Assembly: GCA_036744835.1 (NCBI GenBank)
Contig: DAIOHD010000001.1
Location: forward strand, 547,910 to 611,909
Source of the DNA: Candidatus Magasanikiibacteriota bacterium
GTDB taxonomy: Bacteria; Patescibacteriota; Patescibacteriia; Magasanikbacterales; GWA2-37-8
Length of the DNA: 64,000 nt
Direction: 5' to 3'
Shown here: piece after piece, positions 1-64,000 of the stretch
How positions within the stretch are numbered: position 1 is the first letter of the stretch
Layout: each line of letters opens with the position of its first letter
The notes under the pieces: model-generated
Databases searched by the model: none
What the model saw: the letters and a program-made list of their open reading frames with translations, nothing else
Told to the model about the DNA's origin: nothing
Program-made: the position numbers and the translations under genes

Positions 1-551
1 GCTACAATATTATTTTTTTGATCTAATTTAATATTTTCATTCATTATTTCTATAGCTTCAATAAAATTTTGACAATTACCGCCATTTATCGCTCCTTGAA
101 AATATTTTCCTTCATTTTTTTTATCGACAAAAGCTAGAGATGAATTATTTTTTTCATAAGGAAATTTAGATATTTTTTTATTAAAATATCCGGAATGTAG
201 ACATGCGACCAGTTTTTCTTGGCCAACAGGTAAGAACTCCTCAGTTGTAATTTTTTGTAAAAATTGCAAATCAGCATTAAAAAAGAAAAGATAATCGAAA
301 TTTACTAATTGTTTTTTAAAATTTAAAAACATCCCATATCTTCTCAATGTATTTCCTGGCCAACCAAGGTTTTCTTGAAATATTCTATGAATCTTTGGAT
401 TTTCTTTTTCAAAATCAATACTTTCACTATCTGTAAAAACAAAATATTCTTTTTCTGCTTCCGATATAAAATATTTTTCGCAACTCAAATAAAAATCTTT
501 CCAAAAGATTTTATATTTTCCTGTGCAAATATATAAAATACCTATTTTCAT
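1..551 (-). CDS. Glycosyltransferase family 6-like, N-terminal part. The gene starts at 551 and its 3' end runs off the window start.
   Basis: Not in the ORF track. Reverse-strand ATG at 551 gives MKIGILYICTGKYKIFWKDFYLSCEKYF..., a GT6-type N-terminus, and stays open to position 1. It heads the glycan cluster. Confidence 0.5.
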   Translation of the reverse strand, partial: MKIGILYICTGKYKIFWKDFYLSCEKYFISEAEKEYFVFTDSESIDFEKENPKIHRIFQENLGWPGNTLRRYGMFLNFKKQLVNFDYLFFFNADLQFLQKITTEEFLPVGQEKLVACLHSGYFNKKISKFPYEKNNSSLAFVDKKNEGKYFQGAINGGNCQNFIEAIEIMNENIKLDQKNNIV

Positions 552-1303
552 ATCTTTTTAGCAATCAATATAATTTCTGGTGAATAAACACGACAATTAG
601 GAATAAATCTTAACGGCATAAAACCTCTGATCATTTTTATAATTATTTTTTTAAATAGGCTTCTTTCTTCTGGTATTACCCAAAAATCAAAGCCTCCTAT
701 ATGTGTAGCTTTTATTATTTCACAATTTTCATTTACCAAAATTTCTTTCCATTTTTTTAAATCCATCGCTGGTAAATAGCAAGAATCAAAACTTTTTTTG
801 TCTAAATATTGGTGAAGTTTTTTTTGAATATAACCGGAAAAATTCGGGGCGGTAATAAAAATTATACCATCTTTTTTTACCAATTTAGTATGCAACCTGA
901 TAATTTCATCAAAATTTGTAAAATGTTCAACAAACCCTGAAGAAAAAACCACATCATATTTTTGTATTTTACTAATATCTATATTAAAAATATCCTGATT
1001 AATAAATTCTCCAATTTTAAAGTTATTACTTTTAAACCATTCAATCATTTTTGGTAAAAATTTAGTTTGATCAATTCCATTTAAAATAAAGCCAAGTTTC
1101 CCAAAATAATAAAGAAATCTCCCAGGAAAACATCCTATTTCTAAAATATTTTTAAAATTTTTTTCTTTAAAAAAAATTTTTATTTCTTTTACTATAGGAT
1201 ATTTCTCTGGAATAGGATAAAAAACATGACTTTCATAACCTGAGTCCCAAAAATCTTCTGTTGTTAATTTTTTATTCATATTTTTACAAAAATCAATCTG
1301 CAC
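548..1303 (-). CDS. Class I SAM-dependent methyltransferase
   Basis: Motif I LEIGCFPGRF (glycine-rich SAM loop). Located in the glycan cluster. Confidence 0.6.
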   Translation of the reverse strand: MQIDFCKNMNKKLTTEDFWDSGYESHVFYPIPEKYPIVKEIKIFFKEKNFKNILEIGCFPGRFLYYFGKLGFILNGIDQTKFLPKMIEWFKSNNFKIGEFINQDIFNIDISKIQKYDVVFSSGFVEHFTNFDEIIRLHTKLVKKDGIIFITAPNFSGYIQKKLHQYLDKKSFDSCYLPAMDLKKWKEILVNENCEIIKATHIGGFDFWVIPEERSLFKKIIIKMIRGFMPLRFIPNCRVYSPEIILIAKKI

Positions 1304-1945
1304 TTATTTTGTAGCTACTAGAATAACATGCCTATATTTTAATATATTGCCTTTAATTCTACATGATAACCAAAATAATTTGCTGGGCAAAAATTTATAT
1401 AAAATTTTAGCTAAAGAAATCAATGAATGAGGTACAACTTTTACATTTTCTACTTTAAATCCTGCTGCCCAAAATAAATTTCCTAAATTAAGAGGTGTCC
1501 AAGTATAAAGATGTTTATTAATATCTTCCTTGATATATTCTTTTTGTTTTCGCCAATCATCAATAGGAGTTACAAAAATTATTTTACCATTTTCTTTTAA
1601 TTTATTTTTTAATTCCATCAATACACCAAAAGGATTTTCTACGTGCTCCAAGGCATGGTGAGAAATGATTTTATCAAACAATTTGTCGTTTGATATGTCA
1701 TTAATGTTTTTATAAGTTTCTATTCCATTTTGCCTTGCCTGTTCAGCAGCTACGTCATTTATTTCAACACCAAATTTTTCTTTACACTCCAAAGATGCCA
1801 AAATATATCCTCCACCGCAACCAAAATCGAGCACACTATCATTTTCATTTATATATCCACTGAACATCCAAGAATCACCCAATACACCATCTTGTCCAAT
1901 TTTCTTCTGCCAATTAAAATAATTCTGATCGTAATAATTATTCAT
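1304..1945 (-). CDS. Class I SAM-dependent methyltransferase (Methyltransf_11/23-like)
   Basis: VLDFGCGGGY SAM-binding motif. Its stop abuts the start of the next methyltransferase gene. Confidence 0.6.
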   Translation of the reverse strand: MNNYYDQNYFNWQKKIGQDGVLGDSWMFSGYINENDSVLDFGCGGGYILASLECKEKFGVEINDVAAEQARQNGIETYKNINDISNDKLFDKIISHHALEHVENPFGVLMELKNKLKENGKIIFVTPIDDWRKQKEYIKEDINKHLYTWTPLNLGNLFWAAGFKVENVKVVPHSLISLAKILYKFLPSKLFWLSCRIKGNILKYRHVILVATK

Positions 1946-1953
1946 AATAAATG

Positions 1954-2889
1954 TTATATAAATTTAAAAATATTATTTAAGTGTTGTACATAAGTATAAT
2001 TTTTACAAATTTCTTGTTGCTTTTTTATTAAATTTATATACTCGCTTTTATCTAAAGACAATACTTTTTTTACCATTTTTTCCATATCTTCATCATAAAT
2101 ATTACAGTCTTTAAAAATATCATTAAATTTTTTTATGTTTGAAAATCCCAGCTGACCATAAGAAATATTTTTGAACATTCGACAAGGTAAATAATCTATT
2201 TTCAATTGTCTATCTCCGCTTATTGCGGGAGCTATTCGAGAATTTCTAATAAAAAAAATATTTAACCAATCCGGAATAAATCTAATTTTAAAAAATTTTA
2301 AATTAATATTTTTAAGAATTTCTTTAAATTTAAAAATTTCATTAATATTTCCATGATTTTTTTTATCATTCCAAACGGAACCAATCCAAAAAACTAACTT
2401 ATTTTTATTAAAGATAGGTTCTTTAAATTCTGCGGGCAATAAATTAGTACCCCACGGTTGGTAAAGAGTTCTAGTTTTAGTATCAAAATGAACAGCTTCG
2501 TATAGTTTAAAATGATTTTCAGCTAAATTATAATAAACCTGTAACTTTAACAAACTAGAAAAATTTAATTTATTAAGAAAAACTTCTTTAAAATTATGCA
2601 AGCAATAAAAAATATCATCACGAACCGGTAAATTATAATCTTCAAATTTAATTTTTTCTGACACCATTTTACCGATTACTTCAGCCGAAATAATCAAATC
2701 GTTTGGTTCGATATATTTTTGATTTTTCTTTTCATCTTCTACCCAAATTACGGGAATACCAAGTTTTTTCAATGTTTTATAATAACCCTGAAAAATATAA
2801 CGATGAGTATGAAATCTTTTTCTCAAACCCCAAATGACGATTTTATTAAATCTTTTTGCATTTTGCTTTAGTTCCCCTATCGGATCCAT
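1954..2889 (-). CDS. Hypothetical protein in the glycan cluster (possible glycosyltransferase-type fold)
   Basis: 311-aa ORF tightly packed between the methyltransferase and GT4 genes. No motif recognised. Confidence 0.4.
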   Translation of the reverse strand: MDPIGELKQNAKRFNKIVIWGLRKRFHTHRYIFQGYYKTLKKLGIPVIWVEDEKKNQKYIEPNDLIISAEVIGKMVSEKIKFEDYNLPVRDDIFYCLHNFKEVFLNKLNFSSLLKLQVYYNLAENHFKLYEAVHFDTKTRTLYQPWGTNLLPAEFKEPIFNKNKLVFWIGSVWNDKKNHGNINEIFKFKEILKNINLKFFKIRFIPDWLNIFFIRNSRIAPAISGDRQLKIDYLPCRMFKNISYGQLGFSNIKKFNDIFKDCNIYDEDMEKMVKKVLSLDKSEYINLIKKQQEICKNYTYVQHLNNIFKFI

Positions 2890-2890
2890 A

Positions 2891-3949
2891 TTAAAAAGTT
2901 AACATTTTTTTTAATTTTTCAGAAATAATATTATAATTATAATTATTTATAATCATTTCTCGACACAAATTATTATGTTTAATTCTAATTTCCGGATTTT
3001 CTAAATAAAAAATAATATTTTCAGCCAATTTTTTATAATCTTCTCTACTGTGAAACATCGCCTTATCTTGAAAAACACCTCTAAATGACATAATATTAGG
3101 CAAACAAAGGGCACAACCAGCTAAAACCGCATTGTATACAGCTACACACTGACCTTCTAAAAAAGAAGAATTCAAATTAATTAAAAAATTATTTAATAAA
3201 ATATTTGCTTCCTTAGGCGATTTAAAACCATGAAAAATAATGTTGTCAGATATTTTTTTTTCTTTAACCAAATTTTTAATATTATCTTCTAAAACAGACC
3301 CCACAAAATGCAATTTAATATTTGTAATTTTTTTTAAAACCAGTTCAAAGGCTTTTATAATAGTTGGTAAATTTTTTGTAATAGTGATATTACCAAAACA
3401 AACCAAATCACGACGATTTAAATAATCATTAGTAAAACTATATATTTTATTAGAAACAACTAAAGGCAATACAAAAAGCTTATCTTCTTTTAAATTCTGT
3501 TCCAATAAAAAATTTTTTTCTTCTTTATTATTAAGTCTTATTTTAGAAAAAAATCTCATTGAAAAATTAAAAATTTTTTGTTTTATCTTATTTTGCCTTA
3601 TTGGATGAGTATGTCCCATAAAAATAGTTTTCTTTGCCAGAAAAGGAACTATTAAAGATTGTGGTTCTACACTATTTACATAAAATACCGCTCCTTTGCT
3701 GGAATATTTAATTATTTGAAAAAAATAATTAAATATATTTTTATAATTTACAACTTTTATGGTTTTATCGAATTTAGGATCGTTTTCAATATCACCCTTA
3801 TTTTGTTTAATTATTACCACAGGCACACAACCCAACTCTTTTGCAATATTTAAAACATGCAAATGATAGTTTTCTTCAATTGAAAAGTCATACATTCTTG
3901 CCGAATATCCCCAAATGATCGATACAAAATATCTTTCTTTCTGTACCAT
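2891..3949 (-). CDS. Glycosyltransferase family 4 (GT-B fold)
   Basis: C-terminal EGQCVAVYNAVLAGCALCLP resembles the GT1/GT4 E-x7-E region. Confidence 0.6.
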   Translation of the reverse strand: MVQKERYFVSIIWGYSARMYDFSIEENYHLHVLNIAKELGCVPVVIIKQNKGDIENDPKFDKTIKVVNYKNIFNYFFQIIKYSSKGAVFYVNSVEPQSLIVPFLAKKTIFMGHTHPIRQNKIKQKIFNFSMRFFSKIRLNNKEEKNFLLEQNLKEDKLFVLPLVVSNKIYSFTNDYLNRRDLVCFGNITITKNLPTIIKAFELVLKKITNIKLHFVGSVLEDNIKNLVKEKKISDNIIFHGFKSPKEANILLNNFLINLNSSFLEGQCVAVYNAVLAGCALCLPNIMSFRGVFQDKAMFHSREDYKKLAENIIFYLENPEIRIKHNNLCREMIINNYNYNIISEKLKKMLTF

Positions 3950-3962
3950 ACAAAATTTATTT

Positions 3963-4727
3963 TTAATAATTTCTGTTTAAAGCATACAAATAACCACCTC
4001 TACAATCAACTAAAAAATTATTTTTTCTAAGAAACCCTGTGATTTCTTCATGTCTGTGGTTTGTTATATCATCGTGATATTCCAGAGAAATTCTTTTAAT
4101 TCTAGAAACAAACTCTGGGGATAGGTTTAAAATAATATCATATTCAGCGCCTTCACAATCTAATTTAAAAAAATCAATATGACTAATATTTTTTTCAAAA
4201 CAATATTTTTCAAGTTCCATATTTTGTATTTGCACCTCCTCGTCATCTTCGTCTCTTTTATATATACTATGACAACCGTTGTGTTTTTTAGAAATAAAAA
4301 ACTTTTCAACCGTGTTTTTATTTGAAACAGCAATATTTTCAACAAAAATATTATTCAATTTATTTAACTTTATATTTTCTCTTATTTTTTCAGCAAGTTC
4401 TTTTACCGGTTCAAAAGCAAACACCTTTCCATTTTTTGCTTTTACTCCCGCATAGATAGTAAAAAATCCGTTATTTCCTCCAATATCAAAAACTATGTCA
4501 TTTTCATTTATTTGCATAAACGGAGGATTATAAAATTCATAATGCCAAATTTCAACCAACATTGAAATATCGGCTTTCCCTATTTTATTTTTTTCAATTT
4601 TAAACAAAATACCGTTTCCTAATTTAATAAATTTGATCGGAAAATATAAAAATTTGTTTAAAATTATTTTAAACCAATTACTTTTTAATATTACTAAAGC
4701 GCCTAAAACTCGCAAATAATTTATCAT
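3963..4727 (-). CDS. FkbM-family methyltransferase
   Basis: FDIGGNNGFFT, FAFEP and LKLDCEGAEYDIL motifs typical of FkbM methyltransferases. Confidence 0.7.
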   Translation of the reverse strand: MINYLRVLGALVILKSNWFKIILNKFLYFPIKFIKLGNGILFKIEKNKIGKADISMLVEIWHYEFYNPPFMQINENDIVFDIGGNNGFFTIYAGVKAKNGKVFAFEPVKELAEKIRENIKLNKLNNIFVENIAVSNKNTVEKFFISKKHNGCHSIYKRDEDDEEVQIQNMELEKYCFEKNISHIDFFKLDCEGAEYDIILNLSPEFVSRIKRISLEYHDDITNHRHEEITGFLRKNNFLVDCRGGYLYALNRNY

Positions 4728-4744
4728 AAAAAATAACTTTTAAT

Positions 4745-6034
4745 TTATTTTTTATTTTTTAAAAAAGAAAAAATTAAAACAGGTCCTATAGAATAAGACA
4801 TTAGTGTCGCCCAAGCTGCACCGGTTAAACCAAATTTTGGTATAAAAACAATGTTTAATAATATGTTTAAAATCATTGAAAAAAAACTAAGATTAAAAAT
4901 AGTATATAAATGATTTTCAGTTAGGAAATAATAGTTTAGCCCCCAAGTCAAAAACAAGCCAACCCCCGACCAAACATAAATTTGTAAAATTACCACAGAA
5001 CCACCGTAAGCTGACCCAAAAAATAAATTTATAAACCAATTTGCAAGCAAAGTTGAGGGTATAGCTATCAAAATAGCGATACTGGCCAATAGTAAATATA
5101 AATTTTTTAATCTTTTTTTATATTTTTCTTCATCTATTTTTTTTGCATTTATTATAGCCGGAAATAACGAAGCACAAATTAAAGTTGGAATAAAATACCA
5201 AATTTCTACCAATCGTACCGCGGCAGCATAAAGACCAACGGCTGTTGAACCAAGATAATATCCTATCATCACTTGATCTATCCTCATATAAATAAAAGCC
5301 GCAGCTGAAGAAATCATCAAAAGCCAAGAAACTGATAAAATTTCTTTTGCAATTATTTTATCGAATTTCCAATCGAATAATTTTAAGCCACTTTTAAAAT
5401 AATTAAACACATATAGAATACTATTGAACAGATAATCCCCGACATAAACCAACATAAACCAAATAATTCCTTTACCGGATAAAATTATCATAATTTTAAG
5501 AACTGAGCTTAAGATCGTGGTTATTATTTGCACTATAGAATTCTTTTTTGCTTGAACATTTGCTTGAAAATAATTAGAAATAACACTAAAAGAAGACAAG
5601 ATAAAAGTTAAAGCAAAAACGATACTTAAATTACGAATTATTAAGGAATCTATAATTAGAAAAGCACCAAGTGTAGTAATCAAAAAAGCTAAAAATCCTC
5701 CGCCAAGAGTAAGTATAAAAGCTGTTCCCAAAAGTTTATCTCTTTTTTCCGGAAATTTTACCAAATCACGAATTAAAATACTACTTATTCCTAAATTAGC
5801 AATAAAACTAAACATACCCGTAAATGCCAAGGCATAACTCAACATCCCAAAATTACTTGGCTCAAGATATCTTGCCACCCAAATATTTACTATTACCGAA
5901 ATAATATTGAACATCTGTGCAAAAAACATCCACCCTGTATTGGCAAAATACTTCCTAAAACCACCATGTTCCAAAACCCAATACCAACGTTGCGGAATAA
6001 TGATTTTAAATTTTTCAAACAGTTTTTCGAACAT
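4745..6034 (-). CDS. Polysaccharide flippase (Wzx/MOP-family, multi-TM)
   Basis: 429 aa, about 12 predicted TM helices, MOP-flippase-like composition. Sits in the glycan cluster. Confidence 0.6.
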   Translation of the reverse strand: MFEKLFEKFKIIIPQRWYWVLEHGGFRKYFANTGWMFFAQMFNIISVIVNIWVARYLEPSNFGMLSYALAFTGMFSFIANLGISSILIRDLVKFPEKRDKLLGTAFILTLGGGFLAFLITTLGAFLIIDSLIIRNLSIVFALTFILSSFSVISNYFQANVQAKKNSIVQIITTILSSVLKIMIILSGKGIIWFMLVYVGDYLFNSILYVFNYFKSGLKLFDWKFDKIIAKEILSVSWLLMISSAAAFIYMRIDQVMIGYYLGSTAVGLYAAAVRLVEIWYFIPTLICASLFPAIINAKKIDEEKYKKRLKNLYLLLASIAILIAIPSTLLANWFINLFFGSAYGGSVVILQIYVWSGVGLFLTWGLNYYFLTENHLYTIFNLSFFSMILNILLNIVFIPKFGLTGAAWATLMSYSIGPVLIFSFLKNKK

Positions 6035-6124
6035 AAGTAGCTTTTGATTTATAAAGCCAAAAAATTACAAAAATTGTAAAAATTACTTAATTTAAAAAAT
6101 CTAAACTTAACCGATCTTAAAATC

Positions 6125-8161
6125 TTATTCCTCCGCTCCCATGCTCATTATCTGTGTAATGATATTGTCTTCACTTTCCGTAAAAACCACTCCGTTTTGC
6201 TGTGCTAATTGCAAAATATTTAAAGCCTTTTCATTTTCTCCGGCGATTTTGTAAACATAAGCTAAACGCCAATAACTTTCCCCTATTTTAGCATTACCTT
6301 TTATCGCTCCATCAAGCAATTTAATAGCGTCATTAAATTTACCTAACTGCATTTGCAACATAGAAAGAGAATATATTAATTGCTGGCGGCGTGGAGATTT
6401 TTCCAAAGCGTCTTTAAGATAATTTTCCGCTTCCACCATTTTTTGCGGATCATTGTTAAGCTGTGCCATAACTTGACTCATTTGTGAGAGTGTCATCTGA
6501 TTGCGAATATCCAAAGGATGAAGCTCGGTATTTTTATGCAATTCTGTGAAACAAACATCCAATATTTTTTTCAAAAAATCTTTTTGTGCTTGTTGATTTT
6601 GCATTACTGTATAAGCAATTTGCACCACGGAACGAGAAATATCACTTCTGATATCATCAATGTGCGGAGATTGAAAATGTAGAGCATCCTCTACTACATT
6701 CAACGCCACCGTAGGATTTTGATTAAGCGCTTTAATAGCATTGAGAGATTTACTATTAGCACGAGCAGGCTGGAGGTTGAAAATTAAAATAAGGATTAAA
6801 ACCAAAATTCCGGCTGTAGAAACTGCACCAAGAGAAATATTTTTATTGACAGAAACATCTTTTTCGTTATTTTCATCCGGAAGTAAAGTAAGACGAGAAA
6901 CCATGGCCAATACAAACATAAAATAAATATAGGACGTCAGATTTTCAAATACTGTAATATTTTCTACCAAATGTGAAATCACATAAACTGATAAAACGAT
7001 AAACAAAATCAAATCAATATGTTTTTTACGATATGCAATAGTCAGAGAAAAGAAAGCGATAATAAACAGAAGTAAATAAACTAAAATTCCAAAAGTGCCT
7101 TGCACGGCCATAGTGTTAAGCACAATGTTATGTGCATTATCAAACCAAGTTTCTCCATATCCATGATTGAGAGATTCTGGATTATAATGTGTATTAAAAG
7201 TGTAAAAATAATTATTTGGACCCCAGCCAAAAACTGGTCGGTCTTTCCACCCTTGCAGGGCTATTTTCCAAGCAATCCAACGTGGAGAAGCTTTAATGTC
7301 ACTATATGAAGTATTAATAGCACGACCAACCGCCGGAATACTTTGAACAAAATCTGTTTGACGATTAAAATAAAGGATTCCAAACAACAACGCAAAAGCT
7401 ATTAATGATCCCCAAAGATAAATTTTGGCTTTACCGAAACCACGCAAAGCAATAGCCAACAAAAAGATTGTGAGAGGAATGGCTACCCCCAAAGCTAAAA
7501 TATCACCGCGCGTACCGGAAAAAAATATATTAGCAAAAGCCAATAAAAATATCGTTCCTAAAATCCAACGCCAATATAGCTCTTTTTCTTTAGCAAAAAG
7601 TAAAATCGCCATGGCAGATAAAAATAAAGCATAGCCACCCACATAAATCGGGTTACCCAAAGTACTGGCGACACGATCAGAGCCTTGATTGAGAAGTAAA
7701 TCCGGATTACCAACTTGTAAAAAACCGACGAACATCACTCCTGTCCCGGCAACTAGAAATATTTTCAAAGCTAAACGATAATCCGCCCAGGTTTGAAGTA
7801 CAGCTCCGACAATATAAAAATAGACCACATAATGAGTAATAGTAAAAAACCCAAGCATACGTTCATGATTGTCCCAAAAACTATGATAAACATCAACTCC
7901 CAAAAACGTAGAAAGTCCAAAACTTAACCAAAATAAAAACACTGCAATATTTACCGGAGTAAATTTTGGTTTAAATTCTTTAAAGTCTAAAATCAAAAGC
8001 AAACTATACAATCCAAGCATCACCATTACTATAGAACGAAAAGTCAAAATTTTTGGTACAATAAAAGGAAAAATAAATGAGCTGGGCAAAACGATAAGTG
8101 GAACAAAAAAACTGGCGTAAATTAACAGTTTTATCGCCAAAATTACTTTATCTTTAGACAT
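6125..8161 (-). CDS. O-antigen ligase-like (Wzy_C) membrane protein with C-terminal TPR repeats
   Basis: Polytopic N-terminal domain plus a C-terminal TPR-like region (NEKALNILQLAQQNG...). Confidence 0.55.
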   Translation of the reverse strand: MSKDKVILAIKLLIYASFFVPLIVLPSSFIFPFIVPKILTFRSIVMVMLGLYSLLLILDFKEFKPKFTPVNIAVFLFWLSFGLSTFLGVDVYHSFWDNHERMLGFFTITHYVVYFYIVGAVLQTWADYRLALKIFLVAGTGVMFVGFLQVGNPDLLLNQGSDRVASTLGNPIYVGGYALFLSAMAILLFAKEKELYWRWILGTIFLLAFANIFFSGTRGDILALGVAIPLTIFLLAIALRGFGKAKIYLWGSLIAFALLFGILYFNRQTDFVQSIPAVGRAINTSYSDIKASPRWIAWKIALQGWKDRPVFGWGPNNYFYTFNTHYNPESLNHGYGETWFDNAHNIVLNTMAVQGTFGILVYLLLFIIAFFSLTIAYRKKHIDLILFIVLSVYVISHLVENITVFENLTSYIYFMFVLAMVSRLTLLPDENNEKDVSVNKNISLGAVSTAGILVLILILIFNLQPARANSKSLNAIKALNQNPTVALNVVEDALHFQSPHIDDIRSDISRSVVQIAYTVMQNQQAQKDFLKKILDVCFTELHKNTELHPLDIRNQMTLSQMSQVMAQLNNDPQKMVEAENYLKDALEKSPRRQQLIYSLSMLQMQLGKFNDAIKLLDGAIKGNAKIGESYWRLAYVYKIAGENEKALNILQLAQQNGVVFTESEDNIITQIMSMGAEE

Positions 8162-8294
8162 AATTTATTAAATTTTAACAGACAGGGTACACCCCCGCCT
8201 ATTTGTTTTATAATGGGTATATTTTACACTATTAAATTTCAATTGACAAGAAGTAATTTTTTTGCTAAAATAAGAGAAATAATATAATAGATGT

Positions 8295-8798
8295 ATGACA
8301 GAACTAATAGTTAAAAACGAAAAAGAATTACTTGACTTTGGTAAAAAAATCGCAGCTAATTTAAAAAGCGGGGATGTTTTGTGTTTATATGGTAATTTAG
8401 GAGTTGGAAAAACTACTATGACCAAAGGAATCGCTCAATATTTTGGAATCAAGAAAAGAATAACAAGTCCAACTTTTACTTTATTTAATGTTTATAAGCT
8501 GTCCACTGAAAATTATAAACCAGACCAACCCGACTTCGCTAAAGCTACGCCGGGCAAGCTAAACTTATCCGAATGCCCCGAATGTAAAAAAAAACCAAAA
8601 CTGTTAGTGCATATTGATGCTTATAGGGTAAAAGATGAGGAAGAATTATTGGAAGTCGGCATGGAGGATTATCTAGGTGATGATGAAACTATTTGCGTGG
8701 TAGAATGGGCGGAGAAAATCCCCGGGCTCTTAAAAAATAAAAAATGTGTAGAGGTACACATTGAACACACTGCTAACGGACGAAAAATACTATATTAA
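8295..8798 (+). CDS. tsaE: tRNA threonylcarbamoyladenosine biosynthesis ATPase TsaE, carrying a ~30-aa insertion
   Basis: GDVLCLYGNLGVGKTT Walker A and a SPTFTL motif. A GC-rich insertion containing CPEC sits before HIDAYR. Confidence 0.75.
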   Translation: MTELIVKNEKELLDFGKKIAANLKSGDVLCLYGNLGVGKTTMTKGIAQYFGIKKRITSPTFTLFNVYKLSTENYKPDQPDFAKATPGKLNLSECPECKKKPKLLVHIDAYRVKDEEELLEVGMEDYLGDDETICVVEWAEKIPGLLKNKKCVEVHIEHTANGRKILY

Positions 8799-8985
8799 TC
8801 TCAAATCTCAAAAGTCAAAAGTCAAAACCTTTTGTCATTCTGAGCATAGCGAATAATCCCTTGTGGCTTAACTAATTGTTTAAAACCTTGTTTAAGGGAT
8901 CCTTCGTTTCACTCAGGATGACGGGTGTCGTCAGTTTTAGGGTTTTAAGTTGTAGTTTTGAGATTTGACATTTGAGTTTTGAGTT
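8799..8985. repeat. MITE-like element copy 1: (tcaaaag)n left arm and (gttttgag)n right arm around a long imperfect hairpin core.
   Basis: Left arm tctcaaatctcaaaagtcaaaagtcaaaacc. Core gtcattctgagca...cactcaggatgac forms an inverted repeat. Right arm ggttttaagttgtagttttgagatttgacatttgagttttgag. The right arm overlaps the queH 3' codons. Confidence 0.6.
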
Positions 8986-9518
8986 CGGTTTTCTAACGAA
9001 AACCGACATCCACAATAATCCTGCCGATAAATTCCCCTATCTTTTATCATTCTCCTCCCCTTTTCTTGCCTTCCGTCTTTTTTCCAATCAACATCTAAAA
9101 ACTTCAAACCAAAATTTTTGGCAATACTGCTCCCAAGTGGATGGATAACATCTGCTTTTTTATTTCTACCACTGGTCAAAGTGGTGGCAAAAATATCAAA
9201 ATTATTTTTAGTCGCATATTCTCCAGCTTTTTGCAGGCGCATAGCAAAACAAGTGGTACACCTAACCCCGCCCTCAGATTCTTTTTCCAGCCCCGCAACA
9301 TGTTTGTTCCAGACAGATGTTTCATAATCCGCGTCAATCATTGAAACATTCCACTCTTTACAAACTTTTATTACTTCTTCTTTACGTTTTATATATTCCT
9401 GTTCCGGATAAATATTTGGATTGTAAAAATAAACCATCAGATCATAGAGGTCTTTGAGTTCATCGATAATGGCAATACCACAGGGAGCACAACAGACGTG
9501 TAATAATAATTTTTGCAT
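8937..9518 (-). CDS. queH: Epoxyqueuosine reductase QueH (DUF208)
   Basis: LLLHVCCAPCG N-terminal signature. The C-terminal tail is encoded by the repeat arm. Confidence 0.7.
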   Translation of the reverse strand: MQKLLLHVCCAPCGIAIIDELKDLYDLMVYFYNPNIYPEQEYIKRKEEVIKVCKEWNVSMIDADYETSVWNKHVAGLEKESEGGVRCTTCFAMRLQKAGEYATKNNFDIFATTLTSGRNKKADVIHPLGSSIAKNFGLKFLDVDWKKDGRQEKGRRMIKDRGIYRQDYCGCRFSLENRTQNSNVKSQNYNLKP

Positions 9519-9637
9519 AAAAAATTATCAAATTTAAAGATTGAAAGATTTTGATATTGGATATTGAATATTAAATATCAACCACCCCTACCCCTCCTTC
9601 GTAAGAAGGATAATATCCAATATTCAATATTCATTAT
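9519..9637. repeat. AT-rich palindromic spacer (atattggat/atattgaat words) with a GC hairpin core ccttcGTAAgaagg
   Basis: Inverted word arrays flank ccacccctacccctccttcgtaagaagg. Confidence 0.5.
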
Positions 9638-10882
9638 TTATTTTCGCAAGTATTTTTTTCCTTTCAGCTCTTCCGGTAAATATTCTTGAACAACAGGTTC
9701 GGTGTGATCCGGATTATATTTATAATCTTTACCATACCCAATATCTTTCATAAAATCCGTTACCGCATTACGTAGATGAATTGGTACACCCAAATGCGAA
9801 GTAACTTCTGCGTCCTTCATCGCTTTTTCATAAGCCACATATAATAAATTGGATTTGGTGGATTTGGCACAATAAACTACGGCTTGAGCTAAATGCACAC
9901 CACATTCAGGCATCCCCAAACGGTGACAAGCGTCATAAGCGGCGTTAGCCTGGATAAGCGCTTCGCCATTGGCCATCCCGATGTCTTCACTAGCAAATCG
10001 GACTACTCGTCGCGCCACGTAAAGCGGATCGGCTCCACCTTGCAACATCCGGGCCATCCAATAAATCGCCGCGTCTGGATCGCTCCCACGCATAGATTTG
10101 TGAAGCGCGGAAATGAGGTTATAAAATTCCTCGCCCTGTTTATCAAAAACTACATTTACTTTTTGTGCCGCTTCCTTTACATCGCTTTTTGTTATTTCGC
10201 TATTTTTATAAAGTTTTGCCGTTAACTCCAAAATATTAAGTGCTGTACGTGCATCACCACCAGAAAAAAATACAATACTTTTAACCACCTCGTCATCTAT
10301 TTTAATTTTCATTTTTCCCAGTCCCCTTTCTTTATCATTCAGTGCTCTTTTTATCACCTGAATCAAATCTTCTTCATTAAGAGATTTCAAAACAAAAACT
10401 CTGGATCTTGAAAGTAAAGCGCGAATAATTTCAAATGATGGATTTTCCGTGGTCGCACCAATCAAAATTATTTCACCCTGTTCCACATATGGTAAAAGTG
10501 CATCTTGTTGAGCTTTGTTCCAACGATGAATTTCATCAATAAATAAAATAGTACGCAAATTTTCTTTTTCTTTTTTTTCTTTGGCCACAGCTACTGCTTG
10601 GCGCAATTCTTCCTTACCACTCATCACTGCAGAAAGCTGAATAAAATAAGATTTGGTCTTATTAGCAATAATTTTAGCCAAAGTGGTTTTACCTACCCCG
10701 GGCGGTCCCCAAAAAATAAGAGACGTCAAATCATCACTTTCTATCAAACGACGCAGTATTTTTCCAACACCCACAATATCTGTCTGACCAAAAAATCCAT
10801 CAAAATCAAGAGGGCGCATGCGCTCGGCGAGAGGAATAGAGTTTGTTGCTACAGTTTGGATTTTATTCTGTTTAAGAGACAT
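9638..10882 (-). CDS. rarA: Replication-associated recombination protein RarA/MgsA (AAA+)
   Basis: WGPPGVGKTTLA Walker A, AAA+ lid and MgsA C-terminal domain. Confidence 0.85.
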   Translation of the reverse strand: MSLKQNKIQTVATNSIPLAERMRPLDFDGFFGQTDIVGVGKILRRLIESDDLTSLIFWGPPGVGKTTLAKIIANKTKSYFIQLSAVMSGKEELRQAVAVAKEKKEKENLRTILFIDEIHRWNKAQQDALLPYVEQGEIILIGATTENPSFEIIRALLSRSRVFVLKSLNEEDLIQVIKRALNDKERGLGKMKIKIDDEVVKSIVFFSGGDARTALNILELTAKLYKNSEITKSDVKEAAQKVNVVFDKQGEEFYNLISALHKSMRGSDPDAAIYWMARMLQGGADPLYVARRVVRFASEDIGMANGEALIQANAAYDACHRLGMPECGVHLAQAVVYCAKSTKSNLLYVAYEKAMKDAEVTSHLGVPIHLRNAVTDFMKDIGYGKDYKYNPDHTEPVVQEYLPEELKGKKYLRK

Positions 10883-11007
10883 AAATTTGATTAGCTATGA
10901 GAATAATTTTCAATTTTTAATCTTACAATTTTTAATGAATTTTTAATTTATAATTTTCAATTCTATGTCATTTTATGAACTTTATAACTTTATGAACTTT
11001 ATAAACT

Positions 11008-12120
11008 CTATACTATTTTCTTCATCGCACTTCCCCACCACTGTTTAATCTTTTTTACAATCCATAAATCAGTGAACTTCTTACGATCATAGGGCATGGC
11101 TTGACTTTTAAGTACTTCAAAAATACCGTTTAGTTCTTTGACCATGTTTTTTTCTTCAAAAATTACATCTGTTTCCTTGTTGATATAAAAACTACGATGA
11201 GTAAAATTATTACTACCAATTGATCCAAATTTATTATCCACAGACATCGCTTTGCCATGATGCATCTTGGGTAAGAAAAAAAGTTTTGCACCGGTCAAAT
11301 GCGTCAATTCGTAAAAAGCTTGAGATGCCAATTGAATAAATTTATGATCCGGACGATAAGGTAAAATAATATTTATTTCTACTCCGCGTTTTTTAGCTTC
11401 AGTTAAAAGTTTCAAAAACTTTTTATCAGGAATATAATATGGCGTCATCAAGGTAATGGATTGTTTGGCAGAACGGATAAGTTTATAATAAAAATTTTTT
11501 AATTTTGATTTTTCCGCATCAAACATAGGTGCATGAAAAATAAAATTTATTTTCTTTTTCAAACTCGGAAATTCTTTATATTTGATAGGATGAAACAAAT
11601 GTTTAACTTTTTTCTTTTCTCCACCGGATTTAACATAACTTCGAGCAAATTGACGAATAAGCGGTCGAACACTTTTGCCCTCTAGCCGTAAATGTAGATC
11701 TCCCCACTCTTTTTCTTCCGCCATTACATTTACTCCGCCCAAAAAAGCAATCTCTTCATCCACTATCAAAACTTTACGATGGTTACGTTGCCAAATACGT
11801 TTGAACCATTTATAAAAATTAAATTGAAATCTAAAAACTTCGTTATGAATAATTAAATCAATTCCTGCTTGTCTTAGGCTTTCTTGTTGAGTCGTAGTAA
11901 GTGAAAAACTACCTAAATGATCAGCAATAATTTTAACATCCAATCCAGCTCGAGATTTTTCCATCAAAAGATTCATAAACCTTTCACCAACTTCATCGTT
12001 ACCGATGGCATAAATCTCCCAATAAATGGAAGTTTGCGATTCCAAAATAACTTGGTACATGGCATCCCAAGCTTCAGTAGCAGTAGTGTAAAATTTATAA
12101 GCAAAGCTTTTTTCGCTCAT
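11008..12120 (-). CDS. Phospholipase D / cardiolipin synthase-like protein (two HKD motifs)
   Basis: HRKVLIVDEEIAFLGGVN and HHGKAMSVDNKFGSIGSNN HxK-x4-D motifs. Confidence 0.7.
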   Translation of the reverse strand: MSEKSFAYKFYTTATEAWDAMYQVILESQTSIYWEIYAIGNDEVGERFMNLLMEKSRAGLDVKIIADHLGSFSLTTTQQESLRQAGIDLIIHNEVFRFQFNFYKWFKRIWQRNHRKVLIVDEEIAFLGGVNVMAEEKEWGDLHLRLEGKSVRPLIRQFARSYVKSGGEKKKVKHLFHPIKYKEFPSLKKKINFIFHAPMFDAEKSKLKNFYYKLIRSAKQSITLMTPYYIPDKKFLKLLTEAKKRGVEINIILPYRPDHKFIQLASQAFYELTHLTGAKLFFLPKMHHGKAMSVDNKFGSIGSNNFTHRSFYINKETDVIFEEKNMVKELNGIFEVLKSQAMPYDRKKFTDLWIVKKIKQWWGSAMKKIV

Positions 12121-12251
12121 AGATCGATCTATATAATTTATGTTATTTCTAAATAAATAAAATTTTTAATTTTTAATTTTACAATTTTTAATTAATTTTT
12201 AATTATCAATTTTTAATTTCGTATTCTATTTAATCTTTAAATCTTGCAATA

Positions 12252-14714
12252 TTATAGGTATTCTAAATATTTCTGCTCCAAACTGTCAATAAACCTACTT
12301 CGTGTTTGTGGTCGACTACCAAACGATGTCATATTATTATTGCTGTAGGATAAATAAATATGTTTTTTAGCGCGAGTCAATGCAACATAAAACAATCTTT
12401 TTTCTTCTTCTAAATCACTTTTATAAGCCGGGAATTTAAATTCATTCATCCCAATAATAAAGATATAGTCGAATTCCAACCCTTTGGCCTGATGAATAGT
12501 AATAATCGGAGTTTTTCCCGATTCCAATCCTAAGAAATCCAAATTCTTTGCCAAAGCAAAACGACTAACCATTTCCTGTAAAGAAATTTCTGCTTCTTTT
12601 TCTTTGTCATCATAATGGACCAAAAAATTTAAAAGCATCTGAATATTTTTTGCCTTTTCTTTTTCTTTATCATCTTCGTAATAATATTTTTTTAAACCAG
12701 AATCCTCAAAAATAAATTCAACAGCTTTGTCTGGACGAAAATCTCTAATAACTTTACGCCAATTTTCTATTTTGAGAGCTAGTGATAAAAACTTACTACC
12801 ATACTCTTTAAAAAATTTTTCTCTTTCTTTGGTATGTTTTTTTAATTGTTTAACTAAATATAAAAATAAATCTATCGTTGCAGCCACATCATCATCCGCA
12901 CTATGAGTAGCTGAGCTAAAATTTAAAAGTTTGGACAAAGTAGATAATTTATAATTTTCACTTTTGATAAATCTACGACTCAAATCTAGAGTATCATAAA
13001 ATTCTTTAATATTTTGCTTGATATCCAAGCGACGACAATTTTCTACAATCATTTTAAAATCAAAATAAACATTATGTCCGACAATGGCATCTTTACCAAT
13101 AAAAGAAATAATCTCTGTCAAAACAATTTTTGGGTCTTCGCCTTTTTCTTTCAAAAATTCATCACTTAACCCATGAATATTTTCTGATAAACCAACAGGA
13201 ACAGAATTTTTCAAATAAAAATGTCTTTTGTCTCCCGACTTACCACCAACTATTTCTTGAGCAAAAATTTGAACAATCTCATCTGTCATCGGATTGGTGC
13301 CGGTAGTTTCGGTGTCCAAAACGATAACTCTGCCTTTGTCTACAGCTTGAACTAATTTTTCAAAAGGTTCACTCCGACCAAAATTGACAAAAGAAAAAAA
13401 GTCACAAACGCGCAAGCCTGTAAATTCAATTTCCGAAATCATTTTTTTGAAAGCCGGGGCGGTCATTATTTTTTCCGGTCGCAGAGTCATTCGTGCCGCA
13501 CTCTCAGTATCAAATTTATTGAATAAAATTTTTACACAAGCCAATAAATCTTTGATTTCTTGTCGACGAAAAAAACGAAATTTATCCACAGTAATAAACG
13601 GCTCATTTTTTTCTTCAAAATTAATTACTGATTCGCGAATCAAACTATGCCCGCGCGAAAGCACGGCCACCGTAGTACTGGGTTCTTCGGCTCGTAAACG
13701 TTTCAATTCATTTATTACAAAAGATATTTCTTCTTTAAAATCAAATCCCCCAAACATGGTAATGCATTTTTCTCTCCCTCCGCTATTACTTGTTGTCAAT
13801 TCTTTGGTATAAGAATTTTCAAAACTAGAAAGAAATGATTTTACCGCACTGAGCAAATAAGGATTAAAACGATAATTTTCAGTTAAATCATACTCAATCA
13901 CCGGAGCAAAATGCGATTTAAAAATCTTGGCAATAAAAAGAGGATTACTCCCTCGCCAGGAATAAATCGTTTGATCCAAATCTCCGATAAAAGTAATATT
14001 TTTATGAACTTTGGCCAATTCTTTGACTACCAGATATTCGGATAAATGCGTATCTTGAAATTCATCTACTTGGATAAATTTATAACGCCCAACCCATTTT
14101 TTCTTAAGATTTTCTTCTAAATATAAAATTCGCAAAGTATAAACAACTAGCTCGTTGAAATCCAAAACATTCAAGTCAGTTAATTTTTTGAAATATCTAT
14201 CTTTGATTTGTTCTTCTATTTTGGTCAAAGAAATTTGCGAAGTCTTGCAACCAATGACATTTTCCATTTCTGTCAAACGACTACGAGAAATTTTATCAAA
14301 CAATTTATCATTTCGCACTTCTTTGAGTTCAGGGTATTCTTCCAAAATATTTTCAAAAATTTGCATTTGCTCTTCCTCATCAATAATCGTAAAATCAGTA
14401 TTAAGTCCGAGTTCTTTGGCTTCAGATTTTACAATATTGGCGCAAAAACCATGAAAAGTTTTTACAGTCAAAGCATTTATAATTTCCGTTTGGATAATCT
14501 TGGTTTTGATACGTGAAACCATCTCGGCCGCAGCTTTGTTGGTAAAAGTCAAACACAAAATCTCTTCAGGTTTTATCCCTTGTTTCAAGGCAGATAGTAC
14601 TCGTTGTGCCAAAACAGTGGTTTTGCCGGTACCAACCGGAGCGCAAACAAGATAAGCACCAAAAACACTATCAATGATTTTTTGTTGTTCTTGATTAAAA
14701 TTCATAAGTTTCAA
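12252..14714 (-). CDS. UvrD/PcrA-family helicase with an embedded DEDDh (DnaQ-like) 3'-5' exonuclease domain
   Basis: N-terminal APVGTGKTT Walker A. Internal VLDTETTG...HNVYFDFKM...HSADDD exonuclease motifs. C-terminal UvrD_C region (ITIHQAKGLEFD, ALTRAKK). Confidence 0.75.
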   Translation of the reverse strand: MKLMNFNQEQQKIIDSVFGAYLVCAPVGTGKTTVLAQRVLSALKQGIKPEEILCLTFTNKAAAEMVSRIKTKIIQTEIINALTVKTFHGFCANIVKSEAKELGLNTDFTIIDEEEQMQIFENILEEYPELKEVRNDKLFDKISRSRLTEMENVIGCKTSQISLTKIEEQIKDRYFKKLTDLNVLDFNELVVYTLRILYLEENLKKKWVGRYKFIQVDEFQDTHLSEYLVVKELAKVHKNITFIGDLDQTIYSWRGSNPLFIAKIFKSHFAPVIEYDLTENYRFNPYLLSAVKSFLSSFENSYTKELTTSNSGGREKCITMFGGFDFKEEISFVINELKRLRAEEPSTTVAVLSRGHSLIRESVINFEEKNEPFITVDKFRFFRRQEIKDLLACVKILFNKFDTESAARMTLRPEKIMTAPAFKKMISEIEFTGLRVCDFFSFVNFGRSEPFEKLVQAVDKGRVIVLDTETTGTNPMTDEIVQIFAQEIVGGKSGDKRHFYLKNSVPVGLSENIHGLSDEFLKEKGEDPKIVLTEIISFIGKDAIVGHNVYFDFKMIVENCRRLDIKQNIKEFYDTLDLSRRFIKSENYKLSTLSKLLNFSSATHSADDDVAATIDLFLYLVKQLKKHTKEREKFFKEYGSKFLSLALKIENWRKVIRDFRPDKAVEFIFEDSGLKKYYYEDDKEKEKAKNIQMLLNFLVHYDDKEKEAEISLQEMVSRFALAKNLDFLGLESGKTPIITIHQAKGLEFDYIFIIGMNEFKFPAYKSDLEEEKRLFYVALTRAKKHIYLSYSNNNMTSFGSRPQTRSRFIDSLEQKYLEYL

Positions 14715-14764
14715 ACTTACTTAAATATAGCTTAAAATCGGGATTTTTACAAATCTTTTTGGAG

Positions 14765-14793
14765 TTGACAAAAAAGATAAATTTTAGTATATT
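14765..14793 (+). promoter_or_regulatory. Sigma70-type promoter: TTGACA, 17-nt spacer, TATATT
   Basis: ggagTTGACAaaaaagataaattttagTATATT upstream of the AGGAGG RBS of the 14840 gene. Confidence 0.55.
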
Positions 14794-14839
14794 TACCTAC
14801 TATTGATCTTTAAAAACAATTTCCAAAAAGGAGGAAAAG

Positions 14840-15442
14840 ATGATCAAAAATTATTACCCGACGTTTGAAGAAGCGTCAGACGCGTTTGCTAAAATATTGG
14901 AAAAGAAAAAGGTAGATCAATACTCTGGAACAGCTTTTTATGTTTATCTAGGTCATTATGATGAAGATCCCAGACTGCCACCCAGCCCGGAATTCACTTA
15001 CCGGAACGTGTGGAAACAAAATGGGGGCTGGAAAACATTCTTAAAAAGAAAAGATGAAGAGATACTGTTTTATACTTTTGAAGAAGCTCAAGAGGCTATT
15101 CAAAAATTGCGTCCAGTGCCTAAAAATAGCACCGAATACTCAAAGTATCAAAAACAAAATCGACGTCTAACTTCTGTGCCAGCAACCTTTTACCCCGATT
15201 TTGAAGATCGCGGAGGTTGGGACGCCTATCTACTCTTGGCTGAAATTTATATAAACAAAAATCCTCAATATTATGAGGATATATTTGAAGCCAAGAAGGC
15301 TATTATCAAACTCGGAATAAAAAATGAAAATGCATATCGAACTGATTATAAGTTTGATCCAAAACTACCGCCCAATCTACGAGGGTATTATGGAAAATAT
15401 GCTTTACAGAAAGCTTTTGGAAGTTGCTTTAAATTTATTTGA
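14840..15442 (+). CDS. Hypothetical protein built of three tandem ~60-aa repeats (FEEA...A..KL...Y..Y....LPxxP...GW module)
   Basis: Internal repeats YYPTFEEASDAFAKIL.., LFYTFEEAQEAIQKL.. and QYYEDIFEAKKAIIKL... Strong promoter and RBS. One of only three plus-strand genes. Confidence 0.5.
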   Translation: MIKNYYPTFEEASDAFAKILEKKKVDQYSGTAFYVYLGHYDEDPRLPPSPEFTYRNVWKQNGGWKTFLKRKDEEILFYTFEEAQEAIQKLRPVPKNSTEYSKYQKQNRRLTSVPATFYPDFEDRGGWDAYLLLAEIYINKNPQYYEDIFEAKKAIIKLGIKNENAYRTDYKFDPKLPPNLRGYYGKYALQKAFGSCFKFI

Positions 15443-15449
15443 ACCTTAG

Positions 15450-16253
15450 TTATAGGGAAACCAATGGTTTCCCTTTTTTATTTACCAAATAATAAATCGC
15501 GGAAAAAATGATAAACGGTAAACTAAGCCATTGTCCGGCAGTCAAGATGTTTTCCCAAGAAGTTTGATATTCTTTGAAAAATTCCAGTAAAAATCGCGAA
15601 GAAAAATAAAGAAATAAAAATAAATTGAAAATAGAACCGGATCGCCAAGCAGTTGAATACTTTTGGTATACAAAATATAAAATAATAAAAAGTATCCAAG
15701 AAACAAGCATTTCATAAACTACTACCGGGTGACGCAAAAACTGAATTTGTTCTGCGCGAACAAAATACACCCCCCAAGGAACAAATGTGACTCGCCCCAA
15801 AATCTCGGAATTAAAAAAATTACCCAAACGAATAAAACCTGCTAGCAGAGGAATAACTACCACTAAAGTGTCAGCAATATTAAAAAAATTTTTCTTTTTA
15901 AAATAACCGTATGCAATAACCGTTAAAATAATACCTATTGTCATCCCATGACTACTAAGTCCGCCATGGTTGATAAAAAATATTTCTAACGGATTTTGTA
16001 AATAATAGGCAAAACCGTAAAAGAAAATTTCACCCATTCGTGCGCCGACAAGACCACCTATTATAAGCCAGATACATAAATCTAAAACTTGATCGGAATT
16101 CCAACCTTTTTTCTTGAATAAGTTTATCAAAACCAAAACTGACAGCGCTATTCCCGAAGCCAAAAAAACTCCGTACCAGCGGATAGAGATAAAGTCTGAT
16201 TGGAAGATTATTGGATTGAGATTATTGGTAAACATACTCGTGTAGTATAACAA
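15450..16253 (-). CDS. lgt: Prolipoprotein diacylglyceryl transferase
   Basis: Polytopic membrane protein with the Lgt signature RLGNFFNSEILG. Confidence 0.8.
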   Translation of the reverse strand: MLYYTSMFTNNLNPIIFQSDFISIRWYGVFLASGIALSVLVLINLFKKKGWNSDQVLDLCIWLIIGGLVGARMGEIFFYGFAYYLQNPLEIFFINHGGLSSHGMTIGIILTVIAYGYFKKKNFFNIADTLVVVIPLLAGFIRLGNFFNSEILGRVTFVPWGVYFVRAEQIQFLRHPVVVYEMLVSWILFIILYFVYQKYSTAWRSGSIFNLFLFLYFSSRFLLEFFKEYQTSWENILTAGQWLSLPFIIFSAIYYLVNKKGKPLVSL

Positions 16254-16470
16254 AAAGATTACAAGATTACAAAAATTACAAGATTGAAAGATTAAATAAG
16301 ATACGAAATACGAAATTATACGAAATTACGAACCGAAATTAAAAATTGATAATTAAAAATTTATTAAAAATTGTAAAATTAAAAATTAAAAATTTTAACT
16401 ATATTAAAAAGAATATTTTTATAATAAAAAACCACCCTGATTTTAACATCAGAGCGGTTTTAATTATTCT

Positions 16471-16602
16471 TTATTTTCCACAATCACATCCACAACCACA
16501 AGTTTCTTCTTCTTTTTCTTCACACTTGCCGTCTGGACCGCAGTCACAGCCTTCTTTACCACATTCACAAGGTTCTTGTGGGTTTAGTTCATCTAAGTTC
16601 AT
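16471..16602 (-). CDS. Small Cys-rich metallothionein-like peptide (43 aa, 9 Cys), not in the ORF track
   Basis: Reverse-strand ATG at 16602 gives MNLDELNPQEPCECGKEGCDCGPDGKCEEKEEETCGCGCDCGK* (CxC/CGC clusters). A perfect TTGACA-17-TATAAT promoter sits immediately upstream. Confidence 0.45.
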   Translation of the reverse strand: MNLDELNPQEPCECGKEGCDCGPDGKCEEKEEETCGCGCDCGK

Positions 16603-16643
16603 AGTTTTTGTTTACGGCTACTAAAAGTAGCTACTCGGGGTAT

Positions 16644-16672
16644 ATTATAGCACATTTTGGCAGTTTTGTCAA
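16644..16672 (-). promoter_or_regulatory. Consensus sigma70 promoter overlapping a TTGRC-N6-GTCAA palindrome (shared motif, copy a)
   Basis: Minus strand reads cTTGACAaaactgccaaaatgtgcTATAAT. The plus-strand motif is gcacattttggcagttttgtcaag. Confidence 0.6.
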
Positions 16673-16836
16673 GGTCTTAATTTAGCTAGTTATAGCCAAA
16701 TTAAGAATTATAAAAATTACAAAGATTACAAAAATTACAAAGATTATGTTTTTTGGCTAATATTAAATAAAAATAAAAAACCGCTAAAATTAGCGATTTT
16801 TCAATTTATTTTTTATTAATTCATAATCTTACCAGC

Positions 16837-17274
16837 TTACAAACTTTTAATTTTCCTATACTTCTTCCCCACTACTGCACGATTCATCTCTTTTTCAATC
16901 ATTGCTTGGATTCTGGCATATTCCACATCTTCTACGTTTTTGATTTGTTGCAAAAGTTCTTCAGCACGAGCTCTGGAAGCTTCGGCACGTTCCACATCAA
17001 TTTCTTCCGCACGTTCAGCTGAATCCGCAATCAAAAAAAGTTCGTTGTTTGGCCTCATTTCCAAAACCCCTCCGGATAATGCTAAATCGGTTTCATAACC
17101 ATCTTTGTAAATGTTTACCTCTCCAGAATCTAAAACCGATACCATGGCTTCATGCTCAGGTAAAATAGTTACTTCTCCAGATTTTGTCGGTAAGGTGACT
17201 TTCTCTACTACATCTTCGTAGATAATACCACCCGGAGTAACAATGGTTAATTTAAGTGTTTGTTCTTTGTCCAT
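16837..17274 (-). CDS. atpC: ATP synthase F1 epsilon subunit
   Basis: Position after atpD and epsilon-type sequence. Confidence 0.85.
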   Translation of the reverse strand: MDKEQTLKLTIVTPGGIIYEDVVEKVTLPTKSGEVTILPEHEAMVSVLDSGEVNIYKDGYETDLALSGGVLEMRPNNELFLIADSAERAEEIDVERAEASRARAEELLQQIKNVEDVEYARIQAMIEKEMNRAVVGKKYRKIKSL

Positions 17275-17276
17275 AT

Positions 17277-19645
<2,369 letters not shown>

Positions 19646-19646
19646 A

Positions 19647-21149
19647 TTATCTTAAAAATTGTTTTTGAAAATCTTCACAAGAGTTTTTCAACTCCTTTTC
19701 TATTTCTTCATCCCATTGTTTTTTTGCAATTTTTTCCAACAATGATTTTTTGGAATTATTCATAAAAGTCAAAAATTTTTCTTCTATCTCTCTGATATTT
19801 TTGACTTCTACTGCATCAAAATAACCGTTGTTAACCGCAAAAATTGAAACTACCTCTTCTTCCATCGGATATGGTTTATATTGTGGCTGTTTGAGAAGTT
19901 CGGTCAGTCGTTGGCCACGGTCAATCTGTTTCTTGGTTTCCGGATCCAAATCAGAGGCAAATTGAGCAAAAGCTTCCATTTCTCTAAATTGTGCCATGGC
20001 CAATTTCAATTTACCAGCAACTTTTTTCATCGGTTTGGTTTGAGCTGAAGAACCGACACGTGATACGGATAAACCGACATTGAGCGCCGGGCGAATACCA
20101 CGATAAAATAAATCTGTTTCCAAAAATATTTGACCATCAGTAATGGAAATCACGTTGGTCGGGATATAAGCAGAAACATCGCCAGCCTGAGTTTCAATAA
20201 TTGGTAGCGCTGTGATAGAACCGCCACCGTTTTCTTTATTGAGACTACAAGCGCGTTCAAGTAAGCGAGAATGTAAATAAAACACATCCCCCGGGTATGC
20301 TTCGCGACCTGGTGGACGACGAAGTAAAAGAGAGATTTCTCTGTATGCCCAAGCTTGTTTAGTCAAATCATCATAAACTATCAAAACATCTTTACCTTTA
20401 TCGGCAAAATATTCAGCCATGGCTACCCCTGCATAAGGAGCTAAATAAGACATTGGGGCCGGTTCAGAAGCACCAGCCATCACTACCACGGTATAATCCA
20501 TAGCGCCAGTTTCTTGAAGTTTGGCTACCAACCTGGCAATTTTGGATTCTTTTTGTCCAACCGCTACATAAATACAGATCATGTCTTGTCCTTTTTGATT
20601 GATAATAGCGTCAATTGCCAAAGCGGTTTTACCGGTTTGTCTATCACCGATGATAAGTTCACGTTGACCGCGGCCTATCGGAATAAGTGCGTCCACTGCT
20701 TTGACACCAGTCTGCACCGGACGAGACACCGGTTCGCGAGTCATAACCCCCGGAGCGATTCGTTCCAACGGATAAAAATCTTTAGTTTTTATATCGCCTT
20801 TACCATCCATTGGGATGCCCAAAATATTCACAACACGACCAATAAGATCTTCTCCAACCGGTACAGATAAAATACGACCAGTTCGTTTCACCAAATCACC
20901 TTCTTTGATTTGTTTGTAATCACCCAAAATAATAGAACCAACGGTTTCTTCTTCCAAGTTAAGAACCACGCCATACACACCACCGGGAAATTCAAGCATT
21001 TCTTGAGCTTGGCAATTTTCCAAACCACTCATACGCGCAATACCGTCACCAACTTCAATAACAGTTCCGACTTCTTCCACTTGCGCTTGGCGTTTGAAAG
21101 ATTCGATATTGTCTTTGAGCGCTTTGATAATTTGATTGGTATTTGACAT
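19647..21149 (-). CDS. atpA: ATP synthase F1 alpha subunit
   Basis: GDRQTGKT P-loop. Confidence 0.95.
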
Positions 21150-21157
21150 AACAAAAT

Positions 21158-21544
21158 TTATATTAATTGTTGTTTTAATTTATTGATTTGTGTTTTTAAA
21201 CTAGCATCAAAAATCTTATTTCCAACTTCAACTACCGTACCACCTAATATTTTTTCATCAATTTTAGTTTTAACTTCACCTTTGAGCGATAAAAATTTTT
21301 TTATCTCTTCTATGGTACTATCCGAAAGTTCACGGGCACTTTTAATAGTCGCTTTTTCACTTCCTTGCATCTTGGCAGAATAAATTTCAAAATCCTTGAT
21401 AATATAAGGGATTTTGTTTAAACTCTGATTTTTATGAAGCAAAGCAACAAAATCCGAAATATGTTTTTCAAGCTCTTTACCCGACAATCCAATAGTCAGG
21501 GTGTGTAAAATTTTGGCGTATTGCAAAGGTAAAATCTTTTGCAT
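21158..21544 (-). CDS. atpH: ATP synthase delta (OSCP) subunit, short form
   Basis: Operon position between atpF and atpA. 128 aa. Confidence 0.7.
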
Positions 21545-21546
21545 AA

Positions 21547-22056
21547 TTATTTTTTGATTTTTTCTACAATAGATTTGACGTATTTGGCGTCATCAGCAGC
21601 TTTAAGATTTTCACCCAAAACTTTTTCTGTAACCAAAGAAATCAAACCAACGGTTTCTTTTTTCAATTCTTCCGTCATTTTTTCTTTTTCCGCCAAAATA
21701 GTGTTTTTGGCTTCAGTCACTACTTTTTGTGCTTCTTCTTTGGCTTTATTTTTTGCCAGCTCTACCGTAATCTTGGCTTCATTTTGAGCTTCACCCATCA
21801 AATGGTTAGCCATCAAACGACTTTCATCCACTATTTGTTGAGCGGTTTGTTTGGCTACCGATACTTCAGTCTGAGCTTTATCAAAATTCTCCGATGTCTC
21901 TTGCGCTTTCTTTTGGCGTTCCTGAATAATTTTCATCAATGGTGCAAAAGCAAATTTTTTCAAAATCCAAAAAGCCACGAGAAAATTTATAAGATTGAAC
22001 AAACTCATACGCCAATCAAAACCGACTTTACCTAAAATTTCTAATAATTTTTCCAT
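21547..22056 (-). CDS. atpF: ATP synthase Fo subunit b
   Basis: Single N-terminal TM helix plus a long charged coiled coil. Confidence 0.75.
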   Translation of the reverse strand: MEKLLEILGKVGFDWRMSLFNLINFLVAFWILKKFAFAPLMKIIQERQKKAQETSENFDKAQTEVSVAKQTAQQIVDESRLMANHLMGEAQNEAKITVELAKNKAKEEAQKVVTEAKNTILAEKEKMTEELKKETVGLISLVTEKVLGENLKAADDAKYVKSIVEKIKK

Positions 22057-22124
22057 ATATTATTTATAATTTGTGTTTATGGGCACCGCCAAAAAAATTT
22101 TTGACGGTAAACAAAACGCAAAAT

Positions 22125-22340
22125 TTAGACGATAAAAAAACAAACGAAAGCGTAAATAGCTGTTGATTCAGCCATGGCTACCCCGATAATCATTTTGGAA
22201 AAAATACTTCCTTCCATTTTCGGGTTGCGACCGATAGCTTCGAGAGCTTTACCGATAAGATAACCTTCGCCGATAGCGGATCCTCCCATGGTGATGGTAC
22301 AAAGACCCTTGGCGATAAGACGTGCGACTTCAATATCCAT
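22125..22340 (-). CDS. atpE: ATP synthase Fo subunit c
   Basis: 71-aa two-helix hairpin proteolipid, GRNP loop, conserved carboxylate helix. Confidence 0.85.
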   Translation of the reverse strand: MDIEVARLIAKGLCTITMGGSAIGEGYLIGKALEAIGRNPKMEGSIFSKMIIGVAMAESTAIYAFVCFFIV

Positions 22341-22369
22341 AAAAATAAATTAAATAATTTAATTTTTTG

Positions 22370-23161
22370 TTAATTAGTTTTTATCTTTTCCGTATCAACT
22401 GCCAAACTATAAAAAGCGGCAATAAGCGATCCAAAAACCATAGTTTGTACTACTGCAGCCAATAAGCTCATAAAAAACCACGGGAGAGGTAATAGTAGAG
22501 CGAACATCCCAAATAAAATAGCGGTCAAAACTCCACCTGCATACATATTACCAAACAAACGCAAAGACAAGGATATGACTCTGGCAATTTCTGAAACTAT
22601 ATCAAGTAATCCGATGATAAAATCCACTATTGCCATCATTCCTTTGCCAAAACCTTGTTTAAATCCCAAATAAATTTCTTTAAATTTTAGATATTTTCCA
22701 ATGTGTCCAAAAATCCCAGCGTCTCTGATGCTCTCCAATTGAATCAAAATAATCATAGATAAGGCCAAGCCAAAAGTAACATTAAAATCACTAGTGTGAG
22801 TACGAAAAAAATAAATACCGTTGTAAGTAAACTCCGACAATATTGGAATAAGACCCAATAAGTTTGATAATCCTATGTAAACAAAAAGCGCACCGACCAA
22901 CGGCAGTGTTTTAATGGCAAAGCTACGACTACCACTAATCTGTTCAATAAGGTTAAAGAAGGCTTCGGTTAAACTTTCGGCCATGGATTGAAATTTACCA
23001 GGAATAAATTTAATTTTAGAAGAAATAATAAAACTACCGATAGCAATCAAAAACAACACGAGCAATCCGGAGGTCATTGAATTGGTAAATTCAAAATTAC
23101 CGACTTTAAAAAGTGTGTCCGGTCTGATAGGTGCGACTTGTGATTCAACTTGAAAAAACAT
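22370..23161 (-). CDS. atpB: ATP synthase Fo subunit a
   Basis: LSLRLFGNMYAGG motif carrying the essential Arg. Confidence 0.85.
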   Translation of the reverse strand: MFFQVESQVAPIRPDTLFKVGNFEFTNSMTSGLLVLFLIAIGSFIISSKIKFIPGKFQSMAESLTEAFFNLIEQISGSRSFAIKTLPLVGALFVYIGLSNLLGLIPILSEFTYNGIYFFRTHTSDFNVTFGLALSMIILIQLESIRDAGIFGHIGKYLKFKEIYLGFKQGFGKGMMAIVDFIIGLLDIVSEIARVISLSLRLFGNMYAGGVLTAILFGMFALLLPLPWFFMSLLAAVVQTMVFGSLIAAFYSLAVDTEKIKTN

Positions 23162-23164
23162 ACT

Positions 23165-23431
23165 TTAATTTTGTTTTTTATTTTCTTCTTTTTCTAATTC
23201 TTTAAATTCACGAGAAATTTTGAAATACAATTTAAAAGCCAAAAACCAAGAAAAAATAAAAGCCCCCAATAATAGAGGCCATATAATATTAAAATTTACT
23301 ATTTCTTTTTCTTGTAAATATTTTCCTAAAAATAAAGCCCCGAACGCCGGTGCAGCAAAAATTACCAAAATCTCAAACATTGCTTTGAACGTTTTATGAA
23401 CTAACGCTTGTTTTTTTTCTTCAGGGTTCAT
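23165..23431 (-). CDS. Small membrane protein, AtpI/AtpZ-like
   Basis: 88-aa two-TM protein immediately upstream of atpB. Confidence 0.4.
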   Translation of the reverse strand: MNPEEKKQALVHKTFKAMFEILVIFAAPAFGALFLGKYLQEKEIVNFNIIWPLLLGAFIFSWFLAFKLYFKISREFKELEKEENKKQN

Positions 23432-23532
23432 AATTTAAGGTTATTTTAGCGTAAAAATTATATTTTCTGATTGATTTTTCTTTTTTAATCCGGCTTCATT
23501 TTACAGTAAAAACAAAAAAACGTCAAGGGGCT

Positions 23533-24369
23533 TTAAATTTTGAATAATCTCCTAGCATTATCAACGGTTATTTGTATAATATCTTCTGTGGTTTTTTGCC
23601 GAATTTCAGCGATTTTTTTGACCACTTCCTCTACCATCCAAGGTTCACAACGCTGTCCACGATAGGCTTGAGGAGCTAAATAAGGAGCATCGGTTTCTAT
23701 CAATAATTTATCCAAAGGACAATTTTTGACCACTTCCAATAAATCTTCTTGAACTTTAGGCTCGGTCTTTTTAGGTGGAAAAGTTATAACACCGGTAAAA
23801 CCGATATATAATCCAAGATCTAGATATTGTTTTGCATACTTCCAATTATTCGTATAACAATGGACTACACCATAAATTTCTTTTTTTAAACTTTTCAACA
23901 AATTAATCATTTCTTCATGAGCATTTCTGACATGAATAATTATTGGTAAACACAGTTCCTGCGCCAGTTCGTATTGTTTAATAAAAATTTCTTTTTGTTT
24001 TTGTAAAACTTTTTCTTTATCTAAGCCTTCCGGTAAATGATATAATTCCAACCCACACTCCCCTATGGCTATAACTTTTTTATTTTGTGCCAATTTTTTA
24101 TATTTATCATAATCAAAATCCTCTTCGCGAGATTTGAAAGCAGCTTCTTCTTCATCAACCCTAGTTTCAAATAAATGTATAGGGTGCAAACCGACACTAG
24201 CATAAATATTTTCATATTTTTGTGCGAATTCCACCGCGCGTATAGAAGTATCAATTTGCGAACCAACAACATTAAGCAATGTGTCTTTTTCTAAACAACG
24301 TTTATAAACTTCAGAAAAATCTTTTTCGTAAATTTTGAATTGGAGATGACAGTGAGAGTCGAATAACAT
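23533..24369 (-). CDS. tatD: TatD-family metal-dependent DNase/hydrolase
   Basis: MLFDSHCHL N-terminus and TatD His/Asp/Glu pattern. Confidence 0.8.
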   Translation of the reverse strand: MLFDSHCHLQFKIYEKDFSEVYKRCLEKDTLLNVVGSQIDTSIRAVEFAQKYENIYASVGLHPIHLFETRVDEEEAAFKSREEDFDYDKYKKLAQNKKVIAIGECGLELYHLPEGLDKEKVLQKQKEIFIKQYELAQELCLPIIIHVRNAHEEMINLLKSLKKEIYGVVHCYTNNWKYAKQYLDLGLYIGFTGVITFPPKKTEPKVQEDLLEVVKNCPLDKLLIETDAPYLAPQAYRGQRCEPWMVEEVVKKIAEIRQKTTEDIIQITVDNARRLFKI

Positions 24370-24411
24370 AAAAAATTATAGAAATTACAGAGATTACAAA
24401 AATTACAAATA

Positions 24412-26280
24412 TTAATTGGAAATTATTAAATTGAAATTGTTAAATTCATAATTTTGCAAACGGGAATTTTTTGTCCAATCAACCAAATATTTTTCCGCAA
24501 TACTATATTCCATAAGTCCTACGGCGCTGGCTTTTTGTTGAAGCGGAAAAACATGCAAAGATAATGTATTTTCTTTTATCACTAAACCCAGAGAAAGGCC
24601 TTGCTGGGTTGGAACGGAAAAATATTGATCAAATATGAAATTGCCGAGCGAATAAAAAACAGGTTTATTTTGATAAATTTCCATTTCTTGCACCACGTGC
24701 GGGTGATGACCAATAACTGTATCCGCGCCGTTATCTACAAAATAATGTGCCAGTTCGCGTTGGCGAGTATTGGAAATTTCTTTGTATTCATATCCCCAAT
24801 GGATAAAAATAATTACTTTTTCTGCGCCTTTACTTTTTGCTAAATCAATCAATTTTTTTACCGCTGTTTTTTCCACCGGTGAATTGGTATCGTTGAGTCC
24901 AATAAAACCTATTTTGTAATCCCCTACTTGTTTAATAATCAAAGATTCGTTATCTACTCTATATTGCGAACCAAAATATTCAAAACCAAATTTATCTAAA
25001 TTTTTTTTATTTTCTATAAAACCGGCACTGCTCATATCCAAAGTATGGTTATTGGCTAAACTAAATAAACCAAAATTGTATTTTTTCAATTCCGGTAAAA
25101 GAACAGGGTCAAAACGAAAAGCAATTTCTTTGGTGGTGGCGCGTCGTGAATCCGCAAACGGTCCTTCCAGATTAGCAACAATCAAGTCCATTCCAAGAAA
25201 AAATCTATTTTCTTGTCCGGCTAAATTTTTCAATAAATAATCAAAACCGTGTTGATCTATTTTTGTCTTCACACTGCGGTCAAGCATCATATCGCCAAAA
25301 AATAACAAGCTAGCAACTTTTTCTTTTTGTGCATCTCCTCCTATAAAATAAGGAGAATAATAACTAGTGGTTTCTTTGAGAGATGGGGTGTTTAAAATTT
25401 GTGCTGAATTATCAGACAGTTCATAAGCGACTTTACCATAATTTTTTGTAAATAAATATTTGGTCAAAATATATAAACTCCCCGGAGAATCAGTTTCCAA
25501 TTTGAAAGATCGTTCAAAATCCAAATTTTTAATAACTTGTTCACTAAGTTCGTCATGAAAATCAGACACTGGGTTTGTGAGATAGTGAGAAAAATCAACC
25601 GATGCAACAACCACAGAATCATCCGTTACATTTTCCACTAAATATTGATAAACTTTTTCTAAAGTTGTACTCGAAGTATAATAACTAAATATTATCGGCA
25701 CGATTTTTATTTTTGGCAAAGATTTTTTAATAAAAGAAACTAGTGATGAAATGCTTTGTTCTTTAGTAAAAACATTTTCATCAGCCAAACGAGCGATATT
25801 TTTTTCTTGTAAATCAGAAATTATATTAATTTCCGGCGCCAAAATTCCATACGGCGTTTGCCAAGCAAAATCTGTGGTCAGGACTTCACCGTTACCGCTA
25901 TGATAATGATCAGGGCCGAGCAAATAAATAACTTCAGGGTTTTGTTTTTGTAAGTTTTTAAAAAAAGCAGCAGATAAATGACCGGCCAAAAGGTGGTGTG
26001 GTACTATTCCGCCTTTTATATTTCCTAAATTATCCGGAATGAGCGGAGCTCTCTGACAAGCTTCTTCATAAATTTGCAGATCAAAGGGTTCAGCATAAAT
26101 AAAATTGGTAAAAATTTCTTCTTTACTTTGTTTGTTTTCTTTTTGTGTTTTTTGATTAATAGCCAAAATTTCACGACTATCCAAAAAAACCGGTGCTTGA
26201 CGACACAAATTTACAAAAACAACGCCCGATAATAAAATTATCGGGAGAAGAATTAAATTGATAAATATTATTTTCTTCAT
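24412..26280 (-). CDS. Fusion protein: N-terminal TM segment, MEMO1/AmmeMemoRadiSam-B-like domain, C-terminal CapA (PGA_cap) metallophosphoesterase domain
   Basis: GGIVPHHLLAGH (MEMO-like) followed by GDMMLDRSV, ANLEGP, LANNHTLD and IGHHPHVVQ (CapA). Confidence 0.6.
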   Translation of the reverse strand: MKKIIFINLILLPIILLSGVVFVNLCRQAPVFLDSREILAINQKTQKENKQSKEEIFTNFIYAEPFDLQIYEEACQRAPLIPDNLGNIKGGIVPHHLLAGHLSAAFFKNLQKQNPEVIYLLGPDHYHSGNGEVLTTDFAWQTPYGILAPEINIISDLQEKNIARLADENVFTKEQSISSLVSFIKKSLPKIKIVPIIFSYYTSSTTLEKVYQYLVENVTDDSVVVASVDFSHYLTNPVSDFHDELSEQVIKNLDFERSFKLETDSPGSLYILTKYLFTKNYGKVAYELSDNSAQILNTPSLKETTSYYSPYFIGGDAQKEKVASLLFFGDMMLDRSVKTKIDQHGFDYLLKNLAGQENRFFLGMDLIVANLEGPFADSRRATTKEIAFRFDPVLLPELKKYNFGLFSLANNHTLDMSSAGFIENKKNLDKFGFEYFGSQYRVDNESLIIKQVGDYKIGFIGLNDTNSPVEKTAVKKLIDLAKSKGAEKVIIFIHWGYEYKEISNTRQRELAHYFVDNGADTVIGHHPHVVQEMEIYQNKPVFYSLGNFIFDQYFSVPTQQGLSLGLVIKENTLSLHVFPLQQKASAVGLMEYSIAEKYLVDWTKNSRLQNYEFNNFNLIISN

Positions 26281-26456
26281 GAAACTAATTTTATAATCCG
26301 AATACTACAAATTAATATCCCTGCCCACCAACAGCATGAGCCGTAGGTGATAGCAGGCGGGCGAATTCCTCAAATTACTACGACATCCGAATTATTAATA
26401 TTCGGGTGATTCATTATTTATTCGGAGCATTCGGATGATATTCGTAAATTCGGATC

Positions 26457-27044
26457 CTATTTGATGAAATATTCAATCGAACTTTCTATAGTTTTGAGGG
26501 CCTCTGGGACAAAAGGTAGTAATATAGAGGCAAAAGAAACTAAGTGAGGAATCAAAAAAGATTCACCTAAATACTCCATAAAATATTCTGCCAATGGAAA
26601 TTTGCCAATAAAATAAAAAACCATTCCTAAACCAATAACTCCTTCCAAAGCTCCAAAAAGCATACCTAAAAATCTATTAATACCACTGATAAATGGTAAA
26701 CGAGTTATAAAACCCAACATTTTGTCTATAATCCAAAAAGCCAAACCCACCAAACGATTGATTAAGAAGAAAACGATAATAAAAATCAAAACTTTCGAAA
26801 AATTGGCTTGCCAACCGGTAATATCCATCAACCAATTGGATGCAGCTTCATAGTAACGAGTAGCTAAAAATACTCCAAACACTGTCCCTAAAAGTGAACC
26901 TAGAGTGTGTATTAAACCAAACCAAAGACCAAAAAGGCCGAAACTGGCAATGATGATTATAAAAATGACGTCGAGTAAGGACATATGGTAAAAATTTTTA
27001 ATTTTTAATGAATTTTCAATTTTTAATGAATTTTCAAATCGCAA
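26457..27044 (-). CDS. cvpA: CvpA-family membrane protein
   Basis: Four-TM small protein with CvpA-like composition. Confidence 0.55.
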   Translation of the reverse strand: MRFENSLKIENSLKIKNFYHMSLLDVIFIIIIASFGLFGLWFGLIHTLGSLLGTVFGVFLATRYYEAASNWLMDITGWQANFSKVLIFIIVFFLINRLVGLAFWIIDKMLGFITRLPFISGINRFLGMLFGALEGVIGLGMVFYFIGKFPLAEYFMEYLGESFLIPHLVSFASILLPFVPEALKTIESSIEYFIK

Positions 27045-27072
27045 TTTTCAAACAATCTTTAAATCTTATAAT

Positions 27073-28632
27073 TTACTTCTCCAGCCGCGGAAAAAGTGGT
27101 TGTAATTCTCCTATCTTATTTCCTACTGTCAATTCCACCCAGGTCTGTAAATCTTCCAATTTTTTAGCATTTTCTTTGACAGGATCAAGTCCGAGCTGGA
27201 TAAAAATCTTCTCTGAAGTTTCAGGCATCACCGGATATATCATTATCGCAATATGGCGTAAACTTTCGCATAAGTGGTAAAGCAAATCTTTTACTTCTTC
27301 GGTTTTGCCTTCTTTACTCATTGTCCACGGTTTTTTATCGGAAATCAATTGATCACAATAAGTAATAAACTTCCAAGTACTTTCAAGTGCGCGATCAAAA
27401 CGCCATTTGTCCATATTTTTTTGGTATTCCGGCCAAATCTCGTCGGTTAAATATTTTATCAAATCATTGTTTACATTTTTTACTTTTGGTACTTCACTAT
27501 CGGAATATTTCACCACCATGGATAAAACACGGTTGGTTAAATTTCCCAAACCGTTGGCCAAATCAGCATTAAAACGAACCTCAAATTTACTTTCGGAATA
27601 ATCACCGTCATTATCAAAAGGAATTTCGCGCATCAAGAAATAACGCACTGATTCCAGCGGATATTTTGTTACAATTTCCATTGGATCAATAACATTACCT
27701 ACTGTTTTGCTCATTTTTTGACCATCAACAGTCATCCAGCCGTGTACAGCAATAGTTTTGGGCAATTCCAAACCAGCCGACATCAACATCGCCGGCCAGA
27801 GCAAAGAATGAAAGCGGTTGATTTCTTTGCCAATAACATGTGCATCTGCAGGCCAATATTTTTTCAATAATTTTTCGTCTTCACCATATCCCAATGCGGT
27901 CACATAATTGGTCAAAGCGTCAAACCAAACATACATTACCTGGGTTTTATCTCCCGGCACGGGCACGCCCCAAGATAATTTGTCCGAAGACCTGGAAATG
28001 GAAATATCTTCCAATCCACTTTTTAAAACATTATACATTTCATTGTAGCGGCTTTCCGGATAAACAAAATCCTTGTTTTTTTCAAACAAAAATTCAAGCG
28101 GTTCTTGATATTTGGAAAGTTTGAAAAAATAATTTTCTTCTTCCAATAATTCTGGCTCTTTGTTGTGGTCCGGACACTTACCATCCACTAAATCTTTTTC
28201 GGTTTTATAAGCTTCACACCCTACGCAGTATAAACCACTGTATTTTTTTTTATAAATATCCCCGCTCTTTTCCGCGGCTTTCCAAAATTCTTGTGCGCGG
28301 TCTTCATGGCGCTTCTGCGTAGTACGGATGAAATCGTTGTTAATGATATTCCACTGATCGGCAAGATTCACATATTCCGCGGAAGTTTGCGCGGCGAAAT
28401 CAGCCACATCCATACCTTTTTCCTTGGCGGTTTTCAACATCTTTTGACCGTGTTCATCGGCTCCGGTTAAAAAATATACATCTTTACCGAGCATTCGTTG
28501 ATAGCGGGCCATGACATCGGTATAAAGTAATTCCAAAGCAAAACCGATGTGGGGAGAGGCGTTGGCGTAGGGTATAGCAGTGGTAAGATAAAATTTTTCT
28601 TTTTTGGACATACTTATTTTTTTTAATTTCAA
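27073..28632 (-). CDS. metG: Methionyl-tRNA synthetase
   Basis: PYANASPHIGFA (HIGH) and KMSKT motifs. Confidence 0.9.
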   Translation of the reverse strand: MKLKKISMSKKEKFYLTTAIPYANASPHIGFALELLYTDVMARYQRMLGKDVYFLTGADEHGQKMLKTAKEKGMDVADFAAQTSAEYVNLADQWNIINNDFIRTTQKRHEDRAQEFWKAAEKSGDIYKKKYSGLYCVGCEAYKTEKDLVDGKCPDHNKEPELLEEENYFFKLSKYQEPLEFLFEKNKDFVYPESRYNEMYNVLKSGLEDISISRSSDKLSWGVPVPGDKTQVMYVWFDALTNYVTALGYGEDEKLLKKYWPADAHVIGKEINRFHSLLWPAMLMSAGLELPKTIAVHGWMTVDGQKMSKTVGNVIDPMEIVTKYPLESVRYFLMREIPFDNDGDYSESKFEVRFNADLANGLGNLTNRVLSMVVKYSDSEVPKVKNVNNDLIKYLTDEIWPEYQKNMDKWRFDRALESTWKFITYCDQLISDKKPWTMSKEGKTEEVKDLLYHLCESLRHIAIMIYPVMPETSEKIFIQLGLDPVKENAKKLEDLQTWVELTVGNKIGELQPLFPRLEK

Positions 28633-28716
28633 ATATCAAATTTCCAATTTCCAATCAATTTCAAAATCCAAATTTCAAATTTTGATATTGGATATTGGAT
28701 ATTTGACATTTAGTGA
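28633..28716. repeat. AT-rich palindromic spacer (tttccaatt/atattggat words)
   Basis: tcaaatatcaaatttccaatttccaatca ... tgatattggatattggatatttgacatt forms an imperfect inverted repeat. Confidence 0.5.
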
Positions 28717-29388
28717 TTATTTTCGTGAAATAATCACGACGAATTCCCCTCTTTCATCTTTCATCTTCTCCATAATTTCATAGATTGTTCCGCGGTAAAT
28801 CGTTTCAAACTTTTTGGTCAATTCGCGACACACGACAATTTGTCTTTTCGGATCTAATAACTCTTTTAATTCTTGCAAACATTTCAAAATGCGATGGCCG
28901 GATTCGTAAAAAACAACTGTTTCCTCTGCCTGCACCACTTCCTTGAAATATTTTTGTCTTTTATTTTTGTGCGGAGGAAAACCCATAAATATAAATCTGT
29001 CAGTCGGAAAACCGGAAATGGACAGGGCCATTACTACGGCGGAAACTCCCGGAATCGCCACGATATTTTCCCCTAGCCCTTTTTTAATCAAATATTCAAT
29101 AAGTAAGCCACCTGGGTCAGAAATCCCCGGAGTACCGGCATCAGTAACTAAACCTACATTCTTGCCGGATAAAAGCATGTTTTCAATTTCTTTGAATTTC
29201 GCCATATCACTATGCTGATGAAAATTGACCAACTGTTTATTGATTTCATAATGATCCAACATATTTTTGGTCACCCTGGTATCTTCACACAATATCAAAT
29301 CAACGCTTTTAAAATTTTCCAAAGCGCGCAAAGTAATATCACCCAAATTTCCAATAGGTGTAGCGATAATATAGAGGGTGCCAGGCAT
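28717..29388 (-). CDS. rsmI: 16S rRNA (cytidine1402-2'-O)-methyltransferase
   Basis: Tetrapyrrole-methylase fold with the N-terminal LYIIATPIGNLGDIT motif. Confidence 0.85.
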   Translation of the reverse strand: MPGTLYIIATPIGNLGDITLRALENFKSVDLILCEDTRVTKNMLDHYEINKQLVNFHQHSDMAKFKEIENMLLSGKNVGLVTDAGTPGISDPGGLLIEYLIKKGLGENIVAIPGVSAVVMALSISGFPTDRFIFMGFPPHKNKRQKYFKEVVQAEETVVFYESGHRILKCLQELKELLDPKRQIVVCRELTKKFETIYRGTIYEIMEKMKDERGEFVVIISRK

Positions 29389-29452
29389 AATAAATATTAG
29401 TTTTATTTGGCTTTATTGTAGCAAAAAGCGTTAGAAAATGCAATTTTAAATA

Positions 29453-29662
29453 AACTCAAAACTCAAATGTCAAAAGTCAAAACCAAAACCTTAAATGTCA
29501 AAACTGACGATAAGTGTCATTACGAATCCGCAAAGCGGATGAAGTAATCCCACTGCTTTCTGAATTTTGTGGGATTGCTTCGTCATTACATTCCTCGCAA
29601 TGACAAATTTTTTAGGTTTTAAGTTGTAGTTTTGAGATTTGCGTTTTGAATTTTGAGATAAA
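29453..29662. repeat. MITE-like element copy 2 (same arms, divergent multi-hairpin core)
   Basis: Arms aactcaaaactcaaatgtcaaaagtcaaaacc and ggttttaagttgtagttttgagatttgcgttttgaattttgag. Core hairpins atccgcAAAgcggat, aatcccac..gtgggatt and gtcattac..gcaatgac. Confidence 0.55.
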
Positions 29663-29680
29663 CAGTCAAAAAAACAAAAA

Positions 29681-29712
29681 CTATCAGTGATTAAACTGAT
29701 AGTTTTTAAAAA
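29681..29712 (-). terminator. Intrinsic terminator downstream of the ferredoxin gene
   Basis: Perfect hairpin aaaactatcagt-gatta-aactgatagtttt followed by a T-run on the minus strand. Confidence 0.6.
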
Positions 29713-29721
29713 GAATAAATC

Positions 29722-29904
29722 TTATTCTAAAGTAATCGCTCCGACTGGACAACCCTCAACAGCTTGTTGAATGGTTTCTTCTGGATCACCTGTTGGATTG
29801 ATGACTTCGGATTTACCTTCGGCGTTTAATTTGAAAGTGTTGCCGGCAATCGCGGCGCAAGCACCACAGCCGATACACTTTTCGGCGTCTACTTTTGGAA
29901 TCAT
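29722..29904 (-). CDS. 4Fe-4S ferredoxin
   Basis: CIGCGACAAIAG ... CPVGAI cluster motifs. 60 aa. Confidence 0.7.
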   Translation of the reverse strand: MIPKVDAEKCIGCGACAAIAGNTFKLNAEGKSEVINPTGDPEETIQQAVEGCPVGAITLE

Positions 29905-30017
29905 ATATTTATATAATTTAATAGTAAATTAAATAATAAAGTTTATTTTATAGTAAAGACTACAATAGAATAAAAGGAGTTCTTAATTTTTAATTTTCAA
30001 TTTTACAATTTTTAGTG

Positions 30018-30103
30018 AATTTTTAGTGTAACAATTTACAAACCGAACATTGATAATTGAACATTGATAATTAATTAAAAATTTTAAATTAAAAATTGAA
30101 AAT
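30018..30103. repeat. ~86-bp AT-rich repeat, copy A, 3' of nifU
   Basis: Near-identical to 30836-30922 (taacaatttacaaacYgaacattgataattgaaMattgataattaattaaaaattttaaattaaaaattgaaaatt). Confidence 0.6.
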
Positions 30104-30108
30104 TTTCG

Positions 30109-30792
30109 TTAAAAGTATTTTTCTCTATAAAACCTAATCAATTCTTCAATAGATGGAATTATATCCGGTTTGCTAGCCCCAACTTTGAGTTTCTTTTGGA
30201 TATCCTCCAATGTTTGTGCACCATCAAGAACAGCGTCTTCAATATCTTTATCTGTAATCTTCAAATCAGGGTCAATAACTTTTGACCCCTCCACTATTAT
30301 TCTACCATGTTGCTTAGTTTTGCGAAAGTAGTCGTTTAAGGCTGCTTGCAAAGCTTTGTCTCCCAAAACTGAGCAATGAACTTTACGATCGGGCAGTCCG
30401 CCGAGCTCTTTCATAATATCTTGAGGTTTAAGTTTTAGTGCATCATCAATTTTCATTCCACCTTTTCTTTTTATCATTTCACTCAATACTGAGGTAGAAG
30501 CAATGGCGCTACCACAACCAAAAGTTCGCCAACGACAATCTTTAATTTTTTCCGTTTTTGGATCTATTTGAAGCCAAAGAACCATTTCATCTCCACAAGC
30601 CGGAGAGCCAACCCGACCATAGCCGTTAAATTTAAACTTTTTTTCTTCACCAAAACGCATGAAATTACGTGGATTGAAAAAATGATCTTTCACTTTATTG
30701 GTGTAGAGCCAGCCAGTAGTACCGTCTTTATTACGAACATCAAAAGATTTTTTTACTCTGGTTGGTTTTTTAATTGTTTTTTTCTTAAGCAT
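30109..30792 (-). CDS. nifU: Fe-S cluster scaffold NifU/IscU-like with a C-terminal extension
   Basis: GSPACGDEMVLWL ... FGCGSAIASTS IscU cysteine motifs. Confidence 0.8.
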   Translation of the reverse strand: MLKKKTIKKPTRVKKSFDVRNKDGTTGWLYTNKVKDHFFNPRNFMRFGEEKKFKFNGYGRVGSPACGDEMVLWLQIDPKTEKIKDCRWRTFGCGSAIASTSVLSEMIKRKGGMKIDDALKLKPQDIMKELGGLPDRKVHCSVLGDKALQAALNDYFRKTKQHGRIIVEGSKVIDPDLKITDKDIEDAVLDGAQTLEDIQKKLKVGASKPDIIPSIEELIRFYREKYF

Positions 30793-30835
30793 ACTTTATT
30801 TAATTTTAAATTTTCAATTTTGCAATTTTTATTTT

Positions 30836-30922
30836 AGTTAATTTTTAATGTAACAATTTACAAACTGAACATTGATAATTGAAAATTGATAATTAATTAA
30901 AAATTTTAAATTAAAAATTGAA
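30836..30922. repeat. ~86-bp AT-rich repeat, copy B, between nifS and nifU
   Basis: See copy A. About 95% identical. Confidence 0.6.
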
Positions 30923-30925
30923 AAT

Positions 30926-32158
30926 TTATTTATATTTCGGATGTTTCTGATTTGCCATGTTCACCGGACTGATTTCGCGCAATAATTTCACAATTTCCGG
31001 TAAATATTTCATCATGTAATCAATATCTTCTTTGGTGTTTTCTTTTCCAAGTGAAAAACGTAAACTACCGTGGGCATATTCATAAGATAATCCAATAGCT
31101 CGTAATACATAAGAAGGTTCCAAAGATTCTGAAGTACACGCCGAACCAGTAGAACACATTATGCCGTATTCATCCAAATAAAGTAACATGGCTTCGCCTT
31201 CCACATCTTCAAACGTAATATTTACGTTGTTGGGTAAACGATCATCCCCTATTTGTGGCCCATTGAGTCTAACTTTGTCTATTTTTTTACTAACTTGTTG
31301 CCATAAATAAGCGGATAATTTACGAACTCGCGCAGATTCTTTTGGGCCGGATTTTTGCGCTAATTCTAAAGCTTTAGCTAAACCTATAATTCCCGAGACA
31401 TTTTCCGTACCTGCGCGAACCTTTTTTTCTTGTGCACCACCAAAAACAAGTGGTTTGATTTTTACACCGCGACGAACGTATAAAACACCCGTTCCTTTGG
31501 GGCCATAAATTTTACCACCATTTATAGTCATCAGATCTACATGTAGTTTTTCGGTGTCCAAATTAAGATAACCGGCCGCCTGGCAAGCATCGGTATGAAA
31601 ATAAGGATAAGCGGTTTTATTTTCTTTGCGATATCGCAAAAGTTCACGACCAATTTCAGCTATCGGTTCAATCGTGCCGATCTCATTATTGGCATACATA
31701 GTAGAAATCAAAATGGTGTCCGGTCGAATCGCTTTAATAATATCTTTGGCGGAAACTTTTCCTTCTTTATCAACTTTGACATAAGTGATTTCAAAACCTT
31801 GTTTTTCCAATTCTTCCAGAGGGTGCAGGACGGCATGATGTTCAATGGAAATAGATATAATATGTTTTCCAATACTTTTATGAGCTTGGGCAATACCGAA
31901 AATCGCTAAATTATCCGATTCTGTACCGCTGCCGGTGAAAATAATATTTTCAGGAAGCGCATGAATAATTTCAGCCACGGTTTTACGAGCCAACGAAATA
32001 GCCGATTGTGCTTCTCGGCCAATTTTATATAAAGATGAAGGATTACCAAAAACATCCGTAAAATACGGCATCATGCTTTTAACCACTGTTTTATCAACCG
32101 GAGTGGTCGCAGCATGATCAAGATAAACTTGACGGATTTTTTTTGGTTTAGATAACAT
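30926..32158 (-). CDS. nifS: Cysteine desulfurase (NifS/IscS)
   Basis: PLP-dependent class V fold. SLGKEN near the C-terminus and an active-site Cys region. Confidence 0.9.
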   Translation of the reverse strand: MLSKPKKIRQVYLDHAATTPVDKTVVKSMMPYFTDVFGNPSSLYKIGREAQSAISLARKTVAEIIHALPENIIFTGSGTESDNLAIFGIAQAHKSIGKHIISISIEHHAVLHPLEELEKQGFEITYVKVDKEGKVSAKDIIKAIRPDTILISTMYANNEIGTIEPIAEIGRELLRYRKENKTAYPYFHTDACQAAGYLNLDTEKLHVDLMTINGGKIYGPKGTGVLYVRRGVKIKPLVFGGAQEKKVRAGTENVSGIIGLAKALELAQKSGPKESARVRKLSAYLWQQVSKKIDKVRLNGPQIGDDRLPNNVNITFEDVEGEAMLLYLDEYGIMCSTGSACTSESLEPSYVLRAIGLSYEYAHGSLRFSLGKENTKEDIDYMMKYLPEIVKLLREISPVNMANQKHPKYK

Positions 32159-32197
32159 AACTTTATTAAAAAATTGAAAGATTTAAAGATTGCAAGA

Positions 32198-32587
32198 TTA
32201 CAATTGAGTAAGTTTAGTTTTTGATAAAATTTTCAAAATATCATCATTAATTTTTTTCATTTTATCTTTTAAACAACATTTAATATTTTTACATTTTTTC
32301 GTCGCGCAATAACAAGGTAGTACGGCGCAACCACCCTCCATCGCTACGATAATATCTTTTAGCGAAATTTCTCTAGCAGATTTTGCCAAAGAATAACCTC
32401 CGTTTACTCCGCTAGTAGCTTTTATCAATCCAACTAAACGCAATTTACGCGCAATTTTTTGCAAAAAAAGAAATGAGACACCGGATTGTTTGGCAATATC
32501 TTTCAAGCTAATACAATATTTCTTGTCTTTGGGGACAAGTTTTAATAGTTGAATAGCATAATCGGTTTCTTTATTCAAAGTAAACAT
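32198..32587 (-). CDS. Rrf2-family transcriptional regulator (IscR-like)
   Basis: Rrf2 helix-turn-helix plus a Cys cluster (CYCATKKC). Heads the nifS-nifU-fdx operon. Confidence 0.75.
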   Translation of the reverse strand: MFTLNKETDYAIQLLKLVPKDKKYCISLKDIAKQSGVSFLFLQKIARKLRLVGLIKATSGVNGGYSLAKSAREISLKDIIVAMEGGCAVLPCYCATKKCKNIKCCLKDKMKKINDDILKILSKTKLTQL

Positions 32588-32588
32588 T

Positions 32589-33173
32589 TTAAAAAGGTAA
32601 CGTATAATTTACATTTTTTAAATTTGATTTTTCAACAGTTCTAGAAAAATCTACAGCAAAAGGCAAAGTTTCTCCAGCTAAGTTTTTATAAAATAATTGT
32701 TTATTTTCTCTACCAAAATCATACAATTCCTTGGTGACTCTTACATCTTGTTCACAATATTTTTTTATTTCATCAATTTTTCCTTCTTTCCACCATTTGA
32801 TAGCCTGTAAACCATCAGCGCTTTTGGTAACATTATCCAGCGTTGCCTCGGCCACATCAGCCAATTTCAATCTAATTCCTAAACTTTCTTTGATTTTTTT
32901 CAATAAATCCAAGCTTGGTAAATTTAATAAATCACCCAAATAATAATTGTTCAAAACAGGTAAATCAAAATGTTCGCTGTTATACCCTATCAACCTATCG
33001 GCTTTTTCCAAAATTGGCCAAAGCTTGGGCAGTTCACTTTCGGTAAAACTCTGATAGGTGTCGGTCGCATAACTATAAATAGAAACAACGGAAACTTTCA
33101 ATTTTTTAAAATCATTTTCCACTTCCGCAAAAGTGTTTTGGGTTTCGATATCAAAGACTATTTCATTTAACAT
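32589..33173 (-). CDS. DEDD-family 3'-5' exonuclease-like protein
   Basis: VFDIETQ, YNSEHFDLPVL and a C-terminal Y/H-xxxD pattern. Confidence 0.5.
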   Translation of the reverse strand: MLNEIVFDIETQNTFAEVENDFKKLKVSVVSIYSYATDTYQSFTESELPKLWPILEKADRLIGYNSEHFDLPVLNNYYLGDLLNLPSLDLLKKIKESLGIRLKLADVAEATLDNVTKSADGLQAIKWWKEGKIDEIKKYCEQDVRVTKELYDFGRENKQLFYKNLAGETLPFAVDFSRTVEKSNLKNVNYTLPF

Positions 33174-33239
33174 AATAAATTCAAAAAATATTATAATATT
33201 GTAATATTATAATATTTTGATTAAATTTTGTCCATCTAC

Positions 33240-33467
33240 TTATAAATTAAGTAAGCGGTCAATTTCCGGTTTATCAAAACCAATAATAATATTACTATCA
33301 ATTTCTACTACTGGCACACCCATTTGACCAGATTTTTCTACCATCTCCTCCGCTTTGGCCTGATCCTCGGCTACATTATAATCGTTGAAATCAACACCTT
33401 TGCTTTTAAGATAGTCTTTGACCATGTGGCAATAAGGGCATGTTGGGGTGGAATATATGTTAATCAT
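33240..33467 (-). CDS. Glutaredoxin/NrdH-like thiol-disulfide protein
   Basis: CPYC active site. 75 aa. Confidence 0.65.
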   Translation of the reverse strand: MINIYSTPTCPYCHMVKDYLKSKGVDFNDYNVAEDQAKAEEMVEKSGQMGVPVVEIDSNIIIGFDKPEIDRLLNL

Positions 33468-33481
33468 ACAAATAAATAATT

Positions 33482-33603
33482 AACTCAAAAGTCAAAGGTC
33501 AAAAGTCAAAACTTTGGTGTCCCAATTAAATCGGGACGAATTTTATTATAGATATTGCGAAGCAATACAATAGTTTTGAGATTTGCGTTTTGAGATTTGA
33601 GAT
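33482..33603. repeat. MITE-like element copy 3 (short core)
   Basis: aactcaaaagtcaaaggtcaaaagtcaaaac | ggtgtcccaattaaatcgggac..attgcGAAgcaat | ttttgagatttgcgttttgagatttgag. Confidence 0.6.
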
Positions 33604-33605
33604 TT

Positions 33606-34730
33606 TTATATCATACTAATATCGTATGATATAACTTCGGTTTTGTCAAGTGTGGATAAGTCCAACCTCTTTTCTAGCTCCTCTACTTTCTCTTTTTTGG
33701 CTCTAGTTTGAGGGTGAGCCGCTACAAATAAACTACAACAATCTTCATACGGCCGATTGGAAATATCTAGTGTTCCTATTTTACGAGCCAATTTAACCAC
33801 TTCAACTTTATTACTTCCCGACAAAGGATTAAGTTTAAGAATATCAGTCCCGGCATAAACCGCACTGAGATTTTCTAGTGTTTGTGAAGCGACTTGACCC
33901 AGACTGTCCCCTGTCACCAGTCCTAAATATTTTTGTTTTTTTGCCACTTGTTGTGAAATTTTAAGCATCAACCGACGTGTAATGAGCATACGATAATCTG
34001 ATGGTATTTTCATCACAATTTGTTTTTGCCAAAAGGCAAACGGTACAATATAGAGTTTGCTTGTGATTTGATAAGCGCAAAGTTTTTTTACCAAATCAAA
34101 AATCTTTTCCGAAACTTCTTGGGTCACTTCTGTTTGATTTTGAAAGTGTATAAAATCAACTTGGGCCCCGCGCTTCATCATCGTATAAGCGGCCACCGGA
34201 CTGTCTATACCACCGGATAACAAACATAATAATTTTCCCGAAGTTCCGGTCGGCAATCCGCCTATCCCATCAATATCATTACCGCAAACATAAGTTTCTT
34301 CTTTAGTTATAAAAATAGAAATTTTAATATCAGGATTTTTTAAATCAACTTTTAAACCAAATTTTTTTCCCAAAATTCCGCCTATTTTTCCGCTTATCTC
34401 TTGTGATTTATAAAGAAATTTTTTATATGACCGCATAGTTTCTACGGCAAAAGTTAACCCAGAATAATTTTTAAAAACTTTTTTGGCCACTTTAGCGATT
34501 TCATCTAAATCGTTTTTACAAACTATAACCGGAGAAATTTTGGCAATACCAGGAATAAGTTCTAACTGTTTTTGTTTTTCTTCATCAATATCTAAAAGCA
34601 GACCGCCTTCGGTCCGCTTGATAATGGTGGGAGAAAGAAGTTTTTTTAAATTCTCTCGCAAGGCATCAAAAAACATTTTTTGGTTGTTGCCTTTGAGGAA
34701 AATTTCGTCGACTCGGAGATAAAAAAGCAT
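33606..34730 (-). CDS. thiI: tRNA uracil-4 sulfurtransferase ThiI
   Basis: THUMP region plus the PP-loop LLSGGIDSPVAAY. Confidence 0.8.
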   Translation of the reverse strand: MLFYLRVDEIFLKGNNQKMFFDALRENLKKLLSPTIIKRTEGGLLLDIDEEKQKQLELIPGIAKISPVIVCKNDLDEIAKVAKKVFKNYSGLTFAVETMRSYKKFLYKSQEISGKIGGILGKKFGLKVDLKNPDIKISIFITKEETYVCGNDIDGIGGLPTGTSGKLLCLLSGGIDSPVAAYTMMKRGAQVDFIHFQNQTEVTQEVSEKIFDLVKKLCAYQITSKLYIVPFAFWQKQIVMKIPSDYRMLITRRLMLKISQQVAKKQKYLGLVTGDSLGQVASQTLENLSAVYAGTDILKLNPLSGSNKVEVVKLARKIGTLDISNRPYEDCCSLFVAAHPQTRAKKEKVEELEKRLDLSTLDKTEVISYDISMI

Positions 34731-34862
34731 AATGACTCAAAAATATCAAATGACAAATATCCAATTTCCAATCAAGTTCAAAATCGAAATGTCAAAATTT
34801 GTAATTTGATATTTTTTATTGATTTGACATTGGATATTGGAAATTTGAAATTATAATAATAT
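34731..34862. repeat. AT-rich palindromic spacer (tttccaat/atattggaaatt words)
   Basis: aatatccaatttccaatcaag...gacattggatattggaaatttgaaatt. Confidence 0.5.
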
Positions 34863-36110
34863 TTATTTGATTTTTTTTAATAATTCTTCAAACTTTACTA
34901 TTGCAGATTCTTCACTATTTCTAGCCTTTACTTCAACCCCTCCCTTTTCCATGGTTTTTTTGGAAACAACAACTCGATATGGCAAACCTATAAGATCAGC
35001 GTCAGCTAATTTTTCTCCGGCAGAAGCATTTTCTCTGTCGTCATACAAAACTTCGATATTTCTTTTCAATAACTCCTGATAAATTTTTTCCACTTCTGTT
35101 TTACTTTCTTCTTCTTTACCTAAAGACATCAAATGAACTTTATAAGGAGCTACACTTTCTGGCCAGATAATACCTTTTTCATCATTATATACTTCAACAA
35201 TAGTCCCCATGATACGAGAAGGGCCGATGCCATAACATCCCATTTGTGCGACTTGTTGCACCCCTTTTTCATCCTGATACAAAAACTTAAACGGCGTGGT
35301 AAATTTATCCATTAATTTAAAAATATTACCAACTTCTATAGCTTTTTCTTCTTTAAGATCTTTATTACCGCATTTTGGACAAACACTTTGCTCATTGGCA
35401 ATTTCTTTATTAACCGCCACTTGGCATTTTTTACAAACATAAATAGTGTCTTCGCCAGATTGCGCCAAAGTTTGATATTCATGGGAATATTTGGAAAATG
35501 CACCACCAGAAGCATAAGTCAAAATCGTCCGACCACTTCCTAAACCTAAACGGTCATAAACTTGATAATAAGATTTAATAACTTCTTCATAATATCTATT
35601 TAAATCTTTTTCGTTTGCATGAAAAGAATACATGTCTTTCATGCGAAATTCTCTGCCCCGTAAAAGCCCGGATTTAGCTCTAGCTTCATTGCGAAATTTG
35701 GTCTGAATCTGATAAGCACAAGCTGGTAAATCCTGATAAGAAAAAACAAATTTTTGCACCAATGGAGTGACAACTTCTTCATGGGTCGGATTCAAAACAA
35801 TTTTTGATTCCCCGGCTCCGGAAGTATGATAAAAAACATCAGCCAAAGTTTTATCGCGTCCAGTGATTTCATAGCTTTCTTCCAAAGTCAAAGCAGGCAT
35901 CAAAATTTCATTTCCTCCAGCTTTATCCATTTCTTCACGAATAATATTTTCAATTTTATTAAGTACTCTGAGTCCAAGCGGTAAAAAAACATAAACCCCA
36001 GCCATTTGTTTGGTAATAAATCCGGCTTGGGTCAAAAGTTTAGCATTAATACTATCAGCATCAGAAACAGCAGTTTTGCTAGTTTTGGTAAAAAGTTGAG
36101 AAAATTTCAT
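34863..36110 (-). CDS. proS: Prolyl-tRNA synthetase, short form without an editing domain, with a Cys4 ribbon insertion
   Basis: N-terminus aligns with bacterial ProRS (AKLLTQAGFI.., LPLGLRVLNKIENIIREEM). CKKC..CPKC insertion. Anticodon-binding C-terminus. Confidence 0.8.
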   Translation of the reverse strand: MKFSQLFTKTSKTAVSDADSINAKLLTQAGFITKQMAGVYVFLPLGLRVLNKIENIIREEMDKAGGNEILMPALTLEESYEITGRDKTLADVFYHTSGAGESKIVLNPTHEEVVTPLVQKFVFSYQDLPACAYQIQTKFRNEARAKSGLLRGREFRMKDMYSFHANEKDLNRYYEEVIKSYYQVYDRLGLGSGRTILTYASGGAFSKYSHEYQTLAQSGEDTIYVCKKCQVAVNKEIANEQSVCPKCGNKDLKEEKAIEVGNIFKLMDKFTTPFKFLYQDEKGVQQVAQMGCYGIGPSRIMGTIVEVYNDEKGIIWPESVAPYKVHLMSLGKEEESKTEVEKIYQELLKRNIEVLYDDRENASAGEKLADADLIGLPYRVVVSKKTMEKGGVEVKARNSEESAIVKFEELLKKIK

Positions 36111-36373
36111 ATATTAAGTTAATAAATGTTTTTTCGTTTCACTTATTATAAATGTTTTATCGTTTCGCTTGTTCCATTGCAACAATTAGAACATTTACAA
36201 CAATTAAAACTTCTCGGAAATTATACTAAAATAACCTACTTTTGTCAAAAAACCTTAAAAAATTTTACTCTAAATTATACCAATATTTAAAACTGCTTTA
36301 TTTGACGAAATCTAAAATAAATCATACACTTTATACAGCACCTTAACATTTTTCCTTTACAAGGGAGGATCTC

Positions 36374-37060
36374 ATGAAAGGAAACAAAAGACAAAAGCTG
36401 ATCCAATTTATTCTCAAAAAAGAAATGGGGATTTTGGATCTTGCCGAAACACTACCCTTGCCGGAACTAGGCAATCTCGGACAAAAAATTCAAAAAGCTG
36501 TGTCTTTGATCAAAAAACAAACGGACAAAAAACTCGGAACAAAATTAAGAAATGATGAAGAATTTAAACATTTTATCCGTAGAAGATGGATACATCGTAT
36601 CCCTCTGTTTCCTGAACAAGAGAAAGAAAATTCCACCTTAATCATCACTGGTTCGTCTGATTTTAGAAGTCTGATTGGACTGGGTATTAACACCGATTTT
36701 GTTATTGCTTATGGCGCAGGAGGTATGGCTTGTTTTACCGGCTGTGGCATAAGTAAACAAAGTGTTTATGGAATTATCAATGAAGAAGTGAAAAAATTTC
36801 TTCTCAACAAAGGAATCGACAAAATTTTTTTGGTAAGCTCTTATCCTCTCTCTGCTTCCTTAAAAGCAGGCCTGGAAGACCCAGGATATTGGGAAATAAG
36901 AAACTGTATAATTTGGCTTGCACAAGCCAAAGAATTTATGGTTGGTCTCAACCCCGATTTCCAAATATTTTCTTTTCTGATTTATAACCACAATTTATGT
37001 TTGGTTAATCACCAAAAAGTTCTCTTGGAAAAGACGAAATACAAAAATACAGGTACATAA
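36374..37060 (+). CDS. Hypothetical protein
   Basis: GGGAGG RBS 8 nt upstream. Followed by the bidirectional terminator at 37068-37097. No recognisable domain. Confidence 0.4.
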   Translation: MKGNKRQKLIQFILKKEMGILDLAETLPLPELGNLGQKIQKAVSLIKKQTDKKLGTKLRNDEEFKHFIRRRWIHRIPLFPEQEKENSTLIITGSSDFRSLIGLGINTDFVIAYGAGGMACFTGCGISKQSVYGIINEEVKKFLLNKGIDKIFLVSSYPLSASLKAGLEDPGYWEIRNCIIWLAQAKEFMVGLNPDFQIFSFLIYNHNLCLVNHQKVLLEKTKYKNTGT

Positions 37061-37067
37061 AAAAAAC

Positions 37068-37097
37068 AGCCTCGTTTAATTGCGAGGCTTTTTTATT
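37068..37097 (+). terminator. Intrinsic terminator, possibly bidirectional
   Basis: agcctcgTTTAATTgcgaggct followed by ttttttatttt. Confidence 0.6.
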
Positions 37098-37133
37098 TTT
37101 AAATTAAAAAAAGCGGAATTTCTTCCGCCATGT

Positions 37134-37586
37134 TCACGAAGAACAATATTTTTTTATTTCAAAAGTAGCTTTTTCTATTAAACCTTCAATGCCCTTAATA
37201 TTCGGCTCAAATTCTCCTAAAATTTTTTCACTAAAACTATCTTTAAGAATTATTTTGCCTTGGATAATTTTAACCTTCAAAATTTCACGCTCTTCTTTCT
37301 CTTCCACTTCATAAAAAGAAGGGAATAAATTCTTTTTAAAAATTTTGAACATATTTTTCAGATGAGAATCTTTATTTAGATCAAAAACACCGTGACAAAA
37401 ACCATCTGATTTCTGGGTCATACTTCCAACAACCCCACCAGCTTTAACATCTTTTAGTGATTCCCAAACAGCAACATCTCTCTGGTGATAAACAAAAATC
37501 CATTTATTGTTTTCACCGTCAGCAAAAAAAATTTTCTTTTCTTTGTGGTTATAAAACATCCCCACCATCGGCAACACAACTGACAT
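37134..37586 (-). CDS. Hypothetical protein
   Basis: 150-aa ORF. No recognisable motif. Confidence 0.35.
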   Translation of the reverse strand: MSVVLPMVGMFYNHKEKKIFFADGENNKWIFVYHQRDVAVWESLKDVKAGGVVGSMTQKSDGFCHGVFDLNKDSHLKNMFKIFKKNLFPSFYEVEEKEEREILKVKIIQGKIILKDSFSEKILGEFEPNIKGIEGLIEKATFEIKKYCSS

Positions 37587-37704
37587 TGACCACCTCCAAA
37601 AATATAAAAATAATAAGGTACTATCGTAAAAGCTTAACAGATAAAAAATCTTTTGTCAATATTCGCTTAATAAAAAATCGCCCCGCTGTGCGGGACAATT
37701 TTTT

Positions 37705-38157
37705 TTATTTTAAACTCAATTTTTCTTCAAGAAGTTTTTTATAAATATCTTTACGATAAAGTGTACCGATAGGCTTACCATTTTCCATCACTGTCAATCT
37801 ATCAGTGCTACGCGCCAGCATCAATGCTCCAGCTTTGAGTGCTGGCTCATTGGGACCGATAGTAAAAACATCTCGTTTCATAAATACTTCTACCCTCTTA
37901 CTGCGAATTTGCTCGGGTTTGCCTTCTCGCTCTTCAAAATCCGTATACATCTCCGGATTGTCATAATAACTAGTGTAAAAAGGGTAAAGAATACGAAATA
38001 AATCTTTTTCCGAAACAAAACCAACTAATCTTTCATCTTCATCCAAAACAATCGCCCCGCCGGCGTTGTTTTCCTGTAAAATTCTAAATACTTGCTCGTA
38101 AGTGGTGCCGGTGTAAACGGCGAGGACCTTGGGGTCCATGAGATCGCGTACTAACAT
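37705..38157 (-). CDS. CBS-pair domain protein
   Basis: Tandem CBS motifs (VLAVYTGTTYEQV..., VFMKRDVFTIGPNE...). Confidence 0.65.
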   Translation of the reverse strand: MLVRDLMDPKVLAVYTGTTYEQVFRILQENNAGGAIVLDEDERLVGFVSEKDLFRILYPFYTSYYDNPEMYTDFEEREGKPEQIRSKRVEVFMKRDVFTIGPNEPALKAGALMLARSTDRLTVMENGKPIGTLYRKDIYKKLLEEKLSLK

Positions 38158-38202
38158 ATGTTTAAAATTTTAAATTAATTTTCAATTATCCTTTCTTTAA
38201 TA

Positions 38203-38970
38203 TTAACTTATAAATAACCAAAAAACAATAGCTATAATGATACGGTAAACTCCAAAACCCAAAAACGTATATTTTTTAACTAAACTAAGTAAAAACTTAA
38301 TTGATAAAACAGCTACCAAAAAAGCGATAATAAAACCGATAGACAATAAACCAAATTGATCAAATGAAAATGCGGTTGCATTTTTTAGTAAATCATAACC
38401 GGTTGCGGCACCCATAGTCGGAATAGCCAAAAGAAAAGAAAATTCCACTATTACCTGTCTTTTCATTCTTTGCGTCAAACCACCAATGATAGTAGCCGCG
38501 GATCTAGAAACTCCCGGAATCATGGCAATACACTGGTATAAACCGACAATAAAAGATTGTTTATAAGAAATATTTTCCACTTCAGCAATGTCCGTTTCTT
38601 TTTCTTTATACCAAAGTTCAAAAATTATCAAAGCAATGCCGCCAAAAAATAGAGACCGTAAAACTACAGTATTACCAACAAGCATTTGTTTGATAAAAGG
38701 ATAAAAAGTAAAACCCAAAATTGCCGAGGGTAAAAAAGCGATGATTATCTTTTTCCAAATTTCCAAACCGGCAAATAATTTTTTCCAATATAAAAAAACC
38801 ACGGCCAAAATCGCCCCCAACTGTATACTAATTGTAAAAGTAGATAAAAAATCACTATAGGGTATTCGAAGTAAATCAGCAGTCAGAATCATGTGTCCGG
38901 TGGAAGAAACGGGTAAAAATTCGGTAATTCCTTCAACAACGGCAATAATAATCGCATGAAAAAAATACAT
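38203..38970 (-). CDS. uppP: Undecaprenyl-diphosphatase
   Basis: EGITEFLPVSSTGH signature. Confidence 0.85.
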   Translation of the reverse strand: MYFFHAIIIAVVEGITEFLPVSSTGHMILTADLLRIPYSDFLSTFTISIQLGAILAVVFLYWKKLFAGLEIWKKIIIAFLPSAILGFTFYPFIKQMLVGNTVVLRSLFFGGIALIIFELWYKEKETDIAEVENISYKQSFIVGLYQCIAMIPGVSRSAATIIGGLTQRMKRQVIVEFSFLLAIPTMGAATGYDLLKNATAFSFDQFGLLSIGFIIAFLVAVLSIKFLLSLVKKYTFLGFGVYRIIIAIVFWLFIS

Positions 38971-38983
38971 AAAAATATTATTT

Positions 38984-40030
38984 TTATTTTTTTGTGTTAG
39001 TAGCTACTTTTTCTTCAGGCATAGTAGTAGTAGCATCAAACACTACTGGAGTTTCAATTTTTGTTCCATCAACTTCTTTTTTAGCTGAAGCAAAAGGAGA
39101 TTTGTCACAATAAAAATTTATCTCTGTACAGCCAAGCTGGAGCCATTCGTAAATATAACTTGGATCTTCATCTATCGCCATATACACTTGATAAATGTGA
39201 GGAAATTGTTTGAGGGTATTTTCTATTTCTGCCAAAAATTGCGCACTACCGCAAGAACTATTGGCATTTGGTATCAAGGTGCGTAAATCTTTGAGATTAA
39301 CCAGAGCTACATTTTCTACAACTTTTACGCTTCGTAAAATTCGTGCTGTACTACTACTGAAAAAACTTTGAAAACCAGCTTCTACTTGCGCATCATTCGG
39401 GCCAGCAAACAAAACACGCAAAACTTGTTCTTCATAAGGCAAAGTTCCGGAAACAGCCACTTCTACTGGATAAACCAAACGACAATCCAACATTTCCGGA
39501 TTCAACTTATTATTATTGAAAAAAACTTTGAATTTGTTTATTTTAAATTCTTTGCCCGAATCTATTTTGAAACTTCCCAAAACTTCATTGACTCCGCGAT
39601 GTAACATAATAAATTGTTCCATCTGTGGCGAGGTATAAGGATTGTCTAAGGTGCGAATCAAAACAAAAACATAACTGTTAGTATAAGCAAAGACTTGTTG
39701 ATTTAAAACAAGTTCAGCGTTATTTTTATAATTTTGCCAAGTTTCAAAAGGATAAATAGCTAAACGAAAAAGCGGATATTCTTGTCCCGGCAAACCATTG
39801 TATACAAAAGATAAAACTGTAATATCATTTTGTATTTCTTCTATAATACTAAAATTATCAAACCAGCTATCAGGAAAAGAAAGTGAAAAATCATATTTAT
39901 CAGAATAATATTTTTTTTGTGTATAACCTTCCATCTTTTGTAAATCAGTTTGTTTTTGAAAACAACCAGAAAGTACGGTGCCACATATAAATAGTAGTGT
40001 GATAAAAAATAATTGTTTAAATCTTAACAT
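38984..40030 (-). CDS. Lipoprotein with a C-terminal GerMN-like domain
   Basis: Signal peptide with lipobox LSGC. C-terminal region resembles the GerMN / spore-germination domain. Confidence 0.5.
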   Translation of the reverse strand: MLRFKQLFFITLLFICGTVLSGCFQKQTDLQKMEGYTQKKYYSDKYDFSLSFPDSWFDNFSIIEEIQNDITVLSFVYNGLPGQEYPLFRLAIYPFETWQNYKNNAELVLNQQVFAYTNSYVFVLIRTLDNPYTSPQMEQFIMLHRGVNEVLGSFKIDSGKEFKINKFKVFFNNNKLNPEMLDCRLVYPVEVAVSGTLPYEEQVLRVLFAGPNDAQVEAGFQSFFSSSTARILRSVKVVENVALVNLKDLRTLIPNANSSCGSAQFLAEIENTLKQFPHIYQVYMAIDEDPSYIYEWLQLGCTEINFYCDKSPFASAKKEVDGTKIETPVVFDATTTMPEEKVATNTKK

Positions 40031-40112
40031 AGTTCGTATTTTTAAAATATAAAAATATTAAATATTGGTTATTAATACTCTTATTTTAATCTAAAACGAA
40101 TAAAAAGGCAAT

Positions 40113-40715
40113 AAAAAAGGCGCAGCTATGAGAAGCTGCGCCAAGGTACGGTACAAGGTACGATACGAAACAGGACAAAAACAATTCTGATCCTTTGACA
40201 GGGATAAAGGCGAAGACAACAATCTCCGGTAAAAACCCGCTTCAGTAGGACCTTTTTGGCCAGCGTGTTAGCCATCAGGACCTCAAGATTGTTGTTTCCA
40301 AGAACTTGGATTGGAGAGGATAGCCAAGACCACATTACAACCTTACCTCTCAAGCAAGAAAAAGCTATTTAACAGTGGCTTGTATCTTCGCACAAACTGT
40401 AAAATAGCTGGATGTCTCTGCTTAAAAGCTACCGTTTTTAAGAAACGGAGTAAGCTTTACCGACAAACTCGGTAGGTTTAGGCATCACTTACGATACGCT
40501 TGTTGCACTGCTATGACCTAGATGAAGGAAACAGTGCATAGGTTTTTTGATTGCAGCAGATAGAACTGCTAGGTCTTTGTTGGCGACCAAGCCCCTAGCA
40601 CAGATAAAAGAAATTAAGTTGTTTTTTTCTGTGCGAAAAAACACTCCATCTTTCGGATTGCGACCGCTTACCTGTCTGCCAAAGAACATGTTTTCTGTCC
40701 AAAAAAACATAAACA
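40113..40715 (-). ncRNA. Candidate large structured ncRNA (~590 nt), class unresolved
   Basis: GC-rich (~45%) ORF-free island in a ~30% GC genome. Dense hairpins (GCACAGA..UCUGUGC, GGUC..GACC, UGCACUG..CAGUGCA, CCGUUU..AAACGG). A -10 TATAAT lies at 40722-40717. A strong terminator ggcgcagct-atgaga-agctgcgcc plus T-run lies at 40142-40113. Confidence 0.35.
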
Positions 40716-40753
40716 AAATTATAAACCTTTTTTTGTAAAAGTCAACCTGTGGA

Positions 40754-40778
40754 TAAAAAAACCCGGACTAAATCCGGG
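40754..40778 (-). terminator. Intrinsic terminator of the response-regulator gene
   Basis: cccggatttagtccggg followed by ttttttt on the minus strand. Confidence 0.65.
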
Positions 40779-40786
40779 CTATGTAA

Positions 40787-41176
40787 CTAATCACTCAATT
40801 TTTTCTTAAAAATTTCTAATAACTTTTCCAAATTAAGCGGTTTCAAAAAAAGGGATTCCGAAAAAGATTCTTTCACTTCGTTATACAATGGCGAATGAAT
40901 GCTTGCAGTCATAAACATCACCTGCGGACACTCTTCGCCGAGAGCTTCAGAATCAGCTTCTATTACTCTGATAACATCAAGTCCAGAAATAAAGGGCATG
41001 TGGAGGTCTGTCAGAATTATTTTGATTTCTTTTCTGTTTTGAGAAAATTTTCCTAAACCTTCTTGTCCGTTTTTGGCAATAATAACCTCCAAACCAGCGA
41101 AACGAAAAAATTTCGCCATCGCAAAAAGCGTAAGTTCGTCATCGTCAATAATTAAAATCTTCTTTTTTTCAGTCAT
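40787..41176 (-). CDS. Stand-alone response-regulator receiver (CheY-like) protein
   Basis: KILIIDDDELT with acidic pocket, conserved Asp and Lys positions. No output domain. Confidence 0.75.
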   Translation of the reverse strand: MTEKKKILIIDDDELTLFAMAKFFRFAGLEVIIAKNGQEGLGKFSQNRKEIKIILTDLHMPFISGLDVIRVIEADSEALGEECPQVMFMTASIHSPLYNEVKESFSESLFLKPLNLEKLLEIFKKKLSD

Positions 41177-41235
41177 TTTATTCTCCTTTTTTAAAAAAAT
41201 ATTAAAGAACTCAACGAATCATCTTAACACAAAAT

Positions 41236-41267
41236 CAAATAAAAATCAAGGGCTTGGAGACCCTTGA
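41236..41267 (-). terminator. Intrinsic terminator of the GMP-reductase-like gene
   Basis: tcaagggtctccaagcccttga followed by a T-run on the minus strand. Confidence 0.6.
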
Positions 41268-41276
41268 TTTTATGTG

Positions 41277-42314
41277 TTAATTTTTTCCATGAGCGATACT
41301 TTCTTTTATTCCAGCAGAAGTTATGGAAATAAAATCAGCTTTACCTTTTATCGCTTCTATATTTTCCGCGCCCATATAAGTCATCCCTGAGGCTAGGCCA
41401 CCCAAAATTTTCTGAATAATCGGGGCTACCGGTCCTTTAAAAGGCACTACTGTCATCTCCCCTTCCACATGAACCATTTCTTCTGTTTTTTGCCCATCCA
41501 TTTGCATTTTCTTTATCGTAGCAGCAAAACTAGCCATGCCACGAAATTCCTTATACTCCAAACCGTCTTTGATAATTATTTTTCCTGGAGATTCAGAAGT
41601 TCCGGCAAACATAGAACCAAGCATTATAGTGTCTGCACCAGCTCCTATCGCTTTACTTACATCTCCGGGTTGTTTTATTCCACCATCAGCACAAATTGGC
41701 ACCCTGCCTTGTGCAGCTTCGTAAGCATCCATAATCGCTGTAATTTGTGGCACCCCGGCTCCAGTCATTACTCTGGTGGTACACATTGAACCCGGACCTA
41801 TCCCGACTTTTATAGCATCGGCTCCTTTGTGAATAAAATACTCAGCCGCGTCTTTGGTCGCAATATTTCCTGCCATCACATCAATTTTTGGATAATTTTT
41901 TTTAATAAAGTCTAGTACCTGTCCCATGCGTTTACAATGACCATGAGCTACATCCAAAACTATGATATTTATTCCGGCTTCAAAAAGAGCTTTTATTCTT
42001 TCTTCATAATCTTTTATTCCAACCGCCGCCGCCGCAATCAAATTGTGTTTTTTAACTTCTTTAATTTGTTGAGCTTGTTCTTCTATAGATAAAAAACGAT
42101 GTATAATTCCAAGTCCTCCCAAACGACCAACAACAATAGCCATCTCACTTTCACAAACAGTATCCATATTGGCGGCTAAGATCGGCATATCCAATTCATA
42201 ATTTTTAGTAACTTTGGTTTTAAAACTAACATTTTTACGCGAAAAAACTTTGTTATATTTTGGAACAATCAAAACATCATCAAAAGAATATCCTGAACCA
42301 ATAATACGAGCCAT
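41277..42314 (-). CDS. IMPDH/GMP reductase family protein without a CBS subdomain (GuaC-like)
   Basis: TIM-barrel with catalytic loop [16 protein letters not shown]. Its size fits a GMP reductase. Confidence 0.7.
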
Positions 42315-42412
42315 ACTTTAATAAGTTAAAAGTTAAAAGTTGAAAGTTACAAAAACTAACCTTATGAATATTATACCTGAAATTAAATACTGACAAGGGT
42401 TTGGATTAATAA

Positions 42413-42440
42413 TTGACTTTTCTTCATTTTTTGCTACAAT
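42413..42440 (+). promoter_or_regulatory. Sigma70-type promoter for tRNA-Glu
   Basis: TTGACT, 16-nt spacer, TACAAT. The tRNA starts 12 nt downstream. Confidence 0.55.
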
Positions 42441-42452
42441 ATTTGAAGTTTT

Positions 42453-42524
42453 GGCCCGTTCGTCTATCGGTTAGGACACCGCCTTCTCAAGGCAGTAAGA
42501 GGGGTTCGACTCCCCTACGGGCTA
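42453..42524 (+). tRNA. tRNA-Glu (anticodon CUC)
   Basis: Cloverleaf folds by hand. Acceptor GGCCCGT/ACGGGCT. D-arm GTCT..GGAC. Anticodon loop TTCTCAA (U33, CTC, A37). T-arm AGGGG-TTCGACT-CCCCT. CCA is not encoded. Confidence 0.75.
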
Positions 42525-42528
42525 CAGA

Positions 42529-42561
42529 AATACTCCAAACTTGTTTTGGAGTATTTTTTTA
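42529..42561 (+). terminator. Intrinsic terminator after tRNA-Glu
   Basis: aatactccaaa-cttgt-tttggagtatt followed by ttttttt. Confidence 0.65.
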
Positions 42562-42895
42562 GTCGCGAAGCGAGAGTCGAACGGGAAAGGGAGAAAACGG
42601 GAGTTTTCTCTTTGCAGAGGAAAGCTCACGAAAACCCGAAGGTTTTCGTGAGAGTCCCGATAAAATCGGGACGAGTGAGATTTCCCCTACGGGCTACAGA
42701 AACAAAATGCTCAGCGTAAGCTGGGTTTTTTGTTTCTGTATTCTGACCGGGGAGTCGAAGGGTGCGAATGAGCAAGGAGCGACAGCGACGAAGCGAGCTG
42801 ACGAAAATATGCCAGTGGCATATTTTCGGGCACCCCGGACGCGACTACCCTACGGGCTACAAAAATACTCCAAACTTATTTTGGAGTATTTTTTA
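42562..42895 (+). repeat. Two tandem modules, each consisting of GC-rich perfect hairpins, a 15-nt copy of the tRNA-Glu 3' end (cccctacgggctaca) and a terminator
   Basis: Direct repeats at 42511-42525, 42684-42698 and 42847-42861. Hairpins at 42591-42610, 42625-42652, 42654-42672 and 42803-42827. Terminators at 42709-42731 and 42864-42895. Confidence 0.55.
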
Positions 42896-42922
42896 TTTCA
42901 CAGTGTTTATTTGCTTACTTGC

Positions 42923-44224
42923 TTACAAACTTTTACGTATCCAGTATTCTTCTTGTCTCACTAGTAATTCTTCAGCTTTTTCCGGTTCCGCCATGACTTC
43001 TTTTACAATTTTTTCCATCCGTATGCTTTGTGAACCTTTTATTAAAATTATATCACCCTTCTCCATTTTATTTTGTAAAAACTTTCCAGCCGAAGCGCTA
43101 TCATCAAATACTACAATTTTATTTTCATCCATTCCCGCTTCTTTGGCAGCAACGGCTGTAAATTTTTTACTGGCTTCTCCAACTACTATCAGATAATCAA
43201 AGTTAGCTTCAACCACGCGAAATCCTATTTCTCGATGGGCATTTTCAGTATCTAGTCCCAATTCTAACATATCTCCCAAAATTGCAATTCTTTTGCCACT
43301 TCCTTGCGGAGAAATTTTAGCTGTAGCCAAAAGAGCACTACGCACCGCTTCCGGAGAAGAATTATAAGTATCATCAATAATCAAAGTATGTTTAATACCT
43401 GGAATAATACGCATGTGACCTAAAAGCGGTTTAATTTGTCGCAAAGCTATAGCTCCTTCAACTAAATTTATTCCAAAAATATGACCCACGGTCAAACCAG
43501 CTAAGGCCGCCGGGATAAATTGTTCGGCAATAAAACCAGGCAAAAAAACTGGTACAATATTGCCTCGATGTAAAACTTTAAAATTTAAACCAACAGGCCA
43601 AAAAGACTGCTCGTCTATGATAATATTGACATCAGTTGCTTGAAAATCAGCTCCATCTTTAAAACCATATGTAAAAGTTTCAGCATTAGTTTTGGCATTT
43701 TGCATCACCATTTCATTATCAAAATTAAGAACAGCAAAACCATCTTCTTTAAGATGAGAAACTATTAAACGCTTTTCTTGTGCAATTTTTTTAATAGTTT
43801 TAAAAAACTCAATATGAGCATTGCCAATAAAAGTTAAAACCCCGACTTTGCAAGGAGCAATTTCAAGTAAATATTCGATATCACCCGGTTTGTCCGCCCC
43901 CATTTCCAAAACTAAAACATCTGGATAATCAGAAATTCGAGAAAATCTCAAAACAAAGGCTTTGTAAAAAACTTTAATCCAACCAAAAATATCCTTACCT
44001 GGAGTTTTTTCTACGCCAATTATAGTTAAGGGCATCCCAATTTCATTGTTATAATTTTTTTTGTTGGATCTAACATTAAATTTACTGCCGAGTACAACAG
44101 CAATAGCCTCTTTGGTGGAGGTTTTACCAATGGAACCGGTGATACCAATAATGTCAGGTTTGTATTTTTTAATAATTTTTTTCGCACAATGACGAAGTAA
44201 CATCTGTAAAATGGTTTTTAACAT
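42923..44224 (-). CDS. murF: UDP-MurNAc-tripeptide--D-Ala-D-Ala ligase
   Basis: Mur ligase domains with the GITGSIGKTSTKE ATP-binding motif. Confidence 0.85.
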   Translation of the reverse strand: MLKTILQMLLRHCAKKIIKKYKPDIIGITGSIGKTSTKEAIAVVLGSKFNVRSNKKNYNNEIGMPLTIIGVEKTPGKDIFGWIKVFYKAFVLRFSRISDYPDVLVLEMGADKPGDIEYLLEIAPCKVGVLTFIGNAHIEFFKTIKKIAQEKRLIVSHLKEDGFAVLNFDNEMVMQNAKTNAETFTYGFKDGADFQATDVNIIIDEQSFWPVGLNFKVLHRGNIVPVFLPGFIAEQFIPAALAGLTVGHIFGINLVEGAIALRQIKPLLGHMRIIPGIKHTLIIDDTYNSSPEAVRSALLATAKISPQGSGKRIAILGDMLELGLDTENAHREIGFRVVEANFDYLIVVGEASKKFTAVAAKEAGMDENKIVVFDDSASAGKFLQNKMEKGDIILIKGSQSIRMEKIVKEVMAEPEKAEELLVRQEEYWIRKSL

Positions 44225-44257
44225 AAAATATAATTTTTATAAAAATTATTTAAATTC

Positions 44258-44373
44258 AAAACTCAAAAGTCAAAAGTCAAAACTTTGGTGTCCTGAATAA
44301 ATCAGGGCAATTTTATTATATATATCGCGAAGCGATACGATAGTTTTGAGATTTGCGTTTTGAGATTTGAGAT
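44258..44373. repeat. MITE-like element copy 4 (short core; sister of copy 3)
   Basis: caaaactcaaaagtcaaaagtcaaaac | ggtgtcctgaataaatcagggc..atcgcGAAgcgat | ttttgagatttgcgttttgagatttgag. Confidence 0.6.
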
Positions 44374-44376
44374 TAT

Positions 44377-46107
44377 TTACCTATCTTCTTCCACCCCATA
44401 ATAATCCATCGTGAATTTAGCCAATTCCCTAAATGTTATGGCTGCTGTACCTTCCGCCCAAAGACGTTGTGGTTTTTCATATTTTACCACAATTACCACC
44501 TTTGGTTCTTTGACCGGTAAAAATCCACAAAAAGTGTGGTTGGTATCTGTACTACTATAACCTGAAGGTCCAGGGATTTGAGCCGTGCCTGTTTTACCGG
44601 CAATAAAATATCTGTCCAAACGAACAGTGTTCGTATATGTTTTTTCTGTAACTGAAGTCAACATAGCTGTAAGCAAACGCGAAGCTCGAGAAGAAATAAC
44701 TTGCTCGATAATTTTTGGCTCTACTTTTTCTATTTTACCATCACTTCTTTTGATTTCATCAACAATTCTTGGTTGTATTAACTTACCACCATTAGCAATT
44801 ACACTGTAAGCCGTAGCTAACTGCAAAGGGGTTACCGTAATCCCTTGACCAAAAGAAGCTTGGGCCGGACCAATTTGGGATTTTTTTTCTAAATTTTTCA
44901 AATTACCATCAACTTCCTTATCTAGCTCAACACCTAGTTTTTGACCAAAACCAAATTTACGAACATATTCAGTAAATTTTTCCCAACCGATTTTTTCCGC
45001 TACCCACATCATACCAGTATTGACCGAATTTTCTAAAACATTAGTCATAGTAATGGAACCATAACATTTCTTCAAAGCATTGCGAATAATATAAGGACCA
45101 TATTTCATTTCGCAAGGATCATTAAACCATGTATCCGGGGTTATTAATTCCATATCCAAAGCTGCACCCATAATAACTGGTTTAAAAACCGAACCCGGTT
45201 CATATGGGGTAAAAATAGCCTGATTATTAAAAATAGCGATATCTTCAATTTTGCCATAATTATTTGGATCAAAATCAGGATAAGAACACATTGCCAAAAT
45301 TGCACCGGTTTGAGGATTCATCATAACCAAAGCAGCTGATTGAGCCTTGTGTTCCTCTGCGCCTTTTTTTAAAAGATCACAAGCTTTATATTGCAAAGCT
45401 CGATCAATTGTTAAAATCAAATCATCTCCATTTTTAGCTTCAATTGTCGTCATATCCGCCAAGGTAATCCAACTTCCTTTGGCTCCACGCTCAGCAAACA
45501 AATAACCACCTTTCCCAGATAATATACTATTCCAATATCCTTCTATACCATAATTTCCCTGCATATTACCATCATTGTCCATATTACAAAAACCAAGTAT
45601 TGAAGATCCTAAATTATTTTCTGGATAATAACGGTATACCTCGGCCGATTTATAAATTCCTCCCAAATCAACTTTCTCTATCTTTTTTACAACTTCTTCA
45701 GGGACTTTTCGCGCCAAAGATTCAAATGGATCATTTGCTTTATTTAATTTTTCTCTAACTATTTCTTTTTTAATTTCATCCAGTTCTAGAATTTCAGCAA
45801 CTTTTTCCGTTGTACTATTAATTTCATTTTTATCCATTTCTTTTGGGACCGCAAAAATTTGATAAAACCAGCGATTTATGGCTATCGGAAAAGTTTCTTT
45901 TGTACGCGAATCTTGAAAATAAATTTGTCCACGCTTGGGATGAATTTTTTGATAAATTTCATGTGTACTCATCGCCAAGGTTTTATAATAATCATGTTGA
46001 TTAACTTGTAAATAAAAAAGTTTACCAATAATTGCAATGGCTATTAAAATAAAAAGCGCTGATAATAAGCGAAGTTCTAACGAATTGCTGTCTTCGCGAT
46101 TAAACAT
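44377..46107 (-). CDS. Penicillin-binding protein 2 / FtsI-type transpeptidase
   Basis: N-terminal TM, dimerisation domain, SxxK (SVFK), SxN and KTGT motifs. Confidence 0.85.
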   Translation of the reverse strand: MFNREDSNSLELRLLSALFILIAIAIIGKLFYLQVNQHDYYKTLAMSTHEIYQKIHPKRGQIYFQDSRTKETFPIAINRWFYQIFAVPKEMDKNEINSTTEKVAEILELDEIKKEIVREKLNKANDPFESLARKVPEEVVKKIEKVDLGGIYKSAEVYRYYPENNLGSSILGFCNMDNDGNMQGNYGIEGYWNSILSGKGGYLFAERGAKGSWITLADMTTIEAKNGDDLILTIDRALQYKACDLLKKGAEEHKAQSAALVMMNPQTGAILAMCSYPDFDPNNYGKIEDIAIFNNQAIFTPYEPGSVFKPVIMGAALDMELITPDTWFNDPCEMKYGPYIIRNALKKCYGSITMTNVLENSVNTGMMWVAEKIGWEKFTEYVRKFGFGQKLGVELDKEVDGNLKNLEKKSQIGPAQASFGQGITVTPLQLATAYSVIANGGKLIQPRIVDEIKRSDGKIEKVEPKIIEQVISSRASRLLTAMLTSVTEKTYTNTVRLDRYFIAGKTGTAQIPGPSGYSSTDTNHTFCGFLPVKEPKVVIVVKYEKPQRLWAEGTAAITFRELAKFTMDYYGVEEDR

Positions 46108-46238
46108 AGCAAAAAAAATAATTTCAAATTTCCAATATCCAATATCAAATCAATTTCAAAATCCAAATGTCAAAATTTGAAATTTGTCATTTGATATTTG
46201 TTATTGATTGGAAATTGGTAATTTGACATTTGTAATTT
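46108..46238. repeat. AT-rich palindromic spacer (tttccaatatccaat / attggaaattgg words)
   Basis: Long imperfect inverted repeat between the PBP2 start and the typA stop. Confidence 0.5.
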
Positions 46239-48059
46239 CTAATTGATTCCTTTCGCTTTTCTTTTTGCTTCGTCCGCATTTAAAATAGTCTTTCTAATAC
46301 GAACATTTTGCGGAGTGATTTCTACCAATTCATCATCTCCGATATATTGAAGAGCGTCTTCCAAATCCATAGTTTTTGGCGCATTGAAATGTTCGGTCAC
46401 TCCATGTCCTTTACTACGCATATTGGAAAGTTGTTTTTCTTTACAAACATTTACTGACAAATCCCCTGTTCTGGCATTTTGTCCCACCACTTGTCCTTTA
46501 TAAACTTTGACAGCCGGACCGATAAATAAAACCCCACGATCTTGGATATTCATCAAACCATACATATTACTTTCTCCGGTTTCATGAGCTACGAGCGATC
46601 CTTGTTCTTTTTCTTTCCACAAAGTCGCATCTTCTTGATAATCATAAAAACAAGTATTTATAATTCCCAATCCTTTGGTATCAGTCAAAAATTCACTACG
46701 ATAACCAAAAAGTCCACGCGTTGGAATAATAAATTCTAGAAAACTAATACCTCGTTCACTAGCCATATTAGTCATAGTCCCATGACGAGTGCCTAATTTT
46801 TGGATCACAACTCCAGCAAATTCCTCCGGAACTTCCACAAAGACTTGGTCAAAAGGTGCGAGTTTTTTTCCATCTACTTCCTTTATTATAACTTGTGGAC
46901 GAGATACTTGCAATTCAAAACCTTCACGACGCAATCTCTCAATCAAAATTTCTAAATGTAATTCACCACGACCACAAACAATCCAACTACCACTAGAATC
47001 AGTATCGCTAACTTTCAAAGCCATATCCGTTTCCAATTCTTTATACAAACGTTCTCTGATTTGACGTGAAGTAGTAAACTTGCCTTCTTGTCCAGCAACT
47101 GGAGAATCGTTTACAGAAAAAGTCATTTTTACAGTTGGTTCTTCAATATTGATAGTAGGTAAAGCAACAGGATCATTGACATCGGCAATAGTTTCACCGA
47201 TATTTATTTCAGCTATTCCAGAAATTGCCGCGATATCTCCAGCTTTTACTTCTGTTATTTCCGATCTATCCAAACCATCAAACGTCATCAAACTGGTCAT
47301 GCGATATTTTTTCATTTCTCCCGTACGATTGATATACATCACATCTTGGTTGGTTCTCAAAGTGCCATTATAAACACGACCAATAGCAATACGTCCTTTA
47401 TAATTATCACCCACGATAGATACAGTCAGCATCTGAAGAGGTTTGTTTTCGTCGCCTTGAGGTGGCGGAACTTCTTTGATGATAGTTTCAAAAATATCAA
47501 CAACATTTGTCATTTTTTCTAGTTCCGGAGTCAAACCAGCTTTACCGGCCTTGGCGCAAGAATATACGACTGGGAAATCACAAATTTCATCACTGGCGCC
47601 AAGTTCAATAAAAAGCTCCAATGTTTTATCGAGCACATATTGTATACGGGCGTCAGGTTTATCTATTTTATTTACTACTACGATAACTTTTAGTCCGAGC
47701 GCGAGAGCTTTTTTCAAAACAAAACGAGTTTGAGGCATGGGGCCTTCTTTGGCATCAACCAATAACAAACAACCGTCTGCCATCTTGAGCACACGTTCTA
47801 CTTCTCCGCCAAAATCAGCGTGTCCCGGAGTATCAATAATATTAATTTTTGTACCATTAAAAACTACTGAAGCAATTTTAGAAAAAATAGTAATTCCGCG
47901 TTCTTTTTCCAAATCATTACTATCCATGATGCAAGTAGCATCTTCATTTTCTTTGTTAAGCTTAGTTTTACTTTGACGCAACAATGCATCCACGAGCGTA
48001 GTTTTGCCGTGGTCAACGTGAGCAATAATAGCGATGTTTCGAATATCTGTTTGTTTCAT
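46239..48059 (-). CDS. typA: Translational GTPase TypA/BipA
   Basis: AHVDHGKTT G1 and DTPGHADF G3 motifs. BipA-type C-terminal domain. Confidence 0.9.
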   Translation of the reverse strand: MKQTDIRNIAIIAHVDHGKTTLVDALLRQSKTKLNKENEDATCIMDSNDLEKERGITIFSKIASVVFNGTKINIIDTPGHADFGGEVERVLKMADGCLLLVDAKEGPMPQTRFVLKKALALGLKVIVVVNKIDKPDARIQYVLDKTLELFIELGASDEICDFPVVYSCAKAGKAGLTPELEKMTNVVDIFETIIKEVPPPQGDENKPLQMLTVSIVGDNYKGRIAIGRVYNGTLRTNQDVMYINRTGEMKKYRMTSLMTFDGLDRSEITEVKAGDIAAISGIAEINIGETIADVNDPVALPTINIEEPTVKMTFSVNDSPVAGQEGKFTTSRQIRERLYKELETDMALKVSDTDSSGSWIVCGRGELHLEILIERLRREGFELQVSRPQVIIKEVDGKKLAPFDQVFVEVPEEFAGVVIQKLGTRHGTMTNMASERGISFLEFIIPTRGLFGYRSEFLTDTKGLGIINTCFYDYQEDATLWKEKEQGSLVAHETGESNMYGLMNIQDRGVLFIGPAVKVYKGQVVGQNARTGDLSVNVCKEKQLSNMRSKGHGVTEHFNAPKTMDLEDALQYIGDDELVEITPQNVRIRKTILNADEAKRKAKGIN

Positions 48060-48154
48060 ATATTTATTTTGGCAATAATATCATATTTTAGCAAAAAAAG
48101 CAAGGATTACCGAGATATTGAATATTGGATATTGAATATTGGATATTGAATATT

Positions 48155-48186
48155 AAAAAAATAAAGGAGCCCGGGTTAGGGGCTCC
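48155..48186 (-). terminator. Intrinsic terminator of the small secreted Cys protein gene
   Basis: ggagcccctaacccgggctcc followed by tttatttttttaat on the minus strand. Confidence 0.65.
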
Positions 48187-48204
48187 TATGAAAGCGGTTA
48201 TGAG

Positions 48205-48444
48205 TTACTTCATCAAAGCAAAGATTTTTTCCTCTTCGCCATAATGAAGTACTTCGATGCAAAGCTCTTTTTTTTCAGAATACATTTCGCATTCCTCATA
48301 AAGAGCCCTCTTGCATATTCCGATCTTGACCGGGAGACTTTCATCTCCTTTCATGTGCTTAGCATACACTTCGCACATGTCATTAGCCATAAGACCAGAA
48401 ACAGCCATAAAAACGACCATTGCAAACATAAGTGATTTCTTCAT
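48205..48444 (-). CDS. Small secreted Cys-containing protein (79 aa, signal peptide, 4 Cys)
   Basis: AGGAGA RBS. Signal peptide MKKSLMFAMVVFMAVSGLMA. Carries the shared promoter motif and a ~200-nt structured leader. Confidence 0.5.
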   Translation of the reverse strand: MKKSLMFAMVVFMAVSGLMANDMCEVYAKHMKGDESLPVKIGICKRALYEECEMYSEKKELCIEVLHYGEEEKIFALMK

Positions 48445-48640
48445 GATACTCTCCTTTTAGATAATTTTATGATTCGGACCGCTTTGACTTGTAAAGAACT
48501 TTTTCCTATTTCTAGCTCTCATTCTTTTGAATAAGGGCTTGATAAAAGAAAAACTCTCCTAAATATGGAGAGATATGTCAAAAGATTTGTTTGTATCGCT
48601 TTTATCCTCTCTCCAAGATAAAGTTGATACGATTTGGGTT
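48445..48640 (-). promoter_or_regulatory. Structured 5' leader with alternative antiterminator/terminator hairpins (riboswitch- or attenuator-like)
   Basis: Minus strand reads uuGGAGAGAGgauaaaagcgauacaaacaaaucuuuugacauaUCUCUCCauauuuaGGAGAGuuuuucuuuu. The CUCUCC segment can pair either upstream (GGAGAGAG) or downstream (GGAGAG plus U-run). Confidence 0.4.
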
Positions 48641-48658
48641 TTTATTATTTAACTACAT

Positions 48659-48688
48659 AGTTTAGCACATTTTGACGGTTTTGTCAAG
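48659..48688 (-). promoter_or_regulatory. Promoter with TTGAC-N6-GTCAA palindrome (shared motif, copy b)
   Basis: Minus strand reads cTTGACAaaaccgtcaaaatgtgcTAAACT. The plus-strand motif is gcacattttgacggttttgtcaag. Confidence 0.55.
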
Positions 48689-48867
48689 CCCTAAAAGTGG
48701 CTAATATTAGCGAAATTGAAAATTACAAAAATTTAAAAGATTGCAAAAATTACAAAGATTGCTGTTTTTTGGCTAGGATTAGATAAAATAGTATAAAATA
48801 CTACAAAATTTGGCTTATTGTAAACAAAAAACCCTCGCGTCTGCGAGAGTAAAATATTTGTTTCTTA

Positions 48868-49596
48868 TCATTCCTGTTTTTCTTTTTTCTCTTTTTGAAA
48901 AACAACAATAGAAAAAATATTTTTTTTAAAGGTTGCGGCTTCTTGAAAAAAAGAAGATCCCAAAAAAACAATTGCATCATTTCCTGCTTTTTGAAACAAA
49001 GAAAACCCAATTAAACCAAGTATCACATCATTTCCTGCTTTTTGAAACAAAGAAAATCCGCAACATATTATACTTGCGTCATTTCTTGCTATTTGGAGTA
49101 AAGAAAATCCGAAAAAGCCAATCATCGTATCGTTTCTTGCTATTTGGAGTAAAGAAAATCCGAAAAAAAACATACTCGCATCATTTCCTGCTTTCTGAAA
49201 CAAAGAAAATCCGAAAATAATAGTGCCGTTATGTCCTGCTATTTGGAGTAAAGAAAAGCCTATAGCAACAACTGCATCATTTCCTGCTTTTTGAAACAAA
49301 GAAAATCCGAAAACAATAGTGCCATTAATTCCAGCTTTTTGGAACAGAGAAATGCCAAACCAAGAAAAAGCATTTTTTTCCGCTAACTGAAAAAACATGC
49401 AAATAGAATATACACTCCCTTCGAAATTAATTCCTCCAAAAACAGAATAAACATTCTTTCCTATCCTCCAAGGATATGAAATAAAAAAAATTCCAATAAG
49501 ATGCATGGGATTGTTAGTTATTAACAATCCGGCCAATACGGTAGCTACAACGGCCACTGTTAAATTTACAACGTTAGCGATATTTCTTTTCATCAT
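48868..49596 (-). CDS. Membrane/secreted protein built of ~9 tandem 17-aa repeats (GFSLFQKAGNDAxxxxx)
   Basis: True start is MMKRNIANVV at 49596 with a GGAGG RBS 6 nt upstream. The track ORF, extended to 49803, runs through the gene's own promoter. The DNA contains a 51-bp tandem array. Confidence 0.5.
   Translation of the reverse strand: MMKRNIANVVNLTVAVVATVLAGLLITNNPMHLIGIFFISYPWRIGKNVYSVFGGINFEGSVYSICMFFQLAEKNAFSWFGISLFQKAGINGTIVFGFSLFQKAGNDAVVAIGFSLLQIAGHNGTIIFGFSLFQKAGNDASMFFFGFSLLQIARNDTMIGFFGFSLLQIARNDASIICCGFSLFQKAGNDVILGLIGFSLFQKAGNDAIVFLGSSFFQEAATFKKNIFSIVVFQKEKKEKQE
48953..49390. repeat. 51-bp tandem repeat array (~8-9 units) inside the repeat-protein gene
   Basis: Recurring unit gcatcatttcctgctttttgaaacaaagaaaatccg..., read directly from the sequence. 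Confidence 0.6.
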
Positions 49597-49638
49597 GACA
49601 AACCTCCAAATAAATAAATTGTTAAAGATCAACAAAGT

Positions 49639-49668
49639 ATTGTGATACATTTTAACAATTTTGTCAAC
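49639..49668 (-). promoter_or_regulatory. Promoter with TTRAC-N6-GTCAA palindrome (shared motif, copy c)
   Basis: Minus strand reads gTTGACAaaattgttaaaatgtatCACAAT. The plus-strand motif is atacattttaacaattttgtcaac. Confidence 0.5.
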
Positions 49669-49797
49669 CCTGGCGCTGAGCGCCAGTAAAGCCACTCTTA
49701 GCGTGGCCCGCGAAGATAAGTCGGAGTTATAGTTACGCTTAACATAGACCCGCTCAGCGGGGGCGTGACAATAAATAAAAGTGACTAATATTAACCA

Positions 49798-49826
49798 AAA
49801 CAAAAAACCGCTTTTTCAGCGGTTTT
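49798..49826 (-). terminator. Intrinsic terminator of the acetyl-CoA synthetase gene
   Basis: aaaccgctgaaaaagcggttt followed by ttgtttt on the minus strand. Confidence 0.6.
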
Positions 49827-49875
49827 TGTTTTTAAAATTTACAATCCTATAACTTTTTACTTTTAACTTTCAACT

Positions 49876-51888
49876 TCATACCATTCTCACATCTACCAAA
49901 TTCACCCCATTTTCATCACAAAACACCGGATTGAAATCCATTTCTTTGATTTCCGGATGTTTTATCGCCAAATCAGATACCGCCAAAATAGTCTTTTTGA
50001 GAGCTTCAAAATTTATCGCCTTTTGTCCTCTACCACCTTTCAAAATATTTATCCCTTTTATATCACCGATTAAATTATCTACATCTTCCGGTGTTAAAGG
50101 AGTTACGCACATAGAAACATCTTTGAGAACCTCTACAAATATTCCACCTAAACCAAAAACTATTGTCGGACCAAAAACCGCATCGCGTTTCATCCCGATA
50201 ATCACTTCCCTACCTTTGGTCATACTTTGCAACAGCATCCCTTCTATTTTGATATCCGAAGTTTTGCCAAAAACATTTTTAGATATTTCTTCCCAGGCTT
50301 TTTCAATTTCTTCCGCATTTTGTAAATTCAGCTTCAAAGCTCCAATATCGCTTTTGTGTAAAACTTTGTCGGTAATTGCTTTGAGTACATAAGGTCCGGT
50401 TAATTTTTCTACAGCGGAAATTATTTCTTTTTTATCTGCAACAAAAATCCCAGAAGTTGCTAGACCAACACTTTGTAATAATTTTTCTGTTTGCGCGAAA
50501 TTGATTTGATCGACAACAACATATTCCTTCTTCTTTTCCTCAACAGGTTTATTTTTGAAAGACAGATAATCCAAGGCTTTGACTAAATGAATAGGGTCGG
50601 AAAAATAAGCGATGTTTTTTTGTCGGAAAATTTTCAAAGCCGGTTCTATTTGTGTTCCGCCGATAAAAAGTGGCAACACAACTTTCTTTTTATTTATTTT
50701 AGAAATAATTTTTGCTGTTTCTTTTATTTGAGTCATCTTTTGTGGAGTGAGGATTACCGCCAAAGCATCAATATCTTTTACTTTGCTTAGAATTTTCAAA
50801 GCACTTTCATATCTATCACTTAACGCGTCACCAATAACATCCACCGGATTACCAACCGCCGCAGTTGCGGGCAATACTTCACGCAAAGATGTTTTTATTT
50901 TATCCGTCAAAGTCGCCAAATTTAAACTTTGTGAAAGCTCCAATAAATCCGCTAAAATAATGGAAGGCCCCCCGCCATTGGTAACTATACCGATATTTTC
51001 AAGTGGTTGATAAATACCAGCGTTAAACATTTTTAACAGATCAAACATCTGCGAAATAGTTTCTACATTGATTACTTTAGCTTGAACGCACACAGCTTCA
51101 AATACTTTGTTTTCCGAAGCTAGTGAACCGGTGTGTGAAGCTACCGCCATAGCACCACGCGCTGTTTTCCCAGCTTTGAGCACTACTAATGGTTTAACAG
51201 CTGTAATCTTTTTTGCTAATTCCAAAAATCTAACTCCGTCAGATACTGCCTCCAAATACATCACAATGGCTTTTGTTTTTTCATCAGTCAATAAATATTC
51301 CAAGAAATCATTTTCCGTGAGTCCGGCTTCGTTGCCCACAGAAATAAATTTAGCAAAACCGATATTTTCTTTTTGCGCAAAATCAAGCATAGAAGTACCC
51401 ACGGCCCCAGATTGTGAAATCACAGAAATACCACCAATCTTTGGAAGTTTGTCGCCGAAAGTTGCATTGAAATTATTTTGACAATCAAAAATTCCTAAAC
51501 AATTCGGACCAATAATTTTTATACCAAAACTTTTTGCGATTTGTTTGAGCTCATCTTCACGTTTTTTTCCTTCTTCTCCTGTTTCTTTATAACCGGCAGT
51601 AATGATAATACAATAAGGAATTTTTTTCTCTCCGCAAGATTTTAGAACACCAGGTACAATTTCCGGTTTGACAGCAATCACGGCCAAATCTATTCCTTCT
51701 TTTATTTCTACTATGGAAGAAAAAACTTGTTCACCCAAAATTTCTTTTTCACTTGGGTTAACCAAAAAAATCCGGCGTTCGTTTTTACCATCAAGTAAAT
51801 TGGAAGCCAAGGCATAGCCGATTTTCTGCGGATTACCCGAAGCTCCGATAACAGCGACACTTTTTGGATTGAATAAATTTTCTAACAT
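49876..51888 (-). CDS. Acetate--CoA ligase (ADP-forming), fused alpha/beta subunits (ACD-type)
   Basis: N-terminal CoA-binding Rossmann (IGASGNPQKIG), succinyl-CoA-synthetase-like ligase domain and C-terminal ATP-grasp. Confidence 0.8.
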   Translation of the reverse strand: MLENLFNPKSVAVIGASGNPQKIGYALASNLLDGKNERRIFLVNPSEKEILGEQVFSSIVEIKEGIDLAVIAVKPEIVPGVLKSCGEKKIPYCIIITAGYKETGEEGKKREDELKQIAKSFGIKIIGPNCLGIFDCQNNFNATFGDKLPKIGGISVISQSGAVGTSMLDFAQKENIGFAKFISVGNEAGLTENDFLEYLLTDEKTKAIVMYLEAVSDGVRFLELAKKITAVKPLVVLKAGKTARGAMAVASHTGSLASENKVFEAVCVQAKVINVETISQMFDLLKMFNAGIYQPLENIGIVTNGGGPSIILADLLELSQSLNLATLTDKIKTSLREVLPATAAVGNPVDVIGDALSDRYESALKILSKVKDIDALAVILTPQKMTQIKETAKIISKINKKKVVLPLFIGGTQIEPALKIFRQKNIAYFSDPIHLVKALDYLSFKNKPVEEKKKEYVVVDQINFAQTEKLLQSVGLATSGIFVADKKEIISAVEKLTGPYVLKAITDKVLHKSDIGALKLNLQNAEEIEKAWEEISKNVFGKTSDIKIEGMLLQSMTKGREVIIGMKRDAVFGPTIVFGLGGIFVEVLKDVSMCVTPLTPEDVDNLIGDIKGINILKGGRGQKAINFEALKKTILAVSDLAIKHPEIKEMDFNPVFCDENGVNLVDVRMV

Positions 51889-52049
51889 ACTTTAATAAAT
51901 TTTCAATTTTTAATTTTTTACCCCGTGAAATCCTGTCAAAGACAGGATCGCCTTCGGCAATATTTCACAGGGGTGAATTTTTAATTAATTTTCAATTACC
52001 GATCACCGATTTTCGTAGTTTCGTAGATTATTCGTACGTTCGTACGTAA

Positions 52050-52823
52050 TTACAATTGTTCTTCAAAGGTCGATCTTTCCACATCATAAAATATACCCAG
52101 CGGTATTTTTTCCATTTCCTGTACTTTTTCCATCGCCCATTTCAAATCATTTTTTGGTAAATTGGAATCAAGTTGGTAAACTTTTTCTTTAAAATATTCA
52201 CGAGTATCGTTGAAACTGATACAAGGTTGGATAATATCCAAAAAAGCGAAACCTTTGTGTAAAATAGCTTTTTTCATCACTTGAGTTAGAAAAACCATAT
52301 CTCCGGTATAAGCACGAGCAACAAAAGTAGCACCAGCACTTAGCATCACCAGAAGCGGATTGAGTGGCTCTTCCACACTCCCCTGCGGAGTTGATTTACC
52401 TTTGTAACCTCTGTTACTGGTAGGAGTAACTTGACCGGTAGTCAAACCAAAAACTTGATTATTATGAACAAATAATTTAATATCACTGTTTCTTTTGGCA
52501 GCGTGAACTAAATGTTCTACCCCTTCAGCATAAGAATCTCCGTCTCCAGAAAATGCGATTGCGGTCAAATCGGGATTTCCTAATTTTACACCAGTCATAG
52601 TTGGCACCACGCGACCATGAAGAGAAATAATACTATTCACATTTACATAATCGGCTATTTTACCATGACACCCAATACCAGCTCCGACTACAATATTATC
52701 TTTTTTAATTTTCCCTTCCGTCACCAATTCGGTTATCGCGTTTTTAAACGCGGTCAAAATCATGAAATTGGTACAACCCGGGCACCAGGTGTTTTTTGCT
52801 TTGGTATTTAAATCTACAGTCAT
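52050..52823 (-). CDS. 2-oxoacid:ferredoxin oxidoreductase beta (TPP-binding) subunit
   Basis: WCPGCTNF, GIGCHGK and GDGD(S) TPP motifs. Confidence 0.85.
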   Translation of the reverse strand: MTVDLNTKAKNTWCPGCTNFMILTAFKNAITELVTEGKIKKDNIVVGAGIGCHGKIADYVNVNSIISLHGRVVPTMTGVKLGNPDLTAIAFSGDGDSYAEGVEHLVHAAKRNSDIKLFVHNNQVFGLTTGQVTPTSNRGYKGKSTPQGSVEEPLNPLLVMLSAGATFVARAYTGDMVFLTQVMKKAILHKGFAFLDIIQPCISFNDTREYFKEKVYQLDSNLPKNDLKWAMEKVQEMEKIPLGIFYDVERSTFEEQL

Positions 52824-52824
52824 A

Positions 52825-54522
52825 TTATATTATTTTATTTATTTTTTTTGCTAGTTCCATCGGTTCAAAAGAATAAGTGTCGTATTTCAAAATTTTATGT
52901 TTTATTTCTATCCCGGTTTTTTCGCGAATTAAGCTAGCCAAAGGAGAGGTATAATTTAATTCTACATCAATAATTTTTTTAGCTCCTTTGAAAGTGTCTA
53001 GTAAACTCTTAGTCGACAATGGTTCTATTGCCAAAATTTGTACAGCTTTAATAGGTTTTTTGGTGTGCTTTATCGCTTCCAAAACTGCACCTTTGGTAGA
53101 TCCCCAAAACACAATGATATTTTTACTATTTTTATCACCATAAATTCTTATGCTTTTCATCCCAATCATTTCTTTTTCCAAATTTTTTATTTTAGCAAAT
53201 CTTTTATCAAACATTTTTTGCGTTATCTCTGCACTCTCGGTTATCAAACCATCTTCGCTATGCTCATAACTATTGGCTTTAACCACGGTGTCGGGGTTTC
53301 CTGGAAAACAAAGAGGAGAAACACCGTCGGTGCTAAAAGCATAGCGTAGATAATTTTTTCCTCCTTTGCTAATTTTTATTTTTTCCGATTTAATTTTTAT
53401 TTTACTAAAATCCGCATTTGATAAACTTTCAGATAGATGTTTATCAAGCGCTATCATCACCGGTAATTGATATTGCCAAGCTAAATTTATCGCTTTTCCA
53501 CCCAATTCATAAGCCTCTTCCTGATCACCAGGAGCTAAAACAATTCGCGGAAATTCACCCAAAACCTGTCGGATAAATTGTAGATCACCTTGCGCGGTTC
53601 TAGTTGGCACACCGGTTGATGGGCCAGGACGCTGTGACTCCACTACTACAGTTGGAATTTCAGCAATCCCTGCCATACTCAAAGCCTCGGTCATTAAAGC
53701 AAATCCCCCACCAGAAGTCCCAGTGGCAGTACGGGCTCCAGCAAAAGCGCTACCCAAAACCATATTGATAACCGCCACTTCGCTTTCGGCCTGAGTAACT
53801 TTCAGACCATATTTTGGTGCTTGTTTGGCCAAATGATGTAAAACACTGGTAGCTGGAGTCATAGGATAGGCAATGTAATTTTTCATACCACCCGCTACCA
53901 AACCTTCACCTATCGCTGCATTACCGTCAATAATCTGTCCTTTAATTTTTTTATCAGGACGATCAAATTTTATTTTTCCAAAACTCTTATCTTGTAAATA
54001 ATCACAACCTTTTTTACTCAAATCAATATTTATTTGAGCTTTGGCACCAAAAATTTCCGTAAAAACTTTATTTAAACTTTCAAGCGGTAAATCATAAAAA
54101 CAACAAAGAGCACCCAGTGCAACCGCCGTGCGCGCTAAACTAGGAGCTCCTAATTCTTTGGTATAAGAACTAATCGGCAAACTTACCAATTGTCCAGGTT
54201 TACCGCTAACAGAATTTAAAATATTATCAAAAAATATTACACCGGATTTTTTGAGTTCATTTTTATGTAAATCCACAGTTTCCTGATTGAACGCAATAAT
54301 CGCATCGAGTTCTTGATAATCACTATAAATTTTTTCTTTGGAAAAAGAAACACGACAAAAATTATGTCCACCGCGAATCAGCGACGGATATTCCATGCTA
54401 GCAAAAACATAATAACCCAACTTACAAAACAAACGTGCCAAATTTACTCCGGCCTCTCTGGCTCCATCTCCGGCCTGGCCGCCTATTAAAATAGTGTATA
54501 TTTTTTCTTGATTTTTCTTCAT
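52825..54522 (-). CDS. 2-oxoacid:ferredoxin oxidoreductase alpha subunit with an N-terminal gamma-like domain
   Basis: ILIGGQAGDG (gamma-type) followed by the PFOR alpha core. The ATG at 54522 (MKKNQEK) was chosen because it abuts the hydA stop. The track ORF starts 54 nt earlier and overlaps hydA. Confidence 0.75.
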   Translation of the reverse strand: MKKNQEKIYTILIGGQAGDGAREAGVNLARLFCKLGYYVFASMEYPSLIRGGHNFCRVSFSKEKIYSDYQELDAIIAFNQETVDLHKNELKKSGVIFFDNILNSVSGKPGQLVSLPISSYTKELGAPSLARTAVALGALCCFYDLPLESLNKVFTEIFGAKAQINIDLSKKGCDYLQDKSFGKIKFDRPDKKIKGQIIDGNAAIGEGLVAGGMKNYIAYPMTPATSVLHHLAKQAPKYGLKVTQAESEVAVINMVLGSAFAGARTATGTSGGGFALMTEALSMAGIAEIPTVVVESQRPGPSTGVPTRTAQGDLQFIRQVLGEFPRIVLAPGDQEEAYELGGKAINLAWQYQLPVMIALDKHLSESLSNADFSKIKIKSEKIKISKGGKNYLRYAFSTDGVSPLCFPGNPDTVVKANSYEHSEDGLITESAEITQKMFDKRFAKIKNLEKEMIGMKSIRIYGDKNSKNIIVFWGSTKGAVLEAIKHTKKPIKAVQILAIEPLSTKSLLDTFKGAKKIIDVELNYTSPLASLIREKTGIEIKHKILKYDTYSFEPMELAKKINKII

Positions 54523-54523
54523 A

Positions 54524-56272
54524 TTATTTTTTGATTTTAATTTTACTTTTACCTTCCGGTTTAAAATCCACTTCAAACATTTTTTTAGTTAATTTTTTAT
54601 CAGTCAAAAATTCCTTATAAACTTTCTGAACTTGCGGATTTTGGTGCGCCAAACGTATTTTTTTGGTTTTATCTATTTGATAAAGAGAATCTGCTCTTTT
54701 TTGACGAATCTCTTCGTTGGTCGGTAGGGGTTGCCCACCACCGCCGATACAACCTCCGGGACATGCCATCACTTCTACAAATTGATATTTTTTCGGATCA
54801 ACTTTCAATTCTTCCAAAATAATTTTAGCATTTTTCAAACCATTTACCACCGCTACTTTTAATTCCACACATTTATCACCACCAAATTTAACCGGTTTAC
54901 AAAGTCTGATAGTTGCTCTTTTGATACCTTCTTGACCACGTACTTGATCAAAATCCACTTTTTGCAAATCACGACCAAATAAACGAAAATAAGCAGTGCG
55001 CAAAGCACTTTCCATCACACCGCCAGATGCCCCGTATAATACACCTGCGCCACTTGGGTCACCAAGCGGATTATCGGCTGGATCTTCTTTGATAGTTTTG
55101 AAATCTATTTTTTTATCTCGCAAAATCCATGCTAGTTCTCGAGTAGTCCAAACATAATCCACAGGTTTGAGACCATTATCAAAATTTAACTCTTCTCGAC
55201 TAGCTTCATATTTTTTGGCCGTGCAAGGCATGATAGAAACCATCACAATATCTTTAGGGTCTATGTTTTGTTTTGGCGCAAAATAATTTTTAATAACCGC
55301 TCCCAACATTATTTGTGGTGATCTGGCATGAGAAATATTTTTTCTAAATTCAGGATGATAAAATTCTACAAACTTTACCCACGAAGGACAGCACGAAGTA
55401 AATATTGGCAAATTTTTTCCAGACAAAATCCTCTCAATTGCTTCACCGGCTTCCTCTGTTGTAGTAAAATCAGCGCCAACAGATGTATCAAAGACATAAT
55501 CAAAACCTATTTTTTTTAAAGAAGCAGATAATTTATCAGTAGCAATTGAACCATAAGGCATACCGAATTCTTCACCAATACTGGTGCGAATAGATGGAGC
55601 AAATTGTGCCACTAAAATTTTTCCTTGTTTTTTAAGCGCTAAAACTTTTTCCATTTCTTCAAACTCACCTTCACTTTTGATGGCACCTACCGGACAATGC
55701 ACAATACACTGACCGCAGTAAACACAATCTTTATTTTTATCAGTACTTGGCTCAATAGAGATATTACTTCCACGATTTTTGATTTCATAATAACCAACCG
55801 GACAAACCTCTACGCAGTTGCGACAATCAATACATTTTTTACCTTCGAAAATTATCGGTCCAAATTGTTTACTCGGTCTTTTTTCTTTACGATTAGGAAA
55901 TCTGGTAATTTTGGCACGAAGTGGTTTTTGATATTGTAATAATCCACAACGTTTATTCCAAGTACAATTTTCACAATCTAAATGATGTTGCCCAAAAATC
56001 AATTCTAAATTCATTTTACGACTACGACGAATTTCTTTATCATCAGTGATTATCTCCATCCCGTCTTCTACCGGTGTAGAACAAGAGGTAAACAAACCGT
56101 TACGACCCTTAATTTTTACTACACACATTCGACAGTTGGCTTTTACTTTTAAATCAGGATGATCACAAAGATGTGGAATTTCTATCCCATTTTTTTGCGC
56201 TACATATAAAATCATTTTGTCTTCGGTACATTCTATTTTTTTACCGTCAATTTTAATGGTTATTTTTTTCAT
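54524..56272 (-). CDS. hydA: [FeFe] hydrogenase catalytic subunit HydA with N-terminal 2Fe-2S/4Fe-4S domains
   Basis: H-cluster motifs TSCCPSWV and MACPGGCIGGGGQP plus ferredoxin-like Cys clusters. Confidence 0.85.
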   Translation of the reverse strand: MKKITIKIDGKKIECTEDKMILYVAQKNGIEIPHLCDHPDLKVKANCRMCVVKIKGRNGLFTSCSTPVEDGMEIITDDKEIRRSRKMNLELIFGQHHLDCENCTWNKRCGLLQYQKPLRAKITRFPNRKEKRPSKQFGPIIFEGKKCIDCRNCVEVCPVGYYEIKNRGSNISIEPSTDKNKDCVYCGQCIVHCPVGAIKSEGEFEEMEKVLALKKQGKILVAQFAPSIRTSIGEEFGMPYGSIATDKLSASLKKIGFDYVFDTSVGADFTTTEEAGEAIERILSGKNLPIFTSCCPSWVKFVEFYHPEFRKNISHARSPQIMLGAVIKNYFAPKQNIDPKDIVMVSIMPCTAKKYEASREELNFDNGLKPVDYVWTTRELAWILRDKKIDFKTIKEDPADNPLGDPSGAGVLYGASGGVMESALRTAYFRLFGRDLQKVDFDQVRGQEGIKRATIRLCKPVKFGGDKCVELKVAVVNGLKNAKIILEELKVDPKKYQFVEVMACPGGCIGGGGQPLPTNEEIRQKRADSLYQIDKTKKIRLAHQNPQVQKVYKEFLTDKKLTKKMFEVDFKPEGKSKIKIKK

Positions 56273-56274
56273 AG

Positions 56275-57285
56275 TTATTTAGAATCTCTTTTATTTTTAT
56301 AACTAACTTTCACGCTTTCGAGCATCGAATCAATAGGTAAATAAACACTTTTACCCAAAGGACAGAAAGAAGTGTCACGCATAGCACGTAAAACACTGCG
56401 TAAAAGCACCATATCAATTTCATTTTTTTGCAACATTTCTCTGAGACGATAAAGACCCTCCCGGCACGGTACACATTTACCGCAATTATAATCAAAGAAA
56501 AAATTAACCCATTTTTTAATCAACTCTTTAGTGTCCGTTTTTTTTAAATTATACATTATGATACCACCAGCACCGCAAATTGGTTTATTCAATTCTTCTT
56601 GAGTTAAAATTTCTCCAGCTGCCCCCCCGCCAACTTGCACAAAATATTCAAAGCGTGGAACGTTTTTGGTTTTTTTCAAAATTTCTCCAACAGTCATATC
56701 AACAGGTAGTTCATAAGCGCCTTTTTTGGGTGCATCACCACCAATACAATAAAATCTGGTATTTTTATATTCTCCATGCTGAATTTGAGAAATTTGGTAA
56801 AAAGTTTCCACATTGTTTATCAAAGTAGGACAGCCAGATAACCCCACTTCGGTCGGATACGGAGGTTTCAAACGTGGTTCTGGCAAATTACCCTCTATAG
56901 TTTCTAAAAGAGTTGTTTCCTCTCCACCTAAATAACCTATTTTTTCTGCTGTTAATTCAATCGGCAATTTACCAATGTATTTTTTCAGATGATTTTTAAA
57001 CTTTTTCAAATAATCTTGTCGCAAATAAATATAAGCTTTATCGGCCCCAAGAGTATCCATTGCTATCTTGATACCTTCTACTACTTTTTCCGGATAATTT
57101 TGCAAAATATAACCGTCTTTAGACATCCCCGGCTCACCTTCCGCACCGTTACAAATTATATAACACGGTTGATTAAAATCGCGTAAATGGCCTTTGGCCA
57201 CCGCCAACCATTTAAAAGCAGTTGGAAACTCCGCCCCCCCTCGCCCCTTGAGGTTAAATTCTTGAATTTTGTTGATAAATTTCAT
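56275..57285 (-). CDS. NuoF/HydB-like NAD(P)H-binding flavoprotein subunit (short)
   Basis: GRGGAEFPTAFKW FMN site, CNGAEGEPG, and C-terminal CxxCxxC...C 4Fe-4S motif. Confidence 0.75.
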   Translation of the reverse strand: MKFINKIQEFNLKGRGGAEFPTAFKWLAVAKGHLRDFNQPCYIICNGAEGEPGMSKDGYILQNYPEKVVEGIKIAMDTLGADKAYIYLRQDYLKKFKNHLKKYIGKLPIELTAEKIGYLGGEETTLLETIEGNLPEPRLKPPYPTEVGLSGCPTLINNVETFYQISQIQHGEYKNTRFYCIGGDAPKKGAYELPVDMTVGEILKKTKNVPRFEYFVQVGGGAAGEILTQEELNKPICGAGGIIMYNLKKTDTKELIKKWVNFFFDYNCGKCVPCREGLYRLREMLQKNEIDMVLLRSVLRAMRDTSFCPLGKSVYLPIDSMLESVKVSYKNKRDSK

Positions 57286-57387
57286 AAAATTTTTGTTTTT
57301 AATTGCGAAAATATTATACCATTTTTTGAAATTATTTACAAAAAAACCTCCGCCATAATAGCGGAGGTTTTTTGATTTTTTTGAAAA

Positions 57388-57669
57388 TTATAGAACTGCA
57401 TCTTTAGCAGCTTTGGCAACACGGAATTTTACCACGGTTTTAGCAGGAATCTTGATGGTTTCACCGGTAGCTGGGTTACGGCCCATACGAGCGGCTCTTT
57501 TAATTTTAATCAATTTTCCAAAACCAGGAATAACAAATTCGTTTCCTTTTTTAACTTCTTTGTAAGCAACGTCTGTCATTGCATCCAAGAAATTAGCGAC
57601 TTCTTTTTTGCTCAAATTGGTAGCTTCGGAAAGCACACCGAGCAATTGAGACTTGGTCATTTTTGCCAT
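57388..57669 (-). CDS. hup: HU-family DNA-binding protein
   Basis: 93 aa with the GFGKL..R.ARMGRNP.TGE beta-arm signature. Confidence 0.85.
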   Translation of the reverse strand: MAKMTKSQLLGVLSEATNLSKKEVANFLDAMTDVAYKEVKKGNEFVIPGFGKLIKIKRAARMGRNPATGETIKIPAKTVVKFRVAKAAKDAVL

Positions 57670-57835
57670 AGTGGTAAAAATTAAATTAATTAATAAATAA
57701 ATTAATTTTTGGGCGGAAATTATACTTTCCTTGACCCGCCTTTATTATACACCAATAAAATCAATAGCAACAGCCCCTCCCCTGTGGAAAACCCTTTATT
57801 TACAATATGTTTTAAAAGTTGTCGTTAAAAAAACC

Positions 57836-58342
57836 TTATTTTTTGCGATAATTCTCACCAAAAAGACCACTCTCAACAACACTATGGTCAAGTTCTTTTT
57901 CTTTAATAACTTCATCGTTTATTTCTTTTTGCCAAGTACTCCAATCAAAACTATCGACTGATCCTTCGTAACCAATATTTTCAAAATATTCTTCTATCAA
58001 AGAATCGGGTAAATATGGGCGATCTTCTAAAGGTAAACGATGTTCATTTCTTTGTAATAAACTTTCTACTGTCGCCATTTGTTCAAAATACTCATCTATT
58101 TTTTTATACTCTTTTTCTTTATTTTCAAAATCTTTTTTATCTTCTTGGTATTGTCTTTGAGTCAAACGATAAACATAATCTCTTCTCTTGCTTACCCCTG
58201 GAATTCTTTTGCCATAAATTTCATCACAAGCTTTGTTTATCAAATTAACTTTTTTTTCATCAAATTCTTCTTTCAATTTTTCCACCAAGCTCACTACTCT
58301 ATCAACCTCTTTTCTATCTTCTTTGTTTAAATATAAAGCCAT
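57836..58342 (-). CDS. Hypothetical acidic protein
   Basis: 168-aa ORF immediately downstream of the PRTase-like gene in the same operon. Confidence 0.4.
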   Translation of the reverse strand: MALYLNKEDRKEVDRVVSLVEKLKEEFDEKKVNLINKACDEIYGKRIPGVSKRRDYVYRLTQRQYQEDKKDFENKEKEYKKIDEYFEQMATVESLLQRNEHRLPLEDRPYLPDSLIEEYFENIGYEGSVDSFDWSTWQKEINDEVIKEKELDHSVVESGLFGENYRKK

Positions 58343-58359
58343 ACAATTTTAGTTAATGT

Positions 58360-59229
58360 TTAACTTTCTTTACCTGTTTTTTGCAAATCTTTCAAATAAT
58401 TTTCTTTTATCAATCTTTTTATAATATCCCTGACTAAATAAGCTTTCTTAATTTCCGGAGAAAGCTTATCGGTCTTTTTGTCTTTTTTTTCTTTATTTAA
58501 AGAAACAACTTTGGTATAGGTTTTTTCCGTTAAATTATCAGTACCAAAAGGATAACATTCTATCTCTTCGGGTTTGTCCAAACTAATATAATCAAGGGGA
58601 AATTTATCTTTAAAATCTTCATTTTCCTTATGAATAACAAAAATTTTTATATGAGAAAAACCATTTTCCTCAAAAAATTTTAAAACATTTTGTAACGATT
58701 CTCCTCCGTGTACACAATTGTCATAAATCAAAAGTGGCTTGTCTCTATCTTTTAATAATTGAGAGTAAGTCTTCTTAAAATCCTCGTTAATTTCTTCTTC
58801 ATCTCTTATAAGAGAAATGCTTTCTTGCCTGTCATATTTCATCTTTCGGTCATAAAATATTTTATCACTCGTATTGGGATATCTTTCATTACTAACAAAG
58901 CCCCTAGGATTAGTAAAATAAATATGAGGATTTTTATTCTTTCTATCTTCATTTTCTTGGAGAAGGCGCCAATACTCACGTAATCCTACACAAACATTTC
59001 GAGCACTACGATCAAGCAAAACTATATTTTCAATATTATTTTTATCTATATATTCAGCGATTTTTTTGATATATTCATAAGACTGCCTCTCTAATTGAAA
59101 ATTTTTAAAAAACTCCACCGGATATGGGTTTTTATACCCCTCTTGTCTAAGTTCTTCTTTTTTCAAAATTTCTTTATTTTTAGCTTCTTCTGTTTGAGAA
59201 ATATATTTTTCAATAAAACCCTCTTTCAT
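58360..59229 (-). CDS. Phosphoribosyltransferase-fold (PRTase-like) protein
   Basis: IVLLDRSARNVCVGL and the PRPP-loop-like KPLLIYDNCVHGGESL. Overlaps the AlkD-like gene by 4 nt. Confidence 0.45.
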   Translation of the reverse strand: MKEGFIEKYISQTEEAKNKEILKKEELRQEGYKNPYPVEFFKNFQLERQSYEYIKKIAEYIDKNNIENIVLLDRSARNVCVGLREYWRLLQENEDRKNKNPHIYFTNPRGFVSNERYPNTSDKIFYDRKMKYDRQESISLIRDEEEINEDFKKTYSQLLKDRDKPLLIYDNCVHGGESLQNVLKFFEENGFSHIKIFVIHKENEDFKDKFPLDYISLDKPEEIECYPFGTDNLTEKTYTKVVSLNKEKKDKKTDKLSPEIKKAYLVRDIIKRLIKENYLKDLQKTGKES

Positions 59230-59933
59230 ATTTTATTTTTCAAATAATTTAATCTTTTATTTTCTTCAAATTTTTCTATTGCGTAACGCAACATAGTGCG
59301 TGGCATTTGACGATAGTATTTTTTCAAAAACTTTTCTTCTTTTTCTTCCCCGCAACGTTTACCAACTTCTCGGAGCATCCAACCTACAGCTTTGTGTATC
59401 AAATCATGTTTATCCTGAAGTAAATTTTCTGAAATTTTCAAAGTTAGTTCGCAATCACCTTTTTTTATGTAATGAAAAGTAGATAAAATAGCTATTCGGC
59501 GTTCCCATAAATTTTTGGATTGTACCAATTTAAAAAGAACATCTTTATTTTTATTTTTCAAATAGGGGCCGACGATTTTTTCCGCAGTCAAGTCTACCAA
59601 ATCCCAATTGTTTATTTTTTTAGTATTTTTTAAATAAAATTTACAAATCTTTTTTTGCCCCCGTGTATCAGCTCGCGAATATTTTACTACTAAAATCAAA
59701 AGTGCACTCAATCTTTCTTCATGATAAACACTATTCAATAATTTCTGTAAATCATTCAACTCCAAATCTATAAATTCTTTTATTGTTGACCTAATATCAG
59801 GAACTGTTACACCTAAAAATTTGTCTCCTTGTCCATATTGCCCAGGACCGGTTTTGAAAAAACGAGCCAAAATAATTGCTTTTTCTTTGCTCGCTTTTTT
59901 TCTTAACTCTTTTTTAAATGATTCAATTGCCAC
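59226..59933 (-). CDS. DNA alkylation repair protein (AlkD/AlkC-like HEAT-repeat glycosylase family)
   Basis: ALK-repeat composition (KKELRKKASKEKAIILARFFKTGPGQY..., WMLREVGKR...). Confidence 0.6.
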   Translation of the reverse strand: MAIESFKKELRKKASKEKAIILARFFKTGPGQYGQGDKFLGVTVPDIRSTIKEFIDLELNDLQKLLNSVYHEERLSALLILVVKYSRADTRGQKKICKFYLKNTKKINNWDLVDLTAEKIVGPYLKNKNKDVLFKLVQSKNLWERRIAILSTFHYIKKGDCELTLKISENLLQDKHDLIHKAVGWMLREVGKRCGEEKEEKFLKKYYRQMPRTMLRYAIEKFEENKRLNYLKNKI

Positions 59934-59939
59934 AAAATT

Positions 59940-60488
59940 TTAAATTCCACATTCTCCACGAAATAACGCCCATTCTTCGCAAACTTTACCACCAGGTAGC
60001 GTACAATAACCAATCTGACCATCTATTTCATCTTTGATTTCCAAAACTCCGCCTAATTCTGTACAATGTACAGAAGCCGGATTGGCTAGACCGGTTTTTC
60101 CGCCTTGTTTACACTCACCACTATAAGAAATCTCCACTCCCGTGCATTTGGCACCACAAGCATTGCCATAAGTTTTACCATCAATTCCACAAACTGGTGC
60201 ATATTCCATAGTACATATACAACCTTCTTCCAGATTATCATCTTTTTTTTCTGAATAAATAGCATCTCTTAGGTCATTACATTCTCCGTCATAACGCTTA
60301 GTAGTTCCGGCTTTTTCCATAAAACATTCATTTACATAAGTATAATCATCTACAGCACAAACTTTTTTAATTTCTAACGGACAATTTTCTAAATTTTTTA
60401 TCAAATTTTTAAAATAACACATACTACTTCCATAAGCTATGGAACCAACCACCAAAAATACTACCGCTAAAATTATGATTTTCTTCAT
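59940..60488 (-). CDS. Secreted protein with two Kazal-type inhibitor-like domains and a C-terminal DUF333
   Basis: Signal peptide [20 protein letters not shown]. Kazal motif [27 protein letters not shown]333 motif [39 protein letters not shown] start at 60488 is preferred over the GTG at 60518. Confidence 0.6.
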
Positions 60489-60596
60489 ATTTAATTTTTT
60501 ATTATATATATTAAACACCTTTATATAATAAATCTGAATAGAAATTAAGTCAAAAAATTAAAAAACCAACCTTTGAAAAGGCGGTTTTTTCTGTTT

Positions 60597-61697
60597 TTAT
60601 AAATCTTTTTTCAATTCTTCCAATTTCTTTTTCAAATCTCTGCTAATATGTTTAGGAACTTTGATTTTTACTTTTATATAATGGTCTCCTCTGCCTTTTT
60701 GACGTAAGTAAGGAATACCTTTATCTTTTAGGCGAATCAACTGGCCTGATTCAATACCTTCGGGAATCATTATTTTTTCCACACCGTCGAGAGTTTCTAT
60801 TTCCACTTTATCACCCAATACGGCTTGTGGATAACTAATTTCACAATCTGTAAATATTTCATAACCCTCACGAGAAAAATATTTATTTTTCTTAATATGA
60901 ATACGGACATACAAATCTCCGCTCATGCCATTATAAGCAGCAGCCTCACCGTACCCGCTTAAGCGGATAGATTCACCATCATTAATACCTGATGGAATTT
61001 TTACTTGGAAAGTATTATTTTTGGTTATTACCCCATCACCACCACAGTGTTTACATTTTGAACTAGGTTTTTGACCTCGCCCATGACAATCAGGACAAAT
61101 AGCTGCTTGTTGGATAGTACCAAAAATAGTGCGCTGATTATGCACGACTTGTCCGTGTCCGCCACAAGTACTACATTTTTCTAACTTACTACCTGCTTCA
61201 GCGCCGCTGCCCTGACAAACATCACAGGTGGTTTTTTTACGTAAACTTAATTCTCTTTCCACCCCAAAAGCAGCTTCTTTAAAATCCAGTTCTACATCCA
61301 CTTCTATATCACGACCGCGTGATTTACTACCTCGTCCACGTGAACCTCCGCTAAAACCAAAAAGATCACCAAAAATATCTCCGAAATCACCACCACCAAA
61401 ATTGAAATTGAAATCACCGCCACCTTGACCACGAGCTGCGCGCATAAAATCTTCCCAGCCGGCCCCACCGCCGAATCCGCCTTGTTGTTCAAAATCAGCA
61501 CCAAATTGATCGTATTGTTTGCGTTTTTGTTCATTACCAAGAACTTGATAGGCTTCGTTGGCTTCTTTAAATTTAACTTCATCACCACCCTGTTTATCAG
61601 GATGGTGTTGATGAGCCATTTTTTGGAAAGCTTTACGAATTTCGTCTTTACTGGCGTTTTTTTCTATACCAAGTATTTTATAATAATCCTTTGACAT
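60597..61697 (-). CDS. dnaJ: Chaperone DnaJ
   Basis: J-domain HPD, G/F-rich region and four CxxCxGxG zinc motifs. Confidence 0.9.
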   Translation of the reverse strand: MSKDYYKILGIEKNASKDEIRKAFQKMAHQHHPDKQGGDEVKFKEANEAYQVLGNEQKRKQYDQFGADFEQQGGFGGGAGWEDFMRAARGQGGGDFNFNFGGGDFGDIFGDLFGFSGGSRGRGSKSRGRDIEVDVELDFKEAAFGVERELSLRKKTTCDVCQGSGAEAGSKLEKCSTCGGHGQVVHNQRTIFGTIQQAAICPDCHGRGQKPSSKCKHCGGDGVITKNNTFQVKIPSGINDGESIRLSGYGEAAAYNGMSGDLYVRIHIKKNKYFSREGYEIFTDCEISYPQAVLGDKVEIETLDGVEKIMIPEGIESGQLIRLKDKGIPYLRQKGRGDHYIKVKIKVPKHISRDLKKKLEELKKDL

Positions 61698-61781
61698 AAA
61701 AGTATTATAGTATACCGTATATCGTATGTCGTATTACAATATTTTAAAATACTATATACGATATACTAAATACGAAATACA

Positions 61782-63683
61782 TTATTTTACTACTTCCCCT
61801 TCTATCGGCCCTTGTTCATTTCCATCTTTCTTTTCTTCGGTTTTATTTTCCGCCCCTGGAGTTCCAGCTTGTTGGTTTTGTTGATACATTTTAGCACCAA
61901 CAACTTGGGCATCTTTACTTAATGCATCGGCTGCTTTTTTGATAGCTTCCACGTCATCTTTATCTTTTACATCTTTTAATGCCTTTACACCTTCTTCGAC
62001 TTTTTTCTTTTCATCGTCGGTAATTTCAATTTTCTTTTCTTCAATTTCTTTCATCATTTTTTCTGTCGTATAAATCATAGTATCGGCCAAATTACGAGCT
62101 TCAATAAGTTCTTGTTTTTTCTTATCTTCGTCAGCATGAGCTTCAGCTTCTTTTTTCATTTTTTCTATTTCATCTTTATTTAAACCAGAAGATGATTCAA
62201 TACGCACGGATTGTTCTTTACCCGTTCCTTTGTCTTTGGCTTTAACATTTAAAATACCGTTGGCATCAATATCAAAATGTACTTCAACTTGAGGAACACC
62301 GCGCGGCGCCATTGGAATTCCGTCTAACATAAATCTACCCAACGTTTTATTATCAGGGGCCATCGGACGTTCACCTTGTAAAATATGAATCTCCACACTT
62401 GGTTGATTATCGGCAGCTGTTGAAAATACTTGGGATTTGGAAGTTGGAATAGTGGTGTTACGTTCAATAAGTTTGGTCATTACACCACCCATTGTTTCAA
62501 TACCCAAAGAAAGAGGTGTTACATCAAGCAACAAAACATCTTTGACATCACCTTGGAGCACACCGCCTTGTACTGCAGCACCAGAAGCTACTACTTCATC
62601 TGGATTTACGGTAATATTTGGTTTTTTGCCAAAGAATTTTTCTACGGTAGAAATAACCAATGGCATACGAGTCATACCGCCGACCATCACTACTTCGTGC
62701 AAATCACCCGTAGATAATTTAGCGTCTTCCAATGCTTTTTTTACTGGAATCAGTGTTTTTTCTACCAAATCCCCCACTAATTCTTCTAATTTAGAACGAG
62801 TTAATTTCATCACTAAATGTTTTGGTCCAGTAGCATCAGAAGTGATAAACGGCTGATTGATTTCACTTTCTTGTGCGGTAGATAATTCAATTTTTGCTTT
62901 TTCTGCAGCTTCTTTGATGCGTTGAAGTGCCAAAGTATCTTTGCTTAGATCAATACCTTGGTCTTTTTTAAATTCATCCAAAATCCAATTGATAACTACT
63001 TGATCAAAATCATCTCCACCAAGATGAGTATCGCCGTTGGTAGAAAGAACTTGTACGGTATCAGCAGAAACATCCAAAATAGAAATATCAAAAGTACCAC
63101 CACCCAAATCATACACTGCAATTTTCTGATCTTTCTTTTTATCAAAACCATAAGCTAAAGCGGCAGCGGTTGGCTCATTGATGATACGCAAAACTTTCAA
63201 ACCGGCAATTTCTCCGGCATCTTTGGTGGCTTGACGTTGAGAATCATCAAAATATGCTGGCACGGTGATAACCGCTTCGGTAATTTTTTCTCCCAACCTT
63301 TCTTCCGCATCAGCTTTTAATTTTTGCAAAATCATGGCGGAAATTTCTTGCGGTGAATATTCTTTATCGCCCATTTTAATTTTTACCCCTTCGCCGGATT
63401 TTACAATTTTATAAGGCATCAAACTAACATCACGTTGAACTTCCGCATCGTCAAAACGACGACCGATAAGACGCTTGATGGAATATAAGGTGTTTTCCGG
63501 ATTGGTCACAGCTTGGCGTTTAGCCAATTGACCAACTAATCTTTCACCGGTTTTAGAAATAGCAACAATAGAAGGAGTTGTACGATTGCCTTCTTTGTTT
63601 TCCAAAACTTTCGGTTGACCACCTTCGATAATGGCCATGCAGGAATTAGTAGTTCCCAAATCGATTCCTAATACTTTACCCAT
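61782..63683 (-). CDS. dnaK: Chaperone DnaK (Hsp70)
   Basis: [16 protein letters not shown] and Hsp70 substrate-binding domain. Confidence 0.95.
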
Positions 63684-63706
63684 ATGTGTATAAATTAAGT
63701 TATTAA

Positions 63707-64000
63707 TTATTTATTTATTATTACTTTTGCTGGTTTGATAATTTTATCTCCAACTTTATAACCACCATCAACTTCTTTTAAAATAATGTGGGATTCTACA
63801 CCATCCTGCTCTTCTTCTTTTATTGCTTCGTGAAATTTTGGATCAAATTTCTCACCCACAGTTTTAATTTCCTCCACTCCGTGGCTTTTCAAAACACTTT
63901 CAAACTGCTTCATTATATAGCCTATCCCGTCCGCCCATTTTTGTTGTTCAGCGCTGAAGCCTGAAGTCTGAAGTCTAAAAGCCAGTTTAAAATTCTCATA
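63707..64000 (-). CDS. grpE: GrpE nucleotide-exchange factor; 3' portion present, the 5' end lies beyond the window
   Basis: C-terminal FDPKFHEA...[14 protein letters not shown] GrpE motif. The reading frame stays open upstream to position 64000. Confidence 0.7.

Follow-up and report, generated by a model that had tools for sequence, protein, structure and literature searches.

The window, that is, the whole 64,000-nucleotide stretch of DNA that was analyzed, comes from a bacterium of the candidate phyla radiation and contains a tRNA-Glu(CUC) gene in the order guaB/tRNA-Glu/murF, with housekeeping genes on both flanks. ARAGORN, which the sequence-only reading had suggested running here, and Rfam both call this gene, tRNA-Glu(CTC) at 42453–42525, as the sole tRNA of the locus, and ARAGORN finds none in the units that follow it. 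The gene does not encode CCA, its T-arm is AGGGG-TTCGACT-CCCCT (42500–42516), and it is preceded by a promoter-like site with 10 of 12 matches and the TG present in a sigma-70 scan, a site that is kept in the relatives L001 and L002. Downstream of the tRNA and on the same strand lie two units, 42563–42698 and 42749–42861, which follow one plan: the reverse complement of the T-loop/T-stem, then near-perfect GC-rich hairpins, then the last 14–16 nt of the tRNA, and finally a hairpin with a U-run. The features are as follows.

42413–42440, + strand: promoter-like site of tRNA-Glu (TTGACT, 16-nt spacer, TG-extended TACAAT)
42453–42525, + strand: tRNA-Glu(CUC) gene (ARAGORN; Rfam tRNA, 48.7 bits)
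42528–42560, + strand: T1, terminator-like hairpin and U7 (inverted repeat in the sequence; identical in L002)
42563–42698, + strand: unit 1 (mod1; sequence, inverted and direct repeats, folding, ortholog in L289/L290)
42563–42573: unit 1, small hairpin
42574–42582: unit 1, segment antisense to the T-loop, GAGTCGAAC (exact inverted repeat)
42591–42610: unit 1, 8-bp hairpin with loop GGGA
42611–42624: unit 1, conserved TTTGCAGAGGAAAG
42625–42652: unit 1, 12-bp hairpin with loop CGAA
42654–42672: unit 1, 8-bp hairpin with loop AAA
42670–42678: unit 1, GACGAGTGA
42683–42698: unit 1, tRNA 3′-end copy
42696–42739, + strand: T2, terminator-like hairpin (core 42709–42726 and U6; inverted repeat, terminator scan)
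42749–42861, + strand: unit 2 (mod2, type A family; folding, model R1, alignment with the family)
42749–42759: unit 2, antisense segment GGGGAGTCGAA, the 5′ strand of P1 (exact inverted repeat)
42760–42765 with 42830–42835: unit 2, P2 (GGGTGC with GCACCC)
42802–42828: unit 2, hairpin (13 bp, 1-nt loop; alternatively 12 bp, 3-nt loop)
42842–42850: unit 2, 3′ strand of P1, CGACTACCC
ending at 42861: unit 2, tRNA 3′-end copy
42861–42894, + strand: T3, terminator-like hairpin and U6 (inverted repeat; lies in the direct repeat shared with T1)

That the 3′ end of tRNA-Glu recurs twice downstream, as had been claimed from the letters of the window, is borne out by CCCTACGGGCTACA, which occurs three times on the + strand (42513 in the tRNA, 42685, and 42848) against an expectation of 0.00 in shuffled sequence. 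The 16-mer TCCCCTACGGGCTACA is repeated exactly at 42683 and with one mismatch at 42846 (TACCC...), and the copy in unit 2 can be followed over 20 nt (42842–42861) at 90% identity. Copies 1 and 3 share a 53-nt direct repeat, 94% identical, which extends from the T-loop across the terminator. The inverted T-arm fragments of the same reading are exact at 42574–42582 and 42749–42759, and GAGTCGAA is found four times in the 64 kb, three of them in this locus, against 0.93 expected. The T-arm, the terminator, and the antisense segment together make up one long quasi-palindrome.

The units are GC-rich, as had been noted: their G+C content is 46–59%, compared with 33.8% for the genome. Every pair in the unit 1 hairpins is Watson–Crick, with zero wobble pairs; the sizes given earlier hold for the 8-bp GGGA and the 12-bp CGAA hairpins, whereas the third has 8 bp and an AAA loop instead of 7 bp and AAAA. 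The 12-bp hairpin reported for the second module is likewise present, with the alternative pairing listed above. Folding closes unit 2 by helix P1, GGGGAGUCG/CGACUACCC, which has 9 bp and one mismatch, and closes unit 1 by GGGAAA/UUUCCC only. The open reading frames of 85 and 144 aa at the locus, already suspected of being non-coding, have no Pfam match, and a coding role for them was rejected on that ground.

A hairpin and a U-run follow each 3′ end, in agreement with the earlier claim that every copy has its own terminator. T1, whose stem begins within the tail of the tRNA (CTACA...), and T3 are A/U-rich hairpins of 12–14 bp followed by U6–7, as read directly from the sequence, and are 96.9% identical. 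On the + strand, T2 is the only one of T1–T3 that a simple terminator scan picks up, and it is lengthened by pairing of its A-tract with the U-tract. The convergent murF transcript probably terminates at T3 as well.

A sister species (L289/L290) carries an ortholog of unit 1 at the corresponding guaB|tRNA|murF locus, with three compensatory stem changes; the stem CACG/CGUG reads UUGG/CCAA there. The single-stranded TTTGCAGAGGAAAG is unchanged between them, and the 3′ copy in L289/L290 follows the altered acceptor stem of that tRNA. Other relatives have kept less. In L002, the units are truncated and the first 38 nt of unit 1 are identical; in L001, the units are deleted and GAGAGTCAAAC, a remnant of unit 1, is left, so that L001 represents a deletion and not an unoccupied att site. 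Units are absent from L013/L287, where the tRNA is inverted, and from L298 and L301. Having been lost or truncated in several sister species, the units are dispensable.

A covariance model, R1, was derived from units downstream of tRNA-Glu in Magasanikbacteria and Moranbacteria; it was built from five well-aligned members, as a MAFFT alignment of all units misaligned the short ones. Unit 2 matches R1 over its full length (33 bits, E 1e-5 to 3e-6) with P1, P2, and P2b in register, and unit 1 is borderline (22.5 bits, E 0.001–0.006). In an alignment of 11 sequences, a small and related set that was itself fitted to the model, pairing is kept in 96% of cells and double changes occur in 13 of 31 pairs; under the same limits, the covariation score is 0.310, compared with 0.127 for shuffled sequences (none of 500 reaches 0.310) and 0.04–0.06 for slid partners, and G.U cells outnumber A.C cells by 16 to 6. 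One U.G wobble, read on the tRNA strand, is kept in seven of nine sequences. The G.U excess and this conserved wobble point to an RNA that is read from the tRNA strand. Four helices and conserved unpaired blocks are constant in this family, type A, across two classes of Patescibacteria, and the units generally have 46–64% G+C in AT-rich hosts.

Loci from Moranbacteria were retrieved via ValS, without use of the repeat pattern, and in this sample a unit is present at four of six tRNA-Glu genes. Their R1 scores (135, 127, 98, and 82 bits) drop along with ValS identity, which argues for vertical descent. In L295, the tRNA and its unit have been relocated and inverted as a pair; in both L295 and L299, the repeat spans only 11–18 nt and does not include the terminator. 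Tandem units occur in the window, where they are dissimilar, in L029, where they are near-identical, and in L292, and decayed copies are seen in L292 and L301. The same architecture stands behind tRNA-Arg(UCG) in Moranbacteria. Glu and Arg units co-occur, with both in four genomes and neither in two to three, and each is matched to its own tRNA. In the type C units (L031/L072), an inverted copy of the whole tRNA 3′ end stands directly after the terminator, and in L098, the region 3′ of tRNA-Glu harbors a further, partial copy of the tRNA that begins in the anticodon loop, as well as an IS3-like element.

The architecture of the units is exactly that of RtT (RF00391; rttR/rtT), the repeat that lies directly downstream of the tRNA on the same strand in tyrT/tyrV, as the units at 42563–42861 do behind tRNA-Glu. 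RtT has reportedly been known since the E. coli tyrT locus was first sequenced; to our knowledge, it has no established function or origin, and it appeared to be an enterobacterial oddity. We know of no described example of structured RNAs in tRNA trailers other than the E. coli RtT RNA. A possible role in the stringent response is cited in the preprint 10.1101/2024.07.17.603846, and our search of the literature on RtT-like elements outside enterobacteria found nothing relevant. In both systems, the units are repeated in tandem, end with the 3′-terminal segment of the tRNA from the T-loop on (a 19-nt copy in E. coli), and have a body of GC-rich hairpins with abundant GCGAAGCGAGAG-like motifs. 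In both, a 5′ segment complementary to the copy closes the fold as P1, beyond which the acceptor 3′ strand forms a tail; in E. coli RtT (NC_000913), P1, which is part of the Rfam consensus, is GGGGAAGGAU/AUCCUUCCCC, followed by the tail CACCACCA.

The two systems differ in detail. The antisense segment spans the entire T-loop here, and its counterpart in RtT takes in the T-stem 3′ strand and three to four acceptor bases instead; RtT has a direct copy of the variable arm and the T-arm 5′ half of tRNA-Tyr, which the units lack; the units usually have their own hairpin and U-run and encode no CCA; and the hosts are Patescibacteria and the tRNAs Glu and Arg. The likeness does not extend to sequence. 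RF00391 has no match at E ≤ 10 (gathering score 45 bits) in the window locus or in eight related loci, whereas the E. coli RtT copies score 133–137 bits, and R1 has no match in RtT. Sequence homology between RtT and the units was rejected, as blastn returns only short motif matches of 7–18 nt (E ≥ 0.12). Rfam, searched both at gathering score and at E ≤ 10, finds only the tRNA at the locus. The units also resemble what we take to be the pattern of the tRNA-like domain of tmRNA (..UCGAC-GGG...GGAC..); that candidate was rejected after an ARAGORN tmRNA search and the Rfam tmRNA models gave no match.

We lean toward the interpretation that the units are a new, dispensable family of RtT-like tRNA-trailer RNAs; that they share the layout of the RtT repeats of E. 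coli tRNA-Tyr is what makes them, in our view, more likely to be conserved trailer RNAs than integration scars. The sequence-only reading had offered tRNA-derived small RNAs as an alternative to integration, and this option comes close to what the comparative data favor. A unit, encoded on the same strand as the tRNA and past its promoter, would fold into a multi-hairpin body closed by P1, in which the 5′ segment antisense to the T-loop/T-stem would pair with the copied tRNA 3′ piece from the T-loop onward, and the copied acceptor 3′ strand would remain a single-stranded tail running into the terminator hairpin. A strong hairpin and U-run stand ahead of each unit and the sigma-70 scan found no promoter-like site ahead of unit 1 or unit 2, so transcription would need read-through; we infer that transcription from the tRNA promoter may continue into the units and that tRNA-type processing may then set them free. 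Two partners are conceivable for the antisense segment, the 3′ arm of the same unit and the T-arm of (pre-)tRNA-Glu, and such pairing would make the unit a tRNA-linked regulatory or quality-control RNA. Arrays may arise, grow, and contract when the repeated tRNA 3′ ends recombine unequally, and replication template switching probably made, and perhaps refreshes, the perfect stems and the reverse-complement segment. It counts against the trailer-RNA interpretation that the perfect Watson–Crick stems of unit 1 fit template-switch mutation as well as they fit RNA selection (PMC8794818).

The sequence-only reading had put serial site-specific integration first, noting that neither integrase nor cargo was present. 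Both are indeed absent: of the 54 long ORFs in the 64-kb window, 52 were scanned with Pfam and yielded no catalytic recombinase, the only integrase-related match being a 200-aa protein of INT_rpt repeats at 14840–15442, 27 kb away, and there is no cargo between the repeats. Besides these absences, L001 keeps its remnant of unit 1, and the units, which are discrete and conserved in structure, have mostly been passed down together with the tRNA in two lineages of Patescibacteria; serial integration is not supported as an account of the locus. A related proposal regards the units as site-specific mobile elements, small and non-autonomous, or as remnants of such elements, that insert at the tRNA T-loop: the repeated 3′ end would be an att site or target duplication, the recombinase would be encoded elsewhere in the genome, and the antisense segment would form or recognize the target, acting for instance as a guide, an integron attC, or a folded single-stranded attP like that of CTX phage. 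We consider this unlikely, although several observations speak for it. The direct repeats begin in the T-loop and at many loci extend to the terminator end, the tandem arrays contain dissimilar (window) or near-identical (L029) units, the units are patchily distributed and include decayed copies in L292 and L301, units of the same layout are fitted to two tRNAs and co-occur, and the insertions in L098 show the tRNA-Glu 3′ region to be a demonstrable hot spot. As in the att repeats of tRNA-targeting integrative elements and in CIME-like arrays of degenerate elements, tRNA 3′ direct repeats from the T-loop accrete in tandem behind an intact tRNA, and the distal repeat is flanked on its inner side by a degenerate copy of the T-arm. 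In contrast to such arrays, the units have no integrase, cargo, or variable-size remnants, their interior is a conserved structured fold, and they carry an extra inverted T-loop copy that is missing from standard attP/attR sites. No recombinase or integrase lies beside the units at any of the related loci, and no larger element was found that shares their ends. The comparison with related genomes that had been proposed from the sequence gave no clean empty site among close relatives, as L001 and L002 keep remnants and the others have an inverted tRNA. The divergence of the units parallels that of their hosts, G.U pairs are conserved on one strand, and the short repeats of L295/L299 leave out the terminator, all of which counts against mobility. 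In viral contigs, the core motif gave 120 chance matches, none with unit context, and the two-block pattern gave none; matches to the tRNA-Glu 3′ end were whole phage tRNAs, bar one ordinary partial copy. A phage attP or larger element was rejected on these scans. An integron attC or CTX-type site was rejected as well, there being no IntI-like gene and GTCGAAC/GTTCGAC being one base off RYYYAAC/GTTRRRY; the conserved U.G wobble favors an RNA over a folded site of this kind.

There are two further explanations. The units could be by-products of DNA mutation with no function of their own, in which a tandem duplication of the tRNA 3′ end and template switching around the terminator quasi-palindrome gave rise to reverse-complement copies and perfect hairpins that persist for a time before they decay. 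Template switching yields nearby reverse-complement copies and, in one event, can form a stem or "repair" one (PMC8794818); perfect stems and apparent compensatory changes arising in one step are likewise typical of it, and the quasi-palindrome, the perfect stems of unit 1, the inverted 3′ end of the type C units, and frequent loss and decay all agree with such an origin. It is, however, a mutational mechanism and not a class of element, and it leaves unexplained the conserved unpaired blocks that accompany the same four helices of family A in two Patescibacteria classes, the U.G wobble, which is not expected from palindrome correction in DNA, and the discrete, constant unit boundaries; the units also remain GC-rich in genomes of ~34% G+C. 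We regard it as quite unlikely, although it is, like the mobile-element proposal, a live rival. Highly improbable, in our judgment, is decay of extra ("retired") tRNA-Glu genes of which only the 3′ end is recognizable and the remainder is random drift. Tandem intact tRNA-Glu genes with 80–120-nt spacers are common in other metagenomic contigs, a variable-arm/T-arm segment of tRNA-Tyr is still recognizable in E. coli RtT, and the 3′ arms of the units resemble degenerate T-arms. Against this, no relative examined has an intact tRNA where a unit stands; modules that form part of intact additional tRNA genes in relatives were what the sequence-only reading had named as the mark of simple tRNA-gene decay. 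Neither ARAGORN nor Rfam finds a tRNA match, a residual cloverleaf, or similarity to the 5′ two-thirds of a tRNA in the units, their body is a conserved non-tRNA fold with covariation, and their 5′ segment is a reverse complement of the tRNA and not a direct copy.

With these units, the RtT architecture is now seen in Patescibacteria, where it stands behind two further tRNAs and extends over at least three families unrelated in sequence. The divergence available here, which is lacking in the E. coli case, shows compensatory conservation of the fold and co-evolution of the antisense segment with the T-loop, and it makes a role of RtT-like trailers testable by comparative genomics. For annotators, the locus is a caution against reading every repeated tRNA 3′ end as an att site. 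The 3′ETS of leuZ in E. coli is a functional tRNA 3′ trailer that serves as an sRNA sponge; like the role suggested here, it is a regulatory RNA carried in a tRNA transcript and freed by tRNA processing, and it differs in having no tRNA 3′-end copy, antisense-to-T-loop segment, or tandem units.

The antisense segment matches the local tRNA over 8–16 nt in all but one of 13 units, and it does so for five variants of the T-loop. The complement of T-loop positions 53–57 that it contains has no partner within the unit, and P1 alone is therefore insufficient to account for the co-variation. A rather unlikely idea is that the segment is a functional guide. The units, and by extension RtT, would then represent a widespread class of tRNA-specific RNAs that pair with the T-loop/T-stem of the tRNA they follow, within its precursor or in trans, and control its folding, maturation, or availability; alternatively, the guide would lead a recombinase to tRNA genes. 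Either way, each unit would be "programmed" for its own tRNA by 9–16 nt of complementarity. In L295, the antisense segment tracks the altered acceptor stem of the tRNA as well.

The window contains a single tRNA gene, tRNA-Glu(CUC), which is followed on the same strand by two structured units and lies between a guaB-like IMPDH gene and murF in a wider region of housekeeping genes. Nearly all genes of the window are on the minus strand, and tRNA-Glu faces them; judged by its MurF relatives, the genome belongs to Candidatus Magasanikbacteria, a group of Patescibacteria.

Features of the tRNA-Glu/unit stretch
41277–42314, minus strand: guaB-like IMPDH gene, neighbour of the stretch
42453–42525, plus strand: tRNA-Glu(CUC)
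42563–42698, plus strand: unit 1
42574: 5′ antisense segment of unit 1, GAGTCGAAC
42749–42861, plus strand: unit 2
42749: 5′ antisense segment of unit 2, GGGGAGTCGAA
42923–44224, minus strand: murF, neighbour of the stretch

The repeats of the tRNA-Glu 3′ end reported in the sequence-only reading are real: further copies of its last 14 nt, CCCTACGGGCTACA, lie at 42685 and 42848, where chance predicts none. Counting the bases just before it, the second copy matches exactly over 16 nt, and the third is a 20-mer of 90% identity that grows to a 53-nt repeat (94%) taking in the terminator. The three hairpin and U-run elements and the two inverted T-arm fragments of that reading were also located, and its hairpins are correctly placed, with trivial corrections to stem lengths. 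The stretch has a G+C content of 46–59%, compared with 33.8% for the genome. Both units follow a three-part plan of 5′ antisense segment, hairpin body, and 3′ arm. The 5′ segment is the exact reverse complement of the T-loop and the 3′ strand of the T-stem of tRNA-Glu, and the 3′ arm repeats tRNA-Glu without change from the T-loop to past the discriminator; a hairpin and U-run follow the arm. In the minimum-energy fold of unit 2, the antisense segment pairs with the unit's own 3′ arm (helix P1), a second helix, P2, is formed by GGGUGC and GCACCC, and UACGGGCUACA is left as an unpaired tail.

Among 13 units spanning five T-loop variants (TTCGACT, TTCGATT, TGCGATT, TCCGACT, and TCCGATT), the 5′ segment is the exact complement of the local tRNA over 8–16 nt in 12, the exception being L084 with two mismatches (L-numbers denote loci from related genomes or metagenomic contigs). 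The unit's own 3′ arm starts at position 56–58 and offers no partner to the part of the segment that faces T-loop positions 53–57; P1 alone is therefore insufficient to explain the match. The remaining candidate causes are base-pairing to the tRNA, either within its precursor or in trans, a constraint acting on the DNA, and repeated re-copying through template switching.

A metagenome scan for two copies of TACGGGCTACA 141–201 nt apart, a census biased to one acceptor sequence, returned at least 106 stretches; among the matches listed, most are coding repeats or two whole tRNA-Glu genes, and in about 17 a tRNA-Glu has behind it a non-tRNA unit whose last part is the tRNA 3′ end. Unit 2 belongs to one coherent GC-rich group among these units, termed type A. 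A covariance model built on five type A members (R1) recovers all known members and two more (L098 and L029), scoring 40 bits for L088, 33 bits for unit 2, and a borderline 22.5 bits for unit 1, with no match elsewhere than at tRNA-Glu 3′ ends in ~1 Mb of sequence. In an alignment of 11 sequences, which are few, related, and fitted to R1, 96% of cells are paired and double changes occur in 13 of 31 pairs. The covariation score of 0.310 compares with 0.127 for the shuffled control (0 of 500 shuffles reach the observed value) and 0.04–0.06 for slid-partner controls. G·U cells outnumber A·C cells by 16 to 6, and one U·G pair is conserved in seven of nine sequences; this bias and the conserved wobble make an RNA on the tRNA strand likelier than an antisense RNA or a hairpin in DNA.

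The guaB/murF locus was compared in sister species with MurF 84–87% identical. L289 and L290 carry one unit, orthologous to unit 1. Its antisense segment reads GAATCGAAC in place of GAGTCGAAC, in step with a T-loop change from TTCGACT to TTCGATT; three double substitutions turn CACG/CGUG of the 12-bp stem into UUGG/CCAA, around an enlarged loop; unpaired TTTGCAGAGGAAAG is the same as in unit 1; and the 3′ copy tracks the altered acceptor stem of that species (ACGAGCT). In L002, unit 1 is reduced to its first 38 nt, followed by a promoter and a divergent PRPP synthetase gene (5385–6585, minus strand; TIGR01251, E 1e-23, under its cut-off), and a second tRNA 3′ copy is not present. L001 is seemingly empty, yet GAGAGTCAAAC persists after its terminator, so its state is a deletion. 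Five further loci (L013, L287, L288, L003, and L004) have tRNA-Glu and its promoter inverted, without units, in the interval matching window 42315–42922.

Inverted tRNA-Glu genes, running with the flanking genes
L013, 5374–5446
L287, 3880–3950

Unit 1 is therefore ancestral to the sister-species group, kept with compensatory change in some members and dispensable in others.

Where type A units lie in a tsaD-valS context, the hosts are Candidatus Moranbacteria. Among loci retrieved by way of ValS homologs, a sampling independent of the repeat pattern, L292, L294, L295, and L299 have a unit behind tRNA-Glu, and L298 and L301 have none. The R1 score drops with ValS identity (135, 127, 98, and 82 bits), a pattern as expected if the units descended vertically. 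In L295 and L299 the acceptor stem is now GGCCCCA/UGGGGCU, a change tracked by the 3′ copy and the antisense segment alike, and the repeat lacks a terminator; the antisense match in L295 reaches 16 nt (CCAAGGGGAGTCGAAC). Local rearrangement is seen as tRNA-Glu and unit moved and inverted as one (L295), an extra, decaying unit copy (L292), and two near-identical units in tandem (L029). A small stand-alone GIY-YIG gene lies directly upstream of tRNA-Glu at two type A Moranbacteria loci (L098 5143–5394, minus; L292 585–830, plus) and is not seen at the other loci.

A blind scan of 295 tRNAs for a T-arm reverse complement with a direct 3′-end copy after it detected the type A loci and E. coli tyrV. 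An unexpected hit of the scan was tRNA-Arg(UCG) of the Moranbacteria locus L295. Homologous Arg units occur at three further loci, with a truncated one in L301 and none in L296 and L298.

Units behind tRNA-Arg(UCG)
L295, 10879–11060, minus strand
L299, 14034–14148, plus strand
L294, 8367–8518, plus strand
L029, 1–117, minus strand

Each consists of a segment antisense to its own T-loop, hairpins, and a copy of its own tRNA-Arg(UCG) 3′ end; R1 finds no match in the Arg units, which co-occur with Glu units within single Moranbacteria genomes.

The architecture is that of RtT, four elements of which lie behind E. coli K-12 tyrT and tyrV (RF00391, 133–137 bits; gene rttR). Every E. coli RtT element starts with GGGGAAGGAU, the complement of AUCCUUCCCC in the tRNA-Tyr copy, and ends in the last 19 nt of tRNA-Tyr; in the Rfam consensus the GGGGAAGGAU/AUCCUUCCCC helix closes the fold and CACCACCA is the tail. 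The Patescibacteria units fall outside RF00391, whose model finds no match in them, nor does R1 match RtT; at the sequence level the two share only short GA/GC-rich motifs, yet every architectural feature is common to both. Beyond RtT, the Patescibacteria units have an antisense segment that spans the T-loop and co-evolves with the tRNA. A preprint (10.1101/2024.07.17.603846) still lists the function of RtT as unknown and mentions a possible part in the stringent response.

The best fit for the units is a class of structured trailer RNAs of tRNA genes, in which unit 2 would be a conserved-family member and unit 1 a diverged relative. We infer their transcription, their processing, and any pairing with tRNA-Glu; a strong hairpin and U-run before each unit, with no recognizable promoter found ahead of the units in the window, count against simple co-transcription with tRNA-Glu. 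Repeated tRNA 3′ ends would make the array prone to unequal recombination, which could account for the tandem copies, the precise losses, and the 53-nt repeat. Template switching in replication yields nearby reverse-complement copies and can build or repair a stem in one step (PMC8794818); both the antisense segment and the perfect stems of unit 1 could plausibly have arisen in this way.

The main rival to trailer RNAs is a non-autonomous, site-specific mobile element, consistent with the patchy distribution, the arrays of dissimilar units, and the tRNA-matched units at two tRNAs within the same genomes. Insertional activity is also evident at the tRNA-Glu 3′ site of L098 (3700–5137, minus), where a second partial tRNA copy, starting in the anticodon loop, lies between tRNA-Glu and the type A unit and is interrupted by an IS3-like insertion sequence (rve and HTH_21), which shows that ordinary mobile DNA has also struck this site. 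Against such an element, no recombinase, larger version, or clean empty site was found. No catalytic integrase or transposase is found among the long ORFs of the 64-kb window, whose sole integrase-related match, a 200-aa protein 27 kb from the units (14840–15442, plus), consists of PF14882 "integrase repeat unit" repeats only, without a catalytic domain or an NCBIfam match; its gene is among the few on the plus strand. Simple decay of tRNA genes is the least likely origin of the units.

Other, unrelated unit types also occur behind tRNA-Glu. Those of L061, L063, L099, and L133 follow tRNA-Glu(UUC) and form a separate family with a T-arm-like hairpin bearing an 11-nt loop; L061 has the unit in tandem. 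Their upstream CAGAGGCTTT is complementary to the 5′ arm of their own terminator, a possible alternative pairing of the antiterminator type. In L031 and L072 the terminator is directly followed by a degenerate, inverted copy of the whole T-arm and acceptor, with an AT-rich body behind it, and L117 has two 175-nt units in tandem. Elsewhere in the window, 40031–40786 is a 756-nt interval without a credible ORF and with G+C locally up to 0.48 (genome 0.34), for which Rfam gives no match even at E ≤ 1, and 12252–14714 (minus) encodes a UvrD-type helicase with an RNase_T (DnaQ-like) exonuclease domain inserted at residues 464–617.

Follow-up and report, generated by a model that had tools for sequence, protein, structure and literature searches.

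The minus strand of the window (the whole 64-kb stretch of DNA that was analyzed) encodes a small secreted protein with four Cys, and the untranslated leader of its gene, about 210 nt long, is best read as a clade-specific transcription attenuator of the anti-antiterminator/antiterminator/terminator type, possibly combined with masking of the SD. That the leader acts in cis as an attenuator RNA controlling this gene is a tentative proposal, to which we give slightly less than an even chance; that it belongs to a known general type of gene-control element is probable. The arrangement centers on a single pyrimidine strand, UCUCUCC, which has three possible partners: GGAGAGA in hairpin 1 (antiterminator), the adjacent GGAGAG (terminator) and the SD of the small gene (anti-SD). 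We found no earlier description of this leader element in the literature.

Leader, promoter and small gene share the same strand (Table 1). The promoter is of the sigma-70 type and strong, with 10 of 12 consensus matches and the TG extension present, and transcription probably starts at about positions 48652–48654. All orthologue promoters read TTGACA-17-TATACT; since the center of the spacer differs among them (CCGTC, GTGTC, GTGCT or GTACT), no conserved operator is contained in it, and the TTGAC..GTCAA "palindrome" of the spacer is not conserved in the orthologues. From the −10 hexamer to the ATG at 48444 there are 214 nt, in agreement with the distance of about 200 nt given in the first-pass annotation of this DNA. 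The small gene is a monocistronic unit: the upstream 311-aa ORF is closed by its own terminator (48850–48831), and a strong intrinsic terminator ends the unit upstream of bipA. Locus neighbors are ADP-forming acetyl-CoA synthetase, pyruvate:ferredoxin oxidoreductase, BipA and PBP2. As seen in the terminator scan, gene ends in this genome clearly use hairpin-plus-U terminators. An internal promoter for the small gene was considered and rejected: the scan revealed no promoter-like site between the terminator U-run and the ATG, and the TAnAAT-like hexamers present upstream of the SD have no conserved −35 partner.

The 79-aa product matches no Pfam family at the curated cut-off (best match, E of about 0.2 and 12 bits). 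Its AlphaFold2 model is helical and of modest confidence (pLDDT 65), and a PDB fold search with this model gave no match. The protein family is tiny, word-indexed searches having yielded 7 and then 12 clusters and an exhaustive HMM search of 1.84 billion representatives 7 matches; one member is annotated as Candidatus Magasanikbacteria. The protein diverges much faster than its surroundings and, speculatively, might act in interactions with other cells.

Table 1. Features of the leader, of the small-gene unit and of related promoter copies (window positions).
Feature	Positions	Strand	Basis or remark
Promoter: TTGACA (48687–48682), 17-nt spacer, TG-extended −10 TAAACT (48664–48659)	48659–48687	−	promoter scan
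A-rich 5′ tail of the transcript, GUAGUUAAAUAAUAAAAACCCAAAUC	48631–48656	−	
Hairpin 1 (predicted)	48593–48630	−	MFE folds, RNAalifold
Linker, 20 nt, AAACAAAUCUUUUGACAUAU	48573–48592	−	
Shared strand UCUCUCC	48567–48573	−	invariant in 12 of 12 leaders
Intrinsic-terminator-like hairpin CUCUCC-AUAUUUA-GGAGAG (48572–48554) and U-run UUUUUCUUUU (48553–48544)	48544–48572	−	terminator scan
Hairpin 3, core AGCCCUUAUUC-AAAA-GAAUGAGAGCU (48539–48514)	48499–48553	−	every single-sequence fold
Small hairpin 4, AGGAA-AAAG-UUCUU	48494–48507	−	5 pairs
SD GGAGAG (48454–48449) and ATG (48444–48442) of the small gene	48442–48454	−	
Small gene: 79-aa protein, signal peptide, four invariant Cys	48205–48444	−	
Strong intrinsic terminator ending the small-gene unit, upstream of bipA	48165–48187	−	terminator scan; 8-bp stem, 6 GC pairs, U-run
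Promoter-like copy (a), 42 nt upstream of a Cys-rich 43-aa ORF	16672–16644		
Copy (c): upstream TTGTAATNT repeats only, core promoter not shared; precedes TatD	about 24372–24413		

Downstream of the 5′ tail, hairpin 1 is composed of a lower stem (GUAUC/GAUAC), a 3 × 3 internal loop and an upper stem (UUUAUCUU/AGGAUAAA) with the apical loop GGAGAG; GGAGAGAGG corresponds to positions 48614–48606, and the loop can also be written UUGGAGAGAGG. The layout described earlier for this RNA (GGAGAGAG, 33 nt, UCUCUCC, a hairpin and UUUUUCUUUU) is exact on the minus strand, with GGAGAGAG at 48614–48607 followed after exactly 33 nt by UCUCUCC. The linker is of constant length, no indel being found in 12 sequences. 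The terminator-like hairpin has six pairs (four of them GC), a loop of 7 nt and an energy of −8.5 kcal/mol, and the U-run directly adjoins it; a G+C-rich stem of at least 5 bp, a loop within 3–8 nt and an immediate U-run are the features of the intrinsic terminator class. In predicted folds, imperfect pairing prolongs hairpin 3 into a long helix in which the U-run is included. GGAGAG occurs eight times on the minus strand of the window, three of these copies falling within the leader (the third is the SD of the gene), and the leader also holds the sole TCTCTCC of that strand. Because these copies cluster in the leader, the repeat arrangement goes beyond what chance or composition would give.

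Single-sequence folding of the 5′ unit gave hairpin 1 plus the terminator hairpin as the MFE structure (−19.7 kcal/mol), and the full leader has a z-score of −3.0 versus shuffles. Hairpins 1 and 3 are found by RNAalifold unguided. In the 12-sequence alignment, 97.6% of the pair cells are standard, versus 40–55% when partners are slid by 1–3 columns, and all stem substitutions are wobble or compensatory. Hairpin 1 comprises 13 pairs, 11 of them invariant and two varying only to G-U, with 100% of the cells paired, while the 3′ side of its internal loop varies freely (AGC, AGA, CGC or UGU). Five of the six terminator pairs are invariant, the sixth being U-A in two sequences and U-G in 10, and the U-run is also invariant. 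Real covariation is limited to hairpin 3, in which three pairs (CG/GU/GC; C.A/UA/CG; AU/GC) covary in the orthologous loci L101, L103 and L105; hairpin 1 and the terminator are structure-consistent and nearly invariant. Evidence for hairpin 4 is weak and consists of one A-U/G-U change, with 100% of the cells paired. G-U pairs and wobble-only changes place the structure at the RNA level and on the strand of the gene. The first-pass annotation had missed the covarying hairpin directly past the U-run. Two further pairings were rejected: that of the linker segment UCUUUUGA with the hairpin 3 loop UCAAAAGA or with GUCAAAG, which shows no covariation, and the long-range pair GAUAAAAG/CUUUUAUC, which is not conserved (L010 and L096).

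Orthologous leaders were collected from the encoding contigs of the small-protein family members and by a gapped DNA motif scan of metagenome contigs, which returned three true orthologues and one unrelated repeat. Each of the 12 distinct leaders obtained is situated in the ACS-BipA interval, where the same promoter precedes it and an orthologue of the small gene follows. The long leader may extend to a more distant homologue of 34% identity (P0013, locus L107), whose contig ends 74 nt upstream. The element is present and nearly invariant in all 12, a figure in which the apparent support is inflated because all sequences share ancestry in one narrow Magasanikbacteria clade. The objection that the leader might not be conserved upstream of orthologues fails, since every orthologue found is preceded by it in conserved form. 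A survey of 80 bipA loci in species-representative genomes shows the element only in the closest relatives, L014 (98% BipA identity) and L017 (88%). In L015 (92% BipA identity) the same promoter module occupies the same slot and drives an unrelated 75-aa membrane protein through a leader of about 45 nt; RNA element and small gene are both missing. Locus L016 is masked by Ns at the position of the element. A covariance model of the first 150 nt, built from nine leaders (R1), detected no second copy in the 64-kb window, where the best other match scored 24.8 bits, and no other copy in 79 CPR bipA loci; viral contigs gave no match to an exact 21-mer of hairpin 1.

We compared sequence identity between the window and loci L007, L010, L013 and L098, and leader segments across six genomes. 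Fourfold-degenerate sites of bipA are about 48–50% identical and the whole bipA gene about 82% (nucleotide), and the small coding sequence is 73–77% identical (window versus L007, L010 and L013). When compared with these values, the first ~150 nt of the leader, which are 86–100% identical with the exception of the linker, are the most constrained DNA of the locus, and the constraint is far stronger than at neutral sites. By segment, identity is 93–100% in the 5′ tail (six genomes; the tail is more variable in L096, L101 and L103), 95–100% in hairpin 1, 94% in the terminator and U-run (100% among the other five genomes) and 86–96% in hairpin 3. Within the 5′ unit, conservation is lowest in the linker (75% identity between clades), and the last ~85 nt ahead of the ATG are 63–73% identical.

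The antiterminator would be formed by GGAGAGA (48614–48608; hairpin 1 loop plus one stem base) and UCUCUCC (48573–48567), giving 7 bp. This pairing and the terminator are mutually exclusive, are both retained in 12 of 12 leaders and have near-equal energies, which bears out the earlier claim that the CUCUCC segment is shared by a terminator and an upstream antiterminator. When the antiterminator is enforced, the 5′ unit lies 0–7 kcal/mol above the terminator fold. The latter is the MFE structure in 11 of 12 sequences, the two folds being tied in L002; in a nascent chain ending before the 3′ arm of the terminator, the antiterminator is the MFE structure in 7 of 12. Single-sequence folds of the full-length leader mostly retain the terminator hairpin, whose stem is short (6 bp). 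The 14 antiterminator columns are invariant except for a 2-nt loop deletion in L105 (GGAGAGAGG to GGAGAGG), in which hairpin 1 is kept, as is a 7-bp antiterminator with one G-U. Because of this invariance, covariation neither supports nor tests the antiterminator. As hairpin 3 covaries past the U-run and no promoter-like site precedes the ATG, a read-through RNA must exist and be functional, and this favors a conditional or leaky terminator within a leader over a stand-alone sRNA gene. The leader may simply be a leaky terminator.

The course of termination, switching and effector action that we infer is the following. After the strong promoter starts transcription, hairpin 1, the proposed anti-antiterminator and sensor hairpin, would fold first and show GGAGAG in its apical loop. 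The emerging UCUCUCC could then invade hairpin 1 via the exposed loop and form the 7-bp antiterminator; the placement of the antiterminator strand in an apical loop would offer a natural toehold for strand invasion. Alternatively, UCUCUCC would remain available until the next GGAGAG emerges 7 nt later, and the two would form the 6-bp hairpin, which together with the U-run would terminate transcription after about 110 nt. Stabilization of hairpin 1 would thus lead to termination, and its opening or occupation to read-through. In the read-through RNA, the CUCUCC segment could pair with the SD/start region, and because of this second pairing one decision may set both transcription and translation. 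As to the effector, a trans-acting macromolecule (an RNA-binding protein or the ribosome anti-SD) is somewhat more likely than a small-molecule ligand, because hairpin 1 combines invariant stems and apical loop with a variable internal loop, and a multi-helix aptamer is missing.

The complementarity of CUCUCC to the SD/start region of the gene had not been noticed at first pass. In the RNAalifold consensus, the end of the linker plus CUCUCC (48580–48567) pairs with the region from SD to start (48454–48445) over 11 bp. In this helix 97% of the cells are paired, with one two-sided change, and the duplex energy ranges from −8 to −16 kcal/mol. A comparison of cognate versus non-cognate anti-SD:SD duplexes was not significant (p = 0.23), and most single-sequence folds leave CUCUCC within the terminator hairpin. 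From these predicted pairings, CUCUCC may double as an anti-SD for the small gene.

The sequence was searched with cmscan against 4227 families of Rfam 15, at gathering score for the window and at E ≤ 10 for the window, L101 and L096. No family reaches the gathering threshold anywhere in the window, and at E ≤ 10 the matches in these three sequences are at chance level only. The families suggested at first pass for checking (yybP-ykoY, NiCo, czcD, fluoride and glycine) gave no match in the three sequences at E ≤ 10, nor did T-box, PyrR or ribosomal-protein leader sensors. A Ribosomal protein L10 leader (RF00557) was listed with 16.3 and 17.2 bits in L101 and L096, respectively, versus a gathering threshold of 44 bits; it was rejected, being also unlisted for the window, where the downstream gene is not rplJ. 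No multi-helix aptamer with conserved junctions is visible in the alignment or the folds of the leader, and hairpin 1 contains no junction. Attenuation by a leader peptide was rejected as well, as no uORF that is preceded by an SD or conserved in frame overlaps hairpin 1 or the terminator: UUG-GAG-AGA-GGA-UAA and a 20-codon UUG ORF, both read by eye, lack an SD and are not frame-conserved, and a downstream AUG uORF shifts in frame and length between orthologues.

With respect to known systems, the closest in layout are the PyrR-dependent pyr leaders of Bacillus (RF00515). In both cases the loop and 3′ side of a 5′ hairpin overlap the antiterminator, and the 3′ strand of the antiterminator is the 5′ arm of the terminator, with the U-run directly after it. 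PyrR binds the consensus ARUCCAGAGAGGYU. The apical UUGGAGAGAGGAU of hairpin 1 resembles this consensus, a likeness that serves as a lead only. Unlike the pyr leaders, the present one has no RF00515 match at E ≤ 10 (window, L101 and L096), exists as a single copy in one clade and precedes a gene for a secreted four-Cys protein unrelated to pyrimidine metabolism; we identified no PyrR gene. Riboswitch expression platforms, including those of preQ1-II and SAM-II, share with the present RNA the mutually exclusive terminator and antiterminator, whose energies are nearly equal, the length of the leader ahead of a monocistronic gene and a possible loop-to-downstream pseudoknot. They differ in that here there is no recognizable aptamer (0 of 4227 Rfam families matched), no conservation of the internal loop, a very narrow phylogenetic range and no ligand clue. 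SD-sequestering or dual transcription-translation switches resemble the leader in the pyrimidine anti-SD, formed by CUCUCC and upstream bases, with its 11 bp to the SD/start; here, in contrast, this pairing shows no significant covariation and CUCUCC is mostly in the terminator hairpin. Some sRNAs derive from 5′UTRs or from premature termination, as do the riboswitch-derived SreA and SreB of Listeria. A comparable promoter-proximal product of about 110 nt would arise whenever the terminator fires, but no trans-target evidence accompanies it here, and conservation is concentrated in paired regions instead of a single-stranded seed.

Other readings of the leader have to be weighed against attenuation. 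It could be a structured 5′UTR that influences mRNA stability, processing or translation (by SD masking or in a thermometer-like way) without termination control, its hairpin-plus-U-run being an inefficient terminator. The shortness of the terminator stem, the absorption of the U-run by the extended hairpin 3 in full-length folds, the 11-bp complementarity to the SD/start and the confinement of real covariation to hairpin 3 all fit such a 5′UTR. We nevertheless consider it unlikely: a U-run and an abutting hairpin that are invariant in 12 of 12 leaders are the hallmark of a terminator in use, the upstream GGAGAGA copy is both invariant and statistically unexpected, covariation of the SD pairing is not significant and, by the established mechanism, termination takes place before the sequence that would pair with the U-run from downstream has been synthesized. 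A strong promoter, about 110 nt and a terminator, as in an sRNA gene, are also present, in what is the most conserved DNA at the locus, and the anti-SD-like CUCUCC could target ribosome-binding sites. The unit from promoter to U-run might accordingly be mainly an sRNA, independent or derived from the 5′UTR, that acts in trans via CUCUCC or the 5′ tail. This is a distinctly unlikely explanation, as the unit is coupled to the same small gene in 12 of 12 cases and both are missing together in L015, the covarying hairpin 3 past the U-run, with no promoter seen ahead of the ATG, implies a functional read-through RNA, the putative seed CUCUCC lies hidden in the stem of the terminator and the single-stranded linker is the least conserved part.

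To a similarly low degree we credit a new small-molecule or ion riboswitch, in which ligand binding to hairpin 1, possibly as an H-type pseudoknot of the GGAGAG loop with CUCUCC, would shift the balance between terminator and antiterminator. The expression-platform architecture with its near-isoenergetic folds is that of many riboswitches, the invariant apical loop is conserved more strongly than structure alone requires, and the geometry seems to allow the pseudoknot once the two uppermost pairs of hairpin 1 have opened. Against it stand the lack of Rfam matches at E ≤ 10 in the three orthologues searched, also to the metal, fluoride and glycine classes, a single simple hairpin with a freely varying internal loop and no conserved junctions, and the restriction to one gene in one small clade, the window and 79 CPR bipA loci containing no further copy; the gene context points to no ligand, the metal hint amounting to the shared promoter module. 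The reading as a riboswitch or attenuator made at first pass is partly supported: the terminator and its competing pairing are conserved, and no known family or multi-helix aptamer was found. Finally, conservation might not be RNA-based at all and might reflect a palindromic DNA operator located past the promoter or an antisense ORF of 18 codons on the plus strand (48565–48621). Hairpin 1 is, by our own reading, an imperfect DNA palindrome, and the ORF (MERYVKRFVCIAFILSPR), as translated by eye, is open in the window, L007, L010 and L096. Both were rejected, and we regard this explanation as highly improbable: the stem changes are compatible with G-U pairing, which is specific to RNA and would be a mismatch in DNA, and they argue against a DNA palindrome, as does hairpin 3, which covaries as RNA; the scan found neither an SD nor a plus-strand promoter for the ORF, and its variable codons are mostly non-synonymous (Y/S/C, V/I, R/K, F/L, V/L/I, A/T and F/S).

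To our knowledge, gene regulation has hardly been explored in Patescibacteria (CPR), and the leader is a clean, compact and strongly constrained candidate for a native conditional terminator in this group. Were the attenuator and its trigger to be established, they would provide a new cis-regulatory RNA motif for databases and would help to learn when these episymbionts produce a variable factor that is secreted or displayed at the surface; should the leader be no more than a leaky terminator or a stabilizing 5′UTR, it would be an ordinary feature of local interest. A more far-reaching version, which we consider quite unlikely, is that of a riboswitch or ligand-responsive pseudoknot switch native to CPR/Patescibacteria and of an undescribed type, controlling a fast-evolving secreted Cys protein and perhaps answering a host-derived or environmental signal. 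If true, it would be among the first native small-molecule-responsive RNA switches in a radiation that is mostly uncultivated and hard to manipulate genetically, and could serve there directly as an inducible element. A review of the field lists riboswitch-type elements as wanted tools for inducible expression in Patescibacteria (PMC11665869).

The promoter of the leader is the core of a repeated promoter module of about 150 nt (48657–48830). Three copies, (a), (b) and (c), had been proposed as promoters at first pass, (b) being that of the leader and (a) and (c) lying close to their start codons. Copies (a) and (b) share the module with 79% identity and (a) is indeed promoter-like and near its start codon, its neighbors in the window being atpC and lgt; for (c) the assignment does not stand (Table 1). 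We rejected as unsupported the metal-responsive regulon to which this module had given rise. The hint of a metal or ion rests only on the shared module, which drives unrelated genes, the 75-aa membrane protein of L015 among them, with no shared operator or metal-handling genes. A 123-nt copy of the module is also located just upstream of a 152-aa ORF in L002.

By gene content, the interval between the ACS gene and bipA (positions 48060-49875 of the window, compared with the related loci L002, L007, L013 and L015) is a variable island. In the window it holds a 311-aa repeat protein together with the small gene, which encodes the 79-aa signal-peptide protein. The L002 interval contains the small gene and three other ORFs, the small gene stands alone in L007 and L013, and in L015 a 75-aa membrane protein takes its place. 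The same slot in L016, from a species with 89% BipA identity, is a run of 110 N (2357-2466) that masks any element there. The 311-aa ORF is made up of 51-nt (17-aa) tandem repeats (GFSLFQKAGNDA...), is missing from most orthologous loci and gives no Pfam match.

Unrelated small genes in related genomes are preceded by a promoter module of about 150 nt, of which the two window copies are 79% identical. Its order is TTAGCCA boxes, 9-mer repeats of TTGTAATNT, and then CTTGACAAAA-N-AAAATGTGCTATAMT. Within L002, the first of the three other ORFs has a long copy ahead of it, and the remaining two follow short promoter-like matches. Such a module resembles a portable promoter cassette. Promoter copy (a) drives, by position, a 43-aa ORF with 10 cysteines (MNLDELNPQEPCECGKEGCDCGPDGKCEEKEEETCGCGCDCGK) between atpC and lgt, for which no Pfam match was obtained; its predicted product looks metallothionein-like.

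The promoter module is itself interrupted in L007 by an insertion of about 100 nt that is also present in L003, L005, L010, L098 and L103. It lies immediately 5′ of the -35 element, which the insertion rebuilds (GGGCTTGACA), and it is bordered at each end by CTTG. With its two GC-rich hairpins, the inserted sequence has a MITE-like appearance.

Features of the window and of related loci
Feature	Locus	Position	Strand	Remark
Promoter module	window	16642-16791	-	copy (a)
Promoter module	window	48657-48830	-	copy (b), small gene
Promoter module	L002	401-523
Promoter module	L015	1921-2056
Insertion, ~100 nt	L007	about 2650-2755		hairpins GCCACGCTAAGCGTGGC and GCCCGCTCAGCGGGC
43-aa ORF	window	16471-16602	-	10 cysteines
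311-aa ORF	window	48868-49803	-	true start probably internal
200-aa ORF	window	14840-15442	+	Pfam 'Integrase repeat unit' (INT_rpt) match
AT-rich repeats (examples)	window	48118-48160, 10905-10962, 28622-28735, 44250-44371		intergenic

When L014 is compared with the window, bipA is 95.6% identical at the DNA level whereas the small-protein coding sequence is only 67.5% identical, and the linker of the L014 leader is of the L007 type. These comparisons suggest either recombinational allelic replacement or diversifying selection acting on the secreted protein.

Because one frame of the leader has no stop codons, gene callers have over-extended the small ORF upstream into it in L013 (P0004, 124 aa), L106 (P0016, 124 aa) and L103 (P0012, 165 aa). 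Part of the database 'protein' (e.g. ..VSTLSWREDKSD..SLHILGSFSFIK..) is hairpin 1 and the terminator in translation. At 34% identity, P0013 (L107) is the small protein's most distant homologue; upstream of its gene, within L107 1-74, AGTTCAAGCGGGTGC resembles the 3′ part of the leader (GTTCTTTA..AAGCGGTCC), the contig reaching just 74 nt upstream of the gene, which places the 5′ unit of the leader outside its range.

Short AT-rich repeats, tandem or dispersed (AATATTCAATATCC, AATTTTTAATKAATTTT, TCAAAAGTCAAAAG, TTTTGAGATTTG), occur in nearly every intergenic region of the window and are common to distant loci within it. The 200-aa ORF with the INT_rpt match adjoins lgt and lies on the strand opposite to almost all other genes.
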